Assembly (NCBI GenBank): GCA_965218585.1
Contig: CBDCLE010000026.1
Span: 64,001 to 128,000 of the forward strand
Origin: Terriglobia bacterium
GTDB taxonomy: Bacteria; Acidobacteriota; Terriglobia; 20CM-2-55-15
Length of the DNA: 64,000 nucleotides
Direction of reading: 5' to 3'
Shown one piece after another: positions 1 to 64,000 of the stretch. The first letter of the stretch is position 1; every line of letters begins with the position of its first letter. The notes beneath the pieces are model-generated. The model had not been told where the DNA came from. It saw nothing but the letters and a program-made list of their open reading frames with translations, and did not search any database. A program made the position numbers and the translations under genes.

Positions 1-77
1 GCAAGACTGACCGCCAGTGGCTTCCCGGCCTGACCTGTACCTATGACAACTGCGTCGTGTGTGTTGTTATTGGGCAT
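1..77 (-). CDS. FAD-dependent pyridine nucleotide-disulfide oxidoreductase (mercuric reductase-like), N-terminal part; truncated by window edge
   Basis: Manual translation from ATG at 77: MPNNNTHDAVVIGTGQAGKPLAVSL, with a GxGxxG FAD-binding motif. Confidence 0.75.
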   Translation of the reverse strand, partial: MPNNNTHDAVVIGTGQAGKPLAVSL

Positions 78-218
78 CTGCCTCGTCCGGCCTTCGGCCA
101 GCCTCTCAAGTGGCGGTACTTCCTGACTTCTTGCCTAGTGGCCTAGAATCCGGTGCCGTTCCGCCCGAACGCCGCTAGCGATACCTCTGTTACAGGTCAC
201 TAATGAGTTACTGGAAAG

Positions 219-1031
219 CTACCAGTATTTTTCGACGTGGACCTGGCCGGGTTCCTTCTTCTTATGTTCCTTGAACCCTCCTGTTGCCAAAATCTCCTCC
301 ATGTCCGTGATCATGGCCGGATTACCACAGACAAAGACATGTGTATCTTCGGGGGAGGGTCTGAATCCCCAGGCATCGGTTAGAGGTGTCCCCGTCCAGA
401 GATCCTGAACATAGCCAGTCGCGCCAGGCCAGACGGCGGCTTCTTCCTTCGGGCGGCTGATGATGGGAATGTAGTCGAAGTTGGGACACATCCTGTCCAG
501 GGTCATCAGCTCACTTCGGTAACCCAGATCCCACGAGTGACGAACACCGTGGAGAACGGCAAACCTTCGCCCGTCACCGCAGGGGAGTTGGGTTCGAAGC
601 ATACTGAGGTATGGAGCAAGTCCGGTACCCGTGGAAATGAGTACAACGTGTTTATCGGATGGCGTGTTCTGGAGCGTGAACGCGCCCGTGGCCTTCGGAG
701 AAAGCCACAGACGATCTCCGTTAGAGAGCGCGAACAAACGAGGAGTGAGGGCGCCAGCAGGAACCAGGACGATATAGAACTCCATGTATTCTTTCGTTAA
801 CGACGATGAAGCGATCGAGAACGCACGCCTGATCAGTTTGTCGGGATCGACATCTTCTTCCTCAGGATCAGAGTCCTCACAACGTTGGGCGCTGCCGGGA
901 AGTCCCAGGACTCCGAACTGCCCGGGCGTAAAATCAGGCAGGTCCCAGCCATCGGGTACAACGCGCATGATTGCCAGCCCCGGAGAAACCTCTATATTTT
1001 GAATAAGAATGGCGTTCGGTTCGTTGCCCAT
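219..1031 (-). CDS. fpr: Ferredoxin-NADP+ reductase (bacterial FPR type)
   Basis: RAFSIAS, STGTGLAPY, VCGNPAM motifs and C-terminal EKYW; likely start MGNEPN at 1031. Confidence 0.85.
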   Translation of the reverse strand: MGNEPNAILIQNIEVSPGLAIMRVVPDGWDLPDFTPGQFGVLGLPGSAQRCEDSDPEEEDVDPDKLIRRAFSIASSSLTKEYMEFYIVLVPAGALTPRLFALSNGDRLWLSPKATGAFTLQNTPSDKHVVLISTGTGLAPYLSMLRTQLPCGDGRRFAVLHGVRHSWDLGYRSELMTLDRMCPNFDYIPIISRPKEEAAVWPGATGYVQDLWTGTPLTDAWGFRPSPEDTHVFVCGNPAMITDMEEILATGGFKEHKKKEPGQVHVEKYW

Positions 1032-1103
1032 CTGGTACCACCTCTTCCTCACACTGAAGTGTGCACTTTCAAGGCGTCCATGTGCAACATGGTGGGCCTT
1101 CAT

Positions 1104-2096
1104 CTATCGAAACGCCAGCAAAAGTACCATCGCAAGGATGTAGCTCCCCAGAATTCCCCAGGACGTGTATGAAAGTCTCAAAACTCGGAGGCGCCCCAGC
1201 GGAGTCAATCCCAACAGTACCAAGACTGTCATGAGGAGGGCGGCGCCGGAGGAGATCAAGTGGTTTCCCGATACCGCTTCCAGCAGAGCCCCGCTGGTGT
1301 ACGCAAAATCTTCGAGGGCAAGGATGACGACGTTGAACAGATTGCTCCCCACTATGTTAGCGACGGCCAGGTCAGCAGCTCCGATTCTCAACGCTGCCAC
1401 CGCAACGACGACCTCCGGTAGTGAAGTGGAGATTCCGACGAAGATGCTTCCGACAAATGTCTGACCCAACCCGGTCACTTCAGCGATCTGCTCGCCAAGT
1501 CTCGGCAAGTACGACGCTGCCCCCACTGTGATCAGGGCGTTCAAAGAAAACATTGCAATGACCCGCCGAAGTGATTCTTCAGGATACTTCTCGTGGGGAA
1601 TACCCCCGGCGAATTCGAGATGACCACTCGAAGCGGACCGACGAACCAGATCCAATCCGATAAACCAGACCGGCACAACGATCACGCTGCTCGGGCCGAA
1701 CCACAGGATCGAAGGCAGGAGGCCTCGAGTCGCTACTTCTGCCGTGACGAGGCCGATCAACGCCACGTTGAACGTCGCTCCAAGCTTCTGAGAACGCCGT
1801 ACCGTAGACAGAACTGGTTCGTCTGAGGCAAGGTCCAGCAACACCAGTATCAGAAGGTTGAACATGCAACTGCCCAGGACGTTCCCAACCGCTATTTCGG
1901 GCAGATCGTAAATCATGACTGACGCCATCCCGGTCATTAGCTCCGGCAGCGACGTAACCCAGGAAAGCAGGGCCAGACCGATCAGCGTCCGTCCAAGACC
2001 GGTCTTCTCGGCAATCGCATCTGCGTAACGGGAGAGGTGGGAACCCGCGTAGAAGATCACGGCCGCAGTAACAACGAATTGGAGCCAGATAAGCAT
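1104..2096 (-). CDS. Sodium:calcium antiporter (CaCA family)
   Basis: Two alpha-repeats (TSLPE...GNVLGS and TSLPE...ANIVGSN); multiple TM helices. Confidence 0.9.
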   Translation of the reverse strand: MLIWLQFVVTAAVIFYAGSHLSRYADAIAEKTGLGRTLIGLALLSWVTSLPELMTGMASVMIYDLPEIAVGNVLGSCMFNLLILVLLDLASDEPVLSTVRRSQKLGATFNVALIGLVTAEVATRGLLPSILWFGPSSVIVVPVWFIGLDLVRRSASSGHLEFAGGIPHEKYPEESLRRVIAMFSLNALITVGAASYLPRLGEQIAEVTGLGQTFVGSIFVGISTSLPEVVVAVAALRIGAADLAVANIVGSNLFNVVILALEDFAYTSGALLEAVSGNHLISSGAALLMTVLVLLGLTPLGRLRVLRLSYTSWGILGSYILAMVLLLAFR

Positions 2097-2209
2097 ACGA
2101 ACGGGTGCAGGATGTCCTCATTATGGACCCTCAGCTCAAATATGTTTTCACATCCGAACGAAGAGGGTATTCTTGTGCGTCACGAATAGTGTCGAGATGG
2201 GAGGAACTG

Positions 2210-3988
2210 ATGGGAGTCAGGAAATGGAAAGAGTCCGGACGGAAATGGGAACCCGATCACTCGTTGTTGGATGAAGGTCAGATCGCACAATGCGCCCGGG
2301 CGGATGGGGAGGCCGTGCTCCGCTCTCCGATTCCTACACAGATGGTTTCAAACGGTGAGTACATGCCGGCGCCACAGACCAAGAAACAGAAACAGGTCGA
2401 AGAGCGCATTAAAGAGCTTTCTGAACATGCCAGCAGGAGACTGGGAATGGATCGAAGACGTTTTCTTCGAACGACCGGTGGAATGGCCGCATCCCTGCTG
2501 GCAATGAACGAAGTCTTCGGACATTTCTTCGACGTCTCTCCCATCGAGATGTTCGAACCGACGGCGTACGCTCAGAGCGGTGCCCCGCGCGATATGTTTG
2601 TCTTCGACGATCAACTTCACCTGGTCCGTGGAAGTGCGGGCAACACAGGCGGCGCTCTCCGGGCAATCGCCGAGGGCCCGTCATCGCCCGGGTTTGAATC
2701 GAACCCCTTCAACCGTAGCGGCGCGGGCGACGAGCGTGGGGAAGCCTGGGGTGTATGGAATCCAGAACTCGTCGGCCTGCCGATCACACCCGACAGTTTC
2801 CGCATCGTCCAGTTCATCAAAGACGTCTACCTCGACAGCCAGGTCAACGTCGGACTCCTGAGCAACGTCACTGCATCAGTCATCACAGACGAGGCCGGAG
2901 ACCGGCGTGCCCCGAGGAACGTGACCGAGGCACTGGATGGCGAAATGCTGACGGCTGCGCAAACCGCCGCCGCACGGAACTTCATCAACGAAATCTCCGG
3001 GTCGACACGAATGTTGGCGCACGGCCTGCTTTACGTCGGGAGGGGTAACCTCGAGTACATCCAACAGCAGATCGAAGAGAACGAACCGGATTCCTGGAAG
3101 GGCTACAACATCTCCAATGCAGCCAAGGTCGACCTCGATCCCAACAGCTTGATGCGGCAATGGCGGCATGACGATGAGGAGGTCGCGTATCCGACCTTCG
3201 AACTGATAGAGAGAAACTATCAACTCCTTCGGACGGCAAAGCTCGGATTCAACAACATCTGCGTCCACAAAGGGCTGGCACCTGGACCGCCCGACCCGGA
3301 ACGTGGACATCCCGCAGACATTCCCAAGGCCGCCGGAGACTGGCCCAATCTCAACTTCATCGCCTACCACGCCTGCATCCAACCGGCGTTCTTCATGTAT
3401 GAGGCGCTGGACGAGATTCGGTCCGGAAACCTTCGCGACGGCGTGCCGAACATCAGCTGGACCACAGAGTACGCTTCGCTCGTGTCCCCCTTCCCGAACA
3501 CCTACGCGGAGCTGGGCACGACGTGGGCATCATCGGTCATCACCTTTCCGACGGTAACCGCACACCTCATGGGTCAGTTGTTGAAGTTCATGGGTGAGGA
3601 CCGGATCGTGTTCGGGTCCGACTCGGTATGGTACGGATCGCCACAGTGGCAGATCGACGCCATGTGGCGCTTCCAGATCCCTGAAGAACTCCGCGAACGG
3701 TATGGCTATCCAGAACTGACCGAAGAGGCAAAACGAAAGATTCTCGGACTCAATTCCGCCAGGCTGTATGGGATTGAAGGTGTGGAATCCACGACCCTCG
3801 CCGACCTCAACGCGCGTTTCCGTCCGGTGCCGGAAGATTACGAAGACCGGATCAGCGACGAGTTAAAAACGACCATGGAGCTTCCGGGATTCACGGCCGA
3901 CAACATGTCGAAGTTCAAGGAAAGGTACATCGCAATGGGTGTGGAGCCCGACCACGTCCAGTACGGCTGGGTCCGGAAGAAGGTTTAA
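2210..3988 (+). CDS. Amidohydrolase family protein (TIM-barrel metallohydrolase)
   Basis: DDQLH, ICVHKG, AYHAC, AELGT, FGSDSVWYG motifs; start chosen at ATG 2210 after GGAGG. Confidence 0.8.
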   Translation: MGVRKWKESGRKWEPDHSLLDEGQIAQCARADGEAVLRSPIPTQMVSNGEYMPAPQTKKQKQVEERIKELSEHASRRLGMDRRRFLRTTGGMAASLLAMNEVFGHFFDVSPIEMFEPTAYAQSGAPRDMFVFDDQLHLVRGSAGNTGGALRAIAEGPSSPGFESNPFNRSGAGDERGEAWGVWNPELVGLPITPDSFRIVQFIKDVYLDSQVNVGLLSNVTASVITDEAGDRRAPRNVTEALDGEMLTAAQTAAARNFINEISGSTRMLAHGLLYVGRGNLEYIQQQIEENEPDSWKGYNISNAAKVDLDPNSLMRQWRHDDEEVAYPTFELIERNYQLLRTAKLGFNNICVHKGLAPGPPDPERGHPADIPKAAGDWPNLNFIAYHACIQPAFFMYEALDEIRSGNLRDGVPNISWTTEYASLVSPFPNTYAELGTTWASSVITFPTVTAHLMGQLLKFMGEDRIVFGSDSVWYGSPQWQIDAMWRFQIPEELRERYGYPELTEEAKRKILGLNSARLYGIEGVESTTLADLNARFRPVPEDYEDRISDELKTTMELPGFTADNMSKFKERYIAMGVEPDHVQYGWVRKKV

Positions 3989-4002
3989 CGGGCTCTTAGC
4001 TC

Positions 4003-4590
4003 TCAGGCATCAACTGCGAAATATTGTGGCGCGTTGCCTTCGATCCATTTGATGTTACAGCCGGCACTCGGTACCTGCTCGGCACCAATCCCTCGTCCAG
4101 CCAGAGCGGCATCGACGGCAGATCGGAGATCCTCACCGGTGACCGGAATGTCGTTACCCGGGCGACTCCCGTCGAACTGACCTCTGTAGACGAGCCGCCG
4201 ATCCGAATCAAAGAGAAACAAATCCGGGGTGCACGCGGCATGATAGGCCTTGGCAACTGACTGCGTCTCGTCAAACAGGTAGGGAAAGACGTAGCCGGCG
4301 TCCTCTACTTCTTCTTTCATGTGCGCCAGGTCGTCTTCAGGAAACGCAACAGTGTCGTTGGAACTGATCCCGACAACGGCAAGCTCTGTTTTTTCGTAAT
4401 CACGCGCGAACTGCGCAAGCCCGGAACGGATATGTTTGACGAACGGGCAGTGGTTACAGATGAACATCACCAGAAGCGCTTTTTGATCCGCAAAGTCGTC
4501 GGAAGAAACCACATCTCCGCTGGTTGCCGGCAGACTGAACGCCGGCGCCTCGGTGCCCAGGGAAAGCATGGTAGATGGTGTCAATGGCAT
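4003..4590 (-). CDS. Thioredoxin-fold AhpC/TSA family protein (PRX-like)
   Basis: FICNHCPFV, ACTPD, YRGQFD, GCNIKW motifs. Confidence 0.9.
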   Translation of the reverse strand: MPLTPSTMLSLGTEAPAFSLPATSGDVVSSDDFADQKALLVMFICNHCPFVKHIRSGLAQFARDYEKTELAVVGISSNDTVAFPEDDLAHMKEEVEDAGYVFPYLFDETQSVAKAYHAACTPDLFLFDSDRRLVYRGQFDGSRPGNDIPVTGEDLRSAVDAALAGRGIGAEQVPSAGCNIKWIEGNAPQYFAVDA

Positions 4591-4720
4591 AGGTTTTCAC
4601 CCCTTTCGTCGTTGTGCGGTTGTGCGCTCGGGCATGGGGAACCATCTAAAGGACGGTGGGGGCCATGCGAAGAGATGCCATAGCCGCCGCTTCCTTGCGC
4701 CCCCAGCGCACCTACAGGTC

Positions 4721-5620
4721 CTACGGCAGACCGCTGCGAACGACTTCTCGGATCGTGGCAATGCGGAGGGGATACGTCCCGATGACTTTCACCGTTGGCG
4801 TTCCCTGTTTCAACTGAGCGATCGCTTCCTTGACCGCTCGACTCTCCATGGTGCCGATGAAATCCACATGATAGACCGATTCGGAATGCGATCCACGAAC
4901 GGGACGCGACAGCACGTTCGTCAGGGGAATTCCGCATTCAACAAACGGGGCGAGCACACCCGACTCTCGCCGCGCCAAATGAGGCACCTGAAAGCATATG
5001 CTCGTCTTCAACGAATCGCTTTGGGGCTTCGCGGCTCGAGGATTGTCAGGCGCGGACAGGAGCAAAAACCGGGTGTAGTTTTCCGGGTGGTCCTGAATGC
5101 CTGACCTCAGAATCTCCCCACCGTAGACCTCCGCACTCCGGGCACTTCCGATCGCACCGGTGTGGGGCGTTTTTTCCCGGACGACGAGTTCAACGGCACC
5201 GGCGGTATCGAAAGCAGGCACAGGTTCCATCTTCAGATTGGTTCGAAGTGATCCCGCGCACTGGGCCAACGCGACGGGGTGAGAGAGTACCCGGTAAACG
5301 TCTTCGATACGTGTCCCTTTGGGAACGATCAGACAGTGCGAGATCGTCTGGACGGTCTCGTCGATGATGACGAGGTCGTTCTCGGCGAGCAGATCGTATG
5401 TTTCGTCGATCGGTCCGGCAAGCGTGTTCTCGACCGGAATGACGGCGTAAGGAGCCTGGCCCCCCTCGACGCTGTCGAACACTTCCTGAAGCGTCCGCAA
5501 CCCCAGGAGTCGGGATTCTTTAGGTACGAAATCGAAAGCGGCATCCTCGCTGAACGCACCCGGCTGTCCCTGGTATACGACGTCGTATTCGGATGTGCTT
5601 GTCGCTTCAGATATTGGCAT
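4721..5620 (-). CDS. pheA: Prephenate dehydratase (monofunctional, divergent ACT domain)
   Basis: YQGQPGAFSE, PVENT, SHPVALAQC and catalytic NYTRF; start MPISE at 5620 overlaps aroF end. Confidence 0.9.
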   Translation of the reverse strand: MPISEATSTSEYDVVYQGQPGAFSEDAAFDFVPKESRLLGLRTLQEVFDSVEGGQAPYAVIPVENTLAGPIDETYDLLAENDLVIIDETVQTISHCLIVPKGTRIEDVYRVLSHPVALAQCAGSLRTNLKMEPVPAFDTAGAVELVVREKTPHTGAIGSARSAEVYGGEILRSGIQDHPENYTRFLLLSAPDNPRAAKPQSDSLKTSICFQVPHLARRESGVLAPFVECGIPLTNVLSRPVRGSHSESVYHVDFIGTMESRAVKEAIAQLKQGTPTVKVIGTYPLRIATIREVVRSGLP

Positions 5621-6788
5621 GTGCAGCAGCTGCCTTTGCGAGGGTCTGTCTTCCCTCTTCGCGCGTCCTCCTAATAATATCTCGAAAAACCTCTTCGACG
5701 GTCTCGTCCGGCAAATCGGCAACGCCTGCCCTCTGTCCGATGAGCCGAAGAATGACCCTGTCCAGGTTTCGGGTCCGGTTCCACCGAGCTCCGACGCTTC
5801 GTTTTTGGGAGGCCAGAACCAGAGCCAGAGATTCCATCATCCGTTCAAAGTCATCCAGAGTCAGAGACTGGGCTCCATCGCATAAGGCTGATTCCGGTTC
5901 CGGATGGACTTCAACGATCAGACCCGCTACGCCGGCGGCAGCGGCAGCCTTGGACAGGGGTTCGACAAGATTCCGATGTCCGGTTGCATGGCTTGGATCC
6001 ACAAATACGGGCAGGTGTGTGCGTTCTTTCAGCAGGACGGCAGATCCCAAATCCAGTGTGTTTCGTGTGGCCGTTTCGAAAGTGCGTATTCCCCTCTCGC
6101 AGAGAATGATGTTCAGGTTTCCCTGAAGCGCGATGTACTCGGCAGCCAGGAGCCACTCTTCTACGGTTGCCGACAGGCCGCGCTTCAAGAGCACGGGCTT
6201 GGCCGCCTTCCCCGCTGCTTCGAGCAGACTGAAGTTCTGCATGTTGCGTGCACCGATCTGAAGAACGTCGGCATGCTCAGCGACCAGGGGCACGTCTTCG
6301 GTGTTGAGCACCTCGGTAACAACCGCCAAACCAAGCGCTCGACCGGCTCGGGCCAGCAGCTCCAACCCCTTCTTTTCCAGTCCTCTGAAGGAGTACGGCG
6401 AAGTCCGGGGTTTAAACGCTCCGCCGCGAAGAATGCGGGCGCCGGCAGTGGCCACAGCACCTGCGGTGGCCATGACCTGTGCTTCGCTTTCAACGGCACA
6501 CGGCCCAGCCGCGACGACGAATTCGGAACCGCCGATTTCGATATCGCCGACACGGACTCGCGTACCTTCGGGACGAAGCGACCGATGGACAAGTTTGTAT
6601 GGAGTGTCGATCTTCTCCACCCGGGCGACGCCCGGCAGGGAACCGAAACGTCCGGGATCGTTGTTCTTGGCTGTGGAAACGACGATCGTATTGTCGATGA
6701 CCTGTGCCCTCTGAGTGTCAGGGTCCAGGACCGCCTGAACCCCTTCGATATCTGCCGGACTTGCGTCGGCCTGCATTCGAACTAACAT
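5607..6788 (-). CDS. aroF: DAHP synthase (type I-beta) with N-terminal regulatory domain and C-terminal truncated chorismate mutase-like tail
   Basis: AGPCAVES, GGAFKPRTSPYSF, QIGARNMQN, LLKRG, CERGIRTF, DPSH motifs; RBS AAGGAGG. Confidence 0.93.
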   Translation of the reverse strand: MLVRMQADASPADIEGVQAVLDPDTQRAQVIDNTIVVSTAKNNDPGRFGSLPGVARVEKIDTPYKLVHRSLRPEGTRVRVGDIEIGGSEFVVAAGPCAVESEAQVMATAGAVATAGARILRGGAFKPRTSPYSFRGLEKKGLELLARAGRALGLAVVTEVLNTEDVPLVAEHADVLQIGARNMQNFSLLEAAGKAAKPVLLKRGLSATVEEWLLAAEYIALQGNLNIILCERGIRTFETATRNTLDLGSAVLLKERTHLPVFVDPSHATGHRNLVEPLSKAAAAAGVAGLIVEVHPEPESALCDGAQSLTLDDFERMMESLALVLASQKRSVGARWNRTRNLDRVILRLIGQRAGVADLPDETVEEVFRDIIRRTREEGRQTLAKAAAAHANI

Positions 6789-6803
6789 TGTGAAACCTCC
6801 TTA

Positions 6804-6850
6804 AACGAAAAAAGGCCCGTTCCCCGTTGGTTCCGGAGAGCGGGCCTTTC
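6804..6850 (-). terminator. Attenuator intrinsic terminator upstream of aroF
   Basis: Minus strand GAAAGGCCCGCTCTCC-GGAACCAAC-GGGGAACGGGCCTTTTTT: GC-rich hairpin followed by a U-tract, just before the aroF RBS. Confidence 0.85.
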
Positions 6851-6870
6851 GGCTCTAAATGGTATCGGTA

Positions 6871-6978
6871 TTACGCCGTTACCCACCCCCCAGGGGACCA
6901 AAACCAAAAATAGCCCTCATACGAATAGAGAGATCCCGCAGCTGCGGAGCTATTCAGAGTTGTGGGTACGCAGTTCAT
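6871..6978 (-). CDS. Aromatic amino acid attenuator leader peptide (35 aa)
   Basis: Manual translation MNCVPTTLNSSAAAGSLYSYEGYFWFWSPGGWVTA*; 3 Tyr, 2 Phe and 3 Trp clustered; followed by terminator. Confidence 0.85.
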   Translation of the reverse strand: MNCVPTTLNSSAAAGSLYSYEGYFWFWSPGGWVTA

Positions 6979-6996
6979 TTCTTCCCTAAAGAATTG

Positions 6997-7025
6997 AGTA
7001 TGCGGATCGGACCACAGTGTGTCAA
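6997..7025 (-). promoter_or_regulatory. Sigma70 promoter of the aro leader/aroF-pheA operon
   Basis: TTGACA (7025-7020), 17-nt spacer, CATACT (7002-6997). Confidence 0.7.
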
Positions 7026-7038
7026 CAAGTTAAGAAAT

Positions 7039-7115
7039 GGGGTCAGAGCCCTATTTCCCTATTTAATAACGGAAATAGATGTAGGGGGAAAATGGGGAAA
7101 TAGGGCTCTGACCCC
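7039..7115. repeat. REP-like palindrome with 21-bp perfect arms
   Basis: GGGGTCAGAGCCCTATTTCCC (7039-7059) ... GGGAAATAGGGCTCTGACCCC (7095-7115), immediately after the ilvA stop. Confidence 0.85.
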
Positions 7116-8390
7116 TTAAACCAGATAGCGGAGGAGGTCGGGACGGTCGTTCAAGTATTCTCCGAAGAAACCAAGTTCTTTCATTCGGCTGATGAGGGGT
7201 TCGAGGTCTTCCTTGTTTCTCAGCTCTATGCCGACAACAGCAGGGCCCCTCTCCCGGTCGGTCTTCTTGGAATACGCGAAGTGCGTGATGTCGTCGCCTG
7301 GCCCAAGGACGTCGACGACAAACTGACGGAGCGCTCCGGCACGTTGAGGAAAACGCACTATGAAGTAATGCTTCACGCCCTCGTAGATCAGCGCACGCTC
7401 CCGGATCTCTTCGATTCGACGAAAGTCGTTATTGCCACCACTGACCAGACAGGCCACCGTCTTCCCTTTCACCTGGTCCCGGAAGTCTTCCAGTGCGGAA
7501 ATAGCCAAGGCCCCGGCGGGTTCGACGATGATGCCATGATCGTTATAGAGCCTGAGGATCGTGGCGCACAGACGTCCTTCCGGAACAGTCACGACCTTAT
7601 CGAGGACATCGCGGCAGATCTGGAAGGTCAACTCGCCCACACGCTGCACGGCCGCACCATCGGTGAAAGCGTCAATTGTTTCGAGCGTCACCGGATGACC
7701 AGCCTGAAACGCTTCCATCATCGATGGAGCGCCTTCGGGTTGTACTCCGATGATTTCGGTTTCGGGAGATATCGCCTTGACCCAACTTCCGACGCCGGAA
7801 GCCAGACCCCCGCCGCCAACGGGCAAAAACATAATGTCGATCGTGTCACTGGCGTCATCGAGCATCTCGATACCGAGCGTGCCCTGGCCTTCAATCACAA
7901 CCGGATCATCGAAAGGATGGACATAGATGGATCCGTCGGCAGCGGTTCGACCGACGGCTTCGGCTTCGGCGTCGTCAAAAACATCGCCCACCAGTTCAAT
8001 GTCCACCAGCGATCCGCCGATCGCGCGCACACGTTCGATCTTCTGACTCGGCGTCGTCAAGGGCATGTAGATAGTCGCGTGGATTCCCAGCTTACTGGCA
8101 GCGTAGGCGACGCCCTGGGCATGGTTACCCGCACTTGCACATGAAACTCCCTTCCGGAGTTCCTCGTCCGAATAGCTGCGGATCTTGTTGTAGGCGCCTC
8201 GAATCTTGTAGGACCGGACAACCTGCAGATCTTCCCGCTTGAGCAGGATGTTGGCCTCGTAATCTTCCGAGAGGTGATCGTCGCGCTCCATCGGCGTCCG
8301 AACGGCGACGTTTTTTAAACGGCTCGCAGCCCTCCCGATGGCGTCCGTCGCCGGACGCCATGTCAGTTCGGGAGTTTCCTGCCGTGTCAC
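7116..8390 (-). CDS. ilvA: Threonine ammonia-lyase, biosynthetic short form
   Basis: KREDLQVVRSYKIRGA PLP lysine motif, SAGNHAQG, single C-terminal ACT-like domain (FPQRAGAL). Confidence 0.95.
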   Translation of the reverse strand: MTRQETPELTWRPATDAIGRAASRLKNVAVRTPMERDDHLSEDYEANILLKREDLQVVRSYKIRGAYNKIRSYSDEELRKGVSCASAGNHAQGVAYAASKLGIHATIYMPLTTPSQKIERVRAIGGSLVDIELVGDVFDDAEAEAVGRTAADGSIYVHPFDDPVVIEGQGTLGIEMLDDASDTIDIMFLPVGGGGLASGVGSWVKAISPETEIIGVQPEGAPSMMEAFQAGHPVTLETIDAFTDGAAVQRVGELTFQICRDVLDKVVTVPEGRLCATILRLYNDHGIIVEPAGALAISALEDFRDQVKGKTVACLVSGGNNDFRRIEEIRERALIYEGVKHYFIVRFPQRAGALRQFVVDVLGPGDDITHFAYSKKTDRERGPAVVGIELRNKEDLEPLISRMKELGFFGEYLNDRPDLLRYLV

Positions 8391-9496
8391 TTGGCTACTT
8401 TTGCTTCCTTTGCGCTCGCCGCTCCGGTTGTTTCCTTTACCGGACGATCGGTCTTGGATTCGGGTCGCAACTGCCGCACCTGCTTCCCGGTACGCCAGAT
8501 CTCTTCACCGCCCAACTCGTCGAGTTCCGCCTCGAGACGGTCCCGGTAATCGTCCCTACCACAGGATTCGATGACGATTCCCGCTTCCTTTCCTGAGCGG
8601 ACACTTTCGTAGAGCTCTTCGTACACCGGAGTCACGGCTTCACGGAACTTATGCCGCCAGTCCAGAGCGCCTCTCTGAGCCGTCGTGGAACAGTTGGCAT
8701 ACATCCAGTCCATTCCGTTCTCAGCTACCAGCGGCATCAAGCTCTGGGTCAGTTCTTCAACGGTCTCGTTGAAAGCCTCCGAAGGCGAATGACCGTTCTT
8801 TCGGAGTACGTTGAACTGTGCTTCGAAAACGCCGGCAATCGCGCCCATCAGAACGCCGCGCTCACCGGTCAAATCCGAATAGACTTCCTTCTGGAAGTCG
8901 GTCTCGAACAGGTAACCGGAACCGACGCCGATACCGAGCGACATGACGCGCTCGGTGGCGCGCCCGGTCGCATCTTGAAAGATCGCGTAGCTCGAGTTCA
9001 ATCCCTTCCCTGCAACAAAGAGCCGCCGTAGGGACGTTCCGGAACCCTTGGGAGCAATCAACACGACATCGACGTCATCGGGTGGGATGACACCGGTCTG
9101 ATCCTTGAACGTAATCGCAAAACCATGAGAAAAATAGAGGCACTTGCCGGCCGTCAGATGCTGCTTGACCTTCTCCCACTGAGCGATCTGGCCGGCGTCG
9201 GAGAGCAGATACTGGACGATCGTTCCGCGTTTGGCCGCCTCTTCAATCTCAAAAAGATTCTCGCCTTCGACCCATCCGTCGCCAACGGCCTTGTCCCAAG
9301 AGCGTGAGCCTTTCCGCTGTCCCACGGTAACGTTGAAACCATTGTCCTTCAGGTTGAGCGCCTGTCCCGGCCCCTGTACGCCATAACCGAGGACCGCAAT
9401 CGTTTCATCCTTCATGCAGTCTCGGGCCTTATCGAGGGGCCATTCTTCGCGCGTTGTCACATTCTCCTCGACATCGCCAAAACGTATTTTCGCCAT
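8387..9496 (-). CDS. ilvC: Ketol-acid reductoisomerase
   Basis: GYGVQGPGQALNL, FSHGF, APKG, SDLTGERG, CSTTAQRGA motifs. Confidence 0.95.
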   Translation of the reverse strand: MAKIRFGDVEENVTTREEWPLDKARDCMKDETIAVLGYGVQGPGQALNLKDNGFNVTVGQRKGSRSWDKAVGDGWVEGENLFEIEEAAKRGTIVQYLLSDAGQIAQWEKVKQHLTAGKCLYFSHGFAITFKDQTGVIPPDDVDVVLIAPKGSGTSLRRLFVAGKGLNSSYAIFQDATGRATERVMSLGIGVGSGYLFETDFQKEVYSDLTGERGVLMGAIAGVFEAQFNVLRKNGHSPSEAFNETVEELTQSLMPLVAENGMDWMYANCSTTAQRGALDWRHKFREAVTPVYEELYESVRSGKEAGIVIESCGRDDYRDRLEAELDELGGEEIWRTGKQVRQLRPESKTDRPVKETTGAASAKEAKVAK

Positions 9497-9541
9497 GCTG
9501 TAGATAACCTCCGCTTTGGGGATGGAGCGACCGCCCCCAAT

Positions 9542-10048
9542 TTATTTTCCGTCGATCTGGGCAAGGACGGGCTTGGTAACCATTACTCTTCCCGACCTGA
9601 CAAACTCCATTACGCCAAAAGGCTCTAAACGACCAAACAGTTCTTCAATTTCATCCTGCGACCCGGTTTTTTCAACTACGACGTAACCCGCACCCGCGAC
9701 AAGGATCCGTGCGCGAGACGTCCTTACAATCTTTGAGAGCGAATTCCTAACGGACGCTGCATCGAGCGAAAGTTTAAACAACGCCACTTCACGGTCGTGG
9801 GTTTCGACGTCGCGATGGTAGCTCACCTCGATCACGCCAACTAACGCGCCAATCTGCTTGACGGCACGCCGTATCCGATCCGGGGCCGCGCGGACAGCAA
9901 TACTGTGCTGATAAACATTTGACGCTTCGCCATTCGTACAGGTGAAGCTTTCGATCTTTATGCGGTGCCGTCCCAAACAGGCCGCCAGGCGCAGAAGAGA
10001 ACTCGAGTCGTTCTCCGTACGCGCCGAAACTGTGAATTGCGGATCCAA
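9542..10048 (-). CDS. ilvN: Acetolactate synthase small (regulatory) subunit, divergent
   Basis: ACT fold, REVALFKL and EFVRSGRV motifs; between ilvB and ilvC; probable TTG start at 10048 after AAGAGG. Confidence 0.85.
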   Translation of the reverse strand: MDPQFTVSARTENDSSSLLRLAACLGRHRIKIESFTCTNGEASNVYQHSIAVRAAPDRIRRAVKQIGALVGVIEVSYHRDVETHDREVALFKLSLDAASVRNSLSKIVRTSRARILVAGAGYVVVEKTGSQDEIEELFGRLEPFGVMEFVRSGRVMVTKPVLAQIDGK

Positions 10049-10085
10049 TGATTGCCTCTTAGTGGCCTCCAGGAGGCCAGCCAGC

Positions 10086-11852
10086 CTATTCCAGGCGGAT
10101 CTCCGAGCAGGGTGAACCTGCAGGGACCATCGGGAATATGTTGTCTTCCCGTTCCACCACCACTTCCAGAAGGAAAGACGATTCCGATTGAAGCATCGCG
10201 TCAATCGCGTCACCAAGTTCTTCTCTTTGAACCACCTGTTTTCCTTCCATACCGTATGCCGCGGCGATTCCCACGAAATCCGGATTCATCAATTCGGTCG
10301 CCGAGTAACGCCGCGAAAAGAACAACTGTTGCCACTGACGCACCATTCCCAGGTACTCGTTGTTCAGAATCATCATCTTGACCGGAATCTTCGCCTGGAA
10401 GATCGTACCCAACTCCTGGAGGGTCATCTGAAAACCACCGTCGCCGATGATGGCGACGATGGGTCGATCCTGGCGGGCAACAGCTGCACCAATGGCCGCC
10501 GGCAGGGCAAAACCCATCGTCCCCAGACCACCGGAAGTTATCGTGCCACTACCTTCGTCGAACTTGTAATAGCGGGCTGCAGACATCTGATGTTGCCCGA
10601 CATCGGTCACAATGATGGCTTTGCCTTCGCTGCGTTCGGATAACTGATGAACGACCTCCGCCATGCGGAGTCCAGAAGAATCCGGATGAATGTCCTTCCG
10701 AATAACCCGGTTGATCTCGATCTGATCGCAAGCTCGAAACTCCGCAAGCCACTCGTGGTGGGACCGAGACCCGACAGCTTCGGCAAGGGCACCCAGGGCT
10801 TCGGCGGCGTCGGCGACGATCGCCACGTCTGTCTTGACGTTCTTGTCGATCTCCGAGGGATCGATATCAATGTGGATGATCTTTGCCTGCTTGGCGTACT
10901 TGGAAAGATCACCGGTCACACGGTCATCGAATCGCATCCCGACCGCGATCAGGACATCGCATTCATTGGTCTTGATGTTCGGCCCGTAGTTGCCGTGCAT
11001 ACCCAACATGCCGGTGTGCAGCCGATGGCGACTCGGCAGTGCGGACAACCCGAGCAACGTACACGCGAACGGAAGATCGGCTTTCTCAACCAAAGCTTGA
11101 AGTTCGGCCTGGGCTTTGGACAGCAGGACACCCTGCCCCACCAGAACAAACGGTTTTCTTGACCGATCGATCAACCGCGCACCGGCCTCAACACTCGCCG
11201 GGTCCAGCGTGGGCCGGGGCCTGTATCCTCTGACTTCGGACACAGTGGCCGGATGATAGTCGAAGGTCTCTATCTGAGCGTCTTTTGTTATATCTATCAA
11301 GACCGGTCCGGGACGTCCCGAGCGCGCTATGTACAATGCCTTGGCCACCACCTCGGGAACCTCTTCGGCCCGCGTGATTTGGTAGTTCCACTTCGTCACT
11401 GGGGCGCTGACCGAAATGATGTCGGTTTCCTGAAACGCGTCCGAACCCAGCATCTTCGAAGGCACCTGTCCAGTGATACATACCACTGGTGTGCTGTCGA
11501 TTTTGGCGTCCGCAATACCGGTGATCAGGTTCGTCGCGCCGGGCCCGGATGTGGCAATGCAAACGCCCGGCCTTCCCGAGGCGCGCGCGTAACCCTGAGC
11601 GGCATGAACCGATCCCTGTTCGTGGCGGACAAGGATATGCCGGATTTGATGGTCGTATTCAAACAGGGCGTCGTATACCGGCATGATCGCGCCGCCGGGG
11701 TACCCAAAAATTGTTCGGACACCTTCCTGCAACAACGAAAGCACAACCGCCTCCGCTCCCGAAACCGTCTGCGGCGGTTGGACTAAGGCTTCCGGTGTTC
11801 GGAGGTTGCCGGTTTCCTCTTCCCTGCTTACCGTTGTTTTGCTCTGTGACAT
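10086..11852 (-). CDS. ilvB: Acetolactate synthase large subunit
   Basis: FGYPGGAIMP, RHEQG, TSGPGATN and TPP-binding GDGGFQM...NN motifs. Confidence 0.95.
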   Translation of the reverse strand: MSQSKTTVSREEETGNLRTPEALVQPPQTVSGAEAVVLSLLQEGVRTIFGYPGGAIMPVYDALFEYDHQIRHILVRHEQGSVHAAQGYARASGRPGVCIATSGPGATNLITGIADAKIDSTPVVCITGQVPSKMLGSDAFQETDIISVSAPVTKWNYQITRAEEVPEVVAKALYIARSGRPGPVLIDITKDAQIETFDYHPATVSEVRGYRPRPTLDPASVEAGARLIDRSRKPFVLVGQGVLLSKAQAELQALVEKADLPFACTLLGLSALPSRHRLHTGMLGMHGNYGPNIKTNECDVLIAVGMRFDDRVTGDLSKYAKQAKIIHIDIDPSEIDKNVKTDVAIVADAAEALGALAEAVGSRSHHEWLAEFRACDQIEINRVIRKDIHPDSSGLRMAEVVHQLSERSEGKAIIVTDVGQHQMSAARYYKFDEGSGTITSGGLGTMGFALPAAIGAAVARQDRPIVAIIGDGGFQMTLQELGTIFQAKIPVKMMILNNEYLGMVRQWQQLFFSRRYSATELMNPDFVGIAAAYGMEGKQVVQREELGDAIDAMLQSESSFLLEVVVEREDNIFPMVPAGSPCSEIRLE

Positions 11853-11853
11853 C

Positions 11854-13539
11854 TCACGCTCCGTCTGTCGTACATCCTTCTGAGGCGGGTGATACTGCCT
11901 TGGCATACTTGTAGAGGGCACCCGAAGTTACACGTAGTGGCGGCGCCGTCCACCCTGCCCGGCGCGCGGCCACTTCATCCGATGGCAATTCCACTTCGAT
12001 CGTGTTTCGAACGGCGTCAATCCGTATGCGGTCGCCGTCTCTGATGAGCGCAATGAGACCGCCATCCTGGGCTTCCGGAGTGATATGGCCAACGACAAAA
12101 CCGCGTGTTCCACCTGAAAAACGACCGTCTGTAATCAACGCGACGTCATTTCCCAATCCGGCACCCATGATCATCGAAGTAGGGGTCAGCATTTCCGGCA
12201 TCCCGGGTCCACCCCGTGGACCTTCGTAGCGAATCACGACAACGTCGCCGGCCTTCACCGCTCCCCGAGCGATGCTCGCATTCGCATCTACCTCGCTGTC
12301 AAAAACACGTGCGGGTCCTTCGAAGATCTCACCTTCCTTACCGGTGATCTTTGCGACCGCACTCTGCTCGGCAAGGTTTCCGTACAGGATTCTCAAGTGA
12401 CCGCGCGCGCTGATCGGGTCGCCCGGGTCATGCACGATCTTCTGGCCACTCTCGAGAGACGGTAAATCGGCTACGTTCTCAGCAAGAGTCGATCCGGTAA
12501 CGGTCATGCAGTCCCCATCGAGCAGTCCATGCTCTAAAAGCATCTTGATGACCGCGGGCGTTCCACCGATGTTATGGAGGTCCTCCATTACGTAAGACCC
12601 GCTCGGGCGAAAGTCTGCAAGGAGCGGGACCCGGCCGCTGATTTCCTGAAAATCGTCGACCGTAAGATCGAGCTGAAGGGTTCGGGCAATGGCCAGCAGG
12701 TGCAGCACAACGTTCGTCGATCCACCCAGAACGATTGCCAGCGTGATGGCGTTCTCAAAGGACTTGCGCGTCAGAATGTCCCTCGGCCGCAGGTTCTTTT
12801 CCAGAAGCGAGCGGAGCGACGCGCCGGCGTTGAGGCATTCAGCAACCTTCTCACTGCTTTCAGCGGGATTGGAGGAACTGTAAGGCAGGCTCATACCCAT
12901 GACTTCGATAGCACTCGCCATCGTGTTGGCCGTAAACATGCCGCCGCAGGCACCCGCACCCGGACAGCTCTTCTGGACGACTTCCTGGAACTTTTCGAGG
13001 GTGATCCTTCCGGCCAGGTGCTGGCCCAGAGCCTCGAACGACGAGATCACATCCAGCTTGTCGCCGTTCAGGTGTCCGGGAGCAATCGTCCCTCCGTAGA
13101 TCATGAGTGCCGGACGGTTGAGTCGCGCCATGGCGATCATCGCGCCCGGCATGTTCTTGTCACACCCCATGATCGTGATCAGGCCGTCGTAGTGCTGGGC
13201 CGAAGCGATCGTCTCGATGGAATCGGCAATCAGGTCGCGCGACGGCAGCGAATAGCGCATCCCGAGTGTCCCCATAGAGATGCCGTCGCTGACACCGATG
13301 GTGTTGGAAACAAAACCCACCAGATCCGATGCCTCGGTGCCTGCCTTGGCCTCCGCCGCCAGGCCGTTCAAGTGCATGTTGCAGGGGTTGCCCTCATATC
13401 CCGTGCTGATGATGCCCACCTGAGCCAGTTCGAGGTCGGACTCAGACAAACCGGCACCAAACAACATCGCGCGGGCCGCCGGTCGGTCATACGACTGGGT
13501 CAGCTCCTTGCTGATCCGGTTCAATTCCCTTGTTTCCAT
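11854..13539 (-). CDS. ilvD: Dihydroxy-acid dehydratase
   Basis: [45 protein letters not shown] motifs. Confidence 0.95.
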
Positions 13540-13569
13540 GCTTTCCTTCATTCGTTTCAATTTCAGAGC

Positions 13570-13612
13570 AAAAAAAATCCCCTCGCCGCGTGTCGCGGGA
13601 GGGGCGGTGGAT
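13570..13612 (-). terminator. Attenuator intrinsic terminator upstream of ilvD
   Basis: Minus strand CCCCTCCCGCG-ACA-CGCGGCGAGGGG followed by A and T8. Confidence 0.85.
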
Positions 13613-13628
13613 TCGCTTTTTACAGCGA

Positions 13629-13709
13629 CTAACCCGGCCCCCCTCGCGTAAGGGAGCTAATCCCTACACCTACGATTACGATGGGGGTCCCACAGTTGGT
13701 CGGTCGCAT
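13629..13709 (-). CDS. Branched-chain amino acid attenuator leader peptide (26 aa)
   Basis: Manual translation [26 protein letters not shown]; Ile/Val run; the 3' leader segment CGCGAGGGGGG can pair with the terminator 5' arm. Confidence 0.82.
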
Positions 13710-13715
13710 GACAAA

Positions 13716-13745
13716 AACGTAACAGCAATGTCTGCGGCCTGTCAA
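13716..13745 (-). promoter_or_regulatory. Sigma70 promoter of the ilv leader/operon
   Basis: TTGACA (13745-13740), 18-nt spacer with TG extension, TACGTT (13721-13716); predicted start falls on the leader ATG. Confidence 0.6.
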
Positions 13746-13778
13746 TCATCGTCTGAATGTCCTTCGGGTCTACCCATC

Positions 13779-14852
13779 TCAACTCGCTTTAGAGGCTGCT
13801 AACGATCCCACGACGAACTCACCCATCTCAGATGTTGAAACCGACTTCCCTCCGTCAGTGGCAAGGTCTGCCGTCCGGTAACCCTCCCGCAGCGCACGGC
13901 CCACACCCTCACGGATCGCCTCAGCTTCCTCAGATAACTTGAAAGACAGCTCGAGCATCATGGCGACAGAAAGAATGGCTCCGGTCGGATTGGCAATGCC
14001 CTTCCCTGCAATGTCGGGCGCGGTTCCATGCACCGGTTCGTACAGTCCGATCGTTGCCCCGATGCTGGCCGAGGGCAGCATCCCGAGGCTTCCGGCCAGA
14101 ACCGACGCTTCGTCGCTCAGGATGTCTCCGAACATGTTGTTCGTCAGGATGACGTCGAACTGGCGCGGATTGGCGATGAGCTGCATCGCGCAGTTATCAA
14201 CCAGCATGTTGCTGAATTCGACGTCGGAATACTCGCGGGCGACGTCGGTTGCAACTCTCCGCCACAGAACGGAGGATTCCAGGACGTTCGATTTATCGAT
14301 GGAAACCACCTTCTTGCGGCGCTGTCGAGCTATCTCGAACGCCATCTTGGCAATCCTGCGGACCTCTTCTTCGGTGTACACCTCGGTGTTATGAGCGATC
14401 CCATGTTCAATGCCTCGAGGCAGTCCGAAATAAATGCCGCCCAACAACTCGCGCACCACCACCAAATCCACACCACGGATGTGTTCCGCCCGAAACGGAG
14501 ACCGATCGACAATCGCATCAGGAACGGCGACCGGGCGAATATTGGCATAGTTTCCGAGGAGTTTCCGAAGATCCAACAGACCTTTCGCAGCATCAGGACG
14601 ATTGGGATCCGTTGCAGGTGCGGGCAGGCCGACTGCTCCGAGGAGAACCGCGTCGACTCCAACGACGAGTTTCCGAGTCGCTTCCGGAAGCGGATCTCCA
14701 AAGGCGTCTATGGCGCCAGAGCCCATCGCGCCTTCGACAATCTCAAAGCGGTGACCATAAGCCTCTCCGATCGCTTCCAAAACGTGCCGCGCTTCGACTA
14801 AAACCTCTGGACCGATGCCGTCTCCCGGCAGAAACGCAATACGCCCTTCCAT
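13779..14852 (-). CDS. leuB: 3-isopropylmalate dehydrogenase
   Basis: [49 protein letters not shown] motifs. Confidence 0.95.
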
Positions 14853-14855
14853 TCG

Positions 14856-16385
14856 TTACTCTCCCGCCGCCTTGTCCATCCCGGTCCACAAGGCTTTGTT
14901 AATTGCATCCAGATAAGCCCGTGTCGCAGCGATGTTCAAATCGGTACTGGCCGCCCGACCGGCGATCGTCCTACCCTCGACGTCAACCTGCATGAAAACT
15001 TCCCCAACGGCTTCGCTACCTTCGGTGACAGATTTCGCCGAATACCCCAGAACCTTTCCCTTACAGCCGGTGATCTGATTGACCGCGCGAACGGTGGCAT
15101 CGACTGGGCCGTCCCCAGTGGCCGTATCCGTGTACATGGAACCGTCCTTCTCCAGACTCAGGGTTACGGTCGAGACCGCGTCGCTCTTGCCCACGATGTG
15201 GAAATGCTTCAGGGCAAACGCAGCCGGCACATTCGTGAGCCCATCGTTGATGATGACGATCAAGTCATCGTCGTAGATGGTCTTCTTACGGTCGGCCAGC
15301 TTGGTAAAGAGCATGTACGCCCGCGCCAGATCGGATTCGCTAAGCTGGTAGCCCAGTTCACGGTAACGGGCAGCGAGGCCGTGTCGGCCGGAGTGCTTTC
15401 CAAGAACAATCTGGTTCTGAGGCACACCCACCGAGTCCGGTGTCATGATTTCGTAGGTAAGCGTTTTTTTAAGGACGCCGTCCTGGTGAATGCCGGCCTC
15501 ATGTGCAAACGCATTCTTTCCGACAATGGCTTTGTTCGCCTGAACTTCCATTCCCGTCAGGCTCGAAAGAACCTGGCTCGTCCTGTAGATCTCCTGCGTG
15601 TTGACGCCGGTCTCCATGTCGAGCAAACTTCGATGGACCTCGATTGTCATCACGATCTCCTCGAGAGATGCGTTGCCGGCACGCTCGCCGATCCCGTTGA
15701 TTGCACACTCGACCTGACGGGCACCGTTCTGCACTCCGATAAGAGAGTTCGCCACAGCCAGACCCAGGTCGTTATGGCAATGTGTACTGATGGTGACGTC
15801 TTCGATTCCCTTGACCTTCGCGAGGCCCTTGATCAGCGCCCCGTATTCCGATGGCAGGCAATAGCCCACCGTATCGGGAATGTTGACAACTTTGGCACCG
15901 GCCTCGATCGCCGCTTCAACGACGGCATACAGGTATTCGGGATCGGAACGGCCGGCATCTTCTGCGGAAAACTCGACGTCGTCACAGAGAGAACACGCCA
16001 ACTCGACCGACTTCACGGCCATTTCCAAGGCCTCTTCACGCGTCTTGAGCAACTTGTGCTTTAGATGGATATCGCTCGTAGCAAGAAAGGTGTGAATTCG
16101 CGGCCGGGCGGCACCTTCAAGCGCCTCCCAGCACCGCCGGATGTCTCCTTCCGCCGCGCGCGCAAGACCGGCGATCGAGGCTTCCCGGATCTCACTGGCA
16201 ATACGTTTGACGGCCTCGAAATCTCCGTCCGATGCAATGGGAAAACCCGCCTCGATGACATCCACTCGCAAACGTTCCAGTTGGCGTGCGAGCCGGAGTT
16301 TGTCGTCAATATTCATGCTGAAACCGGGAGCCTGCTCCCCGTCTCTCAGCGTTGTGTCGAAAATCGCGATCCGATTCATGGCCAT
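14856..16385 (-). CDS. leuA: 2-isopropylmalate synthase
   Basis: FDTTLRDGEQ, HCHNDLG, GIGERAGN, HEAGIHQDG and C-terminal regulatory GDGPVDA. Confidence 0.95.
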   Translation of the reverse strand: MAMNRIAIFDTTLRDGEQAPGFSMNIDDKLRLARQLERLRVDVIEAGFPIASDGDFEAVKRIASEIREASIAGLARAAEGDIRRCWEALEGAARPRIHTFLATSDIHLKHKLLKTREEALEMAVKSVELACSLCDDVEFSAEDAGRSDPEYLYAVVEAAIEAGAKVVNIPDTVGYCLPSEYGALIKGLAKVKGIEDVTISTHCHNDLGLAVANSLIGVQNGARQVECAINGIGERAGNASLEEIVMTIEVHRSLLDMETGVNTQEIYRTSQVLSSLTGMEVQANKAIVGKNAFAHEAGIHQDGVLKKTLTYEIMTPDSVGVPQNQIVLGKHSGRHGLAARYRELGYQLSESDLARAYMLFTKLADRKKTIYDDDLIVIINDGLTNVPAAFALKHFHIVGKSDAVSTVTLSLEKDGSMYTDTATGDGPVDATVRAVNQITGCKGKVLGYSAKSVTEGSEAVGEVFMQVDVEGRTIAGRAASTDLNIAATRAYLDAINKALWTGMDKAAGE

Positions 16386-16475
16386 TCCCTAGACCCTCTG
16401 TTTCGGCTAACGAAAAGTTCATCGACGTCCAGCCTCTTCTGAGCCCTGAACCGTCGGTCCCCTAGGCCTCTTCCT

Positions 16476-17129
16476 TCAAGTCGCGGACGCCTTCTTCAAA
16501 TCCTGAACGCCCAAATCCTCGGCGCCAAGAACGCCGTGGATGAACAAATCCTGAAACTCTCGCACAACCTCATCGGGCTTGACCGAGCCCGACGGCTTGT
16601 ACCATTGGTAAGTCCAGTTCAGCATTCCAAGCAATGCCAGTGCGGCCACCTTGGGATTCGCCGCTCTGCAATTCGACTTCTCCATCACATCACTCACAAG
16701 GTCGGTGACGAGTTGGACATACTTCTTTTTCCGGCGGTTGATCTTGGTCTTATCCTGTCTCGACAGGCCCTGGCATTCGTGCAAAAGTCCGGTCACCGCC
16801 AACTTTCTCCCCTCCAGAATCAGCTTTAGATGCAGTTCGATCATCGTCTTCAAACGGCGCACGGGATCGGCCACCGATTCCAACGGCTTGACAACGTACG
16901 CCTCGGTCATGTCCATGCCGTAGTCGAGAATCGTAAAAAGCAGGCTCTCCTTGCTGGAGACGTGGTGATACAGGCCGGCCTTGGTGAGGCCGACCGCCTC
17001 GGCGATGTCTTTCATCGAGGTGTTGTCGTAACCCTGCCGATGAAACACCTCCGCCGCGATCTCGTATACTTTGTCCCGTGGCGCGGTTGACTTCTGTTTG
17101 ATCTTTGAAGTAGCGTTCCGATTTGCCAT
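16476..17129 (-). CDS. TetR-family regulator, AibR-like (acyl-CoA binding)
   Basis: HTH TSMKDIAEAVGLTKAGLYHH; YGMD, LHE, RKKKYV, LGMLNWTYQWYKP resemble Myxococcus AibR as I recall it. Confidence 0.85.
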   Translation of the reverse strand: MANRNATSKIKQKSTAPRDKVYEIAAEVFHRQGYDNTSMKDIAEAVGLTKAGLYHHVSSKESLLFTILDYGMDMTEAYVVKPLESVADPVRRLKTMIELHLKLILEGRKLAVTGLLHECQGLSRQDKTKINRRKKKYVQLVTDLVSDVMEKSNCRAANPKVAALALLGMLNWTYQWYKPSGSVKPDEVVREFQDLFIHGVLGAEDLGVQDLKKASAT

Positions 17130-17158
17130 AATCTACCTACCGATCGGTAGGTAGATTA
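17129..17158. promoter_or_regulatory. TetR operator, perfect 30-bp palindrome
   Basis: TAATCTACCTACCGATCGGTAGGTAGATTA is its own reverse complement; abuts the tetR start codon, between the divergent leu arms. Confidence 0.88.
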
Positions 17159-17182
17159 ACAAGAAGACACTCCAAAGTGCAA

Positions 17183-17188
17183 TATAAT
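17183..17188 (+). promoter_or_regulatory. -10 box of leuC (possible leaderless transcript)
   Basis: TATAAT with only 8 nt between it and the leuC ATG. Confidence 0.55.
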
Positions 17189-17196
17189 TAGGTGCT

Positions 17197-18615
17197 ATGA
17201 CAAACCCACCAGCCAGGACTCTATACGACAAAATATGGGACAGCCACGTTGTTGTGGAAGGTCGGGAGACGCCATCGATCCTCTATATCGATCTCCATTT
17301 GATTCACGAAGTTACATCTCCTCAAGCATTTGCGGGGATACGCCAGAGGGGTATAGGAGTCCGCCGGCCTGACCGAACCCTGGCCACGGCCGACCACGTT
17401 ACCCCGACCATCAGCACCGACATCGCCGACGCGGGTGAGCTGGCCGTCAAGCAGCTACGAAGCCTGGAAGACAGTTGCTCCGACTTCGGTGTGCGCCTCT
17501 ATACAATTGGCGACAGCCGGCGCGGCATAGTCCATGTGATCGGTCCCGAACTCGGATTGACCCAGCCCGGACTGACTCTGGTTTGCGGTGACAGCCACAC
17601 CTCGACACACGGTGCTTTCGGCACGCTGGCTTTCGGTATTGGAACGACCGAGGTGGAGCATGTTCTGGCATCTCAATGCCTGCTCGAACGCAAAGTGGGC
17701 AACTTCAAGGTGGATTTCCAGGGTCAGCTTTCTCCCGGCGTCACCAGCAAAGACATGATTCTCGCGTTGATCGCAAAGATCGGTATCGGAGGCGGGACCG
17801 GGCACGTCCTCGAATATACGGGCTCAGCCATCGAAGCTCTCACTATGGAAGCCCGGATGACGATCTGCAACATGTCCATCGAAGCCGGTGCGCGCGCTGG
17901 TTTGGTCGCCCCGGATGATACGACCTATCAGTACATGTCGGGTCGCGAGTTCGCTCCGAAGGGAGCCGACTGGGACCAGGCTCTGGAGGGATGGAAGCAG
18001 TTGCCCAGTGATGCGGACGCGCCATACGACAAGACGGTCACGATCGACGCTTCGACGTTGGATCCGTTCATCAGCTTTGGCACCAACCCGTCCATGTGTG
18101 CGCCAATCGGGGAACAGGTACCGGACCCGGCAGACGTGGACAACCCGGTAGAGCGGGATCAGCTTGCGGGGGCACTCAAATACATGGACCTGGAGGCCGG
18201 GACACCTTTGATCGGCCAGAAGGTGGACGTGGTCTTCATCGGCAGCTGCACGAACTCGAGAATCTCGGACATGCGGGATGCAGCAAGAATCCTCAAGGGC
18301 CGGAAAGTGAGCGAAGATGTCCGTGCGCTGATCGTTCCAGGATCGGAGCAGGTACGTGCCGAGGCCGAAGGCGAGGGTTTGGACAAGATCTTCACCGAAG
18401 CCGGTGCCGAATGGCGTCTGCCCGGTTGCAGCATGTGTCTGGCGATGAATGGGGATAACCTCGAACCGGGCCAGCGTTCAGTCAGTACAAGCAATCGGAA
18501 CTTCGAAGGCCGGCAGGGACAGGGGGGGCGGACCATGCTGGGTTCTCCGCTTACCGCGGCGGCGGCAGCCGTTGCCGGCAAGGTCGCAGACCCAAGAGAG
18601 TTCATTTCCAACTAA
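17197..18615 (+). CDS. leuC: 3-isopropylmalate dehydratase large subunit
   Basis: [49 protein letters not shown] motifs. Confidence 0.96.
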
Positions 18616-18628
18616 GAAGGTTCCAACG

Positions 18629-19204
18629 ATGAAGAAATTCGAAAAGGTAATCTCCCACGCCGTATGTCTTCCACTTGAAGACATCGACACGGACCAGATC
18701 ATTCCGGCCCGTTACCTGAGAACAACGGAGAAAACGGGACTGGGAGAGCATCTGTTCCATGACTGGCGATATACGGCCAACGGTCAGCCCAAGAAAGGCT
18801 TCGTGCTGAACGAGACGGGAGCAAAGGACGCCAGTTTACTGATTACCGGCAAGAACTTCGGCTGTGGAAGCTCCAGAGAGCATGCGGTCTGGGCCATCAT
18901 GGACCACGGCATCGAGGCCGTAATCGCACCGGAATTCGCAGACATCTTTCACAAGAATTCGCTCAAAAATGGCCTGCTACCGATCACCGTTGATCAGTCC
19001 ACGCTCGACGCTTGTCTGAAGGCAGCCGAAGCAGGCGCCAGCTTCACCGTAGACCTCGAGTCGAACACCGTCAGCGCCGATTCCCTTTCGTTCAGCTTCG
19101 AGGTCGATCCCTTCGCTCGCAACTGCCTGCTCGAGGGTATCGATGACCTGGAATTCATCCTGAAGCACGAGGACGAAATCGCCGCCTTCGAAGCCAACCA
19201 TTAA
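18629..19204 (+). CDS. leuD: 3-isopropylmalate dehydratase small subunit
   Basis: IDTDQIIPA, NFGCGSSREHA, FADIF motifs; start MKKFEK at 18629. Confidence 0.95.
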   Translation: MKKFEKVISHAVCLPLEDIDTDQIIPARYLRTTEKTGLGEHLFHDWRYTANGQPKKGFVLNETGAKDASLLITGKNFGCGSSREHAVWAIMDHGIEAVIAPEFADIFHKNSLKNGLLPITVDQSTLDACLKAAEAGASFTVDLESNTVSADSLSFSFEVDPFARNCLLEGIDDLEFILKHEDEIAAFEANH

Positions 19205-19210
19205 ATAGGG

Positions 19211-19390
19211 TCAAATACCTCTGTCCCTATTTTTGCGGATCATCTCCAGGATTCGGCGTAGTATCGGTAGGGTCGCCACAACCTTGTCCGAGCCCAATTG
19301 CTCCTTAACGTCAATCAGTGTCTCCAGATTGAGGATACGGACCCTCAGATTCTGGTCTCCATCGACCGGGATCTGTTCGAAAATCATCCT
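19211..19390 (-). pseudogene. Decayed fragment resembling the C-terminus of small nucleotidyltransferase-like proteins
   Basis: RVRILNLETLIDVKEQLGSDKVVATLPILRRILE; no plausible N-terminal domain. Confidence 0.35.
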
Positions 19391-19464
19391 GGCTACATTA
19401 CTCCAGGGAAAAGGATGAGATGGGTGAGAAGGAAAGGATGACCTCCAGCAGAGTGGAGATCGTT

Positions 19465-19773
19465 CTATCCGCCGATCAGGGCACCGATAATTGACAGCAG
19501 AATTGCCACCTGAATTCCGACGAGCCACGTAAAATGGCGGGAAACCTTCTGATCCAGTGAGTCAATTCGGAAGTCCAACTTCTGGTCCAGCGAGTTGATT
19601 CGGAAGTCCAACTTTTGACCCAGCGAGTCGATTCGGGAGTCGAACTTCCGGTCCATGGCGCCAATGCGGCCGTTGAGCTCAACCAGGAGTTCGCGAATCT
19701 CTCCAAACCCTCGCGAGTGTTCTTCCACCTTACCTTCCAAATAAGCCACCCGTTCCTCTACCGATCCCGTCAT
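19465..19773 (-). CDS. Small coiled-coil protein with 11-aa repeats and C-terminal TM helix (DUF1640/Bdr-like architecture)
   Basis: KLDFRIDSLDQ repeats, then hydrophobic WLVGIQVAILLSIIGALIG; TATAAT upstream near 19790. Confidence 0.7.
   Translation of the reverse strand: MTGSVEERVAYLEGKVEEHSRGFGEIRELLVELNGRIGAMDRKFDSRIDSLGQKLDFRINSLDQKLDFRIDSLDQKVSRHFTWLVGIQVAILLSIIGALIGG
19546..19654. repeat. 33-bp coding tandem repeat, about 3.3 copies
   Basis: Unit CTTCTGGTCCAGCGAGTTGATTCGGAAGTCCAA with variants at 19546, 19579 and 19612. Confidence 0.85.
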
Positions 19774-19992
19774 CTCGAACGTCCGTTCCGATTATATCGC
19801 GCGATTCTCTGTTTCATGCCCTGTTATGAGCACGCAGCATGCCATGGGAGAACGAGGCGCTTAGCTTCGGGAGGCTCCACAGGGTGGAGTAACTTGCGGC
19901 GTGCTTTTCCCCAACAAACGCGAATTTTGTCTCACAGAAACCCGGATTACTCCGACGACCACAGACCCTACTGATACTCTGGGAGTTCCGTG

Positions 19993-21309
19993 TTATTTCT
20001 GGTGCAAAAACGGTTTGGCCTTCTCGCCAACGTAGGTGGCCACGACCTGTCCGTCCCCGCGGAGGACGTACTTGTAAATCGTCAGGCCTTCGACGCCCAC
20101 CGGACCACGGGCGTGGGTCTTGAGGGTGCTGATGCCGACTTCGGCGCCGAGTCCGAAACGGAAACCGTCGGCGAACCGTGTAGACGTGTTTGAAACGACC
20201 GTCGCCGAATCTACCATCTGGATGAACCTTTCGCGGGACTCGATATCTTCGGTCATGATCGCGTCGGTATGATGGGAACCATAGCGATTGATGTGAGCCA
20301 CGGCTTCATCGAGGCCATCGACAACACGCAGGGACAAGGTCAGATCTCCATATTCTGTCGTCCAGTCTTCTTCTGTCGCTCCTGATAACTCGGACAAGAC
20401 TCCGCGTGTGCGCTCACAACCCCTGAGTTCGATGCCGGCTTCGGAAGCCTTACCGGCAAAAGCCGGTAAGAACGCATCCGCAACTTTCCTATCCACCAGC
20501 AGAGTCTCGATCGCGTTACATACAGCGGGATACTGCGCCTTGGCGTCGATTGCCACTTCGACGGCCTTTTCCAAATCGGCCTTGTCATGAACGTAGATGT
20601 GGCAGATGCCCTCTGCGTGCCCAAGGACAGGGATCTTGGTCGAGTCCATGATGTGGCTGACCAGTTCGTTGGATCCGCGCGGAATGACAAGATCCACAAG
20701 CTCGGGATAGGACAGCAATTCGTGGAAGTCTTCGCGGGTGTCCACGAGCTGGGCCCAACCGGAAGGCAATTCAGGAATCTGTTCCGCCAACCTGGAGGCA
20801 ATAGCCATGAAAGCGTGGTTCGAGTTGATCGCCTCGCGGCCACCTTTCAGAACAACTGCGTTGCCGCTTTTCAAAGCCAATGACAGGATCTGGGGGATCA
20901 CATCTGGACGGGACTCGAAGACGATGGCAATCACGCCGACAGGCACCGACACCTTCTCAAGTTCCAACCCGGAATCCAGCTTGGTCGTCTCAAGGACGCG
21001 GCCGACCGGATCGGGAAGCGCGGCAACGTCACGGATTCCCTGAACAACCTGAGCGAGTTTTCCCGGATCGAGTTCGAGCCTCTTATGGAGACTCTCCTTG
21101 ATCTTGCCCCGGGCAGCATCGAGGTCTCTCCGGTTCTCGGCCAGGAGAAAACCCCTGGATTCCTCGATAAGCCGCGCAAAGGTTTCAAGAGCCTCGTTGC
21201 GAATCTCTTCGGCAATCGTACTGACCTTGTAGAACGCATTCTTGGACTGCTTGAGAAGCGTTTCGGTGTCGACGATGCCGGGTGTTCTGGATTCGATTCC
21301 GGTACTCAT
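19993..21309 (-). CDS. proA: Gamma-glutamyl phosphate reductase
   Basis: FESRPDV, IPRGS, CNAIETLL, SHHTDAI, GAEVGIST.KTHARGP motifs. Confidence 0.95.
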   Translation of the reverse strand: MSTGIESRTPGIVDTETLLKQSKNAFYKVSTIAEEIRNEALETFARLIEESRGFLLAENRRDLDAARGKIKESLHKRLELDPGKLAQVVQGIRDVAALPDPVGRVLETTKLDSGLELEKVSVPVGVIAIVFESRPDVIPQILSLALKSGNAVVLKGGREAINSNHAFMAIASRLAEQIPELPSGWAQLVDTREDFHELLSYPELVDLVIPRGSNELVSHIMDSTKIPVLGHAEGICHIYVHDKADLEKAVEVAIDAKAQYPAVCNAIETLLVDRKVADAFLPAFAGKASEAGIELRGCERTRGVLSELSGATEEDWTTEYGDLTLSLRVVDGLDEAVAHINRYGSHHTDAIMTEDIESRERFIQMVDSATVVSNTSTRFADGFRFGLGAEVGISTLKTHARGPVGVEGLTIYKYVLRGDGQVVATYVGEKAKPFLHQK

Positions 21310-22436
21310 CAATTCTCTCCGAAGATCACCAGGTGATCCCTGTGGATGATTTCCTCGTGGTCAGTCTCTCCCAGTTTCTCAGAGATTTCCCGACTATGAC
21401 AGCCCTGAATCTCAGCGATCTGATCCGAAGAAAAGTAAACGATGCCGCGTCCGATCTCCCTTCCCTGTTCGGTTTCGACGCTGACGACCTCGCTCGCCTT
21501 GAAAGAGCCACGCACTCCGACAACGCCGCTCGGCAACAGGCTGGCTTTTTTCTTCACCAAAGCTTCAGCAACCCCCTGGTTAACCTCGACCACGCCGCCA
21601 AAGCCAGACGATAGGCCGATCCATCGCTGACGGCCTTTGAGCTTCAATCTGGGCGTCACAAGCGTTCCCTCGCACTTGAGGATGGCGTCCTTCTTGAAGC
21701 CCGAAGAGATGACGGTGCTCACGCCGCCAAATGATGCCAATCGGGCGGCTTCGATCTTTGAAGTGACGCCTCCGCGACCGTAAGCCGACTGCCCTTTCAA
21801 CCCGAGTTTCTTGAGGTCATCGAAATCATCAAGTTTACCGATTCGTTTCGCTTCGACGTTCATCTTCGGGTGACTGTCATAGATGCCATCGACATTCGTA
21901 AGTATGAGCAACAGGTCCGCACCAAGCTTGGTAGCCACCAGTGCGGAAAGCAGATCGTTGTCGCCAAAACTGTGGGTCCGCGTGTCTTCCTGCAATTCCA
22001 TCGTCGAAACAGAATCGTTTTCGTTGACGATGGGAATCACGTCATAAGAAAGCAGGCGTTCAAAGGTCTCCCGAAGGTTCAGATACCGCCTTCGGTCGGA
22101 AAAATCGTCCGCGGTCACCAGGAGCTGCGCCGTCATCAGACCGTACCGGGCAAAGTGTTTCTGGTATTGCTGCATCAACAAACCCTGACCTACCGCGGCG
22201 CATGCCTGCTTTGTCGAGAGATCCGCCAGCTTGTCGATTCCAAGGGAGATCCGGCCCATGCCCACAGCTCCGGAAGACACAAGGATGATCTTCTTTTTGT
22301 CTTCCTGAACCAGATGGGCACACTGCGCCACAAGCTTCCCCAGGCGGGAACGGGCTACGGCTCCGTCTTCCTTGGTCAGCAGATGTGTTCCCAGCTTGAT
22401 AACGATTCGCTGGGCCTTTTCCATCTCTGTGCGCAT
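21309..22436 (-). CDS. proB: Glutamate 5-kinase with PUA domain
   Basis: VIKLGT, VSSGAV, AAVGQ, IVNENDSV, FGDND, IIHRD motifs. Confidence 0.95.
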   Translation of the reverse strand: MRTEMEKAQRIVIKLGTHLLTKEDGAVARSRLGKLVAQCAHLVQEDKKKIILVSSGAVGMGRISLGIDKLADLSTKQACAAVGQGLLMQQYQKHFARYGLMTAQLLVTADDFSDRRRYLNLRETFERLLSYDVIPIVNENDSVSTMELQEDTRTHSFGDNDLLSALVATKLGADLLLILTNVDGIYDSHPKMNVEAKRIGKLDDFDDLKKLGLKGQSAYGRGGVTSKIEAARLASFGGVSTVISSGFKKDAILKCEGTLVTPRLKLKGRQRWIGLSSGFGGVVEVNQGVAEALVKKKASLLPSGVVGVRGSFKASEVVSVETEQGREIGRGIVYFSSDQIAEIQGCHSREISEKLGETDHEEIIHRDHLVIFGEN

Positions 22437-22799
22437 TGGTTATCTATCCATTACGGGTAGCCGCATCTACAGGCAACCGCATCCGCCCGCACACAATCCT
22501 GGCGATTACGGAACAAGTAAATATAACACCCGATAGCTTTTATTGATGGTCAGGACGCGGCAGGGAGGGACTACTTCTTCATCTGTGGGCTGGCAGGACA
22601 TGGGAAGTGCTAAGTCCTTGTAATGCAAAGACAAAGGAGCTATCCCACGAGTCGGAGAATCCAGCCAAATCGGCTCCAAATACCTTTGTGGCTGAAGACA
22701 CATCCGAGGCACGGCTGATTAGGGCAAACTGTCCTCGAATGATACCGTTAGGTGAGGCAAAGCTGGGCGCCCGACCCCATGCTACAATCGCCAAAACCC

Positions 22800-23747
22800 A
22801 TGAGTAGTGTGACCCAGACCGCCCACCAGAAGACAGTTGACCTCTGCCGCTCGATCAGCAAGGTAATCAAAGGAAAACAGGAAACGATCGAACTGGCCGT
22901 CGTGGCGCTCCTGGCTGAAGGGCATTTGCTTATCGAGGATGTTCCGGGCGTCGGCAAAACAACGCTGGGTCATACCATGGCGATGGCTCTGGGATCGACG
23001 TTTCATCGTCTCCAGTTCACAAGCGACCTTCTTCCATCCGACGTGCTGGGTGTGGCGGTATACAACCCGAACGTCCATGAATTCGAGTTCAAGCGGGGCC
23101 CCATTTTCGCCAACATCGTCCTGGCGGACGAAATCAATCGAACGACCCCCAAGACACAGAGCGCGCTACTTGAAGCGATGAACGAGAATCAGGTGACGAT
23201 TGACAACGTCACACACGCATTGCCCAGTCCGTTTATGGTTCTTGCAACCCAGAACCCGGTCGAACATCACGGGACATATCCGCTCCCGGAGTCACAGTTG
23301 GACCGATTCCTGATGAAGATCGAGATTGGCTATCCGAACGCGTCCGCCGAGCGAGAAATCCTCGGCCGATACAGCAACGGAAACCGGGGGAACGCTCTAG
23401 AGGCCGTCCTCAATCCCGAAGAAGTTCTGGAACTGCAGAATGAAAGCCGAAGGGTCCACGTCGGAGACGCTCTCATCGATTACATGATCGAGGTCGTCAA
23501 CCAGACCCGGACTCATTCTGAAATCGAACTCGGAATCAGCCCCCGGGGAACGGCCGCCCTGTTCCGCGCTTCGCAGGCGCGGGCACTCGTCGAAGGCCGC
23601 GACTACGTTCTCCCTGACGATGTAAAAACCCTGATTCAACCCGTATTCGGGCACAGGCTCGTCCTGTCTCATTCGGGAACTCGACGGCAGCAGGACTCTA
23701 AGACTCTCCTCGGAGACATCCTCGACAACGTCGCTGTTCCCGCCTGA
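22800..23747 (+). CDS. moxR: MoxR-family AAA+ ATPase (cluster 1)
   Basis: EDVPGVGKT, QFTSDLLPSD, DEINRTTPKTQSALLEAM, ATQNP, LPESQLDRF motifs. Confidence 0.93.
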   Translation: MSSVTQTAHQKTVDLCRSISKVIKGKQETIELAVVALLAEGHLLIEDVPGVGKTTLGHTMAMALGSTFHRLQFTSDLLPSDVLGVAVYNPNVHEFEFKRGPIFANIVLADEINRTTPKTQSALLEAMNENQVTIDNVTHALPSPFMVLATQNPVEHHGTYPLPESQLDRFLMKIEIGYPNASAEREILGRYSNGNRGNALEAVLNPEEVLELQNESRRVHVGDALIDYMIEVVNQTRTHSEIELGISPRGTAALFRASQARALVEGRDYVLPDDVKTLIQPVFGHRLVLSHSGTRRQQDSKTLLGDILDNVAVPA

Positions 23748-23759
23748 CGTCTCTCCTGT

Positions 23760-25073
23760 ATGGCGAGAAAAACCAGCATTCGCCGAAAACCGATCCGGGA
23801 CCAACTCCGCGCCCTCGCTGAAGAATTCCGCGCTGAGCGTCGGGAGCACCGCGAGTATGCCCGGAACTTCTTCAAATCGATGCTATTGCTCGGCATCGCG
23901 ATGCTGGCGGCACTCTATTCCAACAGTTCGGCACGCGACGGGCAGATTGTTTCTGCCGGAATCGGTGCCTTCATTGCGATGTCGATAGCCATATGGGTGG
24001 GTGTCCGCTTTGTGCCCCGGCTCGCGGCGGGTGTCGACTGGGACTGGCTCCCCTTCTTCACGCAGTACCGTTTGACCCGGGACGGATGGATCTACATAAC
24101 TACAACCATCATTGTGCTCTCGGCTGCGATCAACACGAGCAACAACCTGCTCTACATGATCCTCTCGGCGTTGTTGGCGGTCATGCTTCTGTCCGGATTC
24201 CTTTCAGGTCTCAACTTCCGTTTCTTGCGTGTTGCCGCCCGTCTGCCCGAACACTGCTTCGCCCGGCAACCATTTCGCATGACGCTAACGGTCCGGAACC
24301 CAAAACGGATCTTCCCCACTTTCTCGCTGGGCGTCGGTGCCGTTGACCGAAGTCCTTTCGATTTCGAACCCTATTACGTTCCTCTGGTCCAAACCCGTGA
24401 CCAGGACCACCGGACCCTCGATGCTGTTCTCCCCAAAAGAGGCCGCTACAGCCTCGAAGAGATTCATCTGAAGTCGCGCTATCCGTTCGGTTTCATAGTC
24501 AAAGGACGGCCGCTTCCTGTCGAAGCTGAATGTGTCGCCTTCCCGGAGATACTGCCCAAGGAAACGCTCGACATCGCGATTCACGATATCCTGGGATCGT
24601 CGGAAAGATTTGAACGGGGACAAGGAATGGACCTGTACCTGATCCGGGACTACCAGTCCTCCGACAGCGCACGCCACGTTGACTGGAAGGCGTCAGCGAA
24701 GACAACTACGCTCAAGACACGCGAGTTTGCAGCTGAAGAAAGCCGGAGGGTCCAGCTGGTCTTTGACCGGTATGGGCAGGCGGGAGACGAAGATCGATTC
24801 GAAAACCTGGTCTCCCAGGCAGCATCTCTGGCCTTATACCTTTCCGAAGACGGAGCGGAAGTCACGCTTGTGTCGGACGACTGGTGCTCACCCTCTGGAC
24901 TCTCAGACAACCTGTTACAATCAATACTTTACTATCTGGCGCTGGTCGAAATGGCACCAGGTGCGGAACTCGCAGGTTCAGCTGGGAGCGGGACGGCCGT
25001 TTTTTCACTGCGCAGCCCGTCGAACACGCACGCACTATGGAAAGATACTTCCAAATCTCATTCCATGCGCTGA
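23760..25073 (+). CDS. DUF58 domain membrane protein
   Basis: AAINTSNNLLY, SRYPFG, IRDYQSSD..RHVDWKASAK; follows moxR. Confidence 0.88.
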   Translation: MARKTSIRRKPIRDQLRALAEEFRAERREHREYARNFFKSMLLLGIAMLAALYSNSSARDGQIVSAGIGAFIAMSIAIWVGVRFVPRLAAGVDWDWLPFFTQYRLTRDGWIYITTTIIVLSAAINTSNNLLYMILSALLAVMLLSGFLSGLNFRFLRVAARLPEHCFARQPFRMTLTVRNPKRIFPTFSLGVGAVDRSPFDFEPYYVPLVQTRDQDHRTLDAVLPKRGRYSLEEIHLKSRYPFGFIVKGRPLPVEAECVAFPEILPKETLDIAIHDILGSSERFERGQGMDLYLIRDYQSSDSARHVDWKASAKTTTLKTREFAAEESRRVQLVFDRYGQAGDEDRFENLVSQAASLALYLSEDGAEVTLVSDDWCSPSGLSDNLLQSILYYLALVEMAPGAELAGSAGSGTAVFSLRSPSNTHALWKDTSKSHSMR

Positions 25074-27136
25074 TCCTCACAGCGTTCATAGCCCTGGTGG
25101 AAACCGGGAGACTGGATGTCGGATCAATCCTGTTGTTTCTGGTCTTTTTCGCAGTCACGGCAAATCGAGCTCTAAAGGGAAGGCCACCTCTGCTGACGGC
25201 CCGCGGCGCTTTCTTCCTCTCGCTCGGCTACATCTTCTTCTTCGCATTGGACAGCCTGATTCTCTCGGGCTCATTCATCAGTGCAATCATCCACCTTGTC
25301 CTTTTCCTGGAAATCGCGAAGCTGGCCCAGAAGAAAGAAGACAAAGACTATCTGTACCTGATTCTTCTTTCCTTTCTTCAGATCCTTGCGGCCTCATCCC
25401 TGACCATCGACATGTCTTTCGTGTTCACTCTGTTCTTCTTCCTCATAGCTTTGGTTTCGACACTGATGAGTTTCGATATCTACCGTTCTCAGAGAGAAAC
25501 GTCTGACCGGGGGCTCGTTCCGATCGACGGGCCACTGGGCGGAATGAGCGTGTGGGCAACCGTTTGGATCATCATCGTCGGAGTAGCACTTTTCTTTGCC
25601 ATGCCCAGGATTGGAACAGGATACTTCAGTCGCGCGGCGACCCAGGCCCTGCTACTCTCCGGTTTTACCGACACGGTCGAGTTGGGAACGATCGGAGAGG
25701 TCAAACTGAGTTCCGCTCTGGTCATGCGCACGCGCGTTATCGACGGGTCGCCTTCTGCGGTACCAAAATGGCGCGGGCTCGCACTGGACACGTTTGATGG
25801 CCGGACATGGTCGAAATCCCGACGGCGGCGTCAAGCGGTGCGGGGATCGCGAAACGATCAGTATCTGATCCAATCTCCGACCGGAACCGGCGAACAGGTC
25901 CGGTTCGAAGTCTTCCTTGAGCCGCTGGCCACGCCCACACTATTTGGGCCTCATATCATCCGTTCGATCACAGGGGACTTCCGGGGGCTGGAACGCGACA
26001 ACGCCGACGGCGTCTATCAAAGAATTCGGGCCGTCCGGAGGACACAATACGAAGTTCTTTCCGAAATCCCTTTGAGGAATACGACTTCTGAGATCGACGA
26101 TGAGACGGACGTGCTGCCCGACAACGCGGACCGTTATCTGCAGTTGCCCCTTGAACTCGACCCGCGGACCGTCGATCTGGCTGAAACAGTCACTACGGGA
26201 GGAGACACAGTCCTCGAAAAGGCCTCTCTGGTGGAAACTTACCTGCGGACGAATCACGCCTACTCTCTCGAACTGACCTGGGATCCGGGAGAGCAACCAC
26301 TGAGCACGTTTCTTTTCGAAGCCCGTGCCGGTCACTGCGAATACTTCGCGTCGTCAATGGCAATCTTGCTACGGACGGTTGGCATTCCAACCCGGATGGT
26401 CAACGGCTTTCTTGCGGGCGAATACAACTCGATTGGAAATTCCTACATCGTCCGGCAATCCGACGCACATAGCTGGGTCGAGGTCTTCGTGCCCGGACAA
26501 GGATGGATAGACTTCGACCCGACACCTCCCGACCCCAACCGGAACGAGATAAGCATGCTGGTCCTGTTCTCGCACTATCTGGACGCGGCCGAATTGTTCT
26601 GGAACGCATACATCCTGACCTACGACACAGGGACGCAACTGCAGCTGTTCCGAAACGCCCAGGACACGATCCAGTCGGCACGAAGCTCTCTGCAGAGCAG
26701 ATCCGAGTCGTGGGCGGCCATGAGCCAGGCGGTGTCCGATCGCGTTTCCGCACGCATACGCGAGGTTGTCGAAACCCGATGGTTCTGGTCGCTTGTGCTG
26801 GTCGGCGTTTTGCTGGGACTCGGCGTAAAGTACCGATCAACGATTCGAACGAACTGGAAAATCTGGAACCTTCGGTTTGGACGGGGTGATGCAGACCGCG
26901 ACGTCGTGACCCAGCTGTTCTATCGGGTTGCGGCCCTGGGAGGAAGGCGATCCGGAGCCCGCTTACCTCACCAGACCTGGAGGGGATGGCTGGCCGAACT
27001 CCCGGATGAGCGCCCCAAACGCCTGATAGGCGTGGCACTCAAGGTGTTCGAAAAAGCCCGTTACGGCAGCTCTCCTGTAACAGCCGAGGAATACGCGCAC
27101 CTGGAAGAAACGATCCAGCAACTCAAGAGTGCGTGA
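25037..27136 (+). CDS. TgpA-like transglutaminase-domain membrane protein
   Basis: N-terminal TM region, WRGLALD, triad motifs GHCEYFAS / DAHSWVEV / FDPTP; start MERYFQ at 25037. Confidence 0.88.
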   Translation: MERYFQISFHALILTAFIALVETGRLDVGSILLFLVFFAVTANRALKGRPPLLTARGAFFLSLGYIFFFALDSLILSGSFISAIIHLVLFLEIAKLAQKKEDKDYLYLILLSFLQILAASSLTIDMSFVFTLFFFLIALVSTLMSFDIYRSQRETSDRGLVPIDGPLGGMSVWATVWIIIVGVALFFAMPRIGTGYFSRAATQALLLSGFTDTVELGTIGEVKLSSALVMRTRVIDGSPSAVPKWRGLALDTFDGRTWSKSRRRRQAVRGSRNDQYLIQSPTGTGEQVRFEVFLEPLATPTLFGPHIIRSITGDFRGLERDNADGVYQRIRAVRRTQYEVLSEIPLRNTTSEIDDETDVLPDNADRYLQLPLELDPRTVDLAETVTTGGDTVLEKASLVETYLRTNHAYSLELTWDPGEQPLSTFLFEARAGHCEYFASSMAILLRTVGIPTRMVNGFLAGEYNSIGNSYIVRQSDAHSWVEVFVPGQGWIDFDPTPPDPNRNEISMLVLFSHYLDAAELFWNAYILTYDTGTQLQLFRNAQDTIQSARSSLQSRSESWAAMSQAVSDRVSARIREVVETRWFWSLVLVGVLLGLGVKYRSTIRTNWKIWNLRFGRGDADRDVVTQLFYRVAALGGRRSGARLPHQTWRGWLAELPDERPKRLIGVALKVFEKARYGSSPVTAEEYAHLEETIQQLKSA

Positions 27137-27150
27137 TCCCGTTGACCCTG

Positions 27151-28539
27151 ATGTCAAAAGACAATTCCAACAAAACAACGCGAGTGGGTTTCGTAAGCCT
27201 TGGATGCCCTAAGAACCTTGTTGACAGCGAGGTGATGCTCGGGACCCTGTCCCAACAAGGTTATGAGATCACCGCGGACCAGGCATCAGCCGATGTGATC
27301 GTTGTCAACACGTGTGGTTTCATCGACAGCGCGAAGGAAGAGTCCGTCGATACGATCCTGGAAATGGCCCGCCTGAAGGAAGAAGGGCGTTGCCAGAAGC
27401 TGGTTGTTGCAGGGTGTCTGGCCGAAAGATACCGCGAGGACATACAGAAAGAGATTCCCGAAATCGATTTCGTATTCGGTCCGGACGAACTGGGAAGCAT
27501 CCTCGAGGCTGTAGCAATCAACGGCGATGAACCTGCCGAATCTCTGACGATCGATTCACTCTACACGTCCGGGCAGGTACCAACAATTCCCAGAATACTG
27601 ACGACACCGTCGCACATGGCTTACCTCAAGATCTCTGAAGGCTGTGATCACACGTGTTCCTTCTGTGCGATCCCCGGCTTCAGAGGGCGTTTTCGAAGCA
27701 GATCCCTTGAAGATTTGACCCTGGAAGCCCAGCGGTTGGTCGAGGGGGGTGTCTCCGAGATCGTCATCGTTTCCCAGGACACGCTCGCATACGGCCAGGA
27801 TCTCGGTATGAGGGACGGCATTCTCGATCTGCTGGAAGGCCTGCTTGGGGTCGAAGGCCTCGCATGGATACGACTGCTCTACTGCTATCCGAATCTCCTC
27901 CGGGAATCGATGGTCCGGTTGATCGGAAGCGAGGACAGGCTGTGCAGTTACTTCGACATCCCATACCAGCACGCAAGTCCACAGGTTCTTGAACGAATGC
28001 GGCGCGGCGGCGGACGGGCGACTTTCCAGCGGCAGATTGAATGGATCCGCGAACTGGTCCCGGGAGCTGGCTTGAGAACTTCTTTCATAGTGGGGTTCCC
28101 GGGCGAAACGGAATCGAACTTCCAGGAACTTGTCCGATTCGTTGACAGTGCACGCTTCGACAACATGGGCGTCTTTGTCTACTCGGACGAAGAGGGAACG
28201 TTTGCTGAAAATCTCGATGCCAAAGTGCCACGGGAGGTTGCCGTTCAGAGACGGGAAATGTTGATGGAGACCCAGGCCGCAATCTCGCAAAAAGAGTTGC
28301 GCCGATTCATCGGCCGTCAGGTGCCGGTGTTGCTCGAAGGGATCTCAACGGAGTCGGACCTACTACTGGAAGGACGGATGGAGACCCAGGCGCCGGAGAT
28401 CGACGGGAAGATCCTGATCAACGACACGGACGAAGAAAAACCCGAAAGTGGCCGGTTCTATCTGACGGAAATCACGGACAGTATGGAATACGACCTCCTG
28501 GGCCGAATCATAGGCCCCTGGAACGGATTTGATTCCTAA
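27151..28539 (+). CDS. rimO: Ribosomal protein S12 methylthiotransferase
   Basis: [18 protein letters not shown], radical [21 protein letters not shown] motif. Confidence 0.95.
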
Positions 28540-28544
28540 ATACG

Positions 28545-28736
28545 ATGCCAGCCACTTGCCCTACATGCGGAAAGAAAGCACCTTACAGGAAAAATCCGTT
28601 TCGTCCGTTCTGCTCTCGACGATGCAAGCTCATCGACCTGGGCAAGTGGGCCTCGGGGGTCTATCGCTTTCCGTCCGCGGAGAAAGCACCCGGAGAAACC
28701 GATAACTCCAATGGAAACGTCGCCGCAAACGACTGA
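28545..28736 (+). CDS. yacG: DNA gyrase inhibitor YacG
   Basis: CPTCGK...[17 protein letters not shown]. Confidence 0.9.
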
Positions 28737-29236
28737 ACCGGTCCCTTCAGTCCAGTCTCGAACTCCGCTTGACCAGGTGGCGGTTGCCGTCGCAACTGCA
28801 GGCGGAGCCGGTTTTGTACCGGAAGCTGCCGGGGACGATCGGATCACTTGTAGGGGTCGGACTATATCTCGCCATCGATTTCTTTGGGTGGTATAGCTTG
28901 TACCTCCCGATACTCGGGGCAATCTCTATTGTGGGGATCTGGTCGGCCAACCACGTCGAGGGAATCTACGGTCACGATGCATCGAAGATAATCGTCGACG
29001 AAGTCATCGGACAGATGATCACGCTTGGATTCGTGATTCGATCGGGGACTTCCTCTGTCCTGACAGCAGCGATTCTCGGCTTTTTGCTTTTCAGGTTTTT
29101 CGATATCCTAAAGCCCTTTCCGCTTCGGCGACTCGAACAGCTGCCGGGTGGATTCGGAGTAGTTGCGGACGACGTAGGAGCTGGAGTGTACGGTCTTATA
29201 GCCCTGACATTGATAGAGTCCCTGGTAATCTCGTGA
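28711..29236 (+). CDS. pgpA: Phosphatidylglycerophosphatase A (apparent frameshift near 28820)
   Basis: [10 protein letters not shown] continues as PGTIGS in another frame; [24 protein letters not shown] motifs. Confidence 0.85.
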
Positions 29237-30258
29237 GCGACATCAAAATCAAACGCGTGCTTCCCCAGGCTGCTCTCCCGGGCGGTGAAGTCATGATCGA
29301 GTACGGCGGCGTCGAACTTCAGGGAGATCATCAGCCGGAAGTGCGCTTTGGCGACTACGCGGCACAGGTCACAATCGCCTCCAACGAGGTTATTGTCGCG
29401 AAAGTACCTGAGTCTTTGTCGGAAACGGGCACCTCGGAGCTATCTGTAGCCAACAACGGCGATTCGAGCGGTCCGTTTCCTTATCAGGTTGGCAAACGCC
29501 TCGCGACAAACCTGCATCCGGTTGCCAATCCCGCAGTCGATAGCGAAGACAATATCTACGCAACTTACAGTGGCCGAAGAGGCCAGAAGACACCCGTCTC
29601 GATATACAAAGTCACGGCCAGTGGTGCCGTCACACCTCATACCGTCGAAATCATCAATGCCACCGGTCTGGCCTTCGGCCTGGAAGGCGAGCTCTTTGTG
29701 TCGAGCCGTCATGAGGGCAGCGTCTATAAAGTCGATCCGAGTGGAAAGGCGGAAACCTATATCGAAGGCATGGGAATCGCGACCGGTCTGGCATTCGACC
29801 GAAAGAACAACCTTTATGTCGGCGACCGGAGCGGCAGCGTCTTCAAGATCAGTCCGAGTAAAGAAATCTTCGTCTTCGCTACGCTCGAACCCAGCATGGC
29901 CGCATACCATATGGCTTACGGCATGGACGACTACCTATACCTTACGGGACCTACAACCTCCAGCTTCGATTCAATCCACAGGATTTCCCCAACAGGCGAG
30001 GTCGAAAAGTTTTTCACGGGTTTGGGCCGGCCGCAGGGCATCGCTTTTGACATCGAAAACAACGTGTACGTTGTTGCCTCCTTCAGGGGCAGGCGGGGAA
30101 TCTTCCGTTTCCCCAATGGCAAAAGGACGCCTGAGCTTTTCGTGTCAGGGCTGGGTCTGGTCGGCCTGGCCTTCGATTACTCCGAGAACATGGTCGTAGC
30201 GGATGGCTCTTCGGTGTACAGAGTTCACGCCGGAATCATGGGAAGACCTCTTCCCTAA
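29233..30258 (+). CDS. IPT/TIG domain plus NHL/SMP-30-like beta-propeller protein
   Basis: N-terminal Ig-like segment; repeated ATGLAF / PQGIAFD propeller blades. Confidence 0.7.
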   Translation: MSDIKIKRVLPQAALPGGEVMIEYGGVELQGDHQPEVRFGDYAAQVTIASNEVIVAKVPESLSETGTSELSVANNGDSSGPFPYQVGKRLATNLHPVANPAVDSEDNIYATYSGRRGQKTPVSIYKVTASGAVTPHTVEIINATGLAFGLEGELFVSSRHEGSVYKVDPSGKAETYIEGMGIATGLAFDRKNNLYVGDRSGSVFKISPSKEIFVFATLEPSMAAYHMAYGMDDYLYLTGPTTSSFDSIHRISPTGEVEKFFTGLGRPQGIAFDIENNVYVVASFRGRRGIFRFPNGKRTPELFVSGLGLVGLAFDYSENMVVADGSSVYRVHAGIMGRPLP

Positions 30259-30304
30259 TTGAGTTCGGGGACTGAAACCGAATTCCCTTCTCCTACCTCT
30301 TGCT

Positions 30305-31547
30305 ATGCTGACGGCAGAAATTATCGCGATCGGTTCGGAACTTCTGACTCCCCGATTCCATGACACCAACTCCTCGTTTCTAACTGAACAACTCAACCGA
30401 ATGGGAATATCGGTAGCGATGTGCACGGTCGCTGGAGACCATGAAGACAGCCTCGAACACGCGCTGAAATCTGCGATGGAGCGAACGCCTGTCATCATCA
30501 CGACGGGCGGTCTCGGCCCGACCGAAGACGACATCACCCGAAAGGCCGTCGCACAGGCGACGCTTCGTCAGCTGGTCCTAGACGATGTCGTGCTGGAAAA
30601 GATCAAAGCACGTTTCGTTCGGGCGGCCAGGGCGATGCCACCAAACAACGAACGTCAAGCCCTGGTCCCGTCTGGCGCTGAGGTGTTGGACAACCCTAAC
30701 GGCACGGCGCCCCGGTCTTTGGCTCTCCGAGGGAAGGAACACTCTGATCCTGCTTCCTGGACCACCGCGGGAACTCGAACCGATGTTTGAGCGACTCTGT
30801 TACCCACGCCTTGCAAAGATGGCCGGATCACTGGCAATGTCCCGTCGTATCTATCGAACGACCGGACTGCCCGAATCTACGCTCGACGCCCGCATTGCAC
30901 CCATCTACATCAAGTATAAGAACACGGAAACAACCGTGCTTTCAAAACCGGGACAGGTCGACATCCACCTCATCGCACGTGCGAAGACCATCCAGGAAGC
31001 GGACCAATTACTGGAAGAGCTCGGGCATCAAATCGATCAGGAACTCGGAGACTCTGTGTTTGCACGCACTGACCAGGGGCTCGAAGAAGTTGTGGGGATG
31101 TACCTGGTTATGAAGGGCGCCACAATCTCGGTTGCTGAATCCTGCACGGGAGGACTGATGGCCGAACGCCTGACATCCATTCCGGGAAGCTCACGCTATT
31201 TTGCCTCCGGAATGGTGACCTACAGCAACGAATCCAAGATCGAGCTCGCCGGCATTCCACCACTGGTGCTGGAAATGCAAGGCGCCGTCAGCAAGGAAAT
31301 TGCTGTCGGACTCGCCGAGAGCGTGCGAGAAAAGGTTGGCTCGACGATCGGCGTGGGTATAACCGGCATAGCGGGTCCGGGCGGTGGGACGCCGGAGAAA
31401 CCGGTGGGCACGGTGCACGCAGCTGTTTCGGGACCGACTGGCACACGGCACCTCCAATTCGTGTTTCCAGGCGCGCGTGACAGAATCCGCTGGCAGTCCT
31501 CACAGGCGGCTCTCGACATGGTGCGGCGTTACCTTGAAACCATCTGA
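30305..31547 (+). CDS. cinA: Competence/damage-inducible protein CinA (frameshift in C-run near 30712)
   Basis: IAIGSELL, TGGLGPTEDDIT, GTAP/GLW junction, LPGPPREL, AESCTGG, GIAGPGGG motifs. Confidence 0.9.
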
Positions 31548-31549
31548 AC

Positions 31550-32094
31550 GTGCGCTTGTTCGTCGCAATGGATTTGACACAATCTGTCATCGAGTCCTTC
31601 GAGGAACTGCGACGACACTTGGAACTACTGGCGGGTAACGCACGATGGGTTCGCCCTGAATCGATGCATCTGACCTTGAAGTTTCTTGGCGACGTATCTA
31701 CAACACGGTTGGACAGCGTTAAAGAACGACTCGCCACGATTCAGCGGTCCGCTTTTAAAGTCACCGTTTCCGGTGTAGGCTTTTTTCCGATGCGGGCCCC
31801 CCGGGTTTTTTGGGTGGGTGCTCTGTCGGAGGATCTGGAACAACTGGCCCGAGACGTCGAAAAGCAGATGATCGAACTGGATTTTCCACGTGAACGTCGC
31901 AATTTACGCCTCACCTGACGTTGGCCCGTAGCAGACGGGACGGGCGAATGAATCGCAATATGGTTCGGGCAGCGGAAAAGTTTCGGAACCATGATTTTGG
32001 AATATTCACAGCAGATCGATTCCATTTGTACGAAAGCCAACTCAATCCGTCCGGAGCGATCTACAAGAAGCTCGACGATTACCCATTAGCATGA
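31550..32094 (+). CDS. thpR: RNA 2',3'-cyclic phosphodiesterase (frameshift near 31901)
   Basis: MRLFVA and HLTLKFLG; second 2H motif FTPHLTLAR plus LYESQL in the shifted frame; ends at ATGA overlap with gpsA. Confidence 0.85.
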
Positions 32095-33092
32095 GTGCCT
32101 CGATAGCAATTATCGGAGCCGGCGGATGGGGGACGGCCCTATCTGTGACGATGGCCCGGGTCCATGAAAGGGTCCGACTCTGGGTCTATGAACCGGACCT
32201 CGTGGAAACCATCGGGAGGGATCGAACCAATCCGATCTATCTGCCCGACATCCATATTCCGGCCCCAGTTCTGCCGAGCGCATCGATCGAGGAGGTTCTC
32301 GAAGACGCGGAAGTTGTCATCAGCGCTGTGCCATCCCACGTCTGCAGGAGCGTTTATGAACAGATGCTGCCCTACGCACAGCCGGAAATGCTTTTTGTAA
32401 CGGCGACCAAGGGTATAGAAAACGGTTCCTTGATGCGCATGTCGGAGGTCATCGAAAACGTAATCTGTAGTAAGTTTTCTCCAAAAGTCGCCGCCATCTC
32501 AGGTCCGACTTTCGCACTCGAAGTCGCACGCGGTGAACCGACCGCATTGGTCGTAGCGAGTCCCGACGAAGAAATGCGGCGGCACCTGCAACAGGAATTG
32601 TCGGCACCACATTTTCGGCTGTACACCAATCCGGACATCGTCGGCGTCGAGATCGGCGCTTCAGTCAAGAACATCATCGCAATCGCCGCAGGTGTCGTAT
32701 CCGGGCTAGAGCTGGGACACAATGCCACCGCAGCGCTGATCACACGGGGACTGGCCGAAATCGGTCGCCTGGCCGAAGCTTGTGGAGGAGACCCTTCGAC
32801 GCTGGCCGGGCTGGCTGGTCTGGGCGACCTGGTCCTGACTTGTACGGGCCACCTCAGTCGTAACCGCCAGGTCGGAGTGGCGCTTGGTGGGGGCCAGAAG
32901 CTCGACGAGATCGTTTCGAACATGCGAATGGTTGCCGAAGGCGTAAAGACGAGTGAATCAACGGTGGCTCTCGCCGACAAGCTTTCGGTCGAAATGCCTA
33001 TCGCCCAGCAGATTTATTCAGTCCTCCATGAAGACAAAGATCCTCAGGACGCCATCAACGAGCTGATGGTCCGGGAACTGAAAGAGGAATAG
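32091..33092 (+). CDS. gpsA: NAD(P)H-dependent glycerol-3-phosphate dehydrogenase
   Basis: GAGGWGTAL, TKGIE, SGPTFA, KNIIAIAAG, GLGDLVLTC..SRN motifs. Confidence 0.95.
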   Translation: MSASIAIIGAGGWGTALSVTMARVHERVRLWVYEPDLVETIGRDRTNPIYLPDIHIPAPVLPSASIEEVLEDAEVVISAVPSHVCRSVYEQMLPYAQPEMLFVTATKGIENGSLMRMSEVIENVICSKFSPKVAAISGPTFALEVARGEPTALVVASPDEEMRRHLQQELSAPHFRLYTNPDIVGVEIGASVKNIIAIAAGVVSGLELGHNATAALITRGLAEIGRLAEACGGDPSTLAGLAGLGDLVLTCTGHLSRNRQVGVALGGGQKLDEIVSNMRMVAEGVKTSESTVALADKLSVEMPIAQQIYSVLHEDKDPQDAINELMVRELKEE

Positions 33093-33093
33093 G

Positions 33094-34053
33094 ATGGAAT
33101 TCATTACCCTCTTTGGAACACCAAAGCCCAAGGACCCGAGCGTCGCCAGAAAGTTTCAGAACGCCGTCTCGCGAACGAAGGAAGAATTCACCCAGCGCCT
33201 CCAGGAAGTGGTCGAAGGGAAAAAGGAAATCGATGCCGAATTGCTGGAGGATCTTGAGGCGATCATGATCGGGGCAGACATCGGCATCGGAACAACAACT
33301 GAAATTCTCAATTCCATCCGGAACCAGGTATCCAGGGAAACGCTTAAAGATCCCTTCGACCTCAGAAACGCTTTGAAGACCGAGATTCGAAAGACGCTCG
33401 AAGTAGAAACGACAGAAGATGTTGAGGTAGCTGAGGGCAACCCATTCGTTATCCTCGTCGTCGGAGTGAACGGAGTGGGTAAGACGACAACCATCGCGAA
33501 ACTGGCGCAACGCTTCGTTGCCGACGGCAAGAAGGTCATGCTCTGTGCAGCGGATACCTTCCGAGCCGCGGCCATAGAGCAACTCGAGGTATGGGCTAAA
33601 CGCGTTGGCGTTCCAATCGTAAAACAGAAACCGGGAGCGGACCCCTCTGCCGTATTATTCGACACGCTCCGATCAGCGAAAGCGCACAAGATCGACTACG
33701 TGATCGTCGACACCGCCGGACGTCTCCACACCAAACACAATCTGATGGCGGAACTGGAAAAAATGACACGCATCGCAGCCCGTGAAGTTCGGGATGCTCC
33801 CCACGAGATCTTGTTGGTCCTGGACGCAACAACCGGCCAGAATGGCCTGATTCAGGCTCGCGAGTTTACGAAGACAGCACACTTGACGGGTCTGGTTCTG
33901 TCAAAGCTGGACGGCACAGCCAAGGGTGGTGTCGTCACCTCTATCGTTAAGGAACTGCAGATCCCGATTCGATTCGTGGGCACAGGTGAGAAGATCGACG
34001 ACCTGGTTGAATTTTCTGCCGACGATTTCGTCGACTCACTATTCGCCGCCTGA
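33094..34053 (+). CDS. ftsY: Signal recognition particle receptor FtsY
   Basis: [43 protein letters not shown] motifs. Confidence 0.96.
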
Positions 34054-34102
34054 AGGAGTTGGGCTCCTGACCTATGATCTCGATCTCCGAAAATCGTTTT
34101 TT

Positions 34103-34188
34103 AACGCAGAGACGCAGAGACGCAGAGGCAAGAATAGGTAATAAATTATCTATGCCTTCTGCGACCTCCGCGCCTCTGCGCCTCTGCG
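34103..34188. repeat. (CGCAGAG)n...(CTCTGCG)n intergenic palindrome
   Basis: AACGCAGAGACGCAGAGACGCAGAGG ... CTCCGCGCCTCTGCGCCTCTGCG; related arms at 46026, 61542 and 62991. Confidence 0.8.
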
Positions 34189-34189
34189 C

Positions 34190-35257
34190 TTGATGACTTT
34201 AAAAGACGAAAACTACATGCGGCGGGCTTTGGAGTTGGCCGAGCGCGGCCGGGGGCTCACCAGCCCTGGAGCTCTAGTCGGCGCCGTCGTTGTAAACGAC
34301 GAGGAGATCGTCGGCGAGGCCTTCTATACATGGGATGGGATCGACCATGCTGAAATTCAAGCAATGGCGTCGGCCGGTGCACGGGCCCGCGGCGCCACCC
34401 TGTACGTCAGTCTCGAACCTTGCTCACACAAGGGAAAGACACCCCCATGTGCTGGAGCCGTTGTAAATGCGGGAATTTCCCGTGTCGTCGTCGCGATGAA
34501 GGACCCTGATCCAAAAGTTAACGGGAGCGGACTGGAGATCCTCGATCAGGCAGGTATCGAAGTCGAGTGTGGCCTGTTCGAATCCAAGGCTCGTGCAATC
34601 AACGAAGCATTTATCCACTCCACTCAAAGCGACCGTCCATTCGGAATCCTCAAGGTCGCGATGTCGCTCGACGGAAAGATTGCGACTGCGAGCGGCGAAT
34701 CTCAATGGATCACTTCTGAAGAATCCCGGCAGCAGGTCCAGAATATACGCCATTCAGCTGACGCGCTGCTGACCGGGAGTGGAACCGTACTCGCGGACGA
34801 TCCCCTCTTGACCGACCGTAGCGGGAAGGAAAGGCGCCGTCCTCTCCTGCGCGCTGTCATTGATCGGCGCAGGCGGATCGGCGCGCACCTCAGAATCTTT
34901 TCCTCTCCCGGAGTCCTGGTGTACACACAAATACCGCACCTGGAGCTATCGGCCTCCCACGAAGTAGTCGCCGGAACGACAGATCTCGTCGAAGTAGCGC
35001 GGGATCTGGCACGGCGTGATGTTCAGACTCTGATGCTGGAATGCGGCCCCGATCTTGCATTCGATGCGCTCAGACGGGGCATCATTGATAAAATAGTTGT
35101 TTTCGTTGCTCCCCGGATTCTGGGTGGGAGGGAGATACCTGCTTTTGGATCCGATGGTGTCGGTGCCCTGTCCGAAGCCGTTGACGTTCAAAACTGGACG
35201 GTCGAAGACGTGGGGCCGGACTTGATGATTACAGGTTATGTTCACAGGAATCATTGA
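34190..35257 (+). CDS. ribD: Bifunctional riboflavin deaminase/reductase
   Basis: HAE, LEPCSH..TPPC, SLDGKIA, WITS, DDPLLT motifs. Confidence 0.93.
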   Translation: MMTLKDENYMRRALELAERGRGLTSPGALVGAVVVNDEEIVGEAFYTWDGIDHAEIQAMASAGARARGATLYVSLEPCSHKGKTPPCAGAVVNAGISRVVVAMKDPDPKVNGSGLEILDQAGIEVECGLFESKARAINEAFIHSTQSDRPFGILKVAMSLDGKIATASGESQWITSEESRQQVQNIRHSADALLTGSGTVLADDPLLTDRSGKERRRPLLRAVIDRRRRIGAHLRIFSSPGVLVYTQIPHLELSASHEVVAGTTDLVEVARDLARRDVQTLMLECGPDLAFDALRRGIIDKIVVFVAPRILGGREIPAFGSDGVGALSEAVDVQNWTVEDVGPDLMITGYVHRNH

Positions 35258-35852
35258 AGAAGTTGGTGAGATTGTCCGAGTGGAGGACACAGACGACTTT
35301 CGGCGTGTCGCAATCCGGGCGCCGGGCCTGATCTCAGATATAGAGGCGGGGTCAAGCGTTGCTACAGATGGAGTCTGCATCACGGCCGTTGGGGTCGATG
35401 GAGACACGTTCACGGCTGACTTGTCGAGCGAGACTCTCGACCGGACGACCCTAAGACACGCGAGCCCGGGCACGCACGTGAACCTCGAGCGATCCATGCG
35501 AGCGGATGGACGTTTCGGAGGTCATATCGTTCAGGGTCATGTCGACGGTGTGGGCAAGATCCGCCGTTTTGACCGGGCGGGTGACGATTGGATACTTGAG
35601 ATCGAATATGGCGCGAAGGATTCGTCGCGTCTGGTCTGGAAAGGATCGGTAGCGGTGGACGGAATCAGCCTGACAGTGGCCGGGCTAGAAGCAAACACGT
35701 TCTCGATCGCCATCATTCCGTTCACACTGGAAAATACGAACCTACAGAATCGAAAACCTGGAGATGAAGTCAACGTCGAGTTCGATGTCCTGGCAAAATA
35801 CGTCGAAAAGCTTGTCGGTAACTATCTGGAACAGATTGATGGAACTCAATGA
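35238..35852 (+). CDS. ribE: Riboflavin synthase (alpha chain)
   Basis: [37 protein letters not shown] motifs. Confidence 0.95.
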
Positions 35853-37002
35853 GTCGATGACACTTGCAACAGTAGACGAGGCGATCGAGGAACTCCGCCA
35901 GGGTCGGATGATCATCATCGTCGATGACGAAGATCGGGAAAACGAAGGCGACCTCATGGTCGCTGCCGAAAAAGTGACTCCCGAAGTGATCAACTTCATG
36001 GCGACACACGGACGGGGGTTGATCTGTTTGCCGATGACGGGCAACCGCCTCGACAACCTCCATATCCCGTTAATGGTTTCCGATGCCACCAACACCTCCA
36101 CCTACGGAACGGCGTTTTGCGTTTCAGTTGAAGCCAAACGGAATGTGTCAACGGGAATTTCGGCGCCCGACAGGGCTCAGACAATCCTGACGGCAATCGA
36201 CCCCTCGACAGACCCGGGAGATCTGGCGCGTCCCGGCCACATATTCCCTTTGCGAGCCCGGGAAGGGGGCGTTTTGGTCCGGGCCGGCCAAACCGAAGCT
36301 TCCGTGGATCTGGCCCGAATCGCAGGGCTCGATCCGAGCGCGGTTATCTGCGAGATCATGCGCGAGGACGGGACGATGGCCCGGACACCCGATCTCGTGG
36401 AATTTGCCGAGCGGCACGGACTCAGGATCGTTACAGTGGCTGACGTCATCAGGCACCGGCTGCGAACCGAGCGATTCGTCCAGAAGGTGTCCGAAACGGT
36501 CCTGCCCACCGAGCACGGCGACTTTAAGATGATCGCCTTCGAGAGCACGATTGACGGCGAAACCCATGTCGCACTGGTCCGGGGTGACATCGAAAACGGA
36601 GAGGACGTTCTCGTCCGAGTGCACTCTCATTGCCTTACCGGCGATGTTTTGGGATCCACCCAATGCCACTGCCGTAGCCAGATCGAGCGGGCGCTGGGAA
36701 TGATCGCTGCCGAAGGTCGAGGCGTCCTGCTCTACCTTCACCAGACCGGCCGTGGCTTTAACATCGTCGATTCGATCGACGGCAGACAACTCGAATATCA
36801 CGGCAAGCACGACGTCGACGTGAACGAAACGATAGGACTCAGGGGTGAGCAGAGAGAATATGGGATCGGAATTCAGATTCTGGCTGCCCTGAACATTCAT
36901 TCGTTGCGCATTCTGACGAACCACCCGAGGAAGCTTGTGGCCCTGAAAGGCTATGGCCTAAAAGTAGTGGATCAAGTCCCTCTGGGAGATCCAAGTAGTT
37001 GA
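35839..37002 (+). CDS. ribBA: DHBP synthase fused to a GTP cyclohydrolase II-like domain (partly degenerate)
   Basis: [24 protein letters not shown]; C-domain has RVHS.CLTGD..C.C and LTNHP.K but lacks GIGL.NK..AY. Confidence 0.88.
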
Positions 37003-37152
37003 AAATATAGGCGGATCGACCCTTCCATCGAACGTCCGCATGAGGTATGGTAGGGATTACGCGACCCCACTGATTCCACGGATTAGACAGGAATGACGTT
37101 CATCGCGTGGATTCGACCCTTATTACGCGATAGGAAGGCATATTAGTCCTCG

Positions 37153-38823
37153 ATGTCGGACCGTGAAATCATAATTGCGAACCTTAGCGAGGCCGAATCC
37201 CGCATTCGCACGAACCGCCTGATCGGGCGGGTCGCCTCTGCTCTCGCTGCTCTCGTCGGCGTTGCCATATTCGTAACAGTCCTCAGTTTCTTCGTGCCTC
37301 TAGGCCGAACGGTCGTGGGATCGTTCTGGATCGTGTGGGTCATCGCACTGGTTGCTTACATTTTCAAGAGTCTGGACAGACGGACGACGCTTTCGGAGAC
37401 GGCCGCCGATGTTGACCGGCAGGCAAGCCTGAAGGATGAAGTCGTCAGCGCTTACTGGTTCCTGAGCCAGAACGTCAGCAACCCATGGGTGGACCTTCAG
37501 GTCCGCCGTGCAGCAACCACCGCACGAAAGCTAGACGTTCGAACCCTCTACCCAAGAATATTTCCGCCGGCATCTTATGTTGCGGCGGTGGGTGTCGTTC
37601 TCCTGGTCGCCCTCAATCTGGCGCCGATCGAACCCGGGGGGAGCGATCTGTTTTCGAGTCCACCCCCGGACGTCACTGATCCGGCCGAAGCCGAAGAACT
37701 CTTCAACCAGATAGAGGAACTGCTCGAACAAGCCCAGGCGCTCAATCCTTCCGAAACGATCGAGGAGTTTCAGGATCTGCTCGAGTCGATCGAGGGCTCT
37801 GACATCCAGCTCGAAGAAGCCGAACAAGAGATGGAGAACATTCAGGGACTTATCGACGAGGGAAACCTGACAGTAGCAAGCATTCTGGAAGGACTGGAGG
37901 AAGTCGGAGAGGATCTGGAGCAATCAGGAGATACTGAGGCGGCGGGTGAAAACCTCATCGAAAGTGACCTCGATGCAGCGGCTTCCGAGCTGGAAGAGCT
38001 CGCCGGAGAACTCGGTACAGGCCGTGAACCTCAATCGGACCTCGCTGATGTCCTTGAGGAAGCAGCGTCTAACAGGAGACCGGGCCTGGAAGAGCTTTCA
38101 AACCAGCTGGAGGCTGCAGCCGAAGGACTGGAGAACCAGGATACGGACGCGGTCGAAGAGGCTTTGATGGGATCTGCCGAATCGCTTGACCGGCTGGCAG
38201 ACATCATTGCAAGCCAGCAATTGCAAAACGAAGCAGCCGCAAGGATGGACGCGCTTCAGGACGCTTTGAGACAAGAACAGGCCGAGGCGACACCTTCCGA
38301 TCTGGGAGACGATTTCACTACACCCGGGGAAGAGGAGACCGAGATGCCCCTTTCAACCGGACAGGGCACACCTCAGCCAGCACAGGGAGACAGCGCCGGC
38401 GGCGAACCGAGTAGTCAGGATCTTTCGGGGGCAGAGTCGGAAGCTGGAGCAGGTGCCCAGGGAGGGGAACAATCCGGCGAGGCACCGCAAGGAAACCCTG
38501 CAAACATCAACGCCGACGCCAGCGGACTGATCCCGATGGGATTCGGCTATTCGCCGGCGATCAAAGAAGGCGCCCCGACAAGCCTGGAAGTTCAACTCCA
38601 GGAAGAAATAGTCGAAGCACAGATGGACGAGATTACCCGCAATGACGCGGAAGAAGACACACAGGAATTAGCGACACGACAGGAGGAATCGACACTCGAC
38701 TACAGGGACGTAGCGTCCGATTTAACCCCCGCACAGCAGGAACTCTTGAACCAGGACCGGATTCCCAGAGAGTACCAGAACCTTATCAAGGAATATTTCG
38801 AGGCCATACGTATCCAGCCATGA
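37153..38823 (+). CDS. Membrane-anchored, highly acidic coiled-coil protein leading MoxR cluster 2
   Basis: Three TM segments, long E/D/Q-rich helical region, low-complexity linker, C-terminal IPREYQNLIKEYF. Confidence 0.75.
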   Translation: MSDREIIIANLSEAESRIRTNRLIGRVASALAALVGVAIFVTVLSFFVPLGRTVVGSFWIVWVIALVAYIFKSLDRRTTLSETAADVDRQASLKDEVVSAYWFLSQNVSNPWVDLQVRRAATTARKLDVRTLYPRIFPPASYVAAVGVVLLVALNLAPIEPGGSDLFSSPPPDVTDPAEAEELFNQIEELLEQAQALNPSETIEEFQDLLESIEGSDIQLEEAEQEMENIQGLIDEGNLTVASILEGLEEVGEDLEQSGDTEAAGENLIESDLDAAASELEELAGELGTGREPQSDLADVLEEAASNRRPGLEELSNQLEAAAEGLENQDTDAVEEALMGSAESLDRLADIIASQQLQNEAAARMDALQDALRQEQAEATPSDLGDDFTTPGEEETEMPLSTGQGTPQPAQGDSAGGEPSSQDLSGAESEAGAGAQGGEQSGEAPQGNPANINADASGLIPMGFGYSPAIKEGAPTSLEVQLQEEIVEAQMDEITRNDAEEDTQELATRQEESTLDYRDVASDLTPAQQELLNQDRIPREYQNLIKEYFEAIRIQP

Positions 38824-39809
38824 TTGCAGAACTTGATCAACAGATCGAACTCTTCCAGAAACAATTCAATGCAGTCAAGACAGAGGTCTCGAAGGTCATC
38901 GTCGGCTACGACGAGATCATCGACGGCATCTTGATGGGACTGCTCGCCAAAGGCCACGTCCTCCTGGAAGGCGTCCCCGGGTTGGGAAAAACCAAGCTCG
39001 TACAAACTCTCAGCGGTGCCCTTCAACTTCGTTTCTCCCGGATACAGTTCACACCCGACCTCATGCCGGCCGACATCACCGGCACCAACGTTGTTCAGGA
39101 AGACGACTCGGGCGAAAAGCTCCTTCGATTTCAGCCAGGACCGCTGTTTGGCAACATCATCCTCGCTGATGAAATCAACAGGGCTACGCCGAAGACCCAG
39201 TCAGCTCTGCTGGAAGCGATGCAGGAAAAGACAGTTACGGTAGGCAAGGAAAGCTACCAACTGGAGTTGCCTTTCTTCGTCCTGGCGACCCAGAACCCCC
39301 TCGAAATGGAAGGGACGTACCCTCTTCCGGAAGCTCAATTGGATCGCTTCTTCATGAAATTGAAAGTCGACTATCCAAGCGTTCAGAGCATGCATACGAT
39401 CCTGAACCGGACAACCAAAGTCGAAGAACCGGTACCGGACCAAGTTCTGACGGGTCCGGAAATACTCGAGATGAGCGAAACGGTCCTTGCCATTCCGATT
39501 GCACGTCCGGTACAGGAATACGCTGTTCGACTGGTTCTCTCCACACACCCTGACACGCCCGACGCACACAAGATAACCAACCAGTATGTCCGTTATGGGG
39601 CGAGCCCACGTGGAGCTCAGGCGATGGTATTGGGAGGCAAGATTCGTGCCCTTCTGAATAATCGAGTTCACGTTTCGGCAGAAGACATCCGTGCAATTGC
39701 ACCCTCCATACTCCGGCATCGTGTACTCCTGAACTTCGAGGGCGAAGCCGAACAGGTGGATACGGATTCAATCCTTGAAGCCATTCTGAACGACACACCC
39801 GAACCCTAG
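38820..39809 (+). CDS. moxR: MoxR-family AAA+ ATPase (cluster 2)
   Basis: EGVPGLGKT, QFTPDLMPAD, DEINRATPKTQSALLEAM, LPEAQLDRF, GASPR motifs. Confidence 0.93.
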   Translation: MIAELDQQIELFQKQFNAVKTEVSKVIVGYDEIIDGILMGLLAKGHVLLEGVPGLGKTKLVQTLSGALQLRFSRIQFTPDLMPADITGTNVVQEDDSGEKLLRFQPGPLFGNIILADEINRATPKTQSALLEAMQEKTVTVGKESYQLELPFFVLATQNPLEMEGTYPLPEAQLDRFFMKLKVDYPSVQSMHTILNRTTKVEEPVPDQVLTGPEILEMSETVLAIPIARPVQEYAVRLVLSTHPDTPDAHKITNQYVRYGASPRGAQAMVLGGKIRALLNNRVHVSAEDIRAIAPSILRHRVLLNFEGEAEQVDTDSILEAILNDTPEP

Positions 39810-39826
39810 AAAAGGCACCGCCGCAA

Positions 39827-40711
39827 ATGCCAACAGCCATCGCTGGATTTGACGAACACTTCATGCGAAAGCTGGAGTACCTGGCGTTGGTCTCGAAACG
39901 CTTCTCGGGCCACTACAAGGCGCAAAGGCGCAGCAAGAAACTCGGTTCTGGACTCGAGTTCGCAGATTATCGCGGCTACGTAGCCGGGGATGACTTCCGG
40001 TATCTGGACTGGAAGACCTATTTGCGACTGGGCAAGCTCCTGCTGCGACTCTACGAAGAGGAGGAGGACCTCCCGGTATATTTGTTCGTCGACTGCAGCC
40101 AGTCGATGAACTATGGGTCCCCTTCGAAGCTGGACTACGCTCGTCACATCGCAGCGGCTCTCTGCTATATCGGCCTGGCAAATCTCGACCGTGTTACCGT
40201 CATCGCATACGCAGACGGTATCCGGGGCGAGTTGCCTCCCCAAAGGGGTAAGGGTCGGATATTCCGGGTCTTCCAGTTTCTGTCCGAAATCGAGCCTGGC
40301 GGCGAAACCAACGCAAAGGAAGCTTTCAAAGTCTTCTGCACGGGAAACCGGCGGCGTGGCCTGGCCGTAGTAATCTCTGATTTCTTCGATCCTAACGGGT
40401 TCGATCGCGGGTTGAATATGCTCCGCTACTACAGGCACGATGCGTTCGTTGTCCAGGTGGCCGCTCACGAGGACGTGGATCCTGCTATCAGTGGCCAACT
40501 GCAGCTGGTCGACTCGGAAAGCCGGGCCAGCAGGGACGTTACCGTGACGCGAGAGCTATTGGACGCATACAAAAGAGAGATGGCCCATTACTCTGATGAA
40601 CTCCAGCATCATTGCATCAAGTACCAGCTGGGTTACGTGCGGACGGTCACCGATTTCCCGTTTGAGGACCTGATACTCCAGGTGTTCCGTCAGGGTAGGT
40701 TCCTGAAATGA
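39827..40711 (+). CDS. DUF58 domain protein with VWA-like part
   Basis: GSGLEFADYRGY..GDDFRYLDW, VDCSQSM, VISDF motifs. Confidence 0.9.
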   Translation: MPTAIAGFDEHFMRKLEYLALVSKRFSGHYKAQRRSKKLGSGLEFADYRGYVAGDDFRYLDWKTYLRLGKLLLRLYEEEEDLPVYLFVDCSQSMNYGSPSKLDYARHIAAALCYIGLANLDRVTVIAYADGIRGELPPQRGKGRIFRVFQFLSEIEPGGETNAKEAFKVFCTGNRRRGLAVVISDFFDPNGFDRGLNMLRYYRHDAFVVQVAAHEDVDPAISGQLQLVDSESRASRDVTVTRELLDAYKREMAHYSDELQHHCIKYQLGYVRTVTDFPFEDLILQVFRQGRFLK

Positions 40712-42489
40712 GTTTTCTCGCCTTGTCTACAGCCCAGGCCCTGCTCCTTGCGGCGTTGACCTCAGGGGTTGTTCTGGTGCTGTTTTTCCTGAAGCTCCGT
40801 CATCGCAGAGTCGTCGTTGGATCGTCGCTGCTCTGGCAGCGAATCCTCGACCACCGGGATTCCGTGTCGATTTGGGAGAAATTGCGGCGTTGGATTTCCC
40901 TGGCCATTACGTTGACGATCGCGCTGCTGATCGCACTCGCTCTCGCACGGCCTTATTTAGTCGGCGCGCTTGAAGGACCGATTGGGCCGGTGATTATTGT
41001 GCTGGACACCTCACCTTCGATGGAAACCCGGACGGCGTCAGGTCAGACCCGTTGGGAATCTGCCCTCGATGAGGCCGAAAGGATTCTCAATCGCAGCAAC
41101 ACCGCGGAAGGCTTCATGGTCGCCGATACGGCCGGCCGGGTCCTGACGCCGTTAACCGAAGACCGTGTGCAGATATCGCGCGCTATCGAACGTATGCGGC
41201 CCTTCGGAGGAGTCGGAACGTTTCCTGCCGTTCCCAATGGAGGAGCCGGAGCCTACTTCATAACGGACGGTGTCGATCCGATCGAGGTCCCGGAGTCAGT
41301 CACTACGGTCTCAGTGTTTGAGACCGCAGACAACGTGGGAATTACCGCGTTTGACCTCCGGGTGGATCCGACGAGCCGGTCCGGCTATACCGCGTATCTG
41401 GAGGTCGTGAACTACTCGGAGGAAACCAAGGACGCTCGGATACAACTGAGCGGCGTGGGAAGCCAGCGGCTTACGCAGGATCTGACCCTGACCCCCCGAG
41501 AGCCTTGGAGCATTTCGTTGGATCTGGCCGACTTCCAGGGGGGAGGTATACGCGTCAGCGTCCAAGCGCCTGGCGATGCACTCGCACTGGACGATGTCGC
41601 GTTCAGTTATCTGCCTACGGCTACCAATAATCAGGTAACGCTGGTGACCGACACCATCGACGGATACCTGGAAACACTGCTGGAGCTATCTCCACGGGTG
41701 GAGTTGAGTGTTGTTCGCCCCACAGATTTCGAAAACGATCCGAGCGCCGACGCATACGTGTTCGAAGGTTTTGTACCTGACAACGCGCCAACCCGGCCAA
41801 GTCTGGTGTTCGGCATGGAAGAGGTTGATTGGCTTCCGAAATCGGTTGGAACTGAAGAAGAACCAACCATAACCTCGTGGATTGAAGACCACCCGGTCAT
41901 GCAGTCGGTCCCGGTTTACGATCTGAAGATCGATCAGGTTCCCGTGCTGGATTTGGAGACGGACTCCTCGGACAGAACCGTCGTGGCGGCGTCTGGAGAG
42001 ACCCCGCTGATTCTTGCCCGGGCCGGACCGGCCCGGTCCCGAAACGTGCTCGTAGCGTTTGATCTTGACGAGTCCGATTTTGCGTTTCACCTCGGTTTTC
42101 CTATCTTCGTTGAAAACGTTATGGCCTGGTTTTCAGGAGAGGGGCCGGCAGAAAGACACAGTCTCGGCGAAATCGAGCTGCCACCTGAAACGATAGTCGT
42201 TACACGTTTAGATGGAACAGAGGCGCCCACCGAGAATCGCTTTGGACGACAGGTCATCGAGGTCACGGAACCCGATCTCTATACCGCGGTTGCTGACGGC
42301 CGCCGTATTCGCGTGGCTGCCAACCTTGCAGATCCAAGATTCTCGAATGTCAATCAGACGTCAACAACCTCAGATTCAGGACTGGTGGCAGCGTTCGCAG
42401 GTAATGAACTCTGGTCTTTCATGCTGTTCATCGCCCTGCTGCTTGTCGGTCTCGAGTGGTGGACATATAACCGAAGAATCACTCTATGA
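40708..42489 (+). CDS. BatA N-terminal plus VWA domain protein
   Basis: LFFLKLR..V.SSLLW, LALARP, MIDAS LDTSPSM, ITDG, C-terminal LEWW. Confidence 0.85.
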   Translation: MSFLALSTAQALLLAALTSGVVLVLFFLKLRHRRVVVGSSLLWQRILDHRDSVSIWEKLRRWISLAITLTIALLIALALARPYLVGALEGPIGPVIIVLDTSPSMETRTASGQTRWESALDEAERILNRSNTAEGFMVADTAGRVLTPLTEDRVQISRAIERMRPFGGVGTFPAVPNGGAGAYFITDGVDPIEVPESVTTVSVFETADNVGITAFDLRVDPTSRSGYTAYLEVVNYSEETKDARIQLSGVGSQRLTQDLTLTPREPWSISLDLADFQGGGIRVSVQAPGDALALDDVAFSYLPTATNNQVTLVTDTIDGYLETLLELSPRVELSVVRPTDFENDPSADAYVFEGFVPDNAPTRPSLVFGMEEVDWLPKSVGTEEEPTITSWIEDHPVMQSVPVYDLKIDQVPVLDLETDSSDRTVVAASGETPLILARAGPARSRNVLVAFDLDESDFAFHLGFPIFVENVMAWFSGEGPAERHSLGEIELPPETIVVTRLDGTEAPTENRFGRQVIEVTEPDLYTAVADGRRIRVAANLADPRFSNVNQTSTTSDSGLVAAFAGNELWSFMLFIALLLVGLEWWTYNRRITL

Positions 42490-42528
42490 CGCATTTCGAG
42501 AGCAATCTGAGAAGATAAGAGAACTTTA

Positions 42529-45063
42529 ATGATCACCTTCCAGACATTCTGGCCCCTCCTACTGCTTGGGGCGATCCCTTATTTCTGGTGGGTGAGTCAA
42601 AAAACGCTGACTGACTTGAGCCCGGGACATCTGAAGCTCGGAACGGGAGTGCGCTCCGCTATTGTCGCGTGTCTGGCACTTGCGTTGATGCAGCCCGTTC
42701 TGAACCGTTCCGGCAACTGGGTCTCAGTCGTCTATCTGCTTGACGTCTCCCAGAGTGTTTCGCCCCAGGCTATTTCCGAAGCCATCGATTGGATCGAGGA
42801 AACTGAAGCCGTCGGGAACCCGGACCATTCCAGATTCATACCCTTCGCATCGAACTCGCTCGTGTTTGAAGAACTCGACGAACTCAGAACGGTGCAGGTG
42901 ACCAGCATCCCGACCGATGGTGCGATCGACCAGAGCGCGACCGACATCGAGAGGGCGTTGACCCAGGCATCACGCAGCTTCGCTCCCAACCATCTCAAGC
43001 GCCTGGTCCTGCTATCAGACGGCGGTGAAAATGCAGGGGAAGTGAAGGACTCGATCCTCAGGATGAATAAGGAAAACGTCCAGGTCTTCACGCGACCGAT
43101 CGCTGCCCGGGTTGGTTCAGACGCGTGGGTGGAAGATGTGCTGGCGCCCGCAACGGTCACCGAGGAAGAATTGTTTCCACTCGAAGTTCACGTCCACAGC
43201 CAGATTCGAACCAGCGGCGAGGTGGAAGTCCGTTACGGGACCGACGAACCCGAAACACGAGAGGTCGAGCTGGAACCTGGAATCAACCGTCTCTCTTTCG
43301 AAATCCGACTCACCGATACCGGCCCGGCTATGATCGAAGCGGAAGTAAGAATCGATGGGGACCGTTTCCCCGACAATAACGTCTTTCGCCAATCTGTGCT
43401 TGTTGATGGACCGCCACAGATCCTTTACGTGGAGGGGCGAACTCAAAGCGCGAATTACCTCGAAAACGTCCTCGAAGGTGAAGGCATTGAAGTCGAGTCT
43501 GCCGCCCCCGGGGAAGTCCCCCTACTCCTGGAAGACCTGGATGCATACGAGGCCGTCATCCTGAGCGATGTTGAAGCCGACACAATGACGCCGGTGGAAA
43601 TGGAAGCTCTGGCCATTTACGTCCGCGAGTTGGGTGGGGGGTTTCTCCTTGTCGGCGGAGAATCCGTTTACGGTGAAGAGGGTTATTCAGAAACGGTTGT
43701 AGAGGAAATACTGCCGGTGAGCTTTGATCTGGAAAGGCCGTCGGTCGCTCTGATCATCGTCCTGGACAAGTCGGGAAGCATGGGGGGAGAAAAACTCGAA
43801 CTCGCGAAAGAGGCGTCCAAGGCGGCTGTCGAGGTGCTCCGGGACGATCACATGATCGGCATCGTCGCTTTCGACTACGACCATTATTGGCCCGTGGATC
43901 TGCAGACGGCAGAGGATCGCGAAGAAATCGATCGAAGAATCAGCCGAATCATCGCGGGCGGTGAAACCAATATCTATCCCGCCCTCGAGGAAGCCTTTGA
44001 TGAATTGACCGATATCGAGGCTGAGGTCAAACACGTCATTCTGCTCTCGGACGGTCGATCGCTTCCTGAAGATTTCGAAGAACTCGTCTTGCGGATGAAC
44101 GAAGAAACGATAACTGTTTCAACGGTCGCGGTTGGAAACGGGGCAGATCGTGAGCTGCTGTCCAACATCGCGGCCTGGGGAAGCGGCCGGACCTATTTCA
44201 TGGAAGACGCCAACCGGGTACCCCAGGTGTTTGCCGACGAAGCCGAGCTGGCGACACAGGGAACGTTGCGCGAGGAGCCGTTCCAACCTGTCGTTCTGAA
44301 AGAAGTCGAAGCGTTCAAGGGCATCGATTTTTCAACAAGCCCACCACTGCTGGGCTATGTCTCTACGCTCCCCAAGGAGACGGCGGAAATCCTGTTGGAA
44401 TCGGATGTCGAAAAACCGATATTGGCTCGTTGGCAGTACGGTTTAGGAAAAACCGTGGCTTTCACCTCGGACGTGAAGGATCGCTGGGCAGCAGAATGGT
44501 TGAACTGGGACGGGTACAGCAAGCTCTGGCCCCAGTTGGTCCGTGAAACCATGAGACGGAGAGACGACGGTGAATTGGACCTGCAGATTGACAAGATCGG
44601 GAACGAGGCACAGATCTCGATTACAGCGCTCGAAGAAGACGGCAGTTTCCGGAATCGATTGGACTCACAGCTCAGCGTCGTTGATCCACAGCAAAACGTT
44701 TCCGTAGTGAATCTCCGCCATTCCGGACCTGGCACATTCGAAGGGGAATTCCCTGTTGACCAACGCGGGCCCTATCTGTTCCGGATAACCGGAGATGAGT
44801 CCGGGACTTCCCGGATCCTGCCCTATTCCTATCCTGAGGAATACCACTTCTATCCTCCCGATACAGAACTCCTCGCAGAAGTGAGTTCCGTTACAGGCGG
44901 AGTCTATGATGCCAGCGCGTCCGACGTCTTCGGCTCGGACCAGGAAAGCATAATGAGACCGACACCGCTTTGGCCGTACATGGCGATCGTCGCGTTACTT
45001 CTGTATATGGGAGACATACTTCTGCGCCGGCTTCGCCTGTTCGAACCTGAGGTCACATCCTAA
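42529..45063 (+). CDS. Double-VWA plus glutamine amidotransferase-like membrane protein
   Basis: LDVSQS/LSDG, LDKSGSM/GGETNI/LSDG, GGGFLLVGG, WQYGLGKTVAFTSD motifs. Confidence 0.85.
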   Translation: MITFQTFWPLLLLGAIPYFWWVSQKTLTDLSPGHLKLGTGVRSAIVACLALALMQPVLNRSGNWVSVVYLLDVSQSVSPQAISEAIDWIEETEAVGNPDHSRFIPFASNSLVFEELDELRTVQVTSIPTDGAIDQSATDIERALTQASRSFAPNHLKRLVLLSDGGENAGEVKDSILRMNKENVQVFTRPIAARVGSDAWVEDVLAPATVTEEELFPLEVHVHSQIRTSGEVEVRYGTDEPETREVELEPGINRLSFEIRLTDTGPAMIEAEVRIDGDRFPDNNVFRQSVLVDGPPQILYVEGRTQSANYLENVLEGEGIEVESAAPGEVPLLLEDLDAYEAVILSDVEADTMTPVEMEALAIYVRELGGGFLLVGGESVYGEEGYSETVVEEILPVSFDLERPSVALIIVLDKSGSMGGEKLELAKEASKAAVEVLRDDHMIGIVAFDYDHYWPVDLQTAEDREEIDRRISRIIAGGETNIYPALEEAFDELTDIEAEVKHVILLSDGRSLPEDFEELVLRMNEETITVSTVAVGNGADRELLSNIAAWGSGRTYFMEDANRVPQVFADEAELATQGTLREEPFQPVVLKEVEAFKGIDFSTSPPLLGYVSTLPKETAEILLESDVEKPILARWQYGLGKTVAFTSDVKDRWAAEWLNWDGYSKLWPQLVRETMRRRDDGELDLQIDKIGNEAQISITALEEDGSFRNRLDSQLSVVDPQQNVSVVNLRHSGPGTFEGEFPVDQRGPYLFRITGDESGTSRILPYSYPEEYHFYPPDTELLAEVSSVTGGVYDASASDVFGSDQESIMRPTPLWPYMAIVALLLYMGDILLRRLRLFEPEVTS

Positions 45064-45290
45064 GCCCGCTGGCCCACATTCGCATCCGGCGCACTACGTC
45101 ATCCAAACTGTTGGAATCGGGCGAAGATTTCGCTCGGTCGTTCCAACGGCCATCCTGGCCGAACGACCGGCGACCCTCGCAATCATCCTGATTGCGAGGC
45201 CTAAGGGGACACAACGACACTTTGAAGCAGGCACTGAAGGACCCGCACTGGTCTCCGGTGCGGGTGGACAACGAGGCGGAGCCGCGGCGT
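45064..45290. ncRNA. Candidate structured non-coding RNA, family unassigned
   Basis: At least four strong hairpins plus partial end-to-end complementarity in a non-coding gap between convergent genes. Confidence 0.45.
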
Positions 45291-45361
45291 CAGTGTAAGA
45301 GAACGATCAAAGCGAGCATGATGATCCGCCAACTCTGGCTGAAGGCGAATAGCTCTACAAG

Positions 45362-45991
45362 CTAAAAGCTCACAGCATCCGCAACAGCGATTCGAATCGC
45401 CGCGTAAACGATCCATCCTCCGATTACGACCACTCCCCCTAACCTGGGTGAGGACTCCCTGCTGAGAAATTGGTAGCCAACGACCAGCAACGCGAGCACC
45501 CAGATCGTAATCGCATCGATCATGCTGGCCGCAACAAAGAGCTCGGACGAAACTGACCCGGGATCCAGCAGACGGGCCGCGCTCAGCCGTCCGACCTGAA
45601 CCGAAGGTGGTTCCACGCCAGACGAAATCATGAGAACTACGCTCTGCGCAAGATGGTAGATCGCTGAGGGGACAAAGGCCAGCGCCGTCACGGAAAGAAA
45701 ACTCCTGTAGCCATGCCGACGTCCGAGGAAAGAAAAGATCAAGAAGAAAAGACCCGAAACCAGCAAGACGACGAAGGCGGGTCCCAACACGGCGACCGCA
45801 AGTGTGAGGGTCCACACTCCGCGCAGTAGGGCGTCTGCAGGTGGGAACTTGAAATAGACGACCAGGCTCGTTACAGCCGCAAAGACAGTAGGAATCATAA
45901 CCGGAACGATGACGATCGGTCTGTCGGTGGCCCCCGACATCGTTGCCGACGGCATCCAGAACACGCTCAGCGCTCGGTAGAGATCGCCCAT
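45362..45991 (-). CDS. Yip1-family membrane protein
   Basis: VFWMPSATM start, about five TM helices, IDAITIWVLALLVVG. Confidence 0.7.
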   Translation of the reverse strand: MGDLYRALSVFWMPSATMSGATDRPIVIVPVMIPTVFAAVTSLVVYFKFPPADALLRGVWTLTLAVAVLGPAFVVLLVSGLFFLIFSFLGRRHGYRSFLSVTALAFVPSAIYHLAQSVVLMISSGVEPPSVQVGRLSAARLLDPGSVSSELFVAASMIDAITIWVLALLVVGYQFLSRESSPRLGGVVVIGGWIVYAAIRIAVADAVSF

Positions 45992-46103
45992 AGCGTTCTG
46001 ATTCTACCCCATGAGGAAATTACTGAACCACAGAGGCGCGGAGGCACAGAGCCGAACGGAGTCCCTTGAAGTTCTTGGGTTTTGGTTAGAGCTAAAGCAA
46101 GAC

Positions 46104-46988
46104 TCAGGGCGATGGAGGAACTTCGCCCAGGTAGTCTAGGGTGACATCCACAATGCCGATTTCCACACGACGGTTTCGGGCACGTGCTGCGGGAGTGGCT
46201 CCATCAACCCGTGGACTCGACTGACCGTACCCTCGAGTGGTGATGATATCGGCGTCGACACCGGATTGGACGATGTAGTCGCGAACTGACTCGGCCCGCC
46301 TCTCCGACAGTTGCTGATTGTAGGCTTCCGAACCTACGTCGTCGGTATGTCCATACACGTAGATGGAATAGCCGGTAGAGGTCAAGAGAACTCCGGAAAT
46401 TCGGCTCAACAGTTCACGTTCGGCAAAGCCCAGCTCCGCGCGGTCGAACTCGAATTCGATTGCGTCTGTTCCAAGGTTCATAACCAAACCCAGTGCAGTT
46501 CGACGCGTTTCTACAATCTCGCTGAGCGCTCGCTCCAACCGGTCCAACTCGGCTTGACGCTCCCTCTGGATTCGCTCTGTTTCCTGGCGGGCTGCTTCTG
46601 CATCCGCTTGGGCTGACGCCGCCAAGGCCTCAGCCTGGACCCGTCCTGATTCCGCACTCAGTTGTGCTTCCTCTGCAACCTGGCGCGTACGCGCAGCTTC
46701 CTGGGCGTTTTCCTCAGCGCTGGCAGCTCGCCTCATCGCTTCTTCTGCGGACTCCGCTGCGTCGCGTGCCACACCGAGAGATTCAGCAACCTGTTCCCCC
46801 ATCTCTCCGACGCGCGTGTCAACATTCGCAAGGCGATCCTCAACCCTCGACATCTGTTCCAGGAACAGGTAGCCCATCAAACCAATTCCTGCCAGGACAA
46901 CCAGTATGGCGATAACGAGTTCGGTTTGGGACGCACCGCGTTGTGAACTGGATCTATCCGGCTGAGGTATCTGTTGTAAAAGGTTCAT
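46104..46988 (-). CDS. OmpA-family peptidoglycan-binding protein with TM anchor and coiled-coil stalk
   Basis: FEFDRAEL, GHTDDVG, NQQLSERRA.SV, RNRRVEI motifs. Confidence 0.9.
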   Translation of the reverse strand: MNLLQQIPQPDRSSSQRGASQTELVIAILVVLAGIGLMGYLFLEQMSRVEDRLANVDTRVGEMGEQVAESLGVARDAAESAEEAMRRAASAEENAQEAARTRQVAEEAQLSAESGRVQAEALAASAQADAEAARQETERIQRERQAELDRLERALSEIVETRRTALGLVMNLGTDAIEFEFDRAELGFAERELLSRISGVLLTSTGYSIYVYGHTDDVGSEAYNQQLSERRAESVRDYIVQSGVDADIITTRGYGQSSPRVDGATPAARARNRRVEIGIVDVTLDYLGEVPPSP

Positions 46989-47017
46989 CTATAGGTGCCA
47001 TTGTGGATCGGCGGATC

Positions 47018-47701
47018 TCACGATCCTCTGGGACGCCCCAGATCGCCGTTTCCCCGAGCCTTCTCGGCAGTCCGCTTCTGGTGGAGCTGTTGTCTGAGAT
47101 TTTCGTTGGCGCTCTTCAGATAATCGATCAGGGCTTCCAACCGATCACTCGCCGATGTCATCTCGAGTAACCGCTGCTTCTCATCAAACTCCATATCCAG
47201 AACATACGCCACCATGAAAGACAATTCCGAGGGAGAATCCGGAAGTTCGAGTTCGGCAGCCCTCTCTCCGGTCAGTTCAACACCTTTCCTGTAGGCGTCC
47301 AGATAGAGTTTGCCGACCTCAGACTGGAGTTCTTCCAGGACCGATTCAGCTTCATCCCTGTCATCAACGGGCTCTATCGCAGCACTCCAGAACGGCGACG
47401 GCTCCTTGAGTTCCAGAATCCGGAATCGGTCTTCCCCTTCGGTCAGTATGTTCATGCGTCCATCCTCGAGCCGCTCGACCTGAACAACGCGGGCGAGGAC
47501 CCCCACTTTCTTGATGTTCGAAGCTTTTTCTTCCTCACCGTTGAACAGAACGACGCCGAACGGATTTTCATCACCGATACACCCACTGACCATCGTCTTG
47601 TATCGCTCTTCGAAAATGTGTAGTGGAAGTTGAACCCTCGGAAAGAGGACCACGTTCGGAAGCGGAAACAACGGAATTTCAATGTGATCGGAGTGCGGCA
47701 T
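47018..47701 (-). CDS. LON peptidase substrate-binding domain protein
   Basis: PLFPLPNVVLFP..LPLHIFEERY, DGRMNI..G..RFRI, EKQRLLE motifs. Confidence 0.9.
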   Translation of the reverse strand: MPHSDHIEIPLFPLPNVVLFPRVQLPLHIFEERYKTMVSGCIGDENPFGVVLFNGEEEKASNIKKVGVLARVVQVERLEDGRMNILTEGEDRFRILELKEPSPFWSAAIEPVDDRDEAESVLEELQSEVGKLYLDAYRKGVELTGERAAELELPDSPSELSFMVAYVLDMEFDEKQRLLEMTSASDRLEALIDYLKSANENLRQQLHQKRTAEKARGNGDLGRPRGS

Positions 47702-47754
47702 CAACCCTCGGGTTACGGGCAACTCCACCGGTGGGCTGCGGGATTGTTTCTCTG

Positions 47755-48249
47755 CTATATGAAGAGCTCTTCGTCGCGACGGGAATCATCGGCTGAACTA
47801 CGATCTTTCCGGTTCAAGAAGAACTCGAAACCTTTGGTAACGCCTCGAGCCAGCGCGCCAACCTCCCGAACTGGACGAATGATGGAGTCCTGAACGACGT
47901 CAACGGTCTCGTTGACGCGCTCGCTGACCTCGCGGCTCATGTGGTCGACTCGTTCGAGCTGATTTTGCAGCGTTCGACCCGTCTCTCCAATCATTTCTTC
48001 GACGTTGTGCACCTGCTCCCGAGCGGCCCGGCCAACCTCAACGACGTCCTCAGAAACGGTTTTGAGATTGTCCGTGACGGCCTTCAAGGACGGCATCAGC
48101 TCGCGGAGCTGTCCGAGCGTAAGTTCCACTTGCGCCACCACACGCCTCGACAACAAGTAGAGACTCAGGAGTATGCCGGCCTGTAGCATCACCGCAGCGG
48201 CAGTCAAAGCGACGAAAAGAGTCAACAAGCCTTCCAAGGTATCCTCCAA
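47755..48249 (-). CDS. Hypothetical membrane-anchored coiled-coil protein (DUF948-like)
   Basis: N-terminal TM and helical repeats; downstream of the YtxH gene; TTG start. Confidence 0.65.
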   Translation of the reverse strand: MEDTLEGLLTLFVALTAAAVMLQAGILLSLYLLSRRVVAQVELTLGQLRELMPSLKAVTDNLKTVSEDVVEVGRAAREQVHNVEEMIGETGRTLQNQLERVDHMSREVSERVNETVDVVQDSIIRPVREVGALARGVTKGFEFFLNRKDRSSADDSRRDEELFI

Positions 48250-48609
48250 TCAGTCCGAAGTGTCTTTTTCCTGAAGGTACGCCTCTTTCCCGGCTTCGAA
48301 GGCAGCAGCAAGCTGTTCTTTCTGCTTCTGGACGACGTCCTTGCCCTTATCGACAAGACCATCAAATTCATCCCTGCCACGATCAACCAGGGACGTCACT
48401 TCGTTGCCGACGCGCCGGCGGCCATCTTCCACAAACTGTCGGCTCTCTTCGGCCTTATTGCCTAGAAACTCGCGTCCCTCTTGAGCCCGCCTGTTAATGT
48501 CCTCGCGTGTCGCGCGTCCTGACTGCGGCGCAAATAGCAGGGCTACGGCACTGCCCACTCCCGCGCCCGCTAGAAAGTAAAGAAACTTGTCTCCAAAGCT
48601 GCCACTCAT
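48250..48609 (-). CDS. YtxH domain protein
   Basis: FLAGAGVGSAVALLFAPQSGRATRE; RBS AGGAGG. Confidence 0.88.
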   Translation of the reverse strand: MSGSFGDKFLYFLAGAGVGSAVALLFAPQSGRATREDINRRAQEGREFLGNKAEESRQFVEDGRRRVGNEVTSLVDRGRDEFDGLVDKGKDVVQKQKEQLAAAFEAGKEAYLQEKDTSD

Positions 48610-48658
48610 ATCGACCTCCTATTGGCCTAAGTTGATAGTAACACAGGAGCATAAGGAC

Positions 48659-48709
48659 TAATTCGGGGACAGTGAGCAAATTCCGAATTTGCTCACTGTC
48701 CCCGAATTA
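48659..48709. repeat. REP-like perfect palindrome (25-bp arms, 1-nt spacer)
   Basis: TAATTCGGGGACAGTGAGCAAATTC-C-GAATTTGCTCACTGTCCCCGAATTA. Confidence 0.88.
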
Positions 48710-48727
48710 AGGCCGAAGGTTGAAAGC

Positions 48728-50540
48728 TCAGGTCTGATCGAAGTGACGGCGAAGCGATTCCACCTGGCGACGGTTTGCGACCTTCGACAGTTTCTCGGGT
48801 GATGCCTCGCTCACCTTCTTCATGGATCCCGAAGTGATCGAGTAATTTACGAGCAGTCCGAGGCCCGATCCCAGCAATGTCTGCGAGTTGAGTCGTACGT
48901 CTCTGCCGGTCGCGACGCTTACGGTGAAAGGTAACGGCAAAGCGGTGACTTTCGTCCCGGATCTGCTGGATCAGACGAAGAACCGGTGAACGGCGATCCA
49001 GCATTACCGGTTCATCTTCTCGGCCGGCGATATAAATAATTTCCTCGCGTTTGGCGATACTCGCCAGCGGCTGATCCACGATGTTGAGGTCGTCGAGGGC
49101 AGCCTGCGCGGCGTGAAGCTGGCCAAGTCCCCCGTCAATAAGAATCAGGTCGGGCATTCGTTGCTTCTCTTCCAAGACCCGGCGGTACCGGCGGGTCACG
49201 ACCTCTTGCATGCTCTTGAAATCATCAGGCTTACCGGAAACAGATCGCACAATGAAACGGCGGTATTCGGACTTCCTCATACTTCCTTCGCGCCAGACGA
49301 CCATAGACGCAACAATGTCACTTCCCTGAAGATTGGATATGTCGAAGCCTTCGATACGCTTGGGTGTCTTCTCCAGTTCGAGCGTTTCCTCGACCTCGCG
49401 GGCAATCGTTGAAGCTGAAGGCATTGCTGAACGAAATCGTTGATCGAATGTCAGCTTCGCGTTGCGTCGCAACAGCTCCATCATCTCCCGTTTGGCCCCC
49501 CGAACCGGAGTCCGGATCTCGACCTTGCGCCCCTTCTTTTCACTGAGTCTCTCGGCCAGAACCAGTCGATCTTCGAAGACAACGGGTACGTGGATCTCGA
49601 CAGGAATAAATGGCGCGTCCAGGTAGTACTGTTTCAACAGCGCACCCAGGAATTCTGATTGATCAAAGTTCGCCTGGTCTTCCCAGAAGAGTTCTTTCTT
49701 GTTGACGACGCGTCCCCCACGCATGTGAAACGCTGAAACGGCAACCTGTGGGCCGTCCCTGTGCAGTCCGAATATATCTATATCGTCAGACCCGGCCGAT
49801 GCCATCTTCTGTCGCTCTGCCACCTGCTGGATTGTCCGAATAGCATCGCGGTGGTGTCCTGCAGCTTCGTACTCCTGGTTGCCGGAAGCTGCTTCCATCT
49901 TCTGTTTCAACCGGGCCAGGAGATCCCGCGTCCGTCCTTCCAGGAAAAGGCGAACGTCCTGAACCGATTCCATATACGCTTCCCGCGTCGAGAGTCGGGC
50001 CACACACGGGCCCATACATCGATGAATGTAGTACTGCAGGCATGGGCGTCCCCGCTTACCGTCGATCCTGATGTTGCAGTTGCGAACCATGAAATGGCGT
50101 TCGATCAGTCGAAGGGTCTTGCGAGCCAAACCGCCTGGAAAGTAAGGGCCGAAATAAAGCGCGCCGTCCTTGCGAACCCGGCGGGTGATCAACGCCTTGG
50201 GGTACGCCTCATTGAGGGTCAGCTTAATGTACGGGTATGTCTTGTCGTCCCTAAGCAAAACGTTGTATCGGGGCTTGTTCTGCTTGATCAGGTTGTTTTC
50301 AAGCGCGAGCGCCTCGCCTTCCGTATCGGTGACAATGAATTCCACATCCCAGACCTGGTCGATCATCCGGTCCCGGCGGGGATCGTGTGTCCGGGACTCC
50401 TGAAAGTAAGTACGGACACGATTCCTTAAAGACTTGGCCTTTCCGACGTAGAGAACCACCCCTCCCTCATCCCGGTATAGATACACCCCGGGACCCGTTG
50501 GAATGGCTTTCAATTTCGTGCTGAGTTTCGGATTCGGCAA
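48728..50540 (-). CDS. uvrC: Excinuclease ABC subunit C (frameshift near 48828; true C-terminus ..HFGSMKKVSEAS..RRHFDQT)
   Basis: GIY-YIG PGVY/YVGKAK, DDKTYPY, IEGFDISN, IDGGLGQL, IRDESHRFA and HhH GIGP motifs. Confidence 0.93.
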
Positions 50541-50718
50541 ATTACTTAATACCGCGGAAGTTGCCAGCTCGAACAGCGGGGGTTGAGGCCGCCGAGTCGT
50601 AGAGCCGCAAGGGTTTACGGACTATCGGAAAAATTATAACAAGCCTTGACCGTACCTTGCCTTTAACGTAGAGTGCCGCCTTAGCATTCCCTAACAGAAG
50701 CAGTCGGAGTCGATCAGC

Positions 50719-53018
50719 ATGAAACGGCGTTTCCCAACCATTCTGGGCGTATTTCTCACGCTCCTGTTTGCCTTGCTGGCGGCGAACCGCCTGGACTGGA
50801 CAGCGGAAAGCTTCCTCACCAGTCTGGACATGCGGTGGCTGGATACCAAGTTCAGATTGCGCGGGGAAAGAGCCCCCGGAGATCAACTGGTCCTGGTCGC
50901 ACTCGACGAAAGGTCACTGGAATCACTGGGATCAGCCCGCCTGTTCGAGCGTCATCATGTAGCACAACTTGTCGATCGACTCAATCAGGCAGGCGCCCGG
51001 GTTATCGGCTTTGACATCACCTACAGCGAACCCGACCCCACCAGCCCCGACAACGATCGTCTCTTTGCTGAAGCAATCGAAAGGGCAGGTAACGTGGTCC
51101 TGGGCACCTATTTCGAGCTGGAGGCCACAACCGGACAGAGCGGGGAACGGGGAGAGTTGACGCCGGAGTTCCAGGAAATCGTAATCGAAAAGCAGGTATA
51201 CCCATCGCTCAGAACGAGCGGAACAGAAGGCGGAGAAACGCTTATTCAGGGCAACACGCTTGAAATGAACCTTCCTTCCCTGACCCGGGCAGCGGCTTCA
51301 TTTGGTTCCGTTAACGTTCATACAGATGCTGATGGCTCCCCCCGGTATCAGCCGCAGTTCATCGAATGGGGTGGAAGACTCTATCCTTCTCTGGACCTGC
51401 AACTGTTGAAACGTTACCTGGACGCGCCTTCGGTCGGGGTGACGATGCAAGACGGAAGAATGGAACAGGTGCAGGTCGGCGATTACGTTATTCCGACTGA
51501 CCGCTACGGTCGTTACATGGTCAATTTCAATGGGCCTGCCAACACGTTTCCGACTGTGTCGTGGATTGATGTCGAAGAGGGTCGCGTGGATCCCGGAGCG
51601 CTACGCGACAAGATAGTCCTTGTTGGGCCAACGGCGATTGGTCTGGGCGACGTCCTCCCTACTCCGTTCGACCCGGTGCTGCCGGGCGTCGAAATACATG
51701 CAAACGTCATCGACAACGTGCTCGAGCAACGCTACCTGGTGCGCGACACAATGACCTCCATGGTTGATCTGCTCCTTATCGTGGGCCTGGGTGTCCTCGT
51801 ATCTCTGTATCTCCCGAAGATGGGAGCGACTCGGAGCATCATCTCCACGGTAGTGGGGTTGCTCGCGTTCACAGGGCTGAACGTCTGGGTCTTTCTGCAG
51901 TTCACCTGGGTGTTGAGTTACGTGTATCCCGGACTGGCCTGGTCGTCACGAGCGGGTCCCTGATTTCTTACAAGTACCTCACTGAGGAACGGGAAAAGAA
52001 ACGGACTAAACAGGTCTTCTCGCACTATCTCGACCAGGCGGTTATCGACCAGGTCGTCGACCAACCCGAGAAGCTCAAGCTGGGTGGCGAAAAACATAGC
52101 CTGACGGTTCTGTTCTCCGACATTCGTGGCTTCAGTACATTCTCGGAAAAGATGACGCCTCAGGAACTGGTCGGTTTCCTCAACACCTATTTCGACCAGA
52201 TGACCAACATCATTTTCAAACACCAGGGAACGCTGGACAAATTGATCGGCGACGCCGTGATGTGTTTCTGGGGCCATCCCATCGAAACAGAAGACCATCC
52301 ACTGCGTGCGACCGTGGCTGCATTGGAGATGATGGATGTCGTCCATCAGATGCAGGAAACCGTTCGGCTACCCGGAGGGCATCTCTTTGACATCGGCATC
52401 GGTGTCAACACCGGAGATACGGTCGTCGGCAACATGGGCTCCCAGAACCGATTCAGCTACACCGCAATGGGCGACGACGTGAACCTTGGATCGCGGCTCG
52501 AAGGTCTCAATAAGTTTTACGGTACGAACATCCTGATTACCGACAGCACCTACCTCAAGGTACGGGACCGAATCTTCTGCCGGGAATTGGACAGGGTTAA
52601 GGTCAAGGGCCGGGACCATGCTGTAACGATCTACGAACCCCTCGGGCTACACAAACCCGAGCAGGAACAGCGGGTGTCGGACCGCCGAACCGATCCGACT
52701 CTCTGGAAACGATTCAAGGGGGCATATTCCAACGCGAGACACGGCGAACGGCGGCGCGGCGCGGACCGGCGCCAGGGATCGGCGGAACTGATCGTCGACC
52801 CGAAATGGGAAGAGATCCGCACGATCTTCGAACATGGTTTGGAACTGTACCGTGAAGCCGATTTCGACGGCGCGGACCAGGCATTTGACCACGTCATGAA
52901 ACTTGTTCCGGAAGATGGACCTTCGCGTATGATGAAGGCACGCATCGAAAAATATCGCGCGGAGTTCGTCGGGGCAAGGTCGGAGTTCGATCCGATTCAC
53001 AAGTTTGACGAGAAATAG
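50719..53018 (+). CDS. CHASE2-domain class III adenylate cyclase (split by frameshift near 51939)
   Basis: CHASE2 motifs (DERSL, IGFDI, DADG..R, KIVLVG, PGVEIHAN) and TMs; shifted frame gives LFSDIRGFS, DKLIGDAVM, GNMGS..RFSYTAMGDDVNLGSRLEG. Confidence 0.88.
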
Positions 53019-53044
53019 CCTGGAAACAGCTTGGACATAGCCAG

Positions 53045-54662
53045 ATGGACAGCAAGAACCAACATTACTCTCTGAAGGCAGTCGCGTTGGGGACCGCCGT
53101 GTCGATGCTGTTGGGTTCGTTTCCTCTGGATCTGGGAGCAGAGCCCGGGGACATCGTCGGGGACATCGTTCTCCTCGGTACAGTTGAGAGATCTGGTCGG
53201 CGTCTCACTAATGACGCAACGCTTTTCGAAGGCGACACTATACGAACAGCTTCGTCGAGTGGCGGCGTACTTCGCCTCGGGGGAGCCCGTATGGAAATTG
53301 GGCAGTCCACCTACCTGGAAATAGTTCGTGCCGAGCCTCTGACGATCACACTGAGTTCCGGTTCGCTTGCTTTCAATTTTCCTGACGAGTTCGATTTCGA
53401 GATTACGACGCCGCAACTCGAAGTTCGTCCGAACCCCGAGTCTCGGGCGGTTTCGGGAGAAATTCTCGCTATCCCGGAGGACGAAGACCGCGTAGAGAGC
53501 CGTAGCGGCTCCCTGAGCATCCTTGAAAGACAGGAACATGGTGCGATGCGAAGTGTGAACGGAGGAGAAATCCTGATCGCATCGTTAGTACCCACGGTCT
53601 CCATCCCGGTTGCCAGCCCCACGTTTGCGCCACTGCAGGCGCCAACCCCTATCGCCCAATTCCAGGCCGTTGAAGGGGACGTCCGACTCCAGCGCGTTAA
53701 TACCACCCTGACGACACGTGTTGAGAATCCAGGCATCGCTTTGTTCAACGGCGATACCGTGAGCACTCTTCAAGGTCGGACCGATATCCTCTTCACGGAT
53801 CAAAGCCTGATCAGTCTTGACGTGGGCACCACGGTCACGCTCGAAGAGCAACCCCAGCCTACCGGCATCTTTCGTCGGATCACGCAGGGCTTGGGTAACC
53901 TCTTCTTCGACATCCAGGAGGTTGTGGGAACCGAAACCTCACTTGAAACACCGACAGCGGTGGCAGCCATAAGAGGAACAGAAGGTAACCAGATTGTCCC
54001 CAACGAAACTCAGAGCACACACGCGCTGAATGAAGGACTGGAAGACATTACTGAGCGGATCACACAGCAGACCGTCACGATAACCGACGGCCAGCAGGTC
54101 ACGGCGATTCGGGGTGTCGGTTTCACACCCATCGTCGCCCTGTTAGCCCTGATCCCCAGACCGGGCATAGGCGGGGGCGGCGGCGCGGCGGGCGGGGGCG
54201 GTGCGGGCGGGGGTGCTGCAGGCGGCGGTGCGGGCGCGGGGGGGCGGTGCGGGCGCCGGCGCGGGTGCTGGTGCGGGCGGCGCGGCCGGTGGAGCGGCGG
54301 GCGCAGCTGCCGGAGCCGCGACGTCCACGGTAACTTCTGTCGCCTCTGTCGCAGCAGCGACGGCAGCTACGGCGGCGGGTGTTACAGCTGCCGTTGTCAT
54401 TCCAACCACAAGCGACGAACCCGCCCCCGAAGACTCAGCGACCGTACCGCTGAGCCGGCCGGGAGGCGAACTTACGACCGGAGGCGAACTCACTGCCGCA
54501 CTTTCCGTACCGATCGCCAGCCGACGAGGCCCACCACCCGCCAGTGCATCCGCACCCGGACGGCCTCTAGGTCGACCTCCTGATCGGTCAGACGGACCAC
54601 CAGGACAGCAGGAGGGTGGACCACCGGGACAGCCGGAAGACAGACCTGTCGGACGACCATAG
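53045..54662 (+). CDS. Exported protein with two FecR-like domains and Gly/Ala/Pro-rich tail (frameshift in G-run near 54240)
   Basis: LFEGDTIRT...ITTPQ and LFNGDTVST...LETPTAVAAIRGT; tail continues in the 54201..54662 frame. Confidence 0.75.
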
Positions 54663-54789
54663 AAAACGAGTTGCAGTCAGTCCACGCCTGACTTAACACA
54701 GACTGCGCAAACCAGCCCGGACTGCATCCGCAGTTCAATGTTTGAACCAACCTGTCAGATCCGCCATAGGCGGTAGAATGACCAGCTCT

Positions 54790-55299
54790 ATGTTGAAAGA
54801 TCACACGGACACACTGAGGAAGGGATATCCGGCGCCCGAATTCGAGCTACAGACGGCGAACGGGGAAAAATTCGCCAGCAAGGATCTCAGGGGGAAGAAG
54901 TCGGTGGTGTTCTTCCTGCGGGGGACCTGGTGACCTAACAGCAGAAAGCAACTGACTCAGTTGGAGTCAGATTGGGACGAATTTGATCGAAAGGGCGTGG
55001 GAGTTGTCTGCATCGCAGCCCAGAAGATTGATGGCATGACAGGAGCGAAAAAATTCGTAGAAAAACACAACTACAGGTTCCCGATCCTGTTTGACGAGAC
55101 GCGTGAGGTAACGAAAGCCTACGGCGTATATCACCACGTCGGCCTGGATGCCTATCGCATCGCCCACCCTTCGGCATTCATTCTTGATCCCGAAGGGGAA
55201 ATCCAATGGATCGCCGTCAGCCCGAACCAGGTCGAACTGCCTCAGAACTCAAATATCTTCGAAACCATTCAAGCTATCGAAGCCGCCGGTAAATATTGA
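54790..55299 (+). CDS. Peroxiredoxin-like (AhpC/TSA) selenoprotein with Sec at UGA 54931-54933
   Basis: ORFs 54742-54933 and 54961-55299 are in frame: APEFEL..VVFFLRGTW-U-PNSRKQL..FPILFDE..AYGV..PSAFILDPEG; UGA occupies the CxxC position. Confidence 0.85.
54949..54974 (+). promoter_or_regulatory. Candidate bacterial SECIS element
   Basis: CAACUGACUC-AGUUG-GAGUCAG(A)UUG; apical loop begins 25 nt after the UGA, with GU at loop positions 2-3. Confidence 0.7.
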
Positions 55300-56473
55300 A
55301 ACCCACTTTGAAGGAATCTGTCCCGTTCACCGTGTACTGAGCCGTCGTCAAGGGACGGGCGGTGGAGAGAACGAACTCAAAGGTGTGCCGGAAGGTAGCT
55401 TTCTGAACGCCCACCGAAACGGCCGGCCGATCGAATATCTCTCCGGTAAATCCCTTCACACGAGGCACATACTCTCCTACTACCGAGACCGACGGGGTGA
55501 GTCTCACGCCTGCACCCACACCGATCGCGGCCGTGTAGTCAAACTCTTCTCCGAAGAGAAACTGTGACGGCAAAAAGGTGTCGTCGTTCCGCGTATTGAA
55601 GGCAATACTGGGCGCAACGGAAAGCGAAAATCGGTCTCCGAAGCTTCGTGTCGAAACAAACTGCACAAACGGAGCAAACCGATCCCGAAAGTTATTCCGG
55701 CCTTCGATTCCGACGCGAAGCTGTGTAGACAACGGGGTTTCGGAACTCTGTTGGGAAAGTTGGAACTGCGAACTGAGTTCTATGGTCCGGTCCAGATTGC
55801 TGCGCATCGCCGAAACGCTCAGTCGATCGGTTAACCCCACCTGAACGCCAAATGTCACAAGCGCGCTGCTATCGAAACCAAACAGGTTTGCAGGCGAATC
55901 CCGGTCAAAGACAGGGAACGTGAAACGATGTCCGATCAGGAACTCTACACCTCCACGCTCCATTCCCTTACCGTTGGGCAGATTGACGATCCGCGGACCG
56001 AAGAAGGCACCTTCCGAGGTGAAGGCGTCCACTGGGCTGGTGGGTACAGGGGCAACCACCGGCGCCTCGATTGCCACCTGAGGCTGGCTAATCACTCCCC
56101 CCACGCTTCTCGCCCCAAGATCCGCCAGGTACTGCTCACCGTCCACTTCCACAACCAGCCGAGCGTTCTCGGGATCCGAAAAATGCAGAATCGTCGCATC
56201 TCCCAGTGGCGCCTGGTTGTACGTGAAACGGTCCGGAAACTGGGAACGCAGCAAGGGTGTGATTGTCATCTCGCTCTCGGCGAAGGCCAGACCAAATTCG
56301 TTTCTCGGCCCTCCACCATTCGGGTTGATGTGACACACACTGCAACTATCAACACCGGGGTTGCGGAAGGGATCAGCCTGATAAATCTGGAGGAACGCGG
56401 GAAAGGCGGATGCCGGCACCGACCAGACGACGAGGAACATCAGAAATATTATGCTTCTACCGGTTCGAGTCAT
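55274..56473 (-). CDS. Signal peptide, monoheme cytochrome c motif and DUF5777-like outer-membrane beta-barrel
   Basis: CSVCH-INPNGGGPRN; FLIGHRF, LFGFDS, TFRHTFEF and terminal VGFNIYR beta-strand. Confidence 0.7.
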   Translation of the reverse strand: MTRTGRSIIFLMFLVVWSVPASAFPAFLQIYQADPFRNPGVDSCSVCHINPNGGGPRNEFGLAFAESEMTITPLLRSQFPDRFTYNQAPLGDATILHFSDPENARLVVEVDGEQYLADLGARSVGGVISQPQVAIEAPVVAPVPTSPVDAFTSEGAFFGPRIVNLPNGKGMERGGVEFLIGHRFTFPVFDRDSPANLFGFDSSALVTFGVQVGLTDRLSVSAMRSNLDRTIELSSQFQLSQQSSETPLSTQLRVGIEGRNNFRDRFAPFVQFVSTRSFGDRFSLSVAPSIAFNTRNDDTFLPSQFLFGEEFDYTAAIGVGAGVRLTPSVSVVGEYVPRVKGFTGEIFDRPAVSVGVQKATFRHTFEFVLSTARPLTTAQYTVNGTDSFKVGFNIYRRLR

Positions 56474-57104
56474 GAGTCTCCTCGGTAATTAAGGGACTCG
56501 CAATCGGCAACTTATTGAACCGATGACGGGACACGTGTGGATTTCGCGCAGCAAAAAACCGCCATGGCTTGTCGCGATACTCTCCTGCGTAGTCCACTCC
56601 AATACGCGCACTGGCAAGAATGTCACCAGGATTCAGGTCTCTGTCTTCAAGCCACAACTCCTCCGAGTCCAGGCTCACGGCATTCAGACTCCTGTCCACT
56701 GCCATTGCCTGGCATAGCTTGGCCGGTCCACTGCCGATGTCTCGGTCTCGTGAAACACGTTGACGGTTCCTTCGCATCAGCTCCAGGCCCTCGACGGGTT
56801 CGATAGCTCGGATCAGAACCGCGGCGGGGTACCCCTCCCGTTCCGTAACGGCATTGAGACAAGAATGAAAGCCATAGACAACGAACACGTACGCGTGACC
56901 CGGTTTGCCGAACATCACTTCCGTACGCGGTGTTCTGCCCTTGGAGGCATGGCACGCCAGGTCATCCTCCCCGATGTAAGCCTCGGTTTCGACGACCATC
57001 CCGGCGGTGTGTCCCGTCCGAAGCGGCCGGACCAACACCTTGCCGATCAAATCAACAGCGACATCGATGGTTGGACGGGAATAAAAGCTTTTGGGAAGCT
57101 TCAC
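56457..57104 (-). CDS. mpg: DNA-3-methyladenine glycosylase
   Basis: VETEAY.G..D.ACH, YGFH.CLN, AVLIRA.EP, GPAKLC, RIGV..PWRF motifs. Confidence 0.92.
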   Translation of the reverse strand: MKLPKSFYSRPTIDVAVDLIGKVLVRPLRTGHTAGMVVETEAYIGEDDLACHASKGRTPRTEVMFGKPGHAYVFVVYGFHSCLNAVTEREGYPAAVLIRAIEPVEGLELMRRNRQRVSRDRDIGSGPAKLCQAMAVDRSLNAVSLDSEELWLEDRDLNPGDILASARIGVDYAGEYRDKPWRFFAARNPHVSRHRFNKLPIASPLITEETHDSNR

Positions 57105-58609
57105 TGTCTTCTTGCTTCGGTCAACCCCGCCGACGGCATCATTGCGACCGAGAGCAGGCCGAGAACACTCACAACGGTTCCTACGATAAATACTGAGTGC
57201 AGAGAATTCGCGAGCATAGATTGGAAGGCGGCCACCAGTTCCGGAGAGACCGTGTCGCGGATGGCCGGCTGCAGGAACGCGTTGGGATCCTCAGCCAATT
57301 GCTGGAAACCGAGGTCCGCTCCGGATCCGGATCCGAGAGCGGCAATCTGTGTCGTCATACCCTGGGCCATAACTGTCCCCATAATGGCAACACCGACGGC
57401 GCCGCCGATACTTCTAAAAAACTGAGCTGTCGAGGTCGCAATTCCCAACCGCTCACGGGATACGGATGACTGTACGGCAATGAGTTGCGTAATCATGACC
57501 AGACCCATGCCTGATCCGATGAGCCCCACATTCCACAGTACGACACCGATCCGAGTCTCGCTCGTCATCATGTCCAGGAGGATGAATCCGGCTACCATGA
57601 GCAGCATGCCCGCCAACATGACCCACCGGAAATGAAACCACAGAAGCAGACGGCCTCCGACAACCGAGAACACAACCCATCCCATCAGGAGCGGTGTAAG
57701 GACCGACCCAGCACGCGTGGCTCCAGTGCCCATAACACCCTGAACGAAGAGCGGGATGAAAGAAATCAACCCGAAAATGGCCATACCGGAGAGGAATCCG
57801 TTGAATACGGCTCCAGAAAACACACGTTGACGCAAAAGATCGACCGGGATCAGAGGTTCTTCGGCACGTCTCTCCGCTCTGACAAACAGCATCATGGCAA
57901 CGACGGATCCCGCCGCCAGCATGAGGTTGTTCGACGAAAACAACCCGGCGGACTCCTCACCCCCGACCAGCACCAACATCAGCAACGTTACCGACACCGT
58001 GAACGAAAGCATGCCGAACACATCTATTTCCCGCCGCTTCCCATCAGAGGGTGCTTCTACGAACTGGGTTCCAATGATGAAGGCAGCCACAAGACCGAAA
58101 GGAATGTTCAGGTAGAAAACCCATCGCCAACTGATCTGCTCAGTGATAACGCCGCCCAGCAGAGGGCCGACAATCGAAGCCAACCCCCAAACCCCGCTGA
58201 AGAACCCCTGGACCCTGGCCCTTTCGACGGGAGTGTACAACTCCGCAACAATCGTCATCGCGAGCGGCAGAAGACCACCCGCACCCAAGCCCTGGATAGC
58301 TCGAAACGCAATGAGTTGCGTCATTGACTGAGCCTGCCCGGAAAGAATGGACCCCAACAGGAAAATGGAAATCGCCAGCAGGTAAAGAGGACGTCGCCCA
58401 TATAAATCGGAAAGCTTGCCCCAGGCGGGAACGGTTACCGTCGAGGCCAGCAGGTAGGCTGAAAAGACCCAGCTATAGAGTTCCAGCCCACCCAGTGAAG
58501 CAATCACAGTGGGCATAGCAGTGCCGACGACAGTCGCTTCCAGCGCCGCCAGGAACATTCCGATCAGGATACCGATCGTAATAGTGAGTCGCTTCGTTGA
58601 GGTCTGCAC
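57101..58609 (-). CDS. MFS multidrug transporter (14-TM DHA2 type)
   Basis: LEATVVGTAMP, GKLSDLYGRR, RAIQGLGAG, GPLLGG, WRWVFYLNIP motifs. Confidence 0.92.
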   Translation of the reverse strand: MQTSTKRLTITIGILIGMFLAALEATVVGTAMPTVIASLGGLELYSWVFSAYLLASTVTVPAWGKLSDLYGRRPLYLLAISIFLLGSILSGQAQSMTQLIAFRAIQGLGAGGLLPLAMTIVAELYTPVERARVQGFFSGVWGLASIVGPLLGGVITEQISWRWVFYLNIPFGLVAAFIIGTQFVEAPSDGKRREIDVFGMLSFTVSVTLLMLVLVGGEESAGLFSSNNLMLAAGSVVAMMLFVRAERRAEEPLIPVDLLRQRVFSGAVFNGFLSGMAIFGLISFIPLFVQGVMGTGATRAGSVLTPLLMGWVVFSVVGGRLLLWFHFRWVMLAGMLLMVAGFILLDMMTSETRIGVVLWNVGLIGSGMGLVMITQLIAVQSSVSRERLGIATSTAQFFRSIGGAVGVAIMGTVMAQGMTTQIAALGSGSGADLGFQQLAEDPNAFLQPAIRDTVSPELVAAFQSMLANSLHSVFIVGTVVSVLGLLSVAMMPSAGLTEARRQ

Positions 58610-58777
58610 TACTTCAATTCTGCTGGAGACAGAGGTCGAAATTTACCAGCCGAGGCATGGCAAACGCTTACTTGAAAATGAAATGGGAGCACCCCGCCTG
58701 CCGGATTCGACTGGCCGCGGGGTTTTCGGATTCCTGGGAGGGGCGGTTCGATCACTCGAACCGGCAAATGCGAAACC

Positions 58778-58978
58778 TTACGCGGCCCTGTTCTTACCCT
58801 TACCTGCTTTCTTTATTTTCCAGTGCGCAAAGGGATATTTATGTCCACAGTTCGGACATTCCCAAGCACCCTGGCGGGTGTCGACCTCCGACTCGTGGAA
58901 CATGCTGACGACCAGGTGACACTGCAGACACATCGTCGGCTGGCTGTTAATCCTTTTGCTTTCAATAACTTTTGTCAT
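58778..58978 (-). CDS. Small zinc-ribbon protein with basic tail
   Basis: CLQC...CPNCGH four-Cys pattern; KIKKAGKGKNR tail. Confidence 0.6.
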   Translation of the reverse strand: MTKVIESKRINSQPTMCLQCHLVVSMFHESEVDTRQGAWECPNCGHKYPFAHWKIKKAGKGKNRAA

Positions 58979-59184
58979 TTCTCTAAAACCCTCTGCCGTT
59001 GCCGGGCACATCCCTGATTGAGATGGTTCCCTGCCGTTTGGGTTTTAGACGATGGAAATCGAAAAACCGTACCACTATCAAGCAATTCTTCATCAGAATA
59101 GCGGATCAGTAGAGCTTAAGCTACTGAAAAACCGATAGGTTCTCGGCCGCTAGCACGACGAGAACCGTGCTATTATCCGGATTT

Positions 59185-60768
59185 ATGCGCATCCCTGTAA
59201 TCCCAATGGCCGTAGTAGCCATACTGGTGAGCGTCGTCTTAGGCGTTATCACACTCCTTCCGCCTGCCGAACGGTTTCTGGATGCACCCATTGTCAGAGC
59301 CCTCCTGGACATCGATGGTGTGGAAACCGACGTCGCCGTAGCTCCGGACGGTGTTCGGTATGCCGTTATCTCTTCGGGAAACCTGTGGTTTACCGATACG
59401 GAGGACGACAGTCGGGTACAACTCACCGACTCGGAGGAGGCTGAATCATCTCCAGCGTGGACCCCGGACGGCAACCGGATCGCGTTCACACGCCAGGAGG
59501 ATACCTACGTTATTCACCCGGAAAGCCGCGAAGAAGAATTGTTCATGGCCGACGCCACCGACCTCTCCTGGTCAGGGACGGGTCAAACAACCTTCGTGCG
59601 AGAGGGCGGACTCTGGGTGGCAACCGTTAACGGAACAGAGGCTCGCGAAATTGTTCCAGCGAACGACAATCCTGATGTGGCCATCCGGACACCACGCTTC
59701 TCTCCCAATGGAAATCAGATCCTCTTTATCCTTTCCATGCTCAACTTGCACGGGGAGATCTGGGTCGCCGACGCGTCGACAGGGGACGCCATTCCCGTAA
59801 TCGCAGATCGGAGCGCCGAAAACCCAACGGGGGCCGACTGGATCATCGACAATCGACACATCGCGTACGTAACAGACAGGGGTGGGGGCCTCGCGGTCTG
59901 GTATGTGGACCTGGATGAATCAACGCTGGTCCCCATAACCGCACCCATGATGGGTCGATCGTTGGCACCGGTAGGGATCGGAGTCCATGGCGAGAGGATC
60001 GTCCTCCCCAGACACTTTATCGATTCCGATATCCGGACTTCCGATGGCCAGCCACTGGTCGAAACCGGGCGTCTGGAGTTTGATCCGGCTGTTTCGAAGG
60101 ACGGAGAATTCATTGCGTACACGGTGGAGAACGAAAGCCGGTTTGAGATATGGATGGCCGAGGTCAACGGGGGCGATCCCCAATACGTAGCCCTGGGTCG
60201 ACATCCCCGCTTTTCACCCAGTGGCAATGAGATCGTTTACTCGAGAGTCGATCTGGACGGGAACAAGGACGTCTGGAAAGTGGACGTGAGGACAGGTCTA
60301 CCGGAACGACTCACCGATGCCGTTGAGATCGACGACGTACCCGACTGGTCCCCGGACGGACGTTCCATCGTGTTCTCTTCCGAGCGTGAAGGCCAGCTCG
60401 CTCTCTGGACGATTCCCGCCTCCGGCGGACAACGACTCCAACTCAACGGAGGTGGCTATGCACCTCGATTTTCCCCGGATGGCAGTCGTGTAACGTATTG
60501 GTATCAGGGCGGCTTATGGACTGCGGGCCTGGACGGAGGCCAAGCGATGCGGGTCGCTGAGGTCGGGGCACCAGTTTTTGGTGCATGGGGCCCCGAGGGC
60601 CCGGTCTTTTCGGAAGGAGGCCGGATTCCGGACGATCCGACACTGGAACCTGCTATGGAGATCTGGCCATCCTTTGACCGCCTTCCCGATGGTAGCTGGG
60701 TGGTTGCGGCGCTCGAAGTCGAGAAGACCGAACTTTGGGTGCTCGACCTCGTCTTTTCGGAACAGTGA
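59185..60768 (+). CDS. TolB-like PD40 beta-propeller protein
   Basis: N-terminal hydrophobic anchor; repeated P.WSPDG / PRFSP.G blades. Confidence 0.85.
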   Translation: MRIPVIPMAVVAILVSVVLGVITLLPPAERFLDAPIVRALLDIDGVETDVAVAPDGVRYAVISSGNLWFTDTEDDSRVQLTDSEEAESSPAWTPDGNRIAFTRQEDTYVIHPESREEELFMADATDLSWSGTGQTTFVREGGLWVATVNGTEAREIVPANDNPDVAIRTPRFSPNGNQILFILSMLNLHGEIWVADASTGDAIPVIADRSAENPTGADWIIDNRHIAYVTDRGGGLAVWYVDLDESTLVPITAPMMGRSLAPVGIGVHGERIVLPRHFIDSDIRTSDGQPLVETGRLEFDPAVSKDGEFIAYTVENESRFEIWMAEVNGGDPQYVALGRHPRFSPSGNEIVYSRVDLDGNKDVWKVDVRTGLPERLTDAVEIDDVPDWSPDGRSIVFSSEREGQLALWTIPASGGQRLQLNGGGYAPRFSPDGSRVTYWYQGGLWTAGLDGGQAMRVAEVGAPVFGAWGPEGPVFSEGGRIPDDPTLEPAMEIWPSFDRLPDGSWVVAALEVEKTELWVLDLVFSEQ

Positions 60769-61520
60769 CATTGGACTTTGAAAACAAAATCGTTGTCGTA
60801 ACTGGTGCCACAAGCGGCATCGGGCACGCTACAGCCCTGGGATTTGCCGTGCAGGGCGCAACCGTTGCGGGAATAGGAAGAAGCTCGGAAAAACTCGACG
60901 AGTTATCCGCGAAGGGAATACGAGGTTATCAGGCGGACCTTCGCTCAGAAAACGAAACGACCGAAATCGTCAAGACGATGCTGGATGAGCTCGGAGGCAT
61001 CGATGTGCTTGTAAATGCCGCTGGGATCATCGCCTCAGGAAGCATCGAAGACACAACGTTGGCCGACTACGACACGATGATGGGCATCAACGTACGTTCT
61101 ATTTTTCATCTCACCCAACTCTGCCTGCCGTCGATCATCGAGAGGAAGGGGAACGTCGTCAACGTCTCGAGCGTCACAGGCCCCAGGGCTTTCCCCGGTG
61201 TTCTCGCCTACTGTGTCAGCAAGGCTGCATTGGACCAGCTCACTCGCTGCGCTGCGCTGGAATTGGCGCCCAAAGGCGTGCGGGTCAACTCGGTCAATCC
61301 GGGCGTGGTAGGAACGAACCTGCACACGAGTTCGGGAATGGGACCCGACGCCTACGGCGCCTTTGTCGAACACAGCAAGACGACCCATCCGCTCGGTCGA
61401 ATCGGGAAGCCTGATGAGATCGCCGACCTGGTCATGTACCTCGCCTCTGACCGCGCGGGATGGATCACCGGGGCCACCTACGCGATTGACGGCGGCCGCG
61501 GCGAAACCTGCGCAAGATAG
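60765..61520 (+). CDS. Classical SDR oxidoreductase
   Basis: TGATSGIG, VNAAG, NVSS, YCVSK, VNPG, DGG motifs; GTG start overlapping upstream TGA. Confidence 0.92.
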   Translation: MTLDFENKIVVVTGATSGIGHATALGFAVQGATVAGIGRSSEKLDELSAKGIRGYQADLRSENETTEIVKTMLDELGGIDVLVNAAGIIASGSIEDTTLADYDTMMGINVRSIFHLTQLCLPSIIERKGNVVNVSSVTGPRAFPGVLAYCVSKAALDQLTRCAALELAPKGVRVNSVNPGVVGTNLHTSSGMGPDAYGAFVEHSKTTHPLGRIGKPDEIADLVMYLASDRAGWITGATYAIDGGRGETCAR

Positions 61521-61708
61521 AAATCAGAATCCAGAAGTCAGAACGCAGAGACGCAGAGTATAGGAAGAAATAGGCTCTGTAAGATCTAGTGGTACGGAAC
61601 CTTGAGAGTTCCCAACAACTGTTACGCCAACCCACCCGCGATGGTCGACTTGGGAGCACACAATGGAGTTCTTGTCTCTTCTGATCAGCGACAATCAAAA
61701 CTCCCGGC

Positions 61709-62954
61709 CGTATTGCCTCATTTAAAAATGTTACCGAACTGAGGGTTGTTGCCTCATCGAAAATGTTACCGAACGACCGGTCAAACGGGAGAGTTCTTCC
61801 CGCCGTCGAGGCTGTGGGGCGACCGCCTTTTCCACAGCCCCCGTCGCCCGCAGATGCTGAAGCCGGGCGGACCCGATCCAGTTCGAGCCACTCGCCATCG
61901 AAAGTCTCCAGAATCTGACGCCGCCATTCGCGCACGCGCCGCTGCAGGGTCCGTAACTGACCGTTGGGGTAACGTCCCGGGCGCCGCTGCTGAAGCTCAA
62001 GCAACAGCGACTTTGATGTTCGCCCGGGATCGGATTCAAGCCATGACCGCATCTCCTCCCAGACGCCGTCGAACGGGTCCGGGCGAGTACGCCAGGTGTG
62101 GGGCACAGGTTGTTTCCGTGTTTTGCGATACCGACGCGTGATTCGTTGCTCGAAGCCGGGATCGGGGAGTTCCGCCTCAATCGGGGCTCGGTCTGCATCT
62201 GCGTCGCAGTTCGGGGACACAAGGGCGGCGCGCACGATGTCGTCCGTTAGCGTGGGAGAGGCCAGTTCCTTCGCATGTCTCCAGAATGCATCCTGGAGTT
62301 TCTCAAGCTGTCGTAGGAGATCGACCGGATCCGAACGTTCATAAATCGCAGCAAGGCGAACGCGAACCTCCGGGTCGAGCGCATCCGAATTCGAGAGCCG
62401 TTGATAGGGTGTTTGCGCGATATCGTAGCGTTTCGTCACCCGGGATCCATCGCGAGTCTTCGTCGTGAGCTTCATGGACGGCTGGAAGAAGTTCACGTAG
62501 AGCCGGACCACTCGGTAGAGCTCGGCAAGCTGCCTGTATGCCAGTGAGCCTTCGTAGCGGTCGTAGCCGACCAATTGGCGGACGATCGAGCCGTTCTTCT
62601 GTTCGACGAAGCACTGGTCGTTCTTCCGGCGCGCCCGGCCTCGGGTGAATTGAATCGTTTCACGCTCGCAGTAGGCGAGGAGTCCGTAGTTCATGAACTC
62701 GGAACCGTGTCGTTCAGAAGCCGTGTCGCGTGCTTCCGATGGAACCCGGTCGATTCAAGGAACTCATCCAGGATTCGCTTCTTCTCCGGTCGCGCCGCAT
62801 TCTTGTAGCGAACCGCCGTTCGTAGAGCTAATTCTCGCCTTGCCGCAACAGTCATGTGTGTCCTCACTTCCCACCTCCGTTCTCATAGAGTTGGGTAACA
62901 TTTCTAATAAGGCAACAACCCTCAGTTCGGTAACATTTTCAATGAGTCAATGCG
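61709..62954 (-). mobile_element. Internally deleted IS (integrase-core DDE transposase, ISNCY/ISLbi1-like by recall) with long bipartite terminal inverted repeats
   Basis: About 65-bp imperfect IRs (61709-61774 and 62890-62954), each with two GGTAACATTT..ATGAGGCAA-type units; transposase motifs KNDQCFVEQKNGS.VR..VGY.R, NFFQPS.KL, LRTLQRRV. Confidence 0.85.
61800..62855 (-). pseudogene. Transposase pseudogene
   Basis: N-terminus MTVAARRELA..KKRILDEF..GFHRKHA.RLL joins out of frame near 62710 to GSEFMNY; the central catalytic region is missing. Confidence 0.8.
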
Positions 62955-63029
62955 AGAAGGAATTCTGATTGACGTTGGACACTCTTCTTTCTCTGCGTCC
63001 CCTGCGCCTCTGCGATGATTCTTCCGCAG

Positions 63030-64000
63030 CTACCCGCGGGTGGGAAGGACGATGACGCGGCGCCAGGGCATTTCCCCACGGCTGTATGATCCCAACCCCA
63101 TTTCCTCAACGAGCATGTGTTGGAGGCGTCGGATCGGTGAAGCCTGCGGGGTCAACTCCACGGGCTTGCCATAGTTGAGCACGCGGTCGACACCTTCACG
63201 AGCTTCCCGGAGAGCTTCCTCTTCGGCGCCACCCTGCTGTTCCAACCCGAAAGCGTCAGCCAGATAGGTCTTGATCTGGCTCAGAGTGTTGCTGCGAAGA
63301 ACGGCGACTTCCAGTCCACGTTCTTCCAATTCGAGCAATGTGCGAGGTTGCCTCTTTTCATGGGCCTTCAATGTCAACACGAGATTGGCATCTTTGGGAG
63401 TTTTCGAAATGGTTGCCGCGACTCCAAGCTCGCCGATGACTCTGGAGATCTTGTCCTTGCTGACGCCATAGGGGAATATTCGAAGCGTCTTTCCGCGCGC
63501 TTTCGATTCGACTGTATTCCGAACTCTGGAACCGGGCTGGGGAGAAGTGTTCGCCGATAACTCATCCAGGGCATTCGCGTCTTCCACGATGTCGTATCCG
63601 TCCTGGCCACGCAGACGCACTTCGGGACGAATCGTTCGGCCTCTGAGAAACTCATCCACCACCCGAGCGGTCTCGTGGTACACGGAGAATCGGTCTCGTG
63701 TTCGAATTTCAACCAGCGTGTCGAACGTGGGCGGTGCTTTGCGTTCGAGGACCGTCTTCTGCGTACGCCGACGGCGCGCTTCTTCGTCGCCGAGAGTCAC
63801 GGCGTGAATCCCACCTAAAAGGTCCGACAGGGTCGGATTCATCAGAAGGTTGTCCAGTGAATTTCCATGGGCCGTGGCGATCAACTGAACGCCTCTCTCC
63901 GCGATGGTCCGTGATGCCATCGCTTCGGCCTCAGTTCCGATTTCATCGATGACGATGACCTCAGGCATGTGATTCTCGACTGCCTCGATCATCACCGCAT
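63030..64000 (-). CDS. SpoIIIAA/Ycf45-like ATPase with C-terminal R3H domain (5' end outside window)
   Basis: AVENHMPEVIVIDEIG, ATAHG, LERKAPPTF and R3H IRRLQH motifs. Confidence 0.9.
   Translation of the reverse strand, partial: AVMIEAVENHMPEVIVIDEIGTEAEAMASRTIAERGVQLIATAHGNSLDNLLMNPTLSDLLGGIHAVTLGDEEARRRRTQKTVLERKAPPTFDTLVEIRTRDRFSVYHETARVVDEFLRGRTIRPEVRLRGQDGYDIVEDANALDELSANTSPQPGSRVRNTVESKARGKTLRIFPYGVSKDKISRVIGELGVAATISKTPKDANLVLTLKAHEKRQPRTLLELEERGLEVAVLRSNTLSQIKTYLADAFGLEQQGGAEEEALREAREGVDRVLNYGKPVELTPQASPIRRLQHMLVEEMGLGSYSRGEMPWRRVIVLPTRG

Follow-up and report, generated by a model that had tools for sequence, protein, structure and literature searches.

What does the stretch of DNA just upstream of aroF do in this Terriglobia bacterium and, if it governs aroF and the adjoining pheA, which aromatic amino acids does it sense? 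The stretch lies within a 64,000-nt segment of contig CBDCLE010000026.1 (assembly GCA_965218585.1), and this entire segment is hereafter called the window. A preliminary description of the sequence had placed here, on the minus strand, an attenuator ahead of aroF-pheA in which one leader peptide would integrate Tyr, Phe, and Trp. We find that the anatomy of the proposal and the class of mechanism are supported by conservation in related genomes and by a model of alternative RNA structures, and we put the probability that the locus is a ribosome-mediated (leader-peptide) transcription attenuator of the aroF-pheA operon at roughly 0.8. The number of amino acids to which it would respond is a separate matter and is weighed below.

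The two genes that the leader would control are both on the minus strand. aroF (5607..6788, ATG at 6788) encodes a class I DAHP synthase (PF00793/DAHP_synth_1, 2e-80) that carries a regulatory-type extension at its N-terminus as well as a C-terminal tail, and pheA (4721..5620) encodes a prephenate dehydratase (PDT; PF00800, 3e-55). The aroF stop codon occupies 5609-5607, and the probable pheA ATG at 5620, a start that was set from comparison with sister genomes, results in a 14-nt overlap between the two genes. The AroF tail (residues ∼335-393, 5607-5790) yielded no Pfam match. In the Atlas clusters nearest AroF, the DAHP synthase is fused to a chorismate mutase, with CM_2 present in 98% of members, and the tail could be what is left of a chorismate mutase domain, either truncated or diverged.

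Every part that the preliminary description had listed upstream of aroF was found on the minus strand. The TTGACA-N17-CATACT promoter (7025-6997) consists of a -35 hexamer at 7020..7025, recovered by a promoter scan and by reading the sequence, and a -10 hexamer at 6997..7002, recovered by the scan, with a 17-nt spacer between them. It matches the consensus at 10 of 12 positions and is the sole promoter-like site in 6400-7400; since shuffled sequences held 0.4 ± 0.6 such sites, the match by itself is weak evidence (1 site found vs 0.4 expected). By eye, TTGACA or TTGACT stands at the equivalent position in related loci, and the -10 hexamer is identical in L002, L003, L004, and L117. Transcription would start near 6990, for an inferred 5′ UTR of ∼12 nt. 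The leader uORF (6871..6978), identified by ORF reading, has 35 codons and a TAA stop and begins with the ATG at 6978; a GGGA-type Shine-Dalgarno sequence stands 5 to 8 nt before this ATG, and the -10 hexamer ends 18 nt before it. Downstream of the uORF, folding gave an intrinsic terminator at 6811..6849 (5′ arm 6849-6833, loop 6832-6826, 3′ arm 6825-6811), followed by a run of six U (6808..6813) at which the attenuated transcript is predicted to end. The GC hairpin together with its U-tract (6849-6808) has a folding energy of -28.5 kcal/mol. A simple terminator scan did not list the hairpin at 6849-6811, and we suspect that its interrupted stem falls outside the scan rule. The aroF ribosome-binding site, AAGGAGG, is read in the sequence at 6796..6802, ahead of the aroF ATG. 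Five sequencing runs of unrecorded kind, in the form of contigs from two studies, contain all or part of this DNA, and none of the runs found is an RNA run.

The uORF is set apart by its codons. Codons 18-27 (6898..6927), delimited from the sequence and from a genome-wide density count, specify Tyr, Ser, Tyr, Glu, Gly, Tyr, Phe, Trp, Phe, and Trp, so that seven of ten are aromatic (Y18, Y20, Y23, F24, W25, F26, and W27). A further aromatic codon follows at W32, and for codons 18-32 the original tally of 8 aromatic codons among 15 holds. By comparison, aromatic residues account for ∼8% of codons in 1420 long ORFs of the window's genome. The three Tyr codons of the cluster are all UAU and the two Phe codons are both UUU, alongside two Trp codons; in the same 1420 ORFs, UAU (37%) and UUU (33%) are minor synonymous codons, and hence all five Tyr/Phe codons of the cluster are the minor choice. 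We counted stop-to-stop frames of at least 10 aa in all six frames of the 4.55-Mb genome and found that 13 of ∼165,100 contain at least 7 aromatic residues in 10. The remaining frames at this density belong to dispersed repeats, to Phe runs derived from poly-T, or to long proteins. When short ORFs followed by a terminator-like hairpin were scanned genome-wide, the leader uORF was the top aromatic match.

A crude scan for a second leader-peptide attenuator in the window's genome found none. Its two leads were both false: a Trp-Trp candidate turned out, once the flanking translation was read, to come from the 3′ end of a thioredoxin-like gene that is read in a different frame, and a Thr/Ile candidate lay upstream of an ORF judged by eye to be transposase-like.

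The preliminary description had suggested that Y/F/W-rich uORFs be sought ahead of aroF homologues, and such uORFs proved to be recurrent. We searched AroF against 41 related genomes, added 80 named contigs that encode relatives, and applied a fixed rule to the 450 nt upstream of each homologue: a uORF in which at least 5 of 10 residues are aromatic and, downstream of it, a hairpin plus U-run. Leaders of this kind were present in 26 of 106 upstream regions, as compared with 0 of 106 when these regions were read on the opposite strand and 1 of 106 inside the gene. Because of these counts, and because of the rarity of such frames in the genome (13 of ∼165,100), the occurrence of an aromatic leader uORF and a terminator before aroF is more than chance. 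The rule misplaces the search region where the gene is without its N-terminal domain; by inspection, we located additional leaders before such genes in L003, L004, L005, L014, L043, and L086.

The leaders fall into two sequence types. Type 1 is frequent among MAGs that bear the labels Terriglobia, Bryobacterales, Candidatus Acidoferrum, and Acidobacteriota and has its antiterminator-like strand at the stop codon or just past it, and type 2 is the leader type of the window's own bacterial family. Across the leaders, which encode peptides of 14 to ∼41 residues, the reading frame and the aromatic codons are conserved, rather than a structured aptamer. In many Acidobacteriota-labelled leaders (e.g., L032, L038, L047, L051, L064, L065, and L071) we also observed CGA-UUU (Arg-Phe) inside the aromatic run, and in these same leaders a strand matching the terminator arm lies directly after the stop codon. 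CGA-UUU seems to be conserved as a motif of nucleotides, not of the peptide.

This pattern of conservation bears on two other explanations. The product of the uORF could be a small aromatic-rich peptide or protein with a function of its own rather than a sensor, and conservation of a short ORF would be expected of it. We consider this hardly credible, since length and sequence vary freely beyond the aromatic run, the codons that come next conform to the needs of RNA pairing, and the place of the ORF between promoter and terminator is fixed. The leader RNA could instead be a switch that binds a ligand, a tRNA, or a protein (a riboswitch, a T-box, or a TRAP-like element), with the uORF irrelevant. 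Such switches likewise pair a terminator with an antiterminator, although nothing specific to this locus points to one. An Rfam 15 scan of 6600-7300 at E values up to 10 retrieved no T-box, riboswitch, known leader, or other relevant family, and the locus is thus a member of no curated leader family. The only amino-acid leader row was Thr_leader on the opposite strand (E 9.2, 13.9 bits vs a gathering score of 55); the best rows were microRNA models over the palindromic repeat that lies upstream of the promoter, and ylbH (E 0.54), the one other leader row, fell over the same repeat. Together with conservation that resides in the frame and the aromatic codons and not in an aptamer, this makes a binding switch very improbable.

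To describe the family-type leaders as a group, we used a covariance model, R1, made from six of them in alignment (A1). R1 matched 11 of 35 genomes of the window's family and, in an even sample of the class, 12 of 151 genomes, of which 9 are family members, namely the window's genome and 8 of the other 20. The window's leader scores 111.2 bits against R1 (E 9e-24), a match by construction given that it is a seed member; the matches beyond the seed were G008, G049, G023, G017, G013, and the second locus of G007. Outside the family, L128 and L130 were rejected as leaders for want of an aromatic uORF. The L129 match is confined to positions 79-125 of the model, its terminator part, and what R1 matched in G050 is likewise only a partial, terminator-like sequence; both were left out of the leader count.

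The family-type leader does not stand before aroF only. It precedes aroF in six genomes (G000, G007, G022, G018, G014, and G049), lies directly before pheA (PDT + ACT) in G008, and precedes a small ORF of ∼72 codons in G007 (its second copy), G017, G013, and G023. In G013 and G007, the small ORF is followed by a gene that Pfam assigns to the biopterin-dependent aromatic amino acid hydroxylases. Near-identity of G017 to G007 suggests that the hydroxylase likewise follows in G017, and no hydroxylase was found after the ∼72-codon ORF of G023. The ∼72-codon ORF is itself conserved and has no Pfam family (L118, L119, L120, and L122, at ∼1655-1880 in the oriented loci).

In the family-type leaders, the terminator is well supported as a structure. 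In an alignment of 13 of them (A3), 92.9% of terminator cells are paired and 6 of 12 pairs are changed on both sides; neither the pairing nor the covariation score was reached by any of 500 shuffles, and slid registers of the terminator gave 35 to 63% pairing. The leader RNA as a whole (210 nt) folds with z = -2.24, with 5 of 200 shuffles equally stable.

Folding also pointed to a strand that could compete for the terminator 5′ arm. Region 2 (6881..6893), the G-rich 5′ strand of a putative antiterminator, lies in codons 29-33 of the uORF and forms 13 contiguous pairs with part of the terminator 5′ arm (6845-6833). With its flanks, the antiterminator duplex reaches -27.2 kcal/mol vs -28.5 kcal/mol for the terminator; a restricted test gave -21.5 kcal/mol. 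We represented the ribosome as an unpaired mask that begins 15 nt ahead of the first base of the A-site codon and runs to 12 nt beyond it, and computed the probability of the antiterminator on a transcript cut at 6830, before the terminator 3′ arm. The probability was 0.98 to 1.00 with the A site at codons 1-25, 0.63 at F26, 0.17 at W27, and 0 at every position from codon 28 through the stop. Stalls at Y18, Y20, Y23, F24, and W25 would therefore leave the antiterminator free, those at F26 and W27 partly mask its strand, and W32 is inside the strand, which in this mask model is covered by any ribosome beyond the codon cluster. With the whole terminator present, the equilibrium probability of the terminator was 0.90 to 0.97 at every ribosome position. 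As equilibrium always favors the terminator, we assume that the switch works only via kinetic folding, as the classical attenuators do.

After the aromatic run come Pro codons and then Gly codons (6881-6897), an arrangement that we also observed in L003, L004, L005, L116, and L117 in versions such as Pro-Gly-Gly, Pro-Pro-Pro-Gly, and Pro-Pro-Arg-Gly. These codons may only reflect the C-run and G-run that RNA pairing requires. Pro-Pro-Gly is a ribosome-pausing motif, and a pause there would keep the ribosome on the antiterminator strand.

The mechanism that we propose follows from this model. Transcription would start near 6990 and the 35-codon leader would be translated at once. With an ample supply of charged tRNA-Tyr, tRNA-Phe, and tRNA-Trp, the ribosome would pass codons 18-27 and reach the end of the uORF, where it would cover 6893-6881; the terminator would then form and most transcripts would end at ∼6808-6813. 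When an aromatic aminoacyl-tRNA is scarce, the ribosome would stall at codons 18-25 and leave the G-rich stretch naked, and 6893-6881 would pair with the terminator 5′ arm as it emerges, allowing read-through into aroF and pheA. The competition between the two structures would be kinetic. In addition, a candidate region 1 (codons 4-8, 6957..6969) is predicted to pair with region 2, with 6967-6962 joined to 6886-6881 at a probability of 0.97 to 0.99 on a transcript ending at 6878. This pairing could provide for termination when the leader is untranslated. Leaders of relatives, at 21 to 22 codons, are too short for region 1, and hence it is not conserved.

Comparative support for the antiterminator is of a different kind from that for the terminator. 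In the window's register, we found no covariation of the antiterminator: pairing extends to 73.1% of cells, a level that 301 of 500 shuffles equaled, and the covariation score was reached by 490 of 500. Among the leaders, the G-rich and C-rich strands pair in differing registers. When each leader was taken by itself, with the last 36 nt of the uORF and the spacer set against the terminator 5′ arm, a comparable pairing of the uORF 3′ end with that arm was present in 12 of 12 family-type leaders (-15.5 to -30.6 kcal/mol). Composition-preserving shuffles did as well in at most 4 of 200 cases for nine of these leaders and in 19 to 38 of 200 for the other three. In the leaders found by the fixed rule, the best strand begins -25 to +15 nt from the stop codon in 25 of 26, and at most 10 of 200 shuffles were as good in 12 of 26 only. 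Folding of both states had been put forward in the preliminary description as a check on the attenuator. Its result is divided: two alternative structures are predicted and their formation depends on the ribosome in the model, but the terminator wins at equilibrium and the antiterminator is without covariation.

These last two points would fit a different reading, in which the hairpin were a plain leaky terminator or an insulator between the upstream ilv genes and aroF, the uORF a chance or non-regulatory frame, and the promoter alone responsible for setting aroF expression. Against this, the hairpin is placed between a conserved promoter upstream and the aroF ribosome-binding site immediately downstream, the combination of aromatic uORF and terminator recurs before aroF far beyond either control, the same scaffold stands before other aromatic genes, and the aromatic density of the uORF is as rare in the genome as stated above. 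We judge a plain terminator to be improbable and favor the ribosome-mediated attenuator.

Which amino acids such an attenuator would sense is suggested by the codons of the leaders. Phe, Tyr, and Trp all occur in the densest 12 residues of 24 of 36 leaders, all of them among the 31 that are linked to aroF. Trp is present in the dense cluster of 24 of 31 aroF-linked leaders vs 0 of 5 pheA- or hydroxylase-linked leaders, a count that overstates independence because the loci are kin and in which the low-GC rows L067 and L081 are doubtful leaders. The leaders at hydroxylase loci are dominated by Tyr. This Trp pattern fits codon tuning to the controlled step. Closer to the window, the picture is more mixed. 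Besides the window's own, there are eight closest leaders before aroF or pheA (six in the family plus L043 and L075); Trp lies in the cluster of L003 and L117 only, the clusters of L002, L004, L005, L043, and L116 are without it, and L075 has a Trp just upstream of its cluster. Judged from codon composition, Tyr and Phe are the conserved putative inputs.

The attenuator could accordingly be mono- or bivalent in effect, responding to Phe or to Phe and Tyr, with Trp incidental or structural. This is a sub-case of the attenuator reading and not a competitor of it. It draws on the five of eight closest aroF/pheA leaders in which the cluster lacks Trp, on the upstream-only Trp of L075, and on the modeled stalls at W27 and W32, which would cover the antiterminator strand. 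A precedent is the Corynebacterium glutamicum aroR leader peptide (Phe-Tyr-Phe) upstream of aroF (Neshat et al. 2014, cited in PMC11802643; also PMC4046766), which, in the passages of PMC11802643 that deal with it, responded to Phe limitation and not to Tyr. Because aroR holds a Tyr codon with no Tyr response in that account, the presence of a codon need not give a response. On the other side, a stall at W25 leaves the antiterminator free in the model (P = 1.00), and the presence of Trp in 24 of 31 aroF-linked leaders vs 0 of 5 others is as expected if Trp matters at the shared first step. We regard a mono- or bivalent attenuator as a serious prospect that falls somewhat short of an even chance, and we hold true sensing of all three amino acids, Tyr, Phe, and Trp, in the same tentative regard. 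For the trivalent leader of the preliminary description, then, the codon composition stands, with support from aroF-linked leaders elsewhere, and three-way sensing is still a matter of inference.

The preliminary description had also started from the premise that aromatic attenuators use one amino acid. That premise is outdated, given that aroR mixes Phe and Tyr before aroF. Like aroR as portrayed in the same passages, in which stalling under limitation of the amino acid raises aroR read-through, the window's leader is a mixed aromatic leader before a DAHP synthase gene. The likeness is functional only: aroR has three aromatic codons and no Trp as compared with seven or eight aromatic codons here, and C. 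glutamicum belongs to a different phylum and has a class II DAHP synthase besides (it was the control row of our PF01474 search). A second candidate is the uORFC-13-1 motif upstream of aroF in Acholeplasma, for which Phe sensing has been proposed (PMC8632094). According to the description of the motif in that source, it resembles the window's leader in that a uORF lies directly before a terminator and aroF, and it is set apart from it as a U-rich, Phe-only candidate of Mollicutes, with no further likeness seen. For aroF of E. coli and Shewanella, too, leader-peptide attenuation is proposed in parts of the literature.

The resemblance to E. coli pheL-pheA and trpL-trp lies in a uORF close to the promoter, a run of end-product codons, and alternative terminator and antiterminator structures, and there, as we propose here, a ribosome at the stop codon masks the antiterminator strand. 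The differences are that pheL and trpL (Rfam Phe_leader and Trp_leader) each use one amino acid vs three kinds here, and that their regulatory codons are inside region 1, whereas those of the window's leader lie between candidate region 1 and region 2. Multivalent leaders are found in enterobacteria, where ilvGMEDA (Leu/Val/Ile) and thr (Thr/Ile) are examples. The window's leader is like these in having codons for several end products of a branched pathway, with the difference that the end products there are the branched-chain amino acids or Thr and Ile and here are aromatic. Our full-text literature search, which reached few subscription journals, retrieved no mixed Tyr/Phe/Trp leader and no aroF leader in Acidobacteria. 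Within the reach of this search and of Rfam, the mechanism class is a known one, and what is new are the sequence families and the richer, three-residue codon cluster.

The surroundings of the leader hold further features. Directly upstream, the same strand carries ilvB, ilvN, ilvC, and ilvA in head-to-tail order (7116-11921), the last being the threonine dehydratase gene ilvA (7116..8390, minus strand; PALP + Thr_dehydrat_C). Since the ilv genes adjoin the leader, branched-chain and aromatic biosynthesis genes are neighbors here, parted by a repeat and the attenuator. The repeat, an 87-nt palindrome at 7033..7119 between ilvA and the leader promoter, has arms of ∼21 nt. By BLAST, it is dispersed, with the repeat or its arms at ∼15 places in the genome, four of the copies being nearly full-length at 84 to 88% identity. 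It may be a REP- or MITE-like element, perhaps one that serves as the ilvA terminator. The repeat is found after ilvA at the same spot in four sister genomes.

In these four other genomes of the genus (L124-L127), ilvA is followed by the repeat and next by pheA. They lack the promoter, leader, terminator, and most of aroF (5738-7034 in the window), and two of the sisters retain similarity to the last 70 to 117 nt of aroF upstream of pheA. Because of these remnants, and because the leader-aroF unit occurs in five genera of the family, the comparison favors a loss in the sister genomes rather than a gain in the window's genome. A class II DAHP synthase (PF01474) was not found in G000-G004. In the sisters (G001-G004), the sole class I-like match is weak (E 1e-18 to 1e-20, 31-33% identity), and a similar weak match in the window's genome (E 1.3e-19) is taken to be KDO8P synthase.

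If the attenuator reading is right, ribosome-mediated attenuation of the first shikimate step would be extended to poorly studied soil phyla. A broader reading, which we advance as possible and with less assurance than three-way sensing itself, is that of an aromatic RNA regulon, in which one scaffold was copied within the family before aroF, pheA, and the phenylalanine-hydroxylase locus and its codons were tuned to each step. Trp codons would then occur only at the shared first step and Tyr-dominated runs before the Tyr-forming hydroxylase, and the window's aroF copy would act as a three-input OR gate for Tyr, Phe, and Trp. On this reading, the second leader type, unrelated in sequence, would follow the same logic and be widespread before aroF in Acidobacteriota-labelled MAGs. 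The recurrent, unannotated uORF and its regulatory terminator, which gene callers overlook, can now be marked for annotation. The leaders of the family also form a natural series, with the same scaffold bearing varied mixes of Tyr, Phe, and Trp codons, in which it may be tested how codons set the input of an attenuator.

Follow-up and report, generated by a model that had tools for sequence, protein, structure and literature searches.

Leader-peptide attenuation and T-box elements are known modes of control of leucine-biosynthesis (leu) genes. In Streptomyces, the IclR-type regulator NdgR provides another mode of leu control (PMC4340878, available part of the text), and in mycobacteria the TetR-type repressor BkaR acts on a branched-chain keto-acid operon (PMC3920632, available part of the text). 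AibR of Myxococcus xanthus is a TetR protein of the co-repressor type whose ligand is isovaleryl-CoA (PMC5389471), just as the preliminary description of the DNA analysed here had stated. Its operator is ACCTACCG-2N-CGGTAGGT; the fragment crystallised with the protein comprised operator nucleotides 2-17 with G9 changed to A, and mutations of A5, G8, T10 and G12 were the most harmful to binding (PMC5389471). Phe72 of AibR helps to line the isovaleryl pocket and acts as its gate in apo-AibR, and a network of Arg24, Lys107, Glu108 and Glu28 couples ligand to DNA binding (PMC5389471).

We analysed a 64,000-nucleotide stretch of DNA from a soil bacterium of the Terriglobia (Acidobacteriota), hereafter the window. 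Gene calls confirmed that the leu pathway is divided between a minus-strand operon, tetR-leuA-leuB, and a plus-strand operon, leuC-leuD, with a 67-bp spacer between them (17130-17196) that holds a perfect palindrome, as first described (Table 1). Promoter-like and terminator-like sites were looked for in the 90-bp gap between leuA and tetR, and none was seen. A leuD start at 18449, that of the listed open reading frame, was rejected, since it would lie inside leuC and since the match to the family sets in only at residue 61 of that frame. As to the attenuators that the preliminary description had attributed to the neighbouring ilv and aro operons, what was seen is a terminator-like hairpin with a U-run just before ilvD (-26.6 kcal/mol, z -4.6; none of 200 shuffles was equally stable), which is likely to be the end of the tetR-leuAB transcript or, alternatively, an ilvD attenuator.

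Table 1 Features of the leu locus, in positions of the window.
Feature	Position	Strand	Remarks
Hairpin (13579-13604) with eight-U run (13570-13577)	13570..13604	-	between leuB and ilvD
leuB, 3-isopropylmalate dehydrogenase	13779..14852	-	TIGR00169 at 441 bits
leuA, 2-isopropylmalate synthase	14856..16385	-	509 aa; NF002086 at 742 bits; allosteric LeuA_dimer domain present
AibR-like TetR-family regulator (tetR)	16476..17129	-	217 aa; first gene of minus-strand operon; Pfam TetR_N and TetR_C_24
Perfect 30-bp palindrome, predicted operator	17129..17158		two 15-nt arms, 100% complementary, no gap
16-bp operator core, CCTACCGATCGGTAGG	17136..17151		identical to fragment crystallised with AibR
Predicted -10 of tetR-leuAB promoter, TAATCT	17153..17158	-	overlaps operator arm
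Predicted -35 of tetR-leuAB promoter, TTGCAC	17177..17182	-	17-18 nt from -10; placed by conservation only
TATAAT, candidate leuC -10	17183..17188	+	8 nt before ATG; abuts tetR -35
leuC, isopropylmalate dehydratase large subunit	17197..18615	+	
leuD, isopropylmalate dehydratase small subunit	18629..19204	+	start corrected to 18629

The window TetR matched PF00440 (53 bits) and PF17932 (90.5 bits) above their cut-offs, and its best PDB match was AibR (5K7F/5K7H/5K7Z; E 1e-37, 133 bits), followed by 3VPR (104 bits). The alignment with 5K7F is ungapped, with 64 of 169 positions identical by midline count (~38%), and the five motifs named earlier as common to the two proteins (TKAGLYHH, YGMD, LHE, RKKKYV and LGM..W.Y.W.KP) are all visible in it, so that the initial characterisation of the protein as AibR-like was upheld. 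Residues were compared across 119 clade members for the seven DNA contacts that are named in PMC5389471 and were checked. All seven (Ser35, Met36, Thr46, Lys47, Tyr51, His53 and Lys57) are present in the window TetR and kept in 118-119 of the 119 members; Lys47 and Tyr51 read bases, and the other five touch the DNA backbone. A further AibR contact, Arg14, is Pro in the window TetR. The switch pair His114/Tyr171 and the pocket residue Tyr134 are invariant (119/119). Within the pocket, Leu100, Val109 and Leu113 are kept and the changes of Val101 to Ile and Ile112 to Leu are conservative, while Phe72, Leu168 and Lys172 are changed to Thr, Asn and Gln, respectively. Asn at 168 and Gln at 172 also occur in members linked to an aib (alternative isovaleryl-CoA) operon, where Gln172 is common, and position 72 is Thr in 116 of the 119. 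The residues that relay ligand binding to the DNA-binding domain in AibR all differ as well (Arg24 by Glu, Glu28 by Arg, Lys107 by Leu, Arg16 by Asp or Asn, and Glu74 by Ala or Ser); position 108, Ala in the window TetR, remains Glu in 56 of the 119 members. With Phe72 changed to Thr and the coupling network replaced, the ligand and the sign of the response are therefore not readable from sequence, and the co-repressor mode of AibR may not carry over to the window TetR.

The altered gate residue would fit a ligand drawn from the pathway itself (leucine, 2-ketoisocaproate or 2-isopropylmalate, for example) instead of a CoA thioester, and such metabolites govern leu genes in other organisms. This reading is improbable, however, as the residues that hold the phosphate, pantetheine and adenine of CoA are kept, including the CoA/pantetheine contacts Lys131, Lys132 and Trp169 in all 119 clade members and the CoA contact Lys175 in 115, and as acyl-CoA binders presumably make up most of the closest relatives of known structure and of the Pfam family of the C-terminal domain. 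The ligand is probably an acyl-CoA.

The palindrome shares its first base with the tetR start codon (the T), and the other 29 of its 30 bp lie inside the spacer. No other zero-spacer palindrome in the window has arms of at least 8 nt, and in 100 block shuffles the arms never reached 15 nt (largest, 13). Its core matches nucleotides 2-17 of the AibR operator, as crystallised, letter for letter and retains A5, G8, T10 and G12; the operator likeness that had been put forward earlier thus proved exact (PMC5389471). A scan of the 4.55-Mb genome found a single exact core site, near matches to the core were no commoner than those to control patterns, and a relaxed-consensus operator search gave one match, inside hisD. 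The palindrome and the promoter elements fill the spacer and leave no room for a leader peptide, in agreement with the first reading of the locus, and Rfam had no matches across the whole window. A perfect palindrome of 30 nt, if wholly transcribed, would form a stable structure, and it might in principle be an RNA or DNA hairpin (a terminator, processing site or repeat element) instead of a protein operator. We regard this as barely credible, since the palindrome lies between two diverging starts, lacks a T-run, is unique in the genome and agrees at every base with an operator established by biochemistry, and since relatives, whose operators include 20-bp variants that are not perfect palindromes, conserve the half-sites and not the hairpin potential.

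Comparison of relatives revealed a conserved geometry of TTGnnn, 17-18 nt and TAAYCT running into the operator. In 10 of 11 single-operon relatives, TAACCT, the equivalent of the tetR -10, follows TTGAC[CT] by 17-18 nt, and the remaining leu-linked loci have a like promoter layout, judged by eye. The palindrome is predicted to overlap the -10/start region of the tetR-leuA-leuB promoter, and its occupancy would therefore shut off the regulator together with the enzymes that open and close the leucine branch; repression of tetR-leuAB by the window TetR through this site is very probable. For leuC, the candidate TATAAT recurs at equal distance in three of four genus-level relatives (L011, L092 and L093; absent in L094), and those that carry it are without Shine-Dalgarno-like bases; at 8 nt before the ATG, the hexamer suggests that the leuCD transcript is leaderless. 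The promoter scan instead offered TTGAAG-16-CATAAT at 17105-17132, within the tetR coding sequence. The operator centre lies ~52 bp upstream of the likely leuCD start point, so that for leuCD the operator is upstream of the likely promoter and not in the classical position of a repressor. An effect on the leuCD arm is probable in the proposed mechanism, with less certainty, and we lean only slightly towards control of leuCD by the same site. Of the original proposal that one operator controls both arms and autoregulates, the part concerning tetR-leuAB stands on firm ground, while the part concerning leuCD was weakened by the operator position.

The linkage and the operator were found to be conserved, as the preliminary description had led one to look for. 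In a contig search, all 16 loci with at least 59% regulator identity were leu-linked and had the operator. Within the family, an ortholog was present in 20 of 34 genomes, and all 20 were leu-linked with the operator kept; both linkage and operator were also found in four further acidobacterial families (f99, f84, f25 and f7), with tetR followed by leuA in 4/4 genomes of f99, two loci of f84 and one each of f25 and f7. The window TetR is the sole copy in its genome at E<=1e-10, and all genomes with a match except one had a single regulator match. TetR genes are often autoregulated and mobile, and the regulator might control only itself or a distant target, with the leu neighbourhood incidental. 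This is very unlikely, given that every leu-linked locus extending as far as leuA has tetR ahead of that gene, on the same strand and at a distance of 6-392 bp, that the gap between the two genes here is without a promoter-like or terminator-like site, that the linkage recurs in separate lineages, and that the genome has no other operator.

To place the regulator among its relatives, we used a quick tree with SH-aLRT support only. The window TetR falls in a 27-row clade that is entirely leu-linked (support 99) and is nested in a distinct 42-row clade (support 97); the latter also includes regulators adjoining ilvC and prephenate dehydratase. The AibR stand-in P0141 (matching 5K7F at E 1.6e-70) groups with aib-linked acidobacterial regulators. 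The window TetR as a strict ortholog of AibR was rejected on this placement, in a sister clade outside the AibR/aib-linked clade; clustering away from AibR is what the preliminary description had named as telling against its proposal. A single clade of all 31 leu-linked regulators was rejected (AU p 7e-9), and two leu-linked regulators, L073 and L078, which carry the AibR residue signature in full, nest within the aib-linked clade. These results indicate that leu linkage arose more than once.

Among the other loci fetched in the phylum sample, 18 of 29 were aib-linked. In three aib loci that were followed further, the regulator stands first, ahead of genes for HMG-CoA synthase, thiolase and DUF35, two CoA-transferase-like genes and one for a Zn-dehydrogenase, the last with 5K1S as its best PDB match (E 1e-115), and eight aib-linked loci carry the same TAACCT-operator cassette. 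A tblastn search (E<=1e-10, half coverage) of the genome of the window found no homolog of the HMG-CoA synthase, thiolase, DUF35 or AibA/B of these operons, and a close homolog of the aib HMG-CoA synthase was absent from 10 of 11 leu-linked genomes checked (this genome and 9 of 10 others). By gene context, AibR-family regulators in Acidobacteriota thus head either aib or leu operons. This distribution and the repeated leu linkage lend comparative support to the idea, put forward at the outset, that an AibR-type sensor was recruited to leucine synthesis; the ligand part of that idea is not readable from sequence.

The sequences show the likeness to AibR, the identity of the operator, its overlap with the predicted promoter, and how the locus is conserved and distributed; binding, ligand, sign and physiological role are inferred, as follows. 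The window TetR is most likely an acyl-CoA-responsive autorepressor of the leu genes. A dimer of this AibR-family protein would bind the 30-bp palindrome through a Lys/Tyr recognition helix, as in AibR, and would carry an acyl-CoA in the AibR pocket; isovaleryl-CoA, which derives from the pathway product 2-ketoisocaproate, is the best candidate. Because of the close resemblance to AibR, it is probably isovaleryl-CoA, and not leucine itself, that throttles the leucine pathway, and by analogy with AibR it would act as co-repressor. Isovaleryl-CoA as the specific ligand has about an even chance of being right, and whether the ligand promotes or releases DNA binding is similarly balanced.

Against this stands a reading with the same repressor and operator in which the apo protein is bound and a CoA thioester releases it, or in which the co-repressor is other than isovaleryl-CoA. 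Candidates for release are isobutyryl-CoA (signalling surplus 2-ketoisovalerate), 3-methylcrotonyl-CoA and acetyl-CoA. Thr at position 72 and the replacement of the Arg24/Glu28/Lys107/Glu108 network throughout the clade speak for it, as do the sister-clade members beside ilvC and prephenate dehydratase; moreover, AibR also binds 3,3-dimethylacrylyl-CoA, and most TetR proteins are released by their ligands (PMC5389471). However, the hydrophobic pocket is otherwise kept, His114/Tyr171 is invariant, regulators with the unaltered AibR signature (L073 and L078) also head leu operons, and the either-aib-or-leu distribution fits a common signal; an inducer that signals leucine need is also hard to name among the acyl-CoAs. 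We consider this alternative unlikely, while giving it more weight than the others, and the whole explanation with isovaleryl-CoA as co-repressor stands at roughly even odds.

In the available part of PMC10087280, iso-C15 lipids are dominant in Solibacter usitatus, and in Acidobacteriota these dominant iso-C15 lipids are primed by isovaleryl-CoA. The earlier label of isovaleryl-CoA as a leucine catabolite probably undersells it, as in this phylum it is a lipid primer. As a possible source of isovaleryl-CoA, the genome has two E1 alpha/beta gene pairs for 2-oxoacid dehydrogenases, one of them beside a 3-hydroxyisobutyrate-dehydrogenase-like gene; neither E1 alpha gene reaches the PDH equivalog cut-offs, and the two are not told apart by any family model, so that assignment to BCKDH is not firm. 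Lacking the aib route, this organism presumably needs isovaleryl-CoA as primer for iso-branched lipids, and the feedback loop would hold the isovaleryl-CoA pool constant, and leucine with that pool. For lineages in which LeuA is without its leucine-binding domain, a search of whole genomes turned up no LeuA_dimer domain (five of five genomes). We tentatively propose that some Acidobacteriota run leucine synthesis as a pathway for lipid primers, in which the size of the isovaleryl-CoA pool sets transcription via a portable AibR-type regulator-operator cassette that guards the aib route in other members. If true, lineages without LeuA_dimer would sense the thioester derivative of leucine and no longer leucine via the usual allosteric domain, and amino-acid synthesis would be tied to how much iso-C15 lipid is available; these lipids are the proposed building blocks of the brGDGT membrane lipids that serve as climate proxies.

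Neither leu control by an AibR-like TetR nor acidobacterial aib operons headed by AibR-like regulators were found described in the published literature searched. The window TetR has in common with AibR (PMC5389471) the TetR fold, a TetR_C_24-type ligand domain, the base-reading Lys/Tyr and backbone contacts, the CoA contacts, the His/Tyr switch and, by prediction, a regulator gene that is first in its operon with the operator in its own promoter. It differs in its sister-clade position, in Thr at the gate and the replaced salt-bridge network between ligand and DNA domains, and in its predicted target, which is leuA-leuB, perhaps with leuCD, in a genome without aib genes, in place of the aib operon. 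The acidobacterial aib operons share the promoter-operator cassette (TTGnnn, spacer, TAACCT into CCTACCGATCGGTCGGTAG) and the position of the regulator gene, whereas their downstream genes are those for HMG-CoA synthase, thiolase, DUF35, and AibA/B-like and AibC-like proteins instead of leu, and their regulators, unlike the window TetR, keep Phe72, Lys107 and Glu108. BkaR, likened by description only from the available part of PMC3920632, is similarly a local TetR-family repressor tied to branched-chain metabolism. With leader-peptide attenuation, T-boxes and, as far as the available text on it goes, NdgR, the locus would share feedback control of leuA, leuB, leuC and leuD expression; their signals are charged tRNA, leucine or others, and their sensors are RNA elements or regulators of other families, whereas here, in a spacer too small for a leader, the reading would fall to a TetR with a predicted acyl-CoA pocket.

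The leucine-biosynthesis genes are split, as claimed in the preliminary description and borne out by the gene calls, between a tetR-leuA-leuB arm on the minus strand and a leuC-leuD arm on the plus strand, and the 67-bp spacer between them holds the perfect 30-bp palindrome that had been described, made of two gapless 15-nt arms. No other palindrome like it occurs in the window, and 100 shuffles produced no equal. No site resembling a promoter or terminator lies in the 90 bp that separate tetR from leuA. The closest public records to the window belong to Acidobacteriota, class Terriglobia, several of them labelled Solibacteraceae.

Beyond leuB, the minus strand carries ilvD, ilvB, ilvN, ilvC, ilvA and genes for DAHP synthase and prephenate dehydratase (4721-13560). 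A strong hairpin with eight U was found 3' of leuB, just before the start of ilvD (-26.6 kcal/mol, z -4.6), and may serve as a terminator or as an attenuator of ilvD. Rfam at gathering thresholds gave no match in the whole window, and hence no known leader or riboswitch family, including at this hairpin. A G-rich stretch upstream of the hairpin could pair with its C-rich arm, and the leuB-ilvD interval is about 200 bp in the window (13570-13745, minus strand) versus about 13-60 bp between matches in relatives. Outside the window (C26:334780-336108) lies another gene of LeuA type, with 28% identity over 465 residues, which possibly encodes a citramalate or homocitrate synthase.

The best solved relatives of the 217-aa regulator were 5K7F, 5K7H and 5K7Z (E 1e-37, gapless over 169 residues), which PMC5389471 presents as Myxococcus xanthus AibR in apo form, bound to isovaleryl-CoA, and bound to both this ligand and the operator. 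No NCBIfam model named the regulator, and the best model was far under its cut-off. PMC5389471 shows that AibR needs bound isovaleryl-CoA before it can bind DNA (Kd about 1 uM) and that it reads bases through Lys47 and Tyr51. We mapped residues through the gapless alignment (chain index is AibR number + 3) and found both base readers in the window protein, together with five of the six backbone-contact residues; the sixth, Arg14, is replaced by Pro. Lys47, Tyr51 and the five kept contacts are conserved in 118-119 of 119 close homologs.

The ligand pocket was compared with that of AibR, as suggested. Lys131, Lys132, Trp169, Tyr134, His114 and Tyr171 are kept in all 119 close homologs and Lys175 in 115; Leu100, Val109 and Leu113 are also kept in the window protein, and Val101 and Ile112 are conservatively changed. 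Phe72 is Thr in 116 of the 119, and Arg16, Arg24, Glu28, Glu74, Lys107 and Glu108 are all replaced in the window protein; these are its real departures from AibR. Leu168 and Lys172 are changed to Asn and Gln, two changes also seen among regulators linked to aib genes. Two leu-linked regulators, at loci L073 and L078, retain the AibR versions at the departing positions. Because the residues that AibR uses for CoA and the pocket are largely kept, the ligand of the window protein is likely an acyl-CoA, with isovaleryl-CoA the leading candidate.

In PMC5389471, the AibR operator is defined as ACCTACCG-2N-CGGTAGGT, the crystallised fragment comprises nucleotides 2-17 with G9 changed to A, and further M. 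xanthus sites are listed in the supplement. The likeness to this operator, which the preliminary description had put forward, is exact: the 16-bp core of the window site (17136-17151) matches the crystallised fragment in every letter, and the CTAC flank on the left side is also common to the window site and the oligonucleotide of that paper. Scanning the 4.55-Mb, 95%-complete genome returned the exact core once, and sites with two mismatches (12) were below those of a reversed control pattern (30). The relaxed consensus CC[TG]ACCG-NN-CGGT[AC]GG had one further exact match, inside hisD, and six matches with one mismatch versus five for the control; extra operators from relaxed searches, including the hisD site, were treated as chance. 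The genome contains no second copy of the regulator at E<=1e-10. All these describe a dedicated local regulator. Many relatives (loci L011, L016-L026, L092-L095, L101-L111 and L081) carry a 20-bp element, CCTACCGATCGGTCGGTAGG, which has a constant orientation to tetR and reads as two 16-bp operators overlapping at a 4-bp offset; the window differs from them in having a simple 16-bp core within a longer perfect palindrome.

Features of the leucine divergon and its intergenic spacer
Feature	Position	Strand	Basis or remark
AibR-like tetR	16476-17129	-	TetR gene call
leuA	14856-16385	-	gene call
leuB	13779-14852	-	gene call
leuC	17197-18615	+	gene call
leuD	true start 18629, not 18449	+	gene call
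Perfect palindrome, two 15-nt arms, no gap	17129-17158		in 67-bp spacer
Predicted tetR -35, TTGCAC	17177-17182	-	match to relatives' layout
Predicted tetR -10, TAATCT	17153-17158	-	match to relatives' layout
Candidate leuC -10, TATAAT	17183-17188	+	8 nt before leuC ATG

The relatives, read in the tetR orientation, share TTGAC[CT], a spacing of 17-18 nt, and then TAACCT leading directly into the operator. This layout was matched by regex in 10 of 11 single-operon loci and by eye in the remaining loci; the strict promoter regex matched only 18 of 49 loci because many have four extra bases before the core, and the rest were assessed by eye. Given the position of the TAATCT element in the window, the operator covers the -10 and start region of the predicted tetR-leuA-leuB promoter, and this predicted location is a standard position for a repressor. 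On the other arm, the candidate TATAAT element is also present in three of four genus-level relatives (L011, L092 and L093; not L094), and these three have no Shine-Dalgarno-like bases before leuC, an arrangement that suggests a leaderless leuCD transcript. The element adjoins the tetR -35, so that the predicted promoters overlap back to back. A promoter scan offered an alternative leuC promoter within the tetR coding sequence (TTGAAG-16-CATAAT, 17105-17132), the -10 of which is degenerate in relatives, and we tentatively prefer the TATAAT element. With TATAAT as the leuC -10, the centre of the operator falls some 52 bp ahead of where leuC would start, so control of leuCD by the palindrome is plausible, short of established. 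The idea that one operator serves both arms is thus supported on the tetR-leuA-leuB side and plausible on the leuCD side.

The proposed survey of synteny and operator conservation came out in favour of the arrangement. In all 16 genome_contigs loci (protein 59-87% identical), leu genes adjoin the regulator and a site resembling the operator lies upstream of the regulator, and an ortholog was found in 20 of 34 whole genomes of the same family, leu-linked in every case, with 14 of these 20 loci being the same records as among the 16. The finding is real, conserved and beyond chance. Two layouts occur in the family, either divergent as in the window or a single operon, tetR-leuA-leuB-leuC-leuD. 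In the latter, LeuA has 377 aa without the LeuA_dimer domain (4/4 tested: L016, L021, L022 and L023), and a genome-wide search found the domain in none of five such single-operon genomes (G405, G410, G414, G424 and G433) and in 14/14 control genomes. The usual leucine feedback domain seems to be absent in the single-operon relatives. The order tetR, then leuA, was also observed in four other acidobacterial families: f99 (4/4 genomes), f84 (two loci), f25 (one) and f7 (one).

An even sample of the phylum gave a match at E<=1e-30 in 43 of 401 genomes. Nearly every genome, here and in the window's own family, carries a single member of the regulator family. Among the 29 loci fetched, the window's own left out, 18 were aib-linked, four leu-linked and three divergent from ilvC, and four had none of these neighbours. 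A quick IQ-TREE analysis, its branches supported by SH-aLRT alone, placed the window protein within a 27-row clade of leu-linked regulators only (support 99). This clade is nested in one of 42 rows (support 97), to which leu-linked members of f84 and ilvC-linked and prephenate-dehydratase-linked members belong as well. The same-clade regulators divergent from ilvC (L065, L074 and L084) come from one family; those directly upstream of prephenate dehydratase (L116-L118) come from another, and none of these three loci had a 16-bp operator site with up to two mismatches. P0141, the sequence standing in for AibR (E 1.6e-70 to 5K7F), groups with the aib-linked regulators. The regulator is thus AibR-like in that its best solved relative is AibR, and it is no AibR ortholog, since it lies outside the clade with the stand-in. 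L073 and L078 nest inside the aib-linked group (support 99), and a single clade of all 31 leu-linked rows, a group set by synteny prior to tree building, was rejected (AU p 7e-9). By this tree, leu linkage was gained, or lost, more than once.

In the aib-linked loci followed further, the regulator precedes genes for an HMG-CoA synthase, a thiolase, a DUF35 protein, two or three CoA-transferase-like proteins and a Zn-dehydrogenase. The best PDB match of the synthase was 6ESQ (E 9e-112), which we take to be the archaeal thiolase/synthase/DUF35 complex; matches of the CoA-transferase-like genes include 5MZW (E 1.6e-18), presumably AibA, and the dehydrogenase best matched 5K1S (E 1e-115), presumably AibC. 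L119, L120, L122 and 15 further loci in other acidobacterial families look like complete aib operons behind an AibR-like regulator and operator, apparently combining an archaeal-type HMG-CoA synthase/thiolase/DUF35 set with AibA/B-like and AibC-like genes. The aib gene set corresponds to the alternative route to isovaleryl-CoA that PMC5389471 describes in its introduction. For the HMG-CoA synthase of this set, no close homolog was found in the window's own genome or in nine of ten other leu-linked genomes; the tenth had one 33% identical.

In the proposed mechanism, the leu enzymes yield 2-ketoisocaproate, which would be converted to isovaleryl-CoA by branched-chain keto-acid dehydrogenase (BCKDH). 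Two E1 alpha/beta pairs in the genome are candidates, one of them next to a 3-hydroxyisobutyrate-dehydrogenase-like gene, and it is only plausible that they include BCKDH because no model separates it from pyruvate dehydrogenase (PDH). In Solibacter usitatus, the lipids present in greatest abundance are iso-C15 fatty acids and ethers (PMC10087280). Lacking the aib route, the cell would make its iso-lipid primer de novo through the leu pathway, and a repressor loaded with isovaleryl-CoA and acting at the leu promoter would complete a feedback loop. The mechanism is sharp and cheap to test, because the operator, the recognition residues and a solved template exist already; its key biochemical steps are inferred. 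It would bear on the balance of protein synthesis versus iso-branched lipid supply in abundant soil Acidobacteriota, and the regulator with its site could be used as a sensor of short-branched acyl-CoA.

In the full-text literature searched, which covers few subscription journals, we found neither a TetR/AibR-type regulator of leuA, leuB, leuC or leuD nor aib operons in Acidobacteriota. The TAACCT-operator cassette in eight aib-linked loci is the same as in leu-linked loci, and a single regulator-operator cassette before two routes to one metabolite would be a clean example of regulatory rewiring. It would also be a mode of leucine-pathway control absent from that literature, in which a TetR with an acyl-CoA pocket stands in for attenuation, T-box or amino-acid-binding regulators.

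Follow-up and report, generated by a model that had tools for sequence, protein, structure and literature searches.

The window, i.e. the whole stretch of 64,000 nucleotides that was analysed, derives from a Terriglobia genome assembly of 4.55 Mb (26 contigs, 95% complete) and carries on its forward strand a reading frame (54790-55299) that is open over 169 residues once a TGA at 54931-54933 is read as selenocysteine (Sec, U48). This TGA is the only interruption of the frame, which is terminated by a second TGA at 55297-55299. The nucleotides surrounding the internal codon are TTC TTC CTG CGG GGG ACC TGG TGA CCT AAC AGC, giving U48 the protein context FFLRGTW-U-PNSRKQL. In the translation table 11 listing the same frame appears as two ORFs, 54742..54933 (63 aa, ending in RGTW) and 54961..55299 (112 aa, with a TTG start); an earlier note on this DNA had taken these for one frame broken by a single TGA in RGTW-TGA-PNS, and both the sequence and the ORF listing agree. 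An alternative in-frame ATG lies at 54778, four codons upstream of 54790, and the start at 54790 was favoured because the orthologues begin at the M of MLKDH or MFKDH (M[LF]KDH). The features of the locus are as follows:

54790-55299, forward strand: predicted selenoprotein gene, 169 residues (U48) plus stop TGA, encoding a 'Prx-like' redoxin of the AhpC/TSA type
54931-54933, forward strand: predicted Sec codon TGA (U48), at the nucleophile position of a thioredoxin-type U/CxxC motif and at the TGA column of the orthologues
54940-54942, forward strand: AGC codon of Ser51, replacing the second (resolving) Cys, as placed by the codon and by the ResA and Prx alignments
54952-54970, forward strand: bacterial SECIS hairpin, 7-bp stem and AGUUG loop, within the coding sequence for LTQLES
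54949-54974, forward strand: possible, weakly supported lower extension, in which CAA 54949-54951 pairs with TTG 54972-54974 below the SECIS stem and A54971 is bulged

The translated frame contains the AhpC-TSA domain (PF00578; Pfam score 103.9 bits, cut-off 26, E = 7.5e-30), and Redoxin (PF08534) was matched at 4.5e-23. AhpC-TSA_2 (PF13911), at 25.2 bits, fell just short of its cut-off of 27, with residues 57-113 aligned to positions 1-54 of the 114-position model. None of the NCBIfam models scored over its cut-off, including the selenoprotein-specific ones, of which the SelL-related and WAxxUGC models were far below. The best NCBIfam score was that of ResA (72 vs a cut-off of 170), and the peroxiredoxin models scored 56.6 vs 140 (BCP), 41.7 vs 272 (AhpC), 35.3 vs 270 (PrxU) and 28.8 vs 260 (PrxQ). 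Among PDB sequences the top match was ResA from B. subtilis (3c71; 4.8e-14), whose CxxC aligns residue-by-residue with U48..S51 and whose segment LPTTF, which we take to be the cis-Pro loop of the thioredoxin fold, aligns with the HP(S/A)AF motif of the protein. An AlphaFold (AF2) model obtained from a 35-sequence alignment (pLDDT 90.9) was closest to archaeal Bcp4 (TM 0.82/0.88) and AhpE, followed by ResA (0.60-0.69 / 0.73-0.82). Although the ResA/TlpA proteins supply the best sequence match in the PDB, the NCBIfam score is below cut-off, the predicted structure is nearer to Prx/BCP, and the membrane anchor is not evident: inspection of the N-terminus, MLKDHTDTLRKGYPAPEF, revealed no hydrophobic segment, signal sequence or anchor. 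The protein is probably cytoplasmic, given that no signal peptide is evident.

True peroxiredoxins share the fold and the Pfam family with the window protein, among them a Sec-containing TxxU peroxiredoxin of the same genome (C25:160441-160761), but the active sites are out of register. In BLASTP alignments against three peroxiredoxins of this genome (two TxxU, one TxxC), U48 fell on the Thr of TxxC/U and S51 on the peroxidatic Cys/Sec in all three. Because of these alignments and that with ResA, the Sec was assigned to the exposed N-terminal nucleophile position of a thioredoxin-type motif, and the resemblance to peroxiredoxins was confined to the fold. The description 'peroxiredoxin-like' in the earlier note therefore holds for the fold and fails for the active site; judged by alignment, the motif is of the thioredoxin type.

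Conservation of the TGA was assessed in a set of 61 genomes, consisting of this genome (G000) and 60 relatives. The best 24 matches (E <= 2.8e-29) each contained exactly one TGA; two came from this genome, and the remaining 22 were spread over 21 others, namely G050 and 20 of the 34 genomes of the same family. The TGA occupied the same column in 22 of 22 extracted loci, with UPNC or UPTC in 20 of them and UPNS in the window and in L028 (from genome G001), although many of the orthologue-bearing genomes are close kin and such counts overstate independence. SelA was detected over cut-off in 19 of the 21 other genomes with an orthologue; G019 (88% complete) yielded pieces only, and none was found in G015 (81% complete). 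A scan of GTDB species genomes returned 75 loci, and at the 74 covering the column there were 13 TGA codons, 60 TGC/TGT codons and one Thr codon (a true Prx). All 13 TGA loci were titled Acidobacteriota, Terriglobia, Solibacteraceae or Ca. Sulfopaludibacter, and only one of them (L068) was new, since the other 12 repeat genomes of the 61-genome set. Metagenome contigs contributed a further 80 loci, comprising 67 with TGA (all UPNC), 12 with Cys and one without the column. The relatives had been said to read RGxW-C-PxC, and RGTWCPNC was indeed found in 13 of 13 full-length metagenomic Cys homologues (46-61% identity); likewise, the proposed search for homologues with Cys or TGA at this column recovered many TGA forms with conserved downstream coding alongside the Cys forms. 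In the GTDB scan the RGTW-U-PNC subfamily was almost confined to Acidobacteriota/Terriglobia. Among 1.84 billion representative proteins, 283 matched at E <= 1e-10 and only three at E <= 1e-30, so that the subfamily is narrow. Most database relatives are fragments of 104-114 aa that begin just 3′ of the TGA and carry the JGI label 'peroxiredoxin'.

Those fragments, together with the treatment of the locus by gene callers, would be expected if the TGA were a true stop, whether a nonsense mutation, a sequencing error or the mark of a decaying pseudogene, with the two ORFs as remnants or the 112-aa ORF alone being made. The assembly also has indel-type breaks, namely a frameshift in a second copy of the gene on contig C13, a split SelA and a one-base difference from read contig X1 at 54681. 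We nevertheless consider a true stop highly improbable. The TGA column recurs throughout the 22 orthologues and the 67 metagenome loci, and the homologues that lack it have Cys there. A 112-aa product would miss both the active-site motif and the strands with which the predicted fold begins. Furthermore, contigs from four runs have the TGA, the codons upstream of it are under purifying selection as are those downstream, and a covarying hairpin accompanies only the TGA forms, as described below.

The earlier note had called for the TGA to be confirmed in reads, and assembled read contigs from four runs keep it among the differences listed. A Logan contig (X1) compared with 54600-55310 differed by no listed substitution and by a single inserted base, which follows position 54681 and precedes the gene; this contig may come from the source sample of the window and hence would not be independent. 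Contigs from three other studies (X2, X5 and X7) carry a ∼93% identical allele in which, among the differences listed, the TGA, the AGC Ser codon and the hairpin are unchanged. At least 28 differences of the X2-type allele fall in the coding sequence, with 17 at third, six at first and five at second codon positions. A further 18 differences were unlisted in these comparisons (about 13 in X1 and five in the X2-type allele); those five probably lie near the ends of the pieces but could in principle touch the TGA. No RNA runs were listed for this stretch. Estimates of dN/dS ranged from 0.08 to 0.63 on both sides of the TGA (44 codons before, 84 after) and from 0.15 to 0.24 on both sides within the genus, including UxxS vs UxxC comparisons, with dS saturated in several of the pairs. 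These ratios point to purifying selection on both flanks of the TGA.

Downstream of the TGA, a 7-bp hairpin with an AGUUG loop had been proposed at a distance of 25 nt, and its coordinates agree with the sequence. The arms CTGACTC (54952-54958) and GAGTCAG (54964-54970) form a perfect 7-bp stem around the loop AGTTG (54959-54963), and the TGA-to-loop spacing is 25 nt. The constraints on bacterial SECIS elements given in the Fig. 2 legend of PMC13188914 are a loop of 3-9 nt, a stem of 4-16 bp, a spacing of 16-37 nt, a G in the first two loop positions and a minimum free energy <= -7.5 kcal/mol. The window hairpin lies within all of them, with a 5-nt loop in which G is second and followed by U, 7 bp, 25 nt and -9.0 kcal/mol for the hairpin alone. 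A single-sequence fold of 60 nt gave -13.5 kcal/mol (z = -1.25), and 21 of 200 shuffles folded equally well. As this is not beyond chance, the case for the element rests on comparison with relatives. An Rfam scan of 54700-55400 (E <= 10) returned no SECIS model, only two chance-level matches to miRNA and snoRNA models.

RNAalifold recovered the same 7-bp helix from the 22 orthologues, and across a covariation set of 89 sequences (71 distinct) 93.6% of 497 cells were paired. Among the 71 distinct sequences, pair 22-40 was C-G in 31, A-U in 22, U-G in four and unpaired in 14, while pair 25-37 was A-U in 36, G-U in 32, U-A in two and G-C in one, and was never unpaired. The covariation score was reached by none of 500 shuffles, slid registers paired in 19-37% of cells, and loop positions A29, G30 and U32 were invariant in the alignment. 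Five to seven of the seven pairs were present in 80 of 80 Sec loci vs four or fewer in 69 of 72 Cys loci. The peptide encoded at the hairpin site is RKQLTQLES in the Sec form but KKLMxRL in the Cys clade closest to it. Judged by these comparative data, the hairpin lies far beyond chance. For the lower extension, the three pairs were kept in nine, 20 and nine of the 22 orthologues (13, two and 13 unpaired), which makes only the middle pair a general feature. No such hairpin follows the stop TGA at 55297.

The competing hairpin CAACUG-ACU-CAGUUG that the earlier note allowed for does exist in the sequence (54949-54954 with 54958-54963). In the main family 84.8% of its cells were paired, but 61 of 500 shuffles matched that score, and pair 19-33 was unpaired in 11 of 22 orthologues and pair 22-30 in seven of 22. 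It was thus set aside, the covariation belonging to the preferred hairpin. RNAfold prefers the competing register in the distant UxxS locus L068.

The genome was considered for selA, selB, selD and tRNA-Sec, as had been suggested, and all four are present. The tRNA-Sec scored 73.2 bits (gathering cut-off 47) and was called SeC(tca) by ARAGORN. It was the only UCA-anticodon tRNA among the matches examined, the other near-threshold matches being ordinary Ser, Leu, Arg, Thr, Tyr and Gly tRNAs. SelA, SelB and SelD scored 484, 376 and 356 bits (cut-offs 268, 242 and 125, respectively). In this assembly SelA changes frame close to its C-terminus, a break that would impair Sec synthesis if real rather than an assembly indel. 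The SelD gene itself carries an in-frame TGA, and at least six further thioredoxin-fold TGA genes occur in the same genome; together these show that this Terriglobia lineage uses Sec widely.

The same inventory bears on the idea that the UGA is read through with another amino acid, by near-cognate Trp, Cys or Gly tRNAs or by an unusual suppressor tRNA. No specific observation speaks for it; its basis is a report of odd tRNAs in Acidobacteria (PMC5389517). With a complete Sec pathway and tRNA-Sec as the sole UCA-anticodon tRNA found, we regard such read-through as very improbable, the more so as plain suppression would need no conserved SECIS-type hairpin and the column alternates only with Cys.

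From the observed gene structure, TGA conservation, SECIS element, Sec machinery, fold and motif homology, we infer that selenium is incorporated at U48. In all likelihood, the locus is a single intact selenoprotein gene for an AhpC/TSA-fold redoxin in which UGA 54931-54933 is recoded to Sec via the SECIS element. SelB with Sec-tRNA(UCA) would recode this codon under the direction of the coding-region hairpin 25 nt downstream, and translation would end at TGA 55297. The Sec insertion proposed in the earlier note is strongly supported by the machinery, the TGA column, the covarying hairpin and the purifying selection. Each refuting condition named in that note (reads, Sec machinery and homologues) came out in favour of this reading.

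Selenoproteins of this kind are already known. 'Prx-like' selenoproteins with a thioredoxin-like UXXC motif have long been described: PMC1088965 counts 22 among the Sargasso Sea sequences, of which 21 have UXXC and one UXC, and gives UXXS for arsenate reductase only. A 'Prx-like thiol:disulfide oxidoreductase' (PF00578; UxxC, UxxU) is entered in the review tables of PMC9312934 and PMC13188914, and the Prx-like family also appears in PMC1088965, PMC1794560 and PMC1976440. The window gene has in common with these UxxC proteins an AhpC/TSA domain with distant Prx homology, Sec/Cys homologue pairs, a coding-region bSECIS right after the UGA and a Sec at the UxxC-type position rather than at that of the Sec-Prx TxxU. 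By comparison with the published description of this family, the gene is placed in a small RGTW-U/C-PNC subfamily of that kind. The window gene differs from the family by UPNS, whereas its orthologues have the UxxC motif (20 of 22, and 67 of 67 metagenome Sec forms). The same review tables list as a predicted selenoprotein an 'AhpC/TSA family / peroxiredoxin-like family protein' (pfam13911, cd02970) with UxxS, crediting the Olavius symbiont study PMC1976440; the name was not found in the text passages of that study that were searched. This family shares with the window protein an AhpC/TSA-type fold and Sec followed by Ser at +3, but the window orthologues are overwhelmingly UxxC, and PF13911 came just under its cut-off, over half the model.

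The tables also give UxxS for arsenate reductase and a rhodanese-like family. 'Unusual', as UxxS had been called, is thus apt in that Ser replaces the usual second Cys, but UxxS itself already stands in the review literature. Acidobacteria were credited with three selenoprotein families in 2006 (PMC1794560), and no description of the acidobacterial RGTW-U-PNC subfamily was found in the literature searched. With both Prx-like UxxC and UxxS AhpC/TSA selenoproteins on record, the gene is of an already-known kind. It is a real, conserved and mis-annotated selenoprotein gene in which only the Ser in place of the partner Cys is uncommon.

The Ser variant occurred in two of 22 genome orthologues, one of 13 GTDB TGA loci and none of the 67 metagenome Sec forms. 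Its codon is AGC in the window, as it is in a second UxxS copy in the same genome (G000:C13:2534-2995), whose protein is 80% identical and which has an N-terminal frameshift in an A-run. This copy lies within a ∼3-kb segment 92.6% identical to 52822-55808 of the window. The same-genus sequence L028 (G001) has UxxS with a TCA codon, and the distant acidobacterial locus L068, at 41% identity, has AGC. In a quick maximum-likelihood tree (47 rows, motif columns kept in), the window and the C13 copy were sister (93) to a clade (98), L028 was placed amid three UxxC sequences, and UxxS needed three changes. Either codon, AGC or TCA, can be reached from TGC in one or two steps, but not from the other, which fits independent replacements by Ser. 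On this tree UxxS would have arisen about three times; within the genus, one gain plus one reversal may be the alternative. No UxxC orthologue was found elsewhere in G000 or G001, which leaves the UxxS gene as the sole representative in both. Cys forms without a second Cys were also seen, with CxxA in three Planctomycetota loci and CxxY in one, out of 60. The exchange of Cys for Ser is a rare recurrent natural variant for which single-selenol chemistry is plausible. The idea that Cys74 (VVCIAAQ) might serve as resolving Cys instead was rejected: within the genus this residue accompanies UxxC and UxxS alike, it is also present in the closest Cys clade and so does not track Ser51, and it sits in a predicted strand.

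The rarity of UxxS and the frameshift in the C13 copy might be taken to mean that the copy with Ser51, despite Sec insertion, is degraded in function and heading for loss. We judge this unlikely. It is the UxxS gene that alone represents the family in two genomes, and dN/dS between UxxS and UxxC relatives (0.08-0.24) gives no sign of relaxation. Four diverged UxxS sequences, like the X2-type allele, have preserved both the TGA and the SECIS. Furthermore, Ser appears about three times and with different codons (AGC in the window, C13 and L068; TCA in L028), and loss of the second Cys recurs among the Cys forms.

Taking the Ser51 form as functional, the enzyme would work differently from most of its orthologues. 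In those, the Cys at +3 could resolve the reaction intermediate as an intramolecular selenenylsulfide (UxxC); with Ser at +3, the window protein would have to work with one selenol. Attack by the Sec on a disulfide, a peroxide or some other oxidised substrate would leave an Se-S or Se-OH intermediate for an external thiol to resolve, and this thiol would be either of low molecular weight or part of a thioredoxin/glutaredoxin-type partner. UxxT glutathione peroxidases and CxxS/UxxS thioredoxin-fold enzymes use a single-selenol/thiol cycle of this sort, resolved by an external thiol. In GPx (UxxT) and ArsC (UxxS), as in the window protein, Sec comes first in a CxxC-derived motif with a hydroxyl at +3 (motifs as given in PMC1088965), but homology to the window protein is limited to the thioredoxin fold. 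It is possible, although we hold it rather doubtful, that UxxS marks a repeated adaptive switch from a dithiol-type Sec redoxin to a single-selenol enzyme on a Prx-like scaffold, with a GPx-like site (Sec first, hydroxyl at +3) and a new substrate or reductant; candidates may include a peroxide and mixed disulfides, whether of a protein or of low molecular weight.

The gene leaves the current understanding of Sec decoding unchanged, and its value lies elsewhere. It and well over a hundred relatives are kept in public sets in the truncated 'peroxiredoxin' form described above, and reading the TGA as Sec restores the full redox protein in annotation. The natural UxxC/UxxS pairs of the same genus, 70-73% identical to the window protein, offer a test of what the resolving Cys contributes. 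The 71-sequence alignment also provides a case in which an RNA hairpin dictates the choice of amino acids (Q-L/M-T/A/S-Q-x-E-S).

With respect to the neighbourhood, no functional link between the gene and its neighbours was seen. Many Sec-form loci share the same gene order, with a FecR-like gene, this gene, a convergent DUF5777 beta-barrel and an MPG glycosylase in succession. Of 21 loci from relatives, 14 have DUF5777, full-length in 13 and partial in one; L068 and the 10 Cys-form loci searched (L069-L078) lack it.

Beyond the UxxS gene in the window, six more AhpC/TSA-type genes were found in the same genome (G000), each with one TGA lying in frame at its active site:

AhpC/TSA-type genes of G000 with a single in-frame TGA (contig: coordinates, strand)
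C25: 160441-160761, minus strand
C26: 346391-346693, minus strand
C17: 5518-5826, minus strand
C12: 184078-184392, minus strand
C2: 101961-102206, minus strand
C2: 341012-341410, minus strand

Half of these encode TxxU peroxiredoxin-type motifs (FTPVU, FTGGU and FTPGU) and the other three UxxC motifs (WUPYC twice and TUPFC). An in-frame TGA is also present in SelD of G000, and a search of related genomes returned many redoxin matches that likewise carry one TGA. The Terriglobia lineage to which G000 belongs looks rich in selenoproteins.

The selenoprotein gene itself has a second copy on another contig of G000:

C13:2534-2995, second selenoprotein copy, inside segment C13:552-3507

This segment of ∼3 kb is 92.6% identical to window positions 52822-55808 and takes in the selenoprotein gene together with the 3′ parts of its FecR-like and DUF5777 neighbours; the remainder of the 14.9-kb contig has no synteny to the window. 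The TGA, the AGC serine codon and the identical hairpin are all retained in the copy, although an A-run around codon 27 carries a frameshift. Either a paralogue or contamination of the bin could account for it.

Among the Sec machinery genes, SelA is split over two frames:

C2:238246-239591, minus strand, SelA of G000 (outside the window)

Its profile match covers model positions 1-415 in one frame; positions 407-454 are matched in a second frame. SelA is in a single frame in all four same-genus genomes. The split is due to a 1-base indel close to the C-terminal end, which is either a genuine frameshift or a mistake of the assembly.

Some homologues depart from the family pattern:

JBPCNK010000045.1, L068:3142-3207, distant UxxS orthologue (RGIW-U-PNS)
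Ga0310345_10207333, L136:601-1052, metagenome relative, 69% identity

For L068, RNAfold prefers another register with a 3-nt loop (CCAGCUG-GUC-CAGUUGG), and only 5 of 7 pairs of the family hairpin are kept. In L136, a TAA/TAG stop takes the place of Trp immediately ahead of the Sec TGA (FLRGT*U), possibly reflecting a pseudogene or a read error. Among Cys forms, the second Cys is absent from three Planctomycetota MAG loci (L090, L094 and L106), where the motif is CPNA or CPSA, and from Virgibacillus oceani (L102), where it is CPIY. The resolving residue is repeatedly lost outside the Sec forms as well.

Two genes flank the selenoprotein gene in the window:

53045-54662, plus strand, FecR-domain ORF, passing into a Gly/Ala-rich low-complexity stretch
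55274-56473, minus strand, convergent DUF5777 beta-barrel gene, 399 aa

The 399-aa product matches the DUF5777 membrane beta-barrel domain (3.5e-31) and has an apparent signal peptide and a CSVCH motif (CxxCH haem-type). The 3′ end of its gene overlaps the last 26 nt of the selenoprotein gene, which is probably why the terminal GKY-TGA and the bases beyond are conserved; among 21 loci of relatives, 14 have a DUF5777 gene beside the orthologue, full-length in 13 and partial in one. On the upstream side, an X1 contig, possibly from the source sample, shows an inserted C after 54681 relative to the window; in contigs from three other studies (X2, X5 and X7) the additional base is a G after 54682. 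One base is probably missing from the window at 54681-54682, an intergenic position upstream of the selenoprotein gene, which fits an indel-prone assembly. A second listed ORF (54201-54662) overlaps the end of the FecR-domain ORF in another frame and looks like an indel-type gene break of the kind mentioned in the earlier note.
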